A DNA stretch of 20,000 bases, taken from the IMG/VR virus record IMGVR_UViG_3300031857_021139. One strand, 5' to 3'. This stretch comes from an uncultured virus (IMG/VR IMGVR_UViG_3300031857_021139). Lineage: Duplodnaviria > Heunggongvirae > Uroviricota > Caudoviricetes. Positions within the stretch are counted from its first letter, which is position 1. Every line of letters starts with the position of its first letter. Of this stretch, positions 1 to 20,000 are shown one piece after another. A program made the position numbers and the translations under genes. The notes under the pieces were generated by a model, which was not told the origin of the DNA, searched no databases, and saw nothing but the letters and a program-made list of their open reading frames with translations.

Positions 1-622
1 GTGTCCCTGGAGGTATGGTAAGCGCGAGTTCACGACCCTGTAGATCTGTGATTATAACCTCGCTGCCAACTATGAGTTGCCACACAGTGACCTGGCGATC
101 AGTGATGATGTCCTTGCCTTGTCTTTGCCATCGGGCATCGGGTTTGACTCGGTAAGTGATCACGAGATCTTGACCACCCGGGGCCAGACGCGGATAGCGT
201 ATGGTGTCACCATCATCAAGTCCGCGAGGCACGTCAATTTCAATGTTGGACACTGTGTCTCCTACCTGCAGGCTCACAGTGCGTGTGCCTCCTGACAACA
301 CATCAGCCAATGTGATCCAGAGATTCAATCTGGCATGACCGGGCTGGCGATTGCGCGGTGGATGCCCAAACATGCTGAAAATATCATCGAAGTTGAAGCC
401 GTTGGCCCCAAAGTTCACATGTACTGATTGGCGTGGGTTGTCATATTCTCTGCGCCGCTCAGGATCGCTGAGCACAGTATGTGCTTCGTTGATGTCTTGG
501 AACTGAGAAGCATCGCCGCCGCGGTCTGGATGGTGTTGCATGGCCAAGCGACGGAAGGCTCGTTTGATTTCGTCTTCCGATGCCGTGCGGGATACTCCCA
601 GTATCTTGTAATAATCTTTCAC
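1..622 (-). CDS. dnaJ: DnaJ/CbpA-like J-domain chaperone (class B, no Zn finger); 3' end truncated by the window edge
   Basis: Absent from the ORF track because it runs off the edge. Manual translation from GTG at 622: [37 protein letters not shown]...[11 protein letters not shown] (J domain with HPD), a G/F-rich linker ([16 protein letters not shown]), then DnaJ C-terminal-like sequence ([15 protein letters not shown]...IPPGT). Confidence 0.93.
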
Positions 623-628
623 AGTGTT

Positions 629-657
629 ATTTTACTACCAACACACAGCATTGTCAA
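629..657 (-). promoter_or_regulatory. sigma70-type promoter for dnaJ (TTGACA-17 bp-TAAAAT), probably leaderless
   Basis: Minus strand reads TTGACA atgctgtgtgttggtag TAAAAT aacact GTG; -35 at 652-657, -10 at 629-634, start codon 6 nt downstream, no SD. Confidence 0.8.
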
Positions 658-1007
658 ATCGGAGATTTGGGTGCAGAACCGTTGTTGGAGGATTCTTTGA
701 GCGTCAACCACTTGTTGAGCAAGGCGTTGCCCGTCCATGCGGCCATGTATCCCGCGAAATACCATTCTGAGAATCTTTGGTCCACGATAAGGTAGACAAA
801 CCCCCAGGTAGATACCACGAACGTGGTAAAGCGCATGAATTTGGCTTCGTTAATTCGGCCATCTTTGCATACCAGGTCTTTGAGATCTATCTGGTTGTTT
901 TTGTCTCGTTGGATGTTCCAAAATATCAACACAGCGATTATGACCACTATGGCCAGGATCACGTTCATGCCATGGCTGACTTGCATGGTGGTCAACATCT
1001 CTTTCAT
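654..1007 (-). CDS. putative holin (small membrane protein, 2-3 TM segments)
   Basis: 117 aa with hydrophobic stretches (VILAIVVIIAVLIFW; FTTFVVSTWGFVYLIV; WYFAGYMAAWTGNALL) and a hydrophilic C-tail; last gene of the endolysin-spanin cassette, ATGA-coupled to the o-spanin. Confidence 0.6.
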   Translation of the reverse strand: MKEMLTTMQVSHGMNVILAIVVIIAVLIFWNIQRDKNNQIDLKDLVCKDGRINEAKFMRFTTFVVSTWGFVYLIVDQRFSEWYFAGYMAAWTGNALLNKWLTLKESSNNGSAPKSPI

Positions 1008-1381
1008 TTCTTTTCAGCCTCGGATTTCCGGGGTTCATAGTACTCGCGGTACTTGACAATGATTTCTCTCTGCTGAGCCACAAACGCACGTATTTCGGCC
1101 ATGTCTACTGACAGTTCTTCGTAGCCATCATCGGTCAAGGCAAACAGCACGAGATCCATGTTTTTGGCCTTGAGGTCAGCAAAAACCTTGGCTTGATTTT
1201 CTGGAGTCACGACAAACCATTGTGGTGCCGTGGGTTTGAGTGGTTTAGGATCGGCGATGTTCAACGGTGTGCGTTCCTGGGCCCGCTTGCGTATCTCGAT
1301 GGGCGATACTGAATCCCAACCAAACATGGCACAACCTTGTAGCATGACAGCGGCAACAATGACAGTGATAAAAGTTTTCAT
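1004..1381 (-). CDS. outer-membrane lipoprotein spanin (o-spanin, Rz1-like)
   Basis: Start reassigned to ATG 1381 (ATGA overlap with the i-spanin stop). MKTFITVIVAAVMLQG/C is a signal peptide with lipobox, followed by a Pro-rich segment (PLNIADPKPLKPTAPQW). Confidence 0.8.
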   Translation of the reverse strand: MKTFITVIVAAVMLQGCAMFGWDSVSPIEIRKRAQERTPLNIADPKPLKPTAPQWFVVTPENQAKVFADLKAKNMDLVLFALTDDGYEELSVDMAEIRAFVAQQREIIVKYREYYEPRKSEAEKK

Positions 1382-1872
1382 TGGGTTGCCTTGTAGTTGG
1401 GGTTGGCTATTGCAGGACATTCTTTGTTGATCTCTGTGGCAGTTTTGGCAGCCAGTTCTTGCTCAGTCCTCGGGGCGCCGGATGCTATCTCAAGACAGCG
1501 CATGGCGTTCTTGGTTCCACGATTGATCAAGCGTTCCACCAGGTCAGGTTTTTCCTTGGCAAAATTTCCAAAGTCTCGAGGTTGTCCTCGTGCATCTTGG
1601 CTGAACTTGCGACTCAAGGCATCTACCTCGGCCTTGTGTTTGCCCGCGATGTCACTGAGGTCGCGATTTATCTGTTGTATGGCTGCGATGTCTTCTGTCA
1701 TCTGTTTCATCAAGGCCTGCTGTTCTTGTATACCATCCTGCAGTTTCTTGTTATTGTTCTCAGATATGGCCAAGTCAGCCTTGAGATTGATCAAATAATA
1801 ACCGCCCACGGCCAACAGGATTACCACAACCAACACGACCACGGCCTTGATTGCGCCACCTATACCAAACAT
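1378..1872 (-). CDS. inner-membrane spanin (i-spanin, Rz-like)
   Basis: Single N-terminal TM (AVVVLVVVILLAVGGYYLI), long coiled-coil-like region, two C-terminal Cys; lies between the endolysin and the lipoprotein gene. Confidence 0.8.
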   Translation of the reverse strand: MFGIGGAIKAVVVLVVVILLAVGGYYLINLKADLAISENNNKKLQDGIQEQQALMKQMTEDIAAIQQINRDLSDIAGKHKAEVDALSRKFSQDARGQPRDFGNFAKEKPDLVERLINRGTKNAMRCLEIASGAPRTEQELAAKTATEINKECPAIANPNYKATQ

Positions 1873-2336
1873 CAGGCAATCAATCCTTGTTTGTAAACAG
1901 TCTTACCGTTTTCACGCATGGCTGTCATGGCCTGGCGCTTGAGATTAGCGGGATCATAACTCACATGCACCCATCCTGAATCAGGGATGCCTGGTGTGTA
2001 AAATTCCAGGATCAACTGGGTGAACTGGAAGTATTCGGCGATATACTTGGCCAAGTCGGCGTTGGGCACGCCGGGGATCTCAATGTCTGCTGCCTGTCCT
2101 TTGCAGTGATCACTGGTACGGCTGCCGCCCACAGCGGCATTGACATCTGGTGCGCGATATCCAGAATTGACCTTGATACCACGACCATAGGCCGTGCGCA
2201 GAGGTTGGAGTATTTGTTCGCATAATATGCGTAGATTATCAATCACATCTTCCGGCGGGGTGTTGTCAAGACCGTGACGCAGTGCTGTCTCTGACTTGAT
2301 CATTTCGTTGAGGCTGAAATTTTCGGTTAGTTGCAT
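1872..2336 (-). CDS. peptidase M15 family Zn-peptidase, probable endolysin
   Basis: Start reassigned to ATG 2336 (AAGGAG SD upstream). Motifs: MQLTENFSLNEM, SGYR...VGGSRTSDH, GQAADI, WVHVSY (His/Asp/His Zn ligands of M15). Confidence 0.9.
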   Translation of the reverse strand: MQLTENFSLNEMIKSETALRHGLDNTPPEDVIDNLRILCEQILQPLRTAYGRGIKVNSGYRAPDVNAAVGGSRTSDHCKGQAADIEIPGVPNADLAKYIAEYFQFTQLILEFYTPGIPDSGWVHVSYDPANLKRQAMTAMRENGKTVYKQGLIA

Positions 2337-2354
2337 ATAAAAGCTCCTTGTGCC

Positions 2355-2373
2355 GATATTTACCTTAAATATC
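2355..2373. promoter_or_regulatory. back-to-back TAAATA late-promoter-like motifs forming a perfect inverted repeat
   Basis: GATATTTA-CCT-TAAATATC. TAAATA on - (2357-2362) faces the lysis cassette; TAAATA on + (2366-2371) lies 5 nt before ATG 2377. Confidence 0.7.
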
Positions 2374-2376
2374 ACG

Positions 2377-3648
2377 ATGAATGTACTGATACTCACCCCA
2401 GACGCTGTAGGCAGCACCTTGTTACAGCGATTGATAACCATATACATGCAATTTTGTGAGTATGATCGGCCAGTGATCAATCTGCACGAACTGACCAACG
2501 GATTAGAAAAATATTTCAGTCCCGAGTTCAATCGTGAAATCGTCAGCAAAAAGAAAGTACCAAACTGGGGTTATCATCAAAGTCTACAACAAATCGTGGA
2601 AGTTTTGAGCAGTGTTGACCACTACAAAACTTCTCGCTTGGCACATTATCATCTGGTCAATCGCCAAGATCCTTTGCAGGATCAGGTTCCATTTTACAAT
2701 TACCTGAATGAAAACTTTTATATCATATCTTGCAGGCGTAAAAATGTGTTTGAACATGCGCTCAGCAGGACTCTAAGCAATGTAATCAAAAAACTCAATG
2801 TTTACTCTGGTGCAGAAAAGATTGATACTTTCTTGCCTTTATACAGAGATAAAATAGAAATAGATCAAATGAGTTTGATCAAATATCTCGATGCCTACAA
2901 ACACTATGCTGACTGGGTAGATAATTTTTTCCATGTATCTTCTTACTTTACCTACGAAGATCACTTGCCCGAGATAGAAAAGTTCATACTGTCTTTGCCG
3001 TTTTTTTCGGGGCAGACAGAAAAACTTTCTTGGGATGCAAAGTTTGGAATCAGTGTCAACGATTGGAATCGCTGTCAGCATGCTGTCAGCGATATTGGTT
3101 CATACATGATACACGGCCAGGGCAAGAACTCAGCATTGGCCTATGAGTATGACAATGGACCCAAGATTGACAACACCGTGGTAACATTTTATCAACGGCA
3201 TGCACATGAGTCTTGGCCCGCTATACATAACACCACAGATTTTGCCAATCTTCCCGACTGGTACAAAAAATCAACTTATCAGATGATCGCCAAGGAAAAA
3301 ATCACAAATCAATTGGTCACTGACAGAAATTTTGACAGCTACTTCGGCAATCTTCGCGCAGGGTTTGATAATGTACAACAAACTATCAAAAAGATGCAAG
3401 AGTTGGATATCATCGTATCTCCTCCTCCAATCAAGAAACAAACGTTGGAGGAGAAAAAACACATGATAAAAAATTTCAATCAATGTGTTGCCACGTTCAA
3501 TGACTGGGTCAAAACCAACGCAAGATTTGGCCCAGAAATCAACGATGATTCAATACAAAAACAAGTGCAATTTGAACAGCAATATTGGAAACTACCAGTT
3601 ACCCCTCAAGTTTCTGCACCACATGATTTGCCAGCCATTGAGCAGTAA
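2377..3648 (+). CDS. sulfotransferase-fold (Stf0-like) protein
   Basis: N-terminal VLILTPDAVGSTLL resembles the 5'-PSB loop (RSGSTLL in Stf0); YIISCRRKNVFEHALS resembles the 3'-PB motif; FTYEDHL resembles the YEDL motif. Visibly AT-richer than the flanks. Confidence 0.6.
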   Translation: MNVLILTPDAVGSTLLQRLITIYMQFCEYDRPVINLHELTNGLEKYFSPEFNREIVSKKKVPNWGYHQSLQQIVEVLSSVDHYKTSRLAHYHLVNRQDPLQDQVPFYNYLNENFYIISCRRKNVFEHALSRTLSNVIKKLNVYSGAEKIDTFLPLYRDKIEIDQMSLIKYLDAYKHYADWVDNFFHVSSYFTYEDHLPEIEKFILSLPFFSGQTEKLSWDAKFGISVNDWNRCQHAVSDIGSYMIHGQGKNSALAYEYDNGPKIDNTVVTFYQRHAHESWPAIHNTTDFANLPDWYKKSTYQMIAKEKITNQLVTDRNFDSYFGNLRAGFDNVQQTIKKMQELDIIVSPPPIKKQTLEEKKHMIKNFNQCVATFNDWVKTNARFGPEINDDSIQKQVQFEQQYWKLPVTPQVSAPHDLPAIEQ

Positions 3649-4453
3649 GCAAATCAAAATGATGACCATCTCTGGCGATATCTAATCTTGGAACTTGTAC
3701 ACAGCATGCTTGATCCTCAAAGCACACGCTGAGTAAATCAAAGTAATAAAACTTTTGCTTGATCTCCTCAGAGAGATATTGGGGTAATGCGGCCAATTCT
3801 TGGATTGATTTTGGAGGTCGACTGGGCCAATCTGGTCCTTTGATATCCAGCCAACTTTGGTCAATGTTGGGCTTGAAATCAGGAATCACGTAGTGCAAGA
3901 CCTGCGTAGATACGCCACGTACCTTGGACACACAGGATTGGAAGTGCTGATAATCCTCAGCATCGCTGGCCTGGGATCTATCAATGCGCCTGAGTTCATC
4001 ATCTCGGATGTGATCCATGGTTTCACGGCGATGTATGTAGCTCCACAGGATAATCATGACACTGGGTTGAATTTCGTCAATGATCTGTTGGGCACGCCTG
4101 CAGATCCAGTCATTGCTGGCGCCATCCATGCTGACGTTGATGGTTCGTTGCCCTATAGTCTGTTGCAGTAGATAAGGCCATGTGTGTGATCTAGGACTGC
4201 CCAGGCCCACTGTAAAACTATCTCCAATGCACCAAATTGCGGTCTGCAAACATGTTCGGTCTGTGGGCCAAGGTAGGTCGCGAAATCCCCGATCGTTGTA
4301 GTGATATTCTACGGCGTGAGGATATCTATCAAACCAGGCACGGTCAACACAGTGGTCGGGCGAATCTAACCCGCTGTGGCGCCAGCATTGATTGACCCGG
4401 CTGAGGATTCTTAAATCTGGGAGAACTTGCCCGGGCGGGCAGCCGTGGATCAC
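3599..4453 (-). CDS. SGNH/GDSL hydrolase-superfamily protein
   Basis: YNDRGFRD...IWCIGDSFTVG (block I Ser), NVSMDGASN (block II Gly), RDGHH (DxxH block V); GTG start overlaps the upstream stop (GTGA). Confidence 0.75.
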   Translation of the reverse strand: MIHGCPPGQVLPDLRILSRVNQCWRHSGLDSPDHCVDRAWFDRYPHAVEYHYNDRGFRDLPWPTDRTCLQTAIWCIGDSFTVGLGSPRSHTWPYLLQQTIGQRTINVSMDGASNDWICRRAQQIIDEIQPSVMIILWSYIHRRETMDHIRDDELRRIDRSQASDAEDYQHFQSCVSKVRGVSTQVLHYVIPDFKPNIDQSWLDIKGPDWPSRPPKSIQELAALPQYLSEEIKQKFYYFDLLSVCFEDQACCVQVPRLDIARDGHHFDLLTAQWLANHVVQKLEG

Positions 4454-5283
4454 TCCAGACCCATCTCTCGACGTATCTTGGTGGCCGAGATCTCTGTGAT
4501 GGACTCGTCAAAGGTCTCTTCACCTGAGGTATACCCCACTCCGCGGCCCCAGCCTATGTGTACAATGTTGGGTACCACTTGGATCTCGTACTGCCCTTGA
4601 TAGATTGGATCAAGGTCTCTGCGGATGTAATTTTTTACTTGTTCTATAGCAAAAGGATTTGATCCTTGCCAACCCTGTACATCCCGCACCTGTATGACTA
4701 CCTGTCCTGTGCGGGCTATGAGTCTTTCAAACAAGGCTCTATGGCCGGCATGCCAAGGCTGCCATCGTCCCAACATCTGCACAGTTTCCTTGCGCCAGTC
4801 AAACACGGGTCTCCGTCGATCTTCCAAGATGTGCTGACCAATGAATTCGGCCCATTTCTCCGCGTTCTGTTCTGTCACCCGGAAATCGTAAACGTCCGGT
4901 GGTGTAAACATGCGGTTGGTATCTTCATAGCGACCTGCGTCAATGGTATCCATCCATATGGTCCAGTCGGCTTTGTAATTGTAGCGCATCTCGGGCAAAG
5001 GCGCCACGAAATCTACAATCACAAAATCCGCTTGCGACTTGTCTGCGAGTTCTCGCATCCTATGGCTTTGCCGGATACGACCTTCCTGGCTGAAATCCCA
5101 ATCGTTGAACTTCTTTCTAACATCATCGGCATTGTACCATTGCACAGTGGCATAACTCTGGTGGGCCATCTCTTTTTCATCATGGAACATGCCACTGTTT
5201 GTTTCGAGATATTGTTTCAATGCAGTGGCCATGAAAGTCTTGCCTGCGCCTGGCAAACCCATGATCAATATTCTTTTAGACAT
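4450..5283 (-). CDS. fusion: adenylyl-sulfate (APS) kinase-like P-loop domain + cytidyltransferase-like (HIGH) nucleotidyltransferase
   Basis: Start ATG 5283 with AGGAG SD. N-domain: GLPGAGKT, NADDVRKKFNDWDFSQEGRIRQ, VIVDFVAP (CysC-like). C-domain: GRWQPWHAGH, NPF, ISATKIR (NadM/TagD-like HIGH and SxT motifs). Confidence 0.85.
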   Translation of the reverse strand: MSKRILIMGLPGAGKTFMATALKQYLETNSGMFHDEKEMAHQSYATVQWYNADDVRKKFNDWDFSQEGRIRQSHRMRELADKSQADFVIVDFVAPLPEMRYNYKADWTIWMDTIDAGRYEDTNRMFTPPDVYDFRVTEQNAEKWAEFIGQHILEDRRRPVFDWRKETVQMLGRWQPWHAGHRALFERLIARTGQVVIQVRDVQGWQGSNPFAIEQVKNYIRRDLDPIYQGQYEIQVVPNIVHIGWGRGVGYTSGEETFDESITEISATKIRREMGLE

Positions 5284-5284
5284 T

Positions 5285-5962
5285 TTATACTCCTGTGAGG
5301 TTGTGAAAAAAATCGCTTTGATTAGCGATGATGTGTTTGGCTGCGGCTTCATGTGCCTGTTCCAAAGGATGCTCGGTATCGCTGATTGCGTAATCATGAT
5401 CTCTGCTCCATTCTACAAAGTTGCGACCTTGGAAGTTGCGTAGATAATGCTTGGCATGTTGTTGTAACAATGAGATGGCCGGACTACAATGATACTGCGT
5501 ATCAAATATGAGATGATCCATGTAAGTCATCATGTATGGTATGTTGCGCTGTACCAAAGTATCTATGCAGGTCTTGATGACGATCAGGGCATTGAGTTTG
5601 TCACGGTAATCACCCTGCAGATGAGAAAAATAAAACTTGTTTTCTTCTGACTTTTCACCGGGCCGCAGAGTGGACCAATCTCTATCCCAGGGAGTCTGAT
5701 TCATGCCGTAGTCAAATCTATCAATGTAGGTCCAGTTGATCACATAGATATCATCGCCGGGGCTAGCCGCATGGCTCAACACACGATCCGCTATGGATAG
5801 ATTGCCGGCGCCGGGCCTGGCATAACAAATATAGTCTTGCTCGAAATATCGGGCCAAATGGGCCGGCCATGTCAATTGGCTGGCTGAGGCGGAGGCGTGT
5901 CCTCGGCCGTCATCGGCTAAATCCGTGCCGAAAACGAAACTACAACCAAAACTTTTGAGCAT
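5285..5962 (-). CDS. SGNH-like hydrolase/acyltransferase-fold protein
   Basis: SFGCSFVFG (block I), TWPAHLA, ARPGAGN (block II), VINWTYIDR, C-terminal TEHPLEQAH. Confidence 0.65.
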   Translation of the reverse strand: MLKSFGCSFVFGTDLADDGRGHASASASQLTWPAHLARYFEQDYICYARPGAGNLSIADRVLSHAASPGDDIYVINWTYIDRFDYGMNQTPWDRDWSTLRPGEKSEENKFYFSHLQGDYRDKLNALIVIKTCIDTLVQRNIPYMMTYMDHLIFDTQYHCSPAISLLQQHAKHYLRNFQGRNFVEWSRDHDYAISDTEHPLEQAHEAAAKHIIANQSDFFHNLTGV

Positions 5963-5987
5963 GTGATTTTATAAAGTAGGGGATACT

Positions 5988-6548
5988 TTATATACCGGCG
6001 GCGGCTTGTAATTGGCAAATATCTTGCTCGCGATCGTAGATCTGGCGAGGTTCCAGGCCTGCACTTTCGCGAACCTGATTTAGAGCTTTTTCTTTCTTCT
6101 CACGATAGTCTTTGGGGCTGAGAGGTACCATGCGGTCAAAGGTTTCTTGGCTCCAAGGCATGGTCTGATCATCATAGTGCATGGTCCAATCCTTGGCGTC
6201 AAATTCGGTCAACGTGCTGAGATCTTCCAAGGCTGTGTTGATCTTTTCTCCGGCTGTGCTTCTACGGCGCATCTCTAGATATACCAGATAGCGGCTGGGT
6301 CTGATTTCGCCCGGACTCTTTGCCGCATCCAAGACCCAATCATAGCCCTTTTCAAACCAGTTCACGAGATCTTTGGCAGCTGCATCACTGCGCACGAAGA
6401 ATGAAATCACTATGATGTCATCGTCATCGCCCATCTTGCTGGCGAATTCGTCAACGTGTATGGTAGGCTTGATCATGCCGACCATGTCTTTGTATTCAAG
6501 GTTCTCACACAGCGGGAGCTGCGACGGATTGTGATATCTGCTGTTCAT
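5988..6548 (-). CDS. hypothetical phage protein
   Basis: Long clean acidic ORF (HVDEFASKMGDDDDIIVISFFV...WVLDA). Start probably MNSRY at 6548; the track start at 6611 overlaps the upstream gene more heavily. Confidence 0.75.
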   Translation of the reverse strand: MNSRYHNPSQLPLCENLEYKDMVGMIKPTIHVDEFASKMGDDDDIIVISFFVRSDAAAKDLVNWFEKGYDWVLDAAKSPGEIRPSRYLVYLEMRRRSTAGEKINTALEDLSTLTEFDAKDWTMHYDDQTMPWSQETFDRMVPLSPKDYREKKEKALNQVRESAGLEPRQIYDREQDICQLQAAAGI

Positions 6549-7080
6549 CTTGTCGGAATTCTTGTTGGTCAAGGTCTTCTTCATAGGAAGCATCAAGTTC
6601 TTCGAGATCAATGTCTTGATCCTCTAACTCCATGCTGCCAGTGCGTATGTCGGAAATCAGGCTCTTGGGCATGACTATTTCTACCAACCATACCATTTTT
6701 TCTACCAAGCGAGCCTTGTGCGTGCCTGGCACATAATCATCAGGATTCTCAATCTTGATCGGAATCTTGATGCGTTTCTTTTTGAACTTGATGTTGCAGT
6801 CAAAAGGTAGCAATCGCCGGGCACCGCGTGGATCGGGCATGAGCCGTTCGGGCCACATGAAGATGCAACCCACGGTGTATTTGCCCACATCAGGTCCCTG
6901 TACCAGTTCCCCATAAATCCAGTTTTTAAAAGCGTAGAGATCCAGTTCGTCCAACACCCGCTCAAAATCCAGCAGGGTCAGTAGACTGCCTTCGGAAAGA
7001 TACAGATTTTTGATGTTTTCGGCCACCAACCAGTAGTCTTCATGGTTTTCAAAAACATCTTTGTCAAGTTTGCTGTGCAT
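6505..7080 (-). CDS. hypothetical phage protein with acidic C-terminus
   Basis: LLDFERVLDELDLYAFKNW...FMWPERLMPDPRG; ATG 7080 lies 4 nt after a TAAATA motif. Confidence 0.8.
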   Translation of the reverse strand: MHSKLDKDVFENHEDYWLVAENIKNLYLSEGSLLTLLDFERVLDELDLYAFKNWIYGELVQGPDVGKYTVGCIFMWPERLMPDPRGARRLLPFDCNIKFKKKRIKIPIKIENPDDYVPGTHKARLVEKMVWLVEIVMPKSLISDIRTGSMELEDQDIDLEELDASYEEDLDQQEFRQDEQQISQSVAAPAV

Positions 7081-7084
7081 ATGA

Positions 7085-7090
7085 TATTTA
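7085..7090 (-). promoter_or_regulatory. TAAATA late-promoter-like motif
   Basis: Minus strand aaTAAATAtcatATG, directly before the 7080 start. Confidence 0.6.
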
Positions 7091-7197
7091 TTGGCGCGAA
7101 CCAAATACGATTTAGACTGTAGAGGGTCACTGGAGCCTAATACTTATGTCTCTAAATCCACCAATACCTACCCATAGATCATTGTGCCGCAGCCACC

Positions 7198-7203
7198 TAA
7201 ATA
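7198..7203 (+). promoter_or_regulatory. TAAATA late-promoter-like motif upstream of phoH
   Basis: ccTAAATActg, 40 nt before the TTG start, with an AAGGAG SD in between. Confidence 0.55.
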
Positions 7204-7243
7204 CTGTTGGGTAGCGAAAATTATGTTCAAAGGAGAACCGGAT

Positions 7244-7990
7244 TTGAGCAGAGCACGAGGAGCCAAGGCACAACGCCGCATGGCGCAACAGCAGTCCCAA
7301 GCAGTAGAAAACACCATCAACTTTAGACCAGCAGTAAAAACCCAACAACGACCCATAGAACTGATTCCAAAGACCCGAGGCCAAGAACGCTTGGTACTGA
7401 GTCTGCTGGAGGAAAGCGTGGCCATAACCGTGACTGTGGGTCCAGCTGGTACCGGCAAGACTTATTTGGCCATGCAAGCAGCTATACGTGCGTTGCGCAG
7501 TGGCGATGTAGATAAGATCGTGCTCACACGCCCGGCTGTGGGTGTGGAAGATGAACAGCATGGATTCCTGCCCGGTGACCTCATGGCCAAGATGGAACCT
7601 TGGACACGGCCGCTTTTAGACGTGTTGAAAGAATACTATCATCCTCGAGAGATCGCTAAAATGCTGGAAGATCAGATCATTGAAATCTCTCCCTTGGCAT
7701 ACATGCGAGGGCGAACTTTTAAAAATGCTTGGATCGTGGCCGATGAAATGCAGAATGCTACTCCGGGACAGATGAAAATGTTGCTGAGTCGCATAGGACA
7801 TGGATCTAAGATCACTGTCACGGGTGACGTGGATCAAGCAGATCGCAGAACCGATGAAAATGGCCTCATGGACCTGGCTGCGAGATTAGATCAGCGCCAG
7901 GTGCCGGGCATAGATGTTGTCAAAATGACCGGTCGTGATATCCAGCGTCACCCAATGATCACTGAGATACTGGCGCTGTATCAGCAGTAG
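7244..7990 (+). CDS. phoH: PhoH-family ATPase
   Basis: GPAGTGKTYLA, LTRPAV, GFLPGDL, PLAYMRGRTF, DEMQN, GDVDQAD are PhoH signatures. Probable TTG start at 7244 behind AAGGAG. Confidence 0.95.
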   Translation: MSRARGAKAQRRMAQQQSQAVENTINFRPAVKTQQRPIELIPKTRGQERLVLSLLEESVAITVTVGPAGTGKTYLAMQAAIRALRSGDVDKIVLTRPAVGVEDEQHGFLPGDLMAKMEPWTRPLLDVLKEYYHPREIAKMLEDQIIEISPLAYMRGRTFKNAWIVADEMQNATPGQMKMLLSRIGHGSKITVTGDVDQADRRTDENGLMDLAARLDQRQVPGIDVVKMTGRDIQRHPMITEILALYQQ

Positions 7991-8258
7991 ACTTATCATC
8001 GACGATCTTGAGGCCATGAAAAGCCTCAAGATCCTCTATGAGTTTTTTGTAGTGCCTGTGATAAAAATCTCTGATCTTCCACCAATCCTTAGGCACGGTG
8101 ATGCCATCGAGTGTGGCCAGCACCACCTGTTGGGTACCAAAGTCTAACACCACAGCAGCCGTTTGTAAATCGTTGGTTTTCAATTTTTTGCTGGCGCTGA
8201 CCATTTCGTCTAACTTGCCATTGGGCCGGCGGATGTATTTCACAATAAAATATCTCAT
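7959..8258 (-). CDS. hypothetical protein (99 aa)
   Basis: Clean ORF MRYFIVKYIRRPNGKLDEMV with purine-rich GGGGAA upstream; convergent 32 bp overlap with phoH. Confidence 0.7.
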   Translation of the reverse strand: MRYFIVKYIRRPNGKLDEMVSASKKLKTNDLQTAAVVLDFGTQQVVLATLDGITVPKDWWKIRDFYHRHYKKLIEDLEAFHGLKIVDDKSTADTAPVSQ

Positions 8259-8271
8259 CTGTTCCCCACAA

Positions 8272-8277
8272 TAAGTA
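8272..8277 (+). promoter_or_regulatory. TAAGTA late-promoter-like motif
   Basis: aaTAAGTAttccaATG, 5 nt before ATG 8283, no SD. Confidence 0.55.
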
Positions 8278-8282
8278 TTCCA

Positions 8283-8984
8283 ATGATACTACTTATAGGT
8301 CAAAGTGGCACAGGACTCACATTTTTGACTTGGAGTCTTCAATATCTTAGACTACGGTGCTCTCATCGCCCAGATCTGTATGAACCTTGTGCGGATGGCA
8401 GTTTTCATAACTTTCTAAAAGAAAAACATTACCGTGGTGCGTTACCCCCTGCTAATGAGTTCGCTCCAGAAGACGTTGTGTTTTGGAATCCAAACCATCA
8501 ACGATACCTTGATCAAAAACCTCGAGGTGTTTCTGCATTGATGGTCTCGGTGACAAGACCTGAGACCAAAAGATGGTTGTTCAATCGCAATTGGCGGTGT
8601 GTACCAAATTGGACAGTGAAAAAATTGCATCAAGATCTGTGCCAACACCACAACAAAATAAACGTAGATCGCGCCTTTTCACGATACTGGACCAAGTACA
8701 CGGATTACATTGATTATGACCGATACTACACTAATATTAAAACTATAGACTTAGATGAAATTTTTCGTACCTTGCACAACCATATAGAACAATTGTGTGA
8801 GTATTTCAACTTAGGATTTGACCATGAAAGATTTCATTCCTGGGTAAAAACTTATCATCAATGGAGACATATCAACCTTAACTTACCAGAGGAAAAAGAA
8901 GTAACCGATATCATGTCATCGGATTCGATCTTGACCGACGAAGCAAAACAAGTTCTTAAAAAATTGATTTTACATGATACTTGA
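8283..8984 (+). CDS. hypothetical protein, possible degenerate sulfotransferase/P-loop fold
   Basis: N-terminal strand-loop-helix ILLIGQSGTGLTFLTWSL; C-terminal IDLDEIF...IEQLCEYFNL resembles the sulfotransferase YEDL...I..FLG region; AT-rich. Confidence 0.5.
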   Translation: MILLIGQSGTGLTFLTWSLQYLRLRCSHRPDLYEPCADGSFHNFLKEKHYRGALPPANEFAPEDVVFWNPNHQRYLDQKPRGVSALMVSVTRPETKRWLFNRNWRCVPNWTVKKLHQDLCQHHNKINVDRAFSRYWTKYTDYIDYDRYYTNIKTIDLDEIFRTLHNHIEQLCEYFNLGFDHERFHSWVKTYHQWRHINLNLPEEKEVTDIMSSDSILTDEAKQVLKKLILHDT

Positions 8985-9645
8985 CATAGAGAGATCGCCG
9001 GATCATATGTGGCAACTCAAATCTACCATCGTAGATAAATTTGGCTATGATCAAAGCGGCACCAACCGTTATCGCTTCAATGCTCAGGGTTATCGCTCTG
9101 ACATAGACTTCGATTTTGATAGTCCTTGTTTGGTCACTATCGGCCCCAGTATCAGTTTTGGTATTGGAATACCCATTGAAAAAACTTTTTCGTTTCAACT
9201 GGCACAGAGTTTGAGATTGGCAAATTACAATTTCAGCGTAGGGTGTTATAGACATACCAGCATGGATTATGTCGGCCTGCTCACACAGTTGGCTACAAAA
9301 CCCAACATCAAAGCCATGGTTATCAACTGGAATAATCTAAGTCGAGTGCGTACAGACAACAGCGTGCAAGATGATCATAACGTCGAAGCATGTATCTCAA
9401 GATTGGCCAACTTGCTGAATTTTGCAGACAAAACAGTGTGTGTACCTTGCCTACACATACTCTTTGATCCGGATCGAATTAATCTGCCCAGAGATTTACA
9501 GCGTCGTTTGCTGATTTACAACCAAGGAGTTGTTGATCACAGCCCTTCTTGTGGCGATCAACCGGCCTTTGGTGTCAAGACCAATGCGTTCATCTACAAA
9601 GCATTGCTATCCAAGACTCGTGAGTTCTATCATAGTAGCAGATAA
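8974..9645 (+). CDS. degenerate SGNH-like protein
   Basis: YRFNAQGYRS...VTIGPSISFGIG...FSFQLA...VINWNN parallels ORF 3599-4453 (YHYNDRGFRD...IGDSFTVGLG); no clear DxxH. Confidence 0.55.
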   Translation: MILDIERSPDHMWQLKSTIVDKFGYDQSGTNRYRFNAQGYRSDIDFDFDSPCLVTIGPSISFGIGIPIEKTFSFQLAQSLRLANYNFSVGCYRHTSMDYVGLLTQLATKPNIKAMVINWNNLSRVRTDNSVQDDHNVEACISRLANLLNFADKTVCVPCLHILFDPDRINLPRDLQRRLLIYNQGVVDHSPSCGDQPAFGVKTNAFIYKALLSKTREFYHSSR

Positions 9646-10533
9646 GTTGATTTCTTGATCCGCAATCAGTGAAATATTGGCCATGCCATTGCGTATGATC
9701 ACTATGGCCTGATCTTGTTTTTCTGTGTCCTTGCTCCAGATATCAAGATTGTCATACATCCAACGGAAAATTTCTTGTGCGTTGTTTTGATCGTTGGGTA
9801 TGTTTTGGCACATGAGTTTGCGTGCTTCATTGATGCGTCCTTGTTTGATCAAGTCAACCGCTGTCAAGCGCCAGTCCACACTTTGTGTTTCATCACCATG
9901 AGGTGATTCCAGGCGCCCCGATACGGAATTCATCTGGCATGTGTTTAGGCATTTGCGTAGATCTGGGTAGGCGGCTTTGACATAGGTATCCAGCGTGTCA
10001 AGATCAAACTCTACGCTTTCAGTGACCAGTACAGTAGCCACGCGAGCAGTAAACTCAGTGACATCAACCCTTTCGATATGAAATCCCTGGCATCTACTAT
10101 GCAGAGCAGGTATAACCCTGTTAGGATAGTTACAAGTAAGTATAAACCGAGCGCTGGCATGATATGTCTCCATTACGCCGCGTAGCGCGGCCTGGCCGTT
10201 GGGTGATATGTAATCAGCTTCGTCTAACAGCACTACCTTGAACTGTCCAAAGGGCATGGTTTGCACGAAGCCAGTGATTTTGTCGCGAATGGTATCCACT
10301 GAGTTTTCGCGGCTGGCGTTGATCTCCAGCACATCATAATCGTCAATCTCCAGAGCCCGGATCAGGATCTTGGCCAAGGTAGTCTTGCCCACACCCGGTG
10401 CACCAGAAAACAACAGATGCGGAATGGTCTTGCTGTCAATCCAGGCCTGTACCTGCTGTCGCTGGGCATCATCACGGAACACATAATCTGTCACAGTCTG
10501 TGGGCGATATTTTTCTGTCCAAAGTTCTTTCAC
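9607..10533 (-). CDS. sliding-clamp loader AAA+ subunit (RFC small subunit / T4 gp44-like)
   Basis: WTEKYRP, Walker A GAPGVGKT, LEINAS, Walker B LLDEAD, SRC arginine finger, PDLRKCLN. Confidence 0.95.
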   Translation of the reverse strand: MKELWTEKYRPQTVTDYVFRDDAQRQQVQAWIDSKTIPHLLFSGAPGVGKTTLAKILIRALEIDDYDVLEINASRENSVDTIRDKITGFVQTMPFGQFKVVLLDEADYISPNGQAALRGVMETYHASARFILTCNYPNRVIPALHSRCQGFHIERVDVTEFTARVATVLVTESVEFDLDTLDTYVKAAYPDLRKCLNTCQMNSVSGRLESPHGDETQSVDWRLTAVDLIKQGRINEARKLMCQNIPNDQNNAQEIFRWMYDNLDIWSKDTEKQDQAIVIIRNGMANISLIADQEINLSATMIELTSLG

Positions 10534-10534
10534 G

Positions 10535-10759
10535 CTATTCCTTTTTCAATGCATCAATGATTCGTTCTTGTTCCCATTGTGCCTCTTCGGCATACTTAGG
10601 CAACCTATCATACCTGTCTTCTAACCAACATTTTAGCATGTATAAGTCGCGTTTGCAAGCAGAACTGGTCCAACCGTCATTGTAAGGCGAGGAAATTTCT
10701 ATAAGGCTGGCACCGATGGCTCGATAAGCCAATTCGAGATTGGGTTTTTGAAATCCCAT
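10535..10759 (-). CDS. hypothetical protein (74 aa)
   Basis: Fills the gap between groES and the clamp loader with 8 nt and 1 nt spacers, same strand. Confidence 0.75.
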   Translation of the reverse strand: MGFQKPNLELAYRAIGASLIEISSPYNDGWTSSACKRDLYMLKCWLEDRYDRLPKYAEEAQWEQERIIDALKKE

Positions 10760-10767
10760 GTCCTGGG

Positions 10768-11151
10768 TTAATAACGGTCTTTGCGGCTGGCTTGTATGGC
10801 TTCGCTGATGGTATCGTCGGCACCAGGTTCTTCGTCACTGACCAAGAGGATGTCGTTAGGATCTACCCGGCGTATGGTCTTGGTACCTTCGTCGTCTTCG
10901 ATATCCAGGCCACGTGTCCAACGACCGTGGGCCACACAGATCCACTGTCCCGGAGTCACGTCTTTCTGTTCCGGACCCACAGCATAGACCTGACCCCAGC
11001 GTGGGCGTATGCCCGCAGTGGTGCCGTTGTCGTTCATGAGTATGATGCCTGAACTCAGGCTGCGACCTTCAAAATTCATGTCGGTCACTATGATAGAATC
11101 CTTCAAGGGTTTCAGTGCCGACACCTTGTGTGGCGAGTAAGCGAATTTCAT
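10768..11151 (-). CDS. groES: GroES/Cpn10-like co-chaperonin
   Basis: LKPLKDSIIV...SSGIIL...GQVYAVGP...DILLV matches the Cpn10 pattern (PLxDRV, GGIxL, GxVVAVG, DILA). Confidence 0.85.
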   Translation of the reverse strand: MKFAYSPHKVSALKPLKDSIIVTDMNFEGRSLSSGIILMNDNGTTAGIRPRWGQVYAVGPEQKDVTPGQWICVAHGRWTRGLDIEDDEGTKTIRRVDPNDILLVSDEEPGADDTISEAIQASRKDRY

Positions 11152-11583
11152 TTACAGTTTCCTTACACCTGGTTGTTGTTGGGCCAATTCTCTTGGGCTC
11201 TTGATAGGTTCTTGCTTGACTTGGCGGGCTCGCGCGATAGCCGCGGCCAATCCGGCAGCAGGCTCAGCAGATTGTGCTGTCTCGGGTGCAGAGACCTCGG
11301 GCTTCTCAAAATCATCTTGGAAGTCTTCGGGAGGTGCTGGTATATCCACAGGCGCAGTCTTTTGATTTTTGCCTTGAGGGCGTTCAACATTGCTGATCTG
11401 GCGATTGTACTGTCGGCCTACCTGGGCTTTGCGATTTTCTATGGCACGATTGTTGCTGTCAATGAGATCGCCGCGTGCATTTACTTTCATGTTGCCAACC
11501 GCGCGGGTGTTTTCGTTCTGCAGTTGCAATCGGCCAAGATCAACCATTTTGCCCTGTGCTGTGCGATATATTTTTCTGGTCAT
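11152..11583 (-). CDS. hypothetical phage protein
   Basis: YRTAQGKMVDLGRL...AVGNMKVNARGD with a low-complexity P/E/A tail; AAGGA SD and TAAATA upstream. Confidence 0.8.
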   Translation of the reverse strand: MTRKIYRTAQGKMVDLGRLQLQNENTRAVGNMKVNARGDLIDSNNRAIENRKAQVGRQYNRQISNVERPQGKNQKTAPVDIPAPPEDFQDDFEKPEVSAPETAQSAEPAAGLAAAIARARQVKQEPIKSPRELAQQQPGVRKL

Positions 11584-11604
11584 AAGTGTTCCTTGTTGTC
11601 CTGA

Positions 11605-11610
11605 TATTTA
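11605..11610 (-). promoter_or_regulatory. TAAATA motif overlapping the stop codon of the dnaE fragment
   Basis: Minus strand cgtTAAATAtcaggacaacaaggaacacttATG. Confidence 0.55.
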
Positions 11611-12129
11611 ACGCAAGAATTCGCGTGGGTCTAAATCATAGTGCATAGAATCTATGCGATGCACACCTAGGAGATACAATACATAACTGGCCACAGATGA
11701 TCCGCGGCCCACTCCCCAGATGCAGTGATTGTCTCGCAGTACATCCACGAAATATTTGAGATATCGCAGAAGATCAAACAGATCGTGTTGCTGATACAGC
11801 AACAGTTCTTCACCAACCCTTTGCAGTTGCTCTTGTGTAGAACACAATGACAGCACATGTGCGGCGATATCCAGATCTTTGTACTGATCGGGCATGAACC
11901 ACTGTGATTGTCGGATCTTGTCAAATTCATCTACGCTGAGATCTTCGTTGGCTGGCTTGGCCCAGGTCCGCAGTTGTCCTGGATCTTGTATGTTACCGAT
12001 CATGCCGGCTACATCCATGCTGGGCTCAACACAAACGCCTGGCATGGCAGTGATGTCTCGCCCCTGCATGATAAGATCGCAGAGATCCAAGTCTTGGAAT
12101 ACTATCTCTCCAAATTTATTGGTCTTCAT
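11608..12129 (-). CDS. dnaE: DNA polymerase III alpha (DnaE, family C) stand-alone fragment
   Basis: RVGEELLLY...LKYFVDVLR...WGVGRGSSVASYVLYLLGVHRIDSMHYDLDPREFLR aligns by eye with DnaE GPGRGSxAGSLVAYxLxITxxDPxxxxLLFERFL. Only 173 aa from ATG 12129. Confidence 0.85.
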   Translation of the reverse strand: MKTNKFGEIVFQDLDLCDLIMQGRDITAMPGVCVEPSMDVAGMIGNIQDPGQLRTWAKPANEDLSVDEFDKIRQSQWFMPDQYKDLDIAAHVLSLCSTQEQLQRVGEELLLYQQHDLFDLLRYLKYFVDVLRDNHCIWGVGRGSSVASYVLYLLGVHRIDSMHYDLDPREFLR

Positions 12130-12715
12130 CGCGTGCAAAATTAGCAAACACCACTGATTCTTTTCCGTCGTCTTTTTCTTGATCCCAATCCAGTCCAAAA
12201 TCTTTCCACTCTGGCACCCGGTCCAGGCTGACTATTTTACCATCACCTCGAGGACGGCCTGCGTGCCACATGGGTTTGGGATCCAACCACCAACCGTTTT
12301 GGGCCAGGCCTGGCCCCACATTTTCTCCATGGCTGTGTAGGTAACTCATGGAATCACCCTGGGTGCTCCAGATTTCTACGTCAGTCACTACCATGCGATT
12401 TTCCATGATGGCATTGAGTTTCAAGTATAGCATGATGCCCACGATTTGGTCAACTGGTTCGTCCGGCAGTACCAAGAGTCGGGCACCGGTATCCAGATAC
12501 TGCTGTAACTTGGAGCTGTCATTTTCGATCAAAATCGAATCGTCCATGACGCAGAAGATCCAGTACTTCATTCGTTCATAGGCTATGTTTTGTTCTGCGT
12601 TGTCACCGCTGACAGTGACCAGGTTGAGTTCAACATTGAAATGGTTGACCATGAAACGGTCTTCGAACACTGTGCCTGTGTAAAAACCAAATGATTTTTT
12701 CAATCGTGCGTTCAT
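12116..12715 (-). CDS. hypothetical protein, possible degenerate QueD/PTPS T-fold
   Basis: Clean 199 aa ORF, ATGA-coupled to the upstream gene; segment order resembles QueD but the His ligands are missing (see findings). Confidence 0.7.
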   Translation of the reverse strand: MNARLKKSFGFYTGTVFEDRFMVNHFNVELNLVTVSGDNAEQNIAYERMKYWIFCVMDDSILIENDSSKLQQYLDTGARLLVLPDEPVDQIVGIMLYLKLNAIMENRMVVTDVEIWSTQGDSMSYLHSHGENVGPGLAQNGWWLDPKPMWHAGRPRGDGKIVSLDRVPEWKDFGLDWDQEKDDGKESVVFANFARDEDQ

Positions 12716-12945
12716 GAGATGTCTATCTTGCCTGAAAAATCCGGAGCGGATCGTTGGTCATCGGACTTGCGTAGTTTTTCTTGGTATTTGTTTTGATAAG
12801 TTGTCAGGGCCATCTGGATCTGGGCACACAATTGGGCATTGCCCATGCGATGTGCTATGCCTAACTTTTTGGTCAGTTCTGATACCTTGGTCTGGAGATC
12901 GTCCAAACTCATGCTATCAATGTTACCGATCAGTGGATGTTCCAT
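12712..12945 (-). CDS. hypothetical small helical/coiled-coil protein (77 aa)
   Basis: MEHPLIGNIDSMSLDDLQTKVSELTKKL; first gene after the sigma70 promoter; ATGA overlap with the next gene. Confidence 0.75.
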   Translation of the reverse strand: MEHPLIGNIDSMSLDDLQTKVSELTKKLGIAHRMGNAQLCAQIQMALTTYQNKYQEKLRKSDDQRSAPDFSGKIDIS

Positions 12946-12947
12946 GA

Positions 12948-12984
12948 TAAAAAAGCCCTTGTTGCCATGATAGCATCAAGGGCT
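12948..12984 (-). terminator. Rho-independent terminator ending the structural operon
   Basis: Minus strand AGCCCTTG-atgctatcatggcaa-CAAGGGCT-TTTTT: 8 bp stem (extendable with TGC/GCA) and U-tract, 20 nt after the stop at 13005. Confidence 0.8.
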
Positions 12985-12995
12985 GTGTTTGTCAA
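12967..12995 (-). promoter_or_regulatory. sigma70 promoter TTGACA-17 bp-TATCAT with extended -10 (TGn)
   Basis: Minus strand TTGACA aacacagcccttgatgc TATCAT; -35 at 12990-12995, -10 at 12967-12972. Confidence 0.8.
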
Positions 12996-13004
12996 GCTGA
13001 TTGG

Positions 13005-13931
13005 TTAAGCCAACACAGGATAATTATTGCTGCCATCTGGTCCGGTGGAAATCACATACCAAGCCGAATTGATATACATCAAAATCACGCTTTGACCATA
13101 ACCAGCGTTGGTGAAAGTGATGGTTCCAGTGCCCGATGCTTTCCAACCCGGGTTAGTCACAGTGACAACCATGTTGCCGGCGACCACGCTTTCTCCAATC
13201 AGGATCTTGATCTGGCCTTCGTAGCCTGCGGCCAGGGTGGCAGTTTCGGCTCCGGCTGTAGTGAAGCCACTCACTGTCTTGGCAAGGCTACAGGCACCAG
13301 CACTGGCCACGTCTTCATAGCTGGGTAGGAATATAGGATCTCTGTTGCGATTGAGGTCGAACATGCTGATGTTGCTGCCACCGTCGCTGGTCTCAAACTC
13401 AAATTCATAGGTACCGGTTTTGTTGAATGTGACTGTGCCCGACGCGGCGCTGACTGCCACATAACCTTGGATGTTGCTAGTCCCAACCATGTTGGTAGCC
13501 GCGGTCACTGACATGGTATGGTTGATGTTGGACACAGTTATCTGCACACGCCAACGGCTCAGTGTACCAGAAGCGCTGGGATTGGTAAAGGACAGGGATA
13601 CTGAACCTGAAGTAGTCAAAGTATAGTAGGATCCAGCTGCGAAGTTCACGGTTTGATTGCCGGTGACAGTGCCCAAGGATACCTTGCTTTCACTCATATC
13701 CTGCAATTGGGCGTTGCTGAGTATGCTGCCGCCCATGTCGTTGTTCAAAGTAGTACCGGTCAGTGCAGCTTTGAGCACGGCTTTGTTCTGCAGATCCGTG
13801 ATTTCATCAGCGGCGTAGGTGAAATTGGTCTTGGTATTGGTAAAATTATCGCGGAATCCCTGAGAGTCATTGTCCTGACCGGCTACTGGGTATGTTCCAT
13901 CGATGTTGTTTGGGTTGATATTTGACGACAT
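13005..13931 (-). CDS. virion structural protein (tail/baseplate-associated, beta-rich)
   Basis: N-terminal YPVAGQDNDSQGFRDNF followed by a helix, then T/S/G-rich beta-like domains; last gene of the tail cluster; AAGGA SD. Confidence 0.75.
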   Translation of the reverse strand: MSSNINPNNIDGTYPVAGQDNDSQGFRDNFTNTKTNFTYAADEITDLQNKAVLKAALTGTTLNNDMGGSILSNAQLQDMSESKVSLGTVTGNQTVNFAAGSYYTLTTSGSVSLSFTNPSASGTLSRWRVQITVSNINHTMSVTAATNMVGTSNIQGYVAVSAASGTVTFNKTGTYEFEFETSDGGSNISMFDLNRNRDPIFLPSYEDVASAGACSLAKTVSGFTTAGAETATLAAGYEGQIKILIGESVVAGNMVVTVTNPGWKASGTGTITFTNAGYGQSVILMYINSAWYVISTGPDGSNNYPVLA

Positions 13932-13952
13932 TTTAGATCCTTAATTTGTATG

Positions 13953-13958
13953 TACTTA
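13953..13958 (-). promoter_or_regulatory. TAAGTA late-promoter-like motif
   Basis: Minus strand gaTAAGTAcatacaaattaaggatctaaaATG in a 39 bp intergenic gap. Confidence 0.55.
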
Positions 13959-13970
13959 TCTCGCTGTGCG

Positions 13971-15263
13971 TTAGGACTTCATGATATAGGCCAGCGCATA
14001 GTACGGCGGCAAATTGGCATTGGTACCGCTGGTACCACTGCTGGCCACTGTGGTAGCAACCGTTATGCCCGTGACCGCGGAGCCGGTATTAGATGTGACT
14101 GTGGAATCTGGAGCACTACCAGAAAAATACTGTGCATCGCTGCCTGTTGGTCCTTGATAAGTGTGATTGTGCCCTGGGTCAGTGACCACGCTGGTGGCCG
14201 TGTGCGTATGTGAAACCACTATGGAGTCTGCGCTGCCACCCGTGGTGCCTGGATTGTACGTACTACCTGCGCCCACGATGAACCTATTGCGCAGATCAGG
14301 AGTACCACTGGAACCGTTGCACAGCAACCATCCTGTAGGTATCGAGGCCACGGATCCGGACCACATCACTATTACACCGCTGGGCAAAATGTTGGTCAGG
14401 CTGTTGGACACAAAAGCCGTGGTGGCCACTTGTGTATTGCTGACACCGTTGGCCGCGGTAGGTGCCGTGGCCACGCCAGTCAGTGTAGATGTACCACTGA
14501 TAGATAAATTGCCCCCGGTGACGTTGCCCGTGGCTGTGAGTGCCCCGGCTGTGGTAATTGTTCCCGTGGCCGAAATCACGCCCGAGGTCAGTAGATTACC
14601 TCCGGTGACATTGCCCGTGGCTGAAATCAATCCTGTGGTGCGTAAATTGCCACCCTGTACATTGCCAGTCAAAGAAGCAGTGGTAGCAGTGATGTCCGTG
14701 GCTGTGATCTGGCTGACAGATAGGTTGCCACCAGTGATGTTGCCAGTGGCAGAAACCAGACCGGCCGTGATGATGTTGCCTCCAGTGACGTTACCCGTGG
14801 CTGAAATCAATCCTGTGGTGCGTAAATTGCCACCCTGTACATTGCCAGTGACCGACAGTGATCCCAAAGTACCAACCGTAGTAATGCCTGGTTGGCTGGG
14901 CGTGCTTAGTGTGCCTGTGAGCGTGACTGATGTTACTTGTGTGGCTGTCATGGTACCCACTGTCAACACGTTGCTCACGGTGAGATCTGCCAATGACCCA
15001 ATTTCTGTGATGTTGGGCTGGCTGGCAGTTTGCAGTGTGCCGTTGATGATATTGGCTGTGATTGTGCCGCTGGTGATAGTGCCAGAGCAGAGCAGTGTAG
15101 TCACTGTGCCCAGAGATGTGATATTGGGTTGCGCAGCTGCCGTGACCGTGGCTGCGGCCACTGCCAACGGTGGCACGAGGCTTTCAAGATAGGTGAAATT
15201 CTCGTCTAACTCGTTGAGCGGTATGCTTCCAGACTGTGTTCCAAAGGTATAAGGCAGCGCCAT
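13971..15263 (-). CDS. tail fibre protein with TGN(V/I)TGGN repeats and C-terminal tail-collar domain
   Basis: PSGVIVMWSG...IPTGWLLCNG...TPDLRNRF (collar), HTH/HNH motifs, ending NLPPYYALAYIMK (T4 gp12/gp37-tip-like); QPNIT and 17-aa repeats in the shaft. Confidence 0.88.
   Translation of the reverse strand: MALPYTFGTQSGSIPLNELDENFTYLESLVPPLAVAAATVTAAAQPNITSLGTVTTLLCSGTITSGTITANIINGTLQTASQPNITEIGSLADLTVSNVLTVGTMTATQVTSVTLTGTLSTPSQPGITTVGTLGSLSVTGNVQGGNLRTTGLISATGNVTGGNIITAGLVSATGNITGGNLSVSQITATDITATTASLTGNVQGGNLRTTGLISATGNVTGGNLLTSGVISATGTITTAGALTATGNVTGGNLSISGTSTLTGVATAPTAANGVSNTQVATTAFVSNSLTNILPSGVIVMWSGSVASIPTGWLLCNGSSGTPDLRNRFIVGAGSTYNPGTTGGSADSIVVSHTHTATSVVTDPGHNHTYQGPTGSDAQYFSGSAPDSTVTSNTGSAVTGITVATTVASSGTSGTNANLPPYYALAYIMKS
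14614..14849. repeat. exact 56 bp direct repeat inside the tail fibre gene (14614-14669 and 14794-14849)
   Basis: cccgtggctgaaatcaatcctgtggtgcgtaaattgccaccctgtacattgccagt occurs twice, 180 bp apart, encoding TGNVQGGNLRTTGLISATG. Confidence 0.95.
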
Positions 15264-15265
15264 GA

Positions 15266-18031
15266 TTATTCCAAAATGTTGATACGGGGAAATACCAGAT
15301 ATTTATCGAACGAATCCGTGGCTACCCAGCGCACAGCAGGTGTGATAAATCGCGTGGCGCCCCCGTCAAATATGGTACCTGTGCTGGGTATGCCTGATGG
15401 TGGAGTGACCCAGAATATTGTTTCGTTGTTGATATTGTCCCAGAACGTGGTGAATCCATTGTTGTTTTGCCATCCAACCAGGACAGAATTAGTTGAAAAC
15501 AGATCAAACGTTGTAGCCACAGGCGGTTGTGGATCCCAAAGATTGGTCGCAGGATTCCATTGATAGGTCTGGCTGCGATCTATTTCATAGCGATCGACCT
15601 TGAAGTCAATGACATTGAGATCTTGATTGAAGTTTTCACGTATGTTATAAGCCACTCGGCCGCTCTCCCCCGGATTGGTGTAGCATATCACCCAGGCCGG
15701 AGTGAATCCCAACACACGCCCGTTGGTCTGTTTGGATGTCATCCACAGCGGTAATACCGGTGTCAGCGGTGGGGGGATCTGGCCCACAGTGTCAATGACC
15801 TGGGTGCGCATGTTGATCAAGCTGTTGGGATAGACCTTGTCTATTTCGGTGCTGTCACCTTCGTTTACAGGGTAAGGCAGATTGACTTCTTTGCTCACGC
15901 TCTGGCCTTGATTGTTTACCAAATCATCAATGACTTCGCTGTATACGACTTCATACAATACCTGGCCATTGGCATCCAGGGCTTGGGCTGTTTTGATCTC
16001 GCCCAGGGTGAGATTTTTCCAATAATGATTGATGTCCAGGCTCTGCACATACAGTGACAGGCTTTCAACGTCCAGTCCGTAAGCATGCACATAGGTCACA
16101 TTCCTGGCCACGCCAAAATTGGGATCGTCAGGACGATATAGCAAATCTACAGGTATGATGTCTTGATTCTGCACCAGATCCTCGATCAGGTCACGATCAT
16201 CTTGCGGCGGCATGCACTTGATATACAGGCTCTGATATGGTTCATTGAAGTAGCGATCCACGGTCACTGTAAATCTGCGGAACACACTCACAGCATTGGT
16301 CAGTTCGGCTTCAATCACCCGGGCGACAGCAGTGGCTCCGGTACCCCCGCCACCGGTTATGGTCACTGTGGGCGCTGTTGTGTAACCACGTCCAGGGTTA
16401 CCAATGGCTATAGCAGTGATCACACCGTTTACTATGGTGGCTACTCCAGCCGTGGCTTGTATGGCATTGATAGTGTTGGGCGGTGCCGATATGCTTATAG
16501 TGGGCTGGGTATTGTAGCCTGATCCACCATTGGTGACCACGATGGTACCAACCTGGTATCCCACCTGCTCAGTCTCACTGCTGAACGCATTGACCGTGAA
16601 ATCAAACTTTAAATCAAAGGTAGTAGGAGCCTGGACCAAGCGAGTCTGTATTTCAGTGTCAAAGGTCGTGGTGCCACCATCCAAGGCAAAGGTATTGAAA
16701 CTCACACGACCCGTGATGTTGCCCGACGGTTGCAAAGTCAGTCCCTGAGGCAATTTGCTGTCAGTACCTGGGGCTATGCGATACTGTAGACTGCGACCGC
16801 CGCGATTGATCGCTGCCACGTACAAGGTAGATGTGGCCCCGTTGAGTATGGTGCCAAGATCGGGTTCTGTAAGCCAGGTCACTTCAGTATCGACCTGTCC
16901 TATGATAGTGATTGTGAAGTAATAGAAAGGTGATATGAACGTGGGAGCATTGGCCTTGAACACGCGAATGGCAAATCTATAAGTCTGCTCTGTGGCACCT
17001 TGGTCTGGTATGTAACCATAAAACCACCCGGTGTCAGGGTTGATGCTCAATCCTGGCGGCAAGCTGAATGCTCCGCGATCAAAACCTATACCAGTTTCAT
17101 CAAACAAGGTTTCGTCGTAGCCAATGCCGGCACCCGTGGTGATGGAATACTCAATGGGGTCACCATCAAAGTCAATGGCATCAAATTTAAATGCATAAAA
17201 GTTATCGGCACGCACACGACCAAGATCCCCGGGCGGTGTCAGTAGCACAGGGGTGCGTGTGGGCATGACATCAGCCGTGATAAAGGTGTTGTCTGCGGTA
17301 AAGTCTGTGGTGTCGGCACTCATGGAGTCTTTGCTATACACAAAGATCTCAAAGGTACGGAAATTGCTTTCTACTCCATCACTGAGTTCCAGGGTGAATT
17401 GGAAGTTAGTGCTGGCAGATCTCGTGCTGAAATCAAAAGGATATTCATCATAGGCCGTGGTCGAATATCCGGCCTGGGCGCCAATACCCGGAGGAACCAA
17501 GGGCTCGATCACACCGGCAATGATTCCTGTGCGCGGATCAAGTGCAAGACCAGCAGGCAAGGCACCGGCGAACACGGTCATGCGCACTTCTTGGTCTGGA
17601 TCAGTGTCAGTAAACTCTATGGGAATGACCACCTCAGATCCATCATAGAAAGTACCCACGTTGCCCGCAGGTGTGACAAAATCTGGCACGTCTTGGCCAG
17701 TCACTGTGAGAGTGAATGTGCGATCGGCTACCCGATCCACCACTTCTACACCGTTGACGATCCTTTCGGTATAGGCACGTACAGCAAATTTGCTGGTCAC
17801 ATCGCGGCTGACTTCGGTTGGTACACCTTGTATGCTTGACAAGGCCTTGGGCACACCTTCGATTATACCGGTCTGGCGGCACTGGATGCCGTCGGGCAAT
17901 TCTCCCGATATCAAGCGATAATAGATCTCCCCGCCATCAGGATCCTCGGCCTTGAGCGTGAGTTGATAAAACACGCCCTCGGGTATGGTACCCACGGATC
18001 CTGCAGAGGTCAGCCAGACTGGTTGTGCCAT
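15266..18031 (-). CDS. large baseplate/structural protein with putative Ig-like (He_PIG-type) repeats
   Basis: 921 aa. Repeated GxLPxGL...TGxIxG motifs (ELPDGI, ALPAGL, SLPPGL, KLPQGL) and GGSGY/PGRGYTTAPTVTITGGGG repeats typical of baseplate-wedge proteins in T4-like phages. Confidence 0.8.
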   Translation of the reverse strand: MAQPVWLTSAGSVGTIPEGVFYQLTLKAEDPDGGEIYYRLISGELPDGIQCRQTGIIEGVPKALSSIQGVPTEVSRDVTSKFAVRAYTERIVNGVEVVDRVADRTFTLTVTGQDVPDFVTPAGNVGTFYDGSEVVIPIEFTDTDPDQEVRMTVFAGALPAGLALDPRTGIIAGVIEPLVPPGIGAQAGYSTTAYDEYPFDFSTRSASTNFQFTLELSDGVESNFRTFEIFVYSKDSMSADTTDFTADNTFITADVMPTRTPVLLTPPGDLGRVRADNFYAFKFDAIDFDGDPIEYSITTGAGIGYDETLFDETGIGFDRGAFSLPPGLSINPDTGWFYGYIPDQGATEQTYRFAIRVFKANAPTFISPFYYFTITIIGQVDTEVTWLTEPDLGTILNGATSTLYVAAINRGGRSLQYRIAPGTDSKLPQGLTLQPSGNITGRVSFNTFALDGGTTTFDTEIQTRLVQAPTTFDLKFDFTVNAFSSETEQVGYQVGTIVVTNGGSGYNTQPTISISAPPNTINAIQATAGVATIVNGVITAIAIGNPGRGYTTAPTVTITGGGGTGATAVARVIEAELTNAVSVFRRFTVTVDRYFNEPYQSLYIKCMPPQDDRDLIEDLVQNQDIIPVDLLYRPDDPNFGVARNVTYVHAYGLDVESLSLYVQSLDINHYWKNLTLGEIKTAQALDANGQVLYEVVYSEVIDDLVNNQGQSVSKEVNLPYPVNEGDSTEIDKVYPNSLINMRTQVIDTVGQIPPPLTPVLPLWMTSKQTNGRVLGFTPAWVICYTNPGESGRVAYNIRENFNQDLNVIDFKVDRYEIDRSQTYQWNPATNLWDPQPPVATTFDLFSTNSVLVGWQNNNGFTTFWDNINNETIFWVTPPSGIPSTGTIFDGGATRFITPAVRWVATDSFDKYLVFPRINILE

Positions 18032-18291
18032 TAGAATGTGTTTCCTGCTATGCGCCTCCAGATCTCACTGGACCCATCGTAGTCTTGGAAGCAGTAATAA
18101 AAAAATCCTGCGTCCGCGGCATAGGTGCCCTCGGCGTCGCCCACTGTGCCAACGGCTGTAGCAGGTACGTTTTGTTGATACCTGCTGTATAATTCGCCAA
18201 AATTGCTGTTGCATTTTTGGTAGGCCGTGCGTAGCGGGTCGCCCGTGCCGTCGTTGGGTGCTGTGCCTACGTTGATTACTTCTCTTGCCAT
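18031..18291 (-). CDS. small structural protein with T4 gp9/gp10-like N-terminal motif
   Basis: VINVGTAPNDGTGDPLRTAYQKCNSNFGELY resembles the gp9/gp10 N-terminus (DGTGDxLR...NxNFxELY); GAGGT SD; TAATG coupling to the next gene. Confidence 0.8.
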   Translation of the reverse strand: MAREVINVGTAPNDGTGDPLRTAYQKCNSNFGELYSRYQQNVPATAVGTVGDAEGTYAADAGFFYYCFQDYDGSSEIWRRIAGNTF

Positions 18292-18310
18292 GTTCTACCT
18301 CGCTTTGGAG

Positions 18311-18316
18311 TATTTA
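18311..18316 (-). promoter_or_regulatory. TAAATA late-promoter-like motif
   Basis: Minus strand gcTAAATActccaaagcgaggtagaacATG in a 42 bp intergenic gap. Confidence 0.65.
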
Positions 18317-18333
18317 GCGGATTTTGACAGGCT

Positions 18334-19023
18334 TTACACTCCGTAAAGACCGCGTGTTTGACTGAACAACACAGATTGTTCTGTGGATGTTATCACGCGA
18401 TTGTACACCCAGGCCTGGGCGATTCTACCGCTGAGAGCGTTGCCCGGTGTTCCGCCCAGGTCTTGGAAAGCCGCCAAGAGCATCTGCCCGCCTGTGGGAG
18501 CGGTGGTTTGTGCGGTATAGGTGCTGTCAAACGCACCATTCACAAACAAGGTCATGCCAGCCGCGGTGCTGAAAGTCAAACAAGCAAAATACCAAGTGTT
18601 GATGACAAAGGTGGTCACGGATGGAAATGAAGTGATGGGATTGGTCCATGCGGTATGACCACAGTACATGTTGCTACGACCAGCACCAAAGAACATGAAA
18701 TGTCCTCCGGTGTTACTGCTCAAAAGATTGTTGTCAGTGGCAGTGGTGGCGATCTGGAACCACACACATTTGCTGTAGGCCGTGGTGTTCATGGGTGATC
18801 CAGCCACGGTGGCAAACTGTGTGGTGCCGTTGAATGTGAAATAACCACCGGCACCGGAAGTGTAGGCAGGACTGGCGATCAAGGTGGCATCTGTGTTGTT
18901 GACCGTGAGATCGTCCCAGGCAGTGCCCGATCCTGAATAACTGCTGGGATTGCCAGCGTCAAGATACATTACAGGGCCCTGAGGCACCATGTTGCTCAGT
19001 GCCGCTTGAATCGCACCGGCCAT
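18334..19023 (-). CDS. LamG/concanavalin A-like lectin-domain virion protein
   Basis: YLDAGNPSSYSGSGTAWDDL...FNGTTQ...WYFACLTF...LFVNG...GRIAQAWVYNRVIT. Start reassigned to ATG 19023 (TAATG overlap). Confidence 0.85.
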   Translation of the reverse strand: MAGAIQAALSNMVPQGPVMYLDAGNPSSYSGSGTAWDDLTVNNTDATLIASPAYTSGAGGYFTFNGTTQFATVAGSPMNTTAYSKCVWFQIATTATDNNLLSSNTGGHFMFFGAGRSNMYCGHTAWTNPITSFPSVTTFVINTWYFACLTFSTAAGMTLFVNGAFDSTYTAQTTAPTGGQMLLAAFQDLGGTPGNALSGRIAQAWVYNRVITSTEQSVLFSQTRGLYGV

Positions 19024-20000
19024 TAGATCACCCCGGCACCGCTGACGAACCAAGTATCCGTTGCTACCTTGATCAATGTGGCCATACCAAATGTAGTCAC
19101 TGTCCTGTTTCCAGATGTGGCATTGCCAGTTAGATACAAGGTTACACCAGATCCCTGAGCTAGGGTGATGTTGCCCGTGCCTTGATTGACCACTGTGATG
19201 GCAGCACCTGTCTGGAACCCTTGGCTGGCGTTGTTGGCTATTGTAAGGATATAGTCGGTGCTTTGTGTTGAGTAGAAATGCTTGCCGGCATCGGCAGTGG
19301 CAATAGTTGCATTACCAATGAAACTCACTTGTGGAATATCTCTGTAGCCTATGGCGAAGCCGGCCGTGTTACCTGTGATGTTGCCTGTGGCGATGATGTT
19401 ACCACCGGTGACATTGCCTGTGGCACTTATCAGGCCTCCTGTTAAGATGTTGCCACCAGTGATGTTGCCTGTGGCACCAGGCACGGCACTGGAATTTACA
19501 TTCAATGCACCAGCATTGATAATTCCATCTGCTGTAATGTCAAGTGACTGCACAAGCCCTTGACCAGTGCTGATATTTCCAGCAGTGATGTTGCCTGTGA
19601 CACTTATGACATTGCCATAGGTGATTTCCTTGCTGGTAGTGTTGTAGAACATGACCTCAGCCACATTGGCCACATCATTTCTAACCGGTGCCACTGTGAA
19701 TGTGTTGGCAGTGGTTTGATCCAAGTTGGCACCAGTGGCATTTAAAATGATTGAGTTGTTGGCCTGGAAGGTACGGCCAGCTAATGTACCAATGGCTACT
19801 GCTGCAATACCCTGTGTCAACGAACCAGCACTTGCACCAACGGCCACAGCATCAACACCTTGAGAGGTTTGGCCAGCACCAACGCCAACGGCCACTGTGT
19901 TAGCACTTTGGTTAGTAAAACCAGCGGATTGACCAACGGCCACTGCGCTATTACCTTGCGAGGTATCGCCAGCACTCACACCAATTGCCACCGCGGCCCC
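19023..20000 (-). CDS. tail fibre / adhesin-like protein, 5' end truncated by the window edge
   Basis: Frame open to 20000. 16-aa YadA-head-like repeats (QGxxAVAxGxxAGxxx), TGNITGGNI repeats and a C-terminal domain IGYRDIPQ...ATLIKVATDTWFVSG. Confidence 0.85.
   Translation of the reverse strand, partial: GAAVAIGVSAGDTSQGNSAVAVGQSAGFTNQSANTVAVGVGAGQTSQGVDAVAVGASAGSLTQGIAAVAIGTLAGRTFQANNSIILNATGANLDQTTANTFTVAPVRNDVANVAEVMFYNTTSKEITYGNVISVTGNITAGNISTGQGLVQSLDITADGIINAGALNVNSSAVPGATGNITGGNILTGGLISATGNVTGGNIIATGNITGNTAGFAIGYRDIPQVSFIGNATIATADAGKHFYSTQSTDYILTIANNASQGFQTGAAITVVNQGTGNITLAQGSGVTLYLTGNATSGNRTVTTFGMATLIKVATDTWFVSGAGVI
19760..20000 (-). repeat. 48 bp (16 aa) degenerate tandem coding repeat
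   Basis: QGNSAVAVGQSAGFTN / QSANTVAVGVGAGQTS / QGVDAVAVGASAGSLT / QGIAAVAIGTLAGRTF. Confidence 0.85.

Follow-up and report, generated by a model that had tools for sequence, protein, structure and literature searches.

A gene on the minus strand of the window, by which we mean the whole 20,000-nucleotide stretch of DNA analyzed, is predicted with moderate probability to encode a compact bifunctional PAPS synthase whose second half is a non-orthologous mini ATP sulfurylase. The source of the window is a large phage, and the assignment builds on folds, conserved catalytic motifs and genomic links that were directly observed. The fusion protein probably makes PAPS because its relatives adjoin sulfate-handling genes. 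In the proposed mechanism, the C-terminal 115-residue domain, of NadM-type NMNAT descent, would act as a minimal sulfurylase, making APS and PPi from ATP and sulfate, and the lid-less N-terminal kinase would then phosphorylate the 3'-OH of APS to yield PAPS.

4450..5283, minus strand: kinase-nucleotidyltransferase fusion gene P0001, 277 aa, stop codon included in the coordinates (ORF listing, translation, PHROG 10255)

The sequence-only reading had placed a 277-aa kinase-nucleotidyltransferase ORF at this position, and the ORF listing and translation establish that it is real and lies on the minus strand. Its ATG is at 5283, with GGAG 8 nt 5' of it, the last codon is at 4453, and TGA occupies 4450-4452; the same interval read on the plus strand has many stops. 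PHROG 10255 ('kinase'), whose membership takes in Xylella phages Sano and Salvo, matches the protein over its full length (E 4.5e-43), pairing residues 3-275 with positions 2-229 of the 230-position profile, and the AlphaFold model has a mean pLDDT of 91.3. The fusion is no assembly accident, because relatives are numerous in metagenomes (7967 of 8000 scored candidates at E<=1e-3), IMG/VR (589 loci), cultured phages (12 records covering at least 80% of the protein) and cellular genomes (307). A nucleotide-level comparison of the window with a phage collection returned no match, and a promoter/terminator scan of 2000-7400 gave nothing useful above shuffled controls.

4813..5283, minus strand: APS-kinase-like P-loop domain, residues 1-157, lid absent (Pfam, PDB profile, fold search)
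5236..5259, minus strand: Walker A loop GLPGAGKT, residues 9-16 (translation; G9, G14 and K15 invariant in 49 homologues)

Pfam, the PDB profile and the fold search all class the N-terminal half as an APS kinase, and conversion of APS to PAPS is its predicted activity. Pfam PF01583 (APS_kinase) matches residues 4-104 with 26.0 bits, above its cut-off of 21.1, and a profile of the family finds APS kinase 2yvu in the PDB at E 7.6e-16, the APS kinases there spanning E 7.6e-16 to 1e-9. The VIA fold search aligns 129 residues to CysC 4rfv (Z 17.3, rmsd 1.8), followed by the APS kinases 2yvu (Z 17.0) and 2gks (Z 16.2), and the next family is gluconate kinase (Z 13.8); Foldseek likewise ranks APS kinases first. 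These results uphold the CysC-like P-loop domain of the sequence-only reading. NCBIfam TIGR00455 reaches only 22 bits against a cut-off of 138.7, and therefore the kinase is no TIGR00455 equivalog. In APS kinases, a D-x-x-R ... F-S ... R block holds APS. The segment NADDVRKKFNDWDFSQEGRIRQ lines up with the D-G-D-x-x-R...F-S...R block of five such kinases with solved structures, and the 49-homologue alignment conserves the stretch G9-T16 as well as D53, R56, F64, R69 and Q72.

In canonical APS kinases, strand 4 is separated from the GFTGID segment by a mobile lid, RDxKGLY...KAR. The claim that the RDPKGLY lid is missing proved accurate: WMDTIDAGRYEDT has no long lid, with only IDAGR between WMDT and YEDT, and HMMER alignments of the kinase stop near profile position 97. 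The kinase-only relatives that adjoin sulfotransferases also have no lid. This absence, set beside the lid of canonical APS kinases, counts against the reading as a PAPS synthase.

4453..4797, minus strand: minimal HxGH nucleotidyltransferase (NT) domain, residues 163-277, 115 aa (PDB profile, VIA, likeness to a SAR11 gene)
4741..4770, minus strand: GRWQPWHAGH, residues 172-181, HxGH nucleotide-binding signature (translation, conservation in 49 homologues)
4531..4548, minus strand: GRGVGY loop, residues 246-251, family-specific (G246, R247 and G250 invariant in 49 homologues)
4471..4491, minus strand: ISATKIR, residues 265-271, second nucleotidyltransferase signature (translation, conservation in 49 homologues)

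The C-terminal half is, by sequence comparison, an NMNAT-derived domain closest to NadM and archaeal NMNAT. A profile of the domain finds NadM 2qjt (E 7e-9) and archaeal NMNAT 1f9a (E 5e-7) in the PDB, whereas Sat, PPAT and TagD chains are absent from that search up to E 10; the whole-family profile matches 1f9a at E 1.1e-11. Alignments to 2qjt and 1f9a reveal the GRxQPxHxGH, NPF and ISxTxIR motifs of these enzymes. At least 90% of the 49 homologues conserve G172, R173, Q175, P176, H178, G180 and H181 of the first signature and I265 and S266 of the second, in which R271 is invariant and which pairs with YSGTEIR of 1f9a. Thus the proposed HIGH-family domain running from GRWQPWHAGH to ISATKIR was recovered, with 115 residues and NMNAT profile matches. 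The canonical Sat motifs are QxRNPxHxxH and GRDHAG. As the sequence-only reading had stated, translation of the fusion protein contains no QxRN and reads GRWQPWHAGH, the NMNAT form, and PF01747 (Sat) is not among its Pfam hits up to E 1. The GRGVGY loop, for which the family consensus is GRDVGY, is in our view reminiscent of the Sat GRDHAG loop. R200 and R247 are additional invariant arginines relative to the NMNATs. Note that the fold ranking of this domain consists of three tied rows from a whole-model VIA search (PPAT 4nah, Z 10.2; 1f9a, Z 10.0; 2qjt, Z 10.0), and that a sequence likeness confined to NMNATs counts against a sulfurylase.

Nevertheless, the domain is no plain NMNAT, the outcome that the sequence-only reading had named as speaking against it, because ~24 residues of the archaeal enzyme are missing: the HMMER alignment to 1f9a jumps this stretch, which follows the second helix and precedes the next strand. 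The domain has ~115 residues versus 168 in archaeal NMNAT, and DSSP assigns three strands in the model. In archaeal NMNAT, the strand and loop that follow this helix help to hold nicotinamide. The NMNAT equivalog models score 23.4 bits (TIGR01527, cut-off 181.2) and 22.9 bits (NF002243, cut-off 127).

The missing residues also weigh against NadR-like NAD salvage in permuted order, in which a nicotinamide riboside kinase and an NMN adenylyltransferase would act together, perhaps countering an NAD-depleting defence. That scheme draws on the NadM-type motifs, on two relatives named 'nicotinamide riboside kinase' by JGI, and on Sano- and Salvo-like phages, where the family gene overlaps an adjoining NADAR gene in an NAD/ADP-ribose context that counts against PAPS synthesis. 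However, the kinase is APS-kinase-like (Z 17.3) and matches human NRK1 by PDB profile at only E 5.5e-4 over the P-loop; the NadR model TIGR01526 (cut-off 341) gives 14.2 bits, again over the P-loop only; the domain order is the reverse of that in NadR; PF04095 (NAMPT/NAPRTase) occurs in 0/5 related jumbo-phage records; and the family is linked to sulfotransferases and aprBA. We regard this scheme as very unlikely.

The aprBA link comes from SAR11. Among 81 Pelagibacteraceae genomes, the NT domain is present in 37, AprB in 28 and both in 27 (Fisher p 3e-12, kinship ignored), whereas canonical Sat is found in just 4. Nearly all AprB-positive, Sat-negative genomes (25 of 26) carry the NT domain; ten SAR11 genomes have it without AprB, which counts against the PAPS-synthase reading. 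By their coordinates, eight genomes have a kinase-less NT gene on the aprB strand, ~1.1 kb upstream of that gene, and in three that we inspected the gene row reads NT, a 263-aa hydrophobic protein, AprB, AprA. The C-domain of the window protein is 52% identical to this NT-only gene, which encodes a 126-aa protein. ATP sulfurylase is reported to be missing from the majority of SAR11 despite their AprAB (PMC10356861). The NT domain thus stands with aprBA or APS kinase where canonical Sat is missing, a context like that of Sat itself.

Links to sulfotransferases extend the association to viruses and other bacteria. Because the Pfam models for sulfotransferases largely miss the phage enzymes (PF13469 in 1/5 and PF09037 in 1/50 phage records, both below cut-off), we built our own profile, A4, for TPST-like sulfotransferases and validated it against PDB TPST1 (E 7e-15). 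A TPST-like gene was detected in 12 of 50 related viral records, in every case 0.35-5.9 kb upstream of the family gene and on the same strand; these figures, like the other viral and bacterial co-occurrence counts, are raw and ignore shared ancestry. The remaining 38 records, two of them 98-100% complete, lack such a gene. So do the three records of cultured phages that were searched, namely a Sanovirus, a Salvovirus and DLP_6, and both results count against PAPS synthesis. In the reverse test, 41 of 80 viral loci picked solely by the TPST-like sulfotransferase have the kinase family within 10 kb. Where at least 7 kb of downstream sequence is available, the kinase family is present at 30/56 sulfotransferase loci. 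Kinase and sulfotransferase genes are directly adjacent in 10 cases. Searches for canonical Sat came back empty for the homologue-bearing viral records (0/50, six-frame with PF01747) and for a second set of viral records (0/50). In Bradyrhizobium and relatives, fused homologues stand directly behind Sulfotransfer_3 genes at 7 loci (E 1e-42), and the bacterial fused-homologue loci also include Sulfotransfer_2 at one (7e-26) and ASST at two.

Some relatives may join kinase and sulfotransferase in one chain. In the kinase fusions P0173, P0189 and P0160, the partner domain has PSB- and PB-like sulfotransferase motifs, and one relative is named NodH by JGI and has a Stf0 match at E 1.3e-3. On motif evidence, the partner domain of P0173 and P0189 is probably a sulfotransferase. 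The best Pfam value for the P0173 N-domain and P0189 C-domain is E 0.098, and their profile found nothing relevant in the PDB. The hhalign comparison with A4 gave a probability of 14.6% and then 26.8% (P 7e-4), over the 3'-PB-like segment only. When the partner-domain alignment A7 was scanned member by member, P-loop families swamped the results, and the AlphaFold model of P0173 is poor (mean pLDDT 61.5, residues 90-197 below 50).

Kinases without the NT domain occur at 27 of the 41 sulfotransferase-linked loci, and their substrate would therefore be host-supplied, as APS is. This arrangement favors an explanation in which the kinase alone acts on sulfate metabolism, converting host APS to PAPS, and the C-domain is a residual NMN/NaMN adenylyltransferase, performs another adenylylation or binds ATP or APS in a regulatory capacity. 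The significant sequence relatives of the C-domain, all NMNATs, fit this alternative, as do the NADAR gene of the Sano-like context and P0160, whose decayed C-domain copy has lost HxGH. However, the catalytic motifs of the domain are strongly conserved, the ~24 residues of archaeal NMNAT are skipped in the HMMER alignment, and NT-only genes head the aprBA rows of SAR11 that lack Sat. In addition, related jumbo phages already have other CTP_transf_like genes, and NAMPT (PF04095) is found in none of five of them. We therefore consider a kinase-only role in sulfate activation unlikely.

The genes around the fusion bear on where its product might go.

3599..4453, minus strand: SGNH/GDSL-hydrolase-like downstream gene, 284 aa (Lipase_GDSL_2, E 8.5e-5, below cut-off)
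5285..5962, minus strand: upstream gene, 225 aa, starting MLKSFGCSF, more distantly SGNH-like (weak BLASTP)
2377..3648, plus strand: divergent 423-aa gene, doubtful sulfotransferase candidate (start at 2377 backed by homologues beginning MNVLILTPDAVGST)

The downstream gene begins with a GTG that shares letters with the fusion gene's stop codon (GTGA). Its family profile matches GDSL esterase 4rsh in the PDB (E 1.6e-4), S79, D262 and H265 are invariant, and in the kinase fusions P0184 and P0210 the C-terminal half is homologous to it (E 1e-51 to 1e-53). The ATG of the fusion gene directly follows the stop of the upstream gene, which has no Pfam match, resembles the downstream gene weakly by BLASTP (E 0.007-0.008) and has homologues (cluster 21) adjoining the family gene in 7/80 related loci. 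Homologues of the 423-aa gene lie near the fusion gene in 6/80 loci, and in the ESM Atlas its product leads to Stf0/Sulfotransfer_3 clusters at TM 0.38-0.42; it has no PDB match and no significant hhalign match to either sulfotransferase profile, so that we treat it as a weak sulfotransferase candidate. This gene stays paired with the SGNH-like gene even where the two lie 270 kb from the fusion gene, as in genome G002. The suggestion that the fusion supplies a donor for neighbouring transferases is thus not borne out in the window: the flanking pair is SGNH/GDSL-like, the 423-aa gene is only a weak candidate for such an enzyme, and the TPST-like and NodH-like profiles have no match in the window's 20 kb, which counts against PAPS synthesis.

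These neighbours invite two further explanations. In the first, following the logic of Cj1416/Cj1415, an NTP and a phosphate ester or amidate would give NMP-X, the kinase would add a 3'-phosphate, and the donor would feed nearby SGNH-like or tailoring enzymes. The window gene does sit between two SGNH-like genes, P0184 and P0210 are kinase-SGNH fusions, and glycan-tailoring genes are abundant around relatives. In the relative P0264 the kinase is fused to an NTP_transferase (PF00483) of the sugar-phosphate type, a layout expected of a different NDP-X donor that counts against PAPS synthesis, and Cj1415-Cj1418 provide a precedent (PMC11800397). Against this stand the kinase-only forms, which lie 18-51 bp away from true sulfotransferases, in one case within a complete 36.6-kb phage, and therefore need a host-supplied substrate. 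The association of the bacterial NT domain with aprBA and with sulfotransferases also speaks against another donor, since it points to APS. Searches aimed at other families brought up no glutamine-kinase-like or phosphoramidate genes. The sequence-only reading had left open PAPS or another 3'-phospho-NMP-X donor; the sulfotransferase links in phages and bacteria, together with the SAR11 aprBA link without Sat, favor PAPS, and we judge another donor to be quite unlikely.

The second explanation is a CoA-synthase-like pair of PPAT and dephospho-CoA 3'-OH kinase that would supply acyl-CoA-using SGNH enzymes. The neighbouring SGNH family shows a distant resemblance to the acyl-CoA thioesterase TesA (E 0.02), PPAT 4nah ranks nominally first in the fold search for the C-domain (Z 10.2, level with NMNAT), and JGI names one relative PPAT. 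However, no PPAT sequence match appears up to E 10, dephospho-CoA kinases reach Z 10.2-10.7 versus 17.3 for APS kinase, and the context evidence all concerns sulfur. Such a pair is highly improbable.

We therefore return to PAPS synthesis as the preferred assignment, for which we infer both substrates, the product and the sulfate acceptor. The fusion gene would be expressed late, amid virion, fibre and lysis genes, and activated sulfate would be supplied during infection to sulfotransferases that are phage-encoded, as in many relatives, or belong to the host, independently of host sulfate activation. A broader joint interpretation, which we rate a little better than evenly balanced, is that the 115-residue domain may be a third, undescribed kind of ATP sulfurylase derived from NMNAT; standing alone it would be the 'missing Sat' of the SAR11 aprBA pathway of sulfite oxidation, and fused to the lid-less kinase it would form the smallest known PAPS synthase, carried by large phages for the sulfation of glycans or proteins belonging to the virion or infected cell. 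If the NT domain does activate sulfate, this capacity would have evolved a third time, within the same superfamily, from an NAD enzyme and at about a quarter of the size of Sat. It would also explain how SAR11, among the most abundant marine bacteria, completes AMP-dependent sulfite oxidation. 'Viral cysC' would then be reread from sulfur assimilation to sulfate-donor synthesis for phage sulfotransferases, which implies sulfated phage or host surface molecules, and a 277-residue single-chain PAPS synthase could be of use in PAPS regeneration for enzymatic sulfation.

Virome surveys place viral cysC under assimilatory sulfate reduction, an assignment that is not validated, and their passages on cysC make no mention of a fused mini-transferase, a sulfotransferase or an aprBA link (PMC12713726, PMC13172472). 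Relatives of the fusion protein resemble these 'cysC' AMGs in carrying PF01583, and some have been given the name adenylylsulfate kinase by JGI. Our literature search, which covered few subscription journals, returned no paper on this fusion, on PAPS synthases of phages or on another sulfurylase in SAR11.

The Sat-CysC fusions of Aquifex aeolicus (2gks) and Thiobacillus (3cr8) contain a homologous kinase (E 1.7e-13 and 8.6e-12; Z 16.2 and 14.9), and these proteins and CysN/CysC likewise couple sulfate activation to APS phosphorylation. However, their domain order is the opposite, their sulfurylase is canonical or GTPase-coupled, and HMMER pairs only HxxH and ISGTxIR of 2gks with the phage C-domain, at insignificant scores. 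NadM and archaeal NMNAT (2qjt, 1f9a, 1ej2) have GRxQPxHxGH, NPF, ISxTxIR and the first beta-alpha-beta-alpha units in common with that domain, which is ~50 residues shorter and whose genomic context is sulfur, not NAD. Cj1415 and Cj1416 of Campylobacter jejuni are separate genes, and Cj1416 is not known to be a HIGH-family enzyme, whereas the phage pair is fused and its family context points to APS. Compared by pathway description, the likeness is that Cj1415 is a CysC-like kinase that 3'-phosphorylates a nucleotidyltransferase product, as proposed here, within a Cj1415-Cj1418 route that makes CDP-phosphoramidate 3'-phosphate (PMC11800397).

The closest parallel in layout is animal PAPS synthase (PAPSS1/2; 1x6v, 1xjq). 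Unlike that enzyme, which has ~620 aa, the 277-aa phage fusion has a second domain of ~115 residues with NMNAT descent and without PF01747 or QxRN, and its kinase has no lid. As the sequence-only reading had noted, the domain order in this far smaller protein is the same, with APS kinase first and a HIGH-superfamily domain second; translation and the alignment to 1x6v agree on this point, model residues 1-275 being co-linear with chain residues 51-596 (Z 16.0). The two-step chemistry of animal PAPS synthase is that which we propose for the phage fusion.

An intact 277-aa open reading frame occupies nucleotides 4450–5283, as the sequence-only reading had proposed, and lies on the minus strand with GGAG 8 nt before its ATG; the plus strand of the same interval carries stops throughout. 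This gene, which fuses a kinase-like domain to a small nucleotidyltransferase domain, is part of a tight minus-strand row comprising two virion-protein genes, a 225-aa SGNH-like gene, the fusion gene, and a 284-aa SGNH/GDSL-like gene.

4450–5283, minus strand: fusion gene; ATG at 5283, last codon ending at 4453, TGA at 4450–4452; 277 aa
5285–5962, minus strand: 225-aa SGNH-like gene, preceding the fusion gene in the row
3599–4453, minus strand: 284-aa SGNH/GDSL-like gene, whose GTG overlaps the fusion gene stop
2377–3648, plus strand: 423-aa gene, divergent, with its true start at 2377

The window comes from a large phage, and its genes encode a DnaJ-like protein (2–622, minus strand, running off the window edge), spanins, an M15 endolysin, PhoH, a clamp loader, and a DNA polymerase III alpha piece, together with virion structural and tail-fibre proteins. 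The polymerase piece is short (11608–12198, minus strand, 196 aa, with PF07733 over 75 residues). No nucleotide match to the window was found among 50,697 phage records.

Residues 1–157 are assigned to APS kinase by Pfam (PF01583, 26.0 bits against a cut-off of 21.1), by a profile of 49 homologues whose matches to solved APS kinases range from E 7.6e-16 to 1e-9, and by predicted fold, which bears out the CysC-like P-loop domain originally read from the sequence. The AlphaFold model (mean pLDDT 91.3) aligns with CysC 4rfv over 129 residues (Z 17.3, rmsd 1.8), and the best family other than APS kinase is gluconate kinase (Z 13.8). Residues D53, R56, F64, R69, and Q72 are conserved and align to the APS-holding block of the solved APS kinases. 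The lid is indeed absent, with WMDT-IDAGR-YEDT constituting the entire segment, and its absence is a family trait that extends to kinase-only relatives adjoining sulfotransferases.

The GRWQPWHAGH and ISATKIR motifs by which the C-terminal domain (residues 163–277) had been placed in the HIGH family are strongly conserved in the homologue alignment, as are NPF and GRGVGY. Among the enzymes that had been named for comparison (Sat, NadM, and TagD), sequence searches recovered NadM: a profile of the C-domain alone matched only NMN adenylyltransferases (NMNATs) in the PDB (NadM 2qjt, E 7e-9; archaeal 1f9a, E 5e-7), with no match to Sat, PPAT, or TagD up to E 10. The structural matches of the predicted model were tied (PPAT Z 10.2, 1f9a 10.0, 2qjt 10.0). 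We rejected a plain NMNAT as the identity of this domain, which is ~50 residues shorter than NMNAT, skips ~24 residues of 1f9a after the second helix in the HMMER alignment, and scores 23 bits against the 181 of the NMNAT equivalog models. Given these matches, the shorter length, and the equivalog scores, the C-domain is NMNAT-derived without being a plain NMNAT, and it falls outside the Sat family.

From the folds, motifs, and genomic links observed here, we infer that the 277-residue fusion protein is probably, if by no means certainly, a PAPS synthase whose sulfurylase is non-orthologous and NMNAT-derived. The C-domain would convert sulfate to APS, and the kinase half would convert APS to PAPS.

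The family is widespread. PHROG 10255 (‘kinase’) matches the whole protein end to end (E 4.5e-43), and matches spanning 80% or more of its length at 36–40% identity come from 12 cultured-phage records, those of Xylella phages Sano, Salvo, and Bacata, Stenotrophomonas and Xanthomonas relatives, and DLP_6. When 8000 metagenome candidates were scored, at least 7967 proteins matched at E≤1e-3; the cluster representatives at this threshold number 1885. There are 589 IMG/VR loci, on contigs of up to 357 kb. Unexpectedly, cellular genomes also contain relatives, 307 in all; the best 80 are from Pelagibacteraceae (35 loci), SAR86, Bradyrhizobium, Inquilinus, Rhodospirillales, and others.

For these bacterial loci, the 92 longest of 121 representative neighbouring proteins were scanned. 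In seven loci of Bradyrhizobium and its relatives, the gene directly ahead of the fused gene encodes a TPR-Sulfotransfer_3 protein (E 1e-42); Sulfotransfer_3 and Sulfotransfer_2 (7e-26) genes take that place in one locus each, and arylsulfotransferase genes in two loci. Three SAR11 loci place the fused gene 2–3 kb from AprB (PF12139, 1.7e-32), an AprA-like flavoprotein, and a CysQ-like phosphatase, with organosulfur genes around them. Of 81 sampled Pelagibacteraceae genomes, 37 have the small domain and 28 have AprB; 27 have the two together, 1 only AprB, 10 only the small domain, and 43 neither (Fisher p 3e-12, uncorrected for shared ancestry). Canonical Sat is present in four of the 81, and 25 of the 26 AprB-positive genomes that lack it carry the small domain. 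Across the sample, this domain is fused to the kinase in nine genomes, has its own gene beside the kinase gene in many, and stands alone in about ten. In eight genomes the stand-alone gene precedes aprB by ~1.1 kb on the same strand, and in the three inspected the genes follow one another closely in the order small-domain gene, 263-aa hydrophobic protein, AprB, AprA. The window C-domain is 52% identical to this stand-alone gene (E 2e-38). In other sulfite oxidisers, sat stands at this position at the head of the aprBA row. Canonical Sat was found in none of the 100 viral records searched. PMC10356861 states that ATP sulfurylase is absent from most SAR11 although AprAB is present.

A TENA/THI-4/PQQC-family (haem-oxygenase-like) gene adjoins the SAR11 small-domain gene in the loci inspected, either upstream of the stand-alone gene in the aprBA row (L258:534–1199, L259:395–1060, L260:6162–6833) or just downstream of the fused gene (L185:6828–7553), and may belong to the same pathway.

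Around the relatives in 80 viral loci we found a group of neighbours beginning PRSGST, the profile of which (A4) matches human TPST1 at E 7e-15. This TPST-like sulfotransferase occurs in 12 of 50 related viral records searched, and in every one of the 12 it precedes the fusion gene by 0.35–5.9 kb on the same strand, even on 136- and 152-kb contigs; the other 38, two near-complete jumbo genomes among them, lack it, which counts against the PAPS reading. The reverse test is stronger. When 80 viral loci were picked by A4 alone and the kinase family was sought within 10 kb, it was present in 41 (30 of the 56 with at least 7 kb downstream), on the strand of A4 in 39 and directly adjacent in 10. Fourteen of the 41 are kinase-transferase fusions and 27 lack the small domain, one of the latter from a phage whose 36.6-kb genome is complete. 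If the kinase functions without its partner domain, its substrate must come from the host, which fits APS.

Three fusion proteins (P0173, P0189, and P0160) point the same way, since their kinase is joined to a probable sulfotransferase-like domain, judged by 5'-PSB and 3'-PB motifs. For the P0173/P0189-type domain, hhalign gave P 7e-4 over 31 columns, and a stand-alone relative (JGI name NodH) matched Stf0 at E 1.3e-3; the predicted model is of poor quality. Three sulfotransferase-like profiles found no match in the cultured-phage records Bhz60, Bacata, and DLP_6, which weighs against the PAPS reading. P0160 (489 aa) has three parts, the last being a decayed small domain without HxGH, NPF, GRD, or ISATKIR. 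A separate 309–352-aa family adjoining phage sulfotransferases (L128:10753–11721, L141:1500–2492, L155:9457–10512, L137:14275–15237) has a ~185-aa N-terminal domain (MVKLIHADGFF...FRPWVFHS) followed by a kinase-like domain with a decayed P-loop (GLPGSS, GPPGSE, GLPESS), and is likely a pseudokinase.

The sequence-only reading had also allowed that the two domains make some other 3'-phospho-NDP-X donor. This is kept alive by P0264 (389 aa), in which the kinase is joined to a PF00483 sugar-phosphate-type nucleotidyltransferase in place of the HxGH domain, the layout that we would presume for a Cj1415/Cj1416-like pathway. We nevertheless consider it improbable given the kinase-only forms beside sulfotransferases, and the sulfotransferase and AprB links favour PAPS as the product.

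Other observations weigh against a PAPS synthase. The sole sequence relatives of the C-domain are NMNATs, and the homologue and the end of a NADAR-domain gene overlap in Sano-/Salvo-like Casjensviridae (Bhz60 L001:5565–6741, Bacata L002:5565–6741). In these phages the homologue also follows, by a few genes, genes for a MazG-like pyrophosphatase and an annotated ‘cysteine dioxygenase’, placing sulfur and NAD/ADP-ribose hints side by side. Finally, the window contains no verified sulfotransferase. The sequence-only reading had proposed that neighbouring transferases use the donor; the flanking genes are of SGNH type with the Ser/Asp/His set intact; in the downstream gene these residues are invariant. 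Its homologue (34–43% identity, E 1e-51 to 1e-53) is fused to the kinase in P0184 and P0210 of other phages, replacing the small domain.

Although the 423-aa protein contains a P-loop-like segment (TPDAVGST) and an RR..N....S segment, it has no significant match to sulfotransferases. With the SGNH-like gene at 3599–4453 it forms a module of its own: the two are adjacent in a 340-kb phage (G002:C1:316185–318095), 270 kb from the fusion gene. A gene for a 69-aa DUF2061 membrane protein immediately follows the fusion gene in 17 of the 80 related viral loci (e.g., L029:4333–4542; see also proteins P0219 and P0166), and in P0219 DUF2061 and the small domain are joined in one protein, DUF2061 first. 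Related jumbo phages (L084–L091, L096, L097; G001–G005) encode several further cytidylyltransferase-like proteins, including 132-aa TagD/RfaE-like enzymes, 348–400-aa proteins, and 252–286-aa transferases with a ~130-residue C-terminal extension that is cupin-like by eye only, in neighbourhoods rich in glycosyltransferases, carbamoyltransferase, UDP-galactopyranose mutase, and radical SAM enzymes.

Neither the fusion, nor a phage PAPS synthase, nor an alternative SAR11 sulfurylase was found described in the literature searched, which extends to few subscription journals; two virome papers (PMC12713726, PMC13172472) list viral cysC as an unvalidated assimilatory sulfate reduction gene. The fusion protein is a member of PHROG 10255 and, minus the lid, of the APS-kinase family, and belongs to neither the Sat nor the NMNAT family as curated. 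Its proposed function would resemble that of Sat-CysC fusions. As the sequence-only reading observed, its domain order, kinase first and nucleotidyltransferase second, is that of animal PAPS synthases; it would share the chemistry of PAPSS1/2 as well, but with a non-orthologous sulfurylase.
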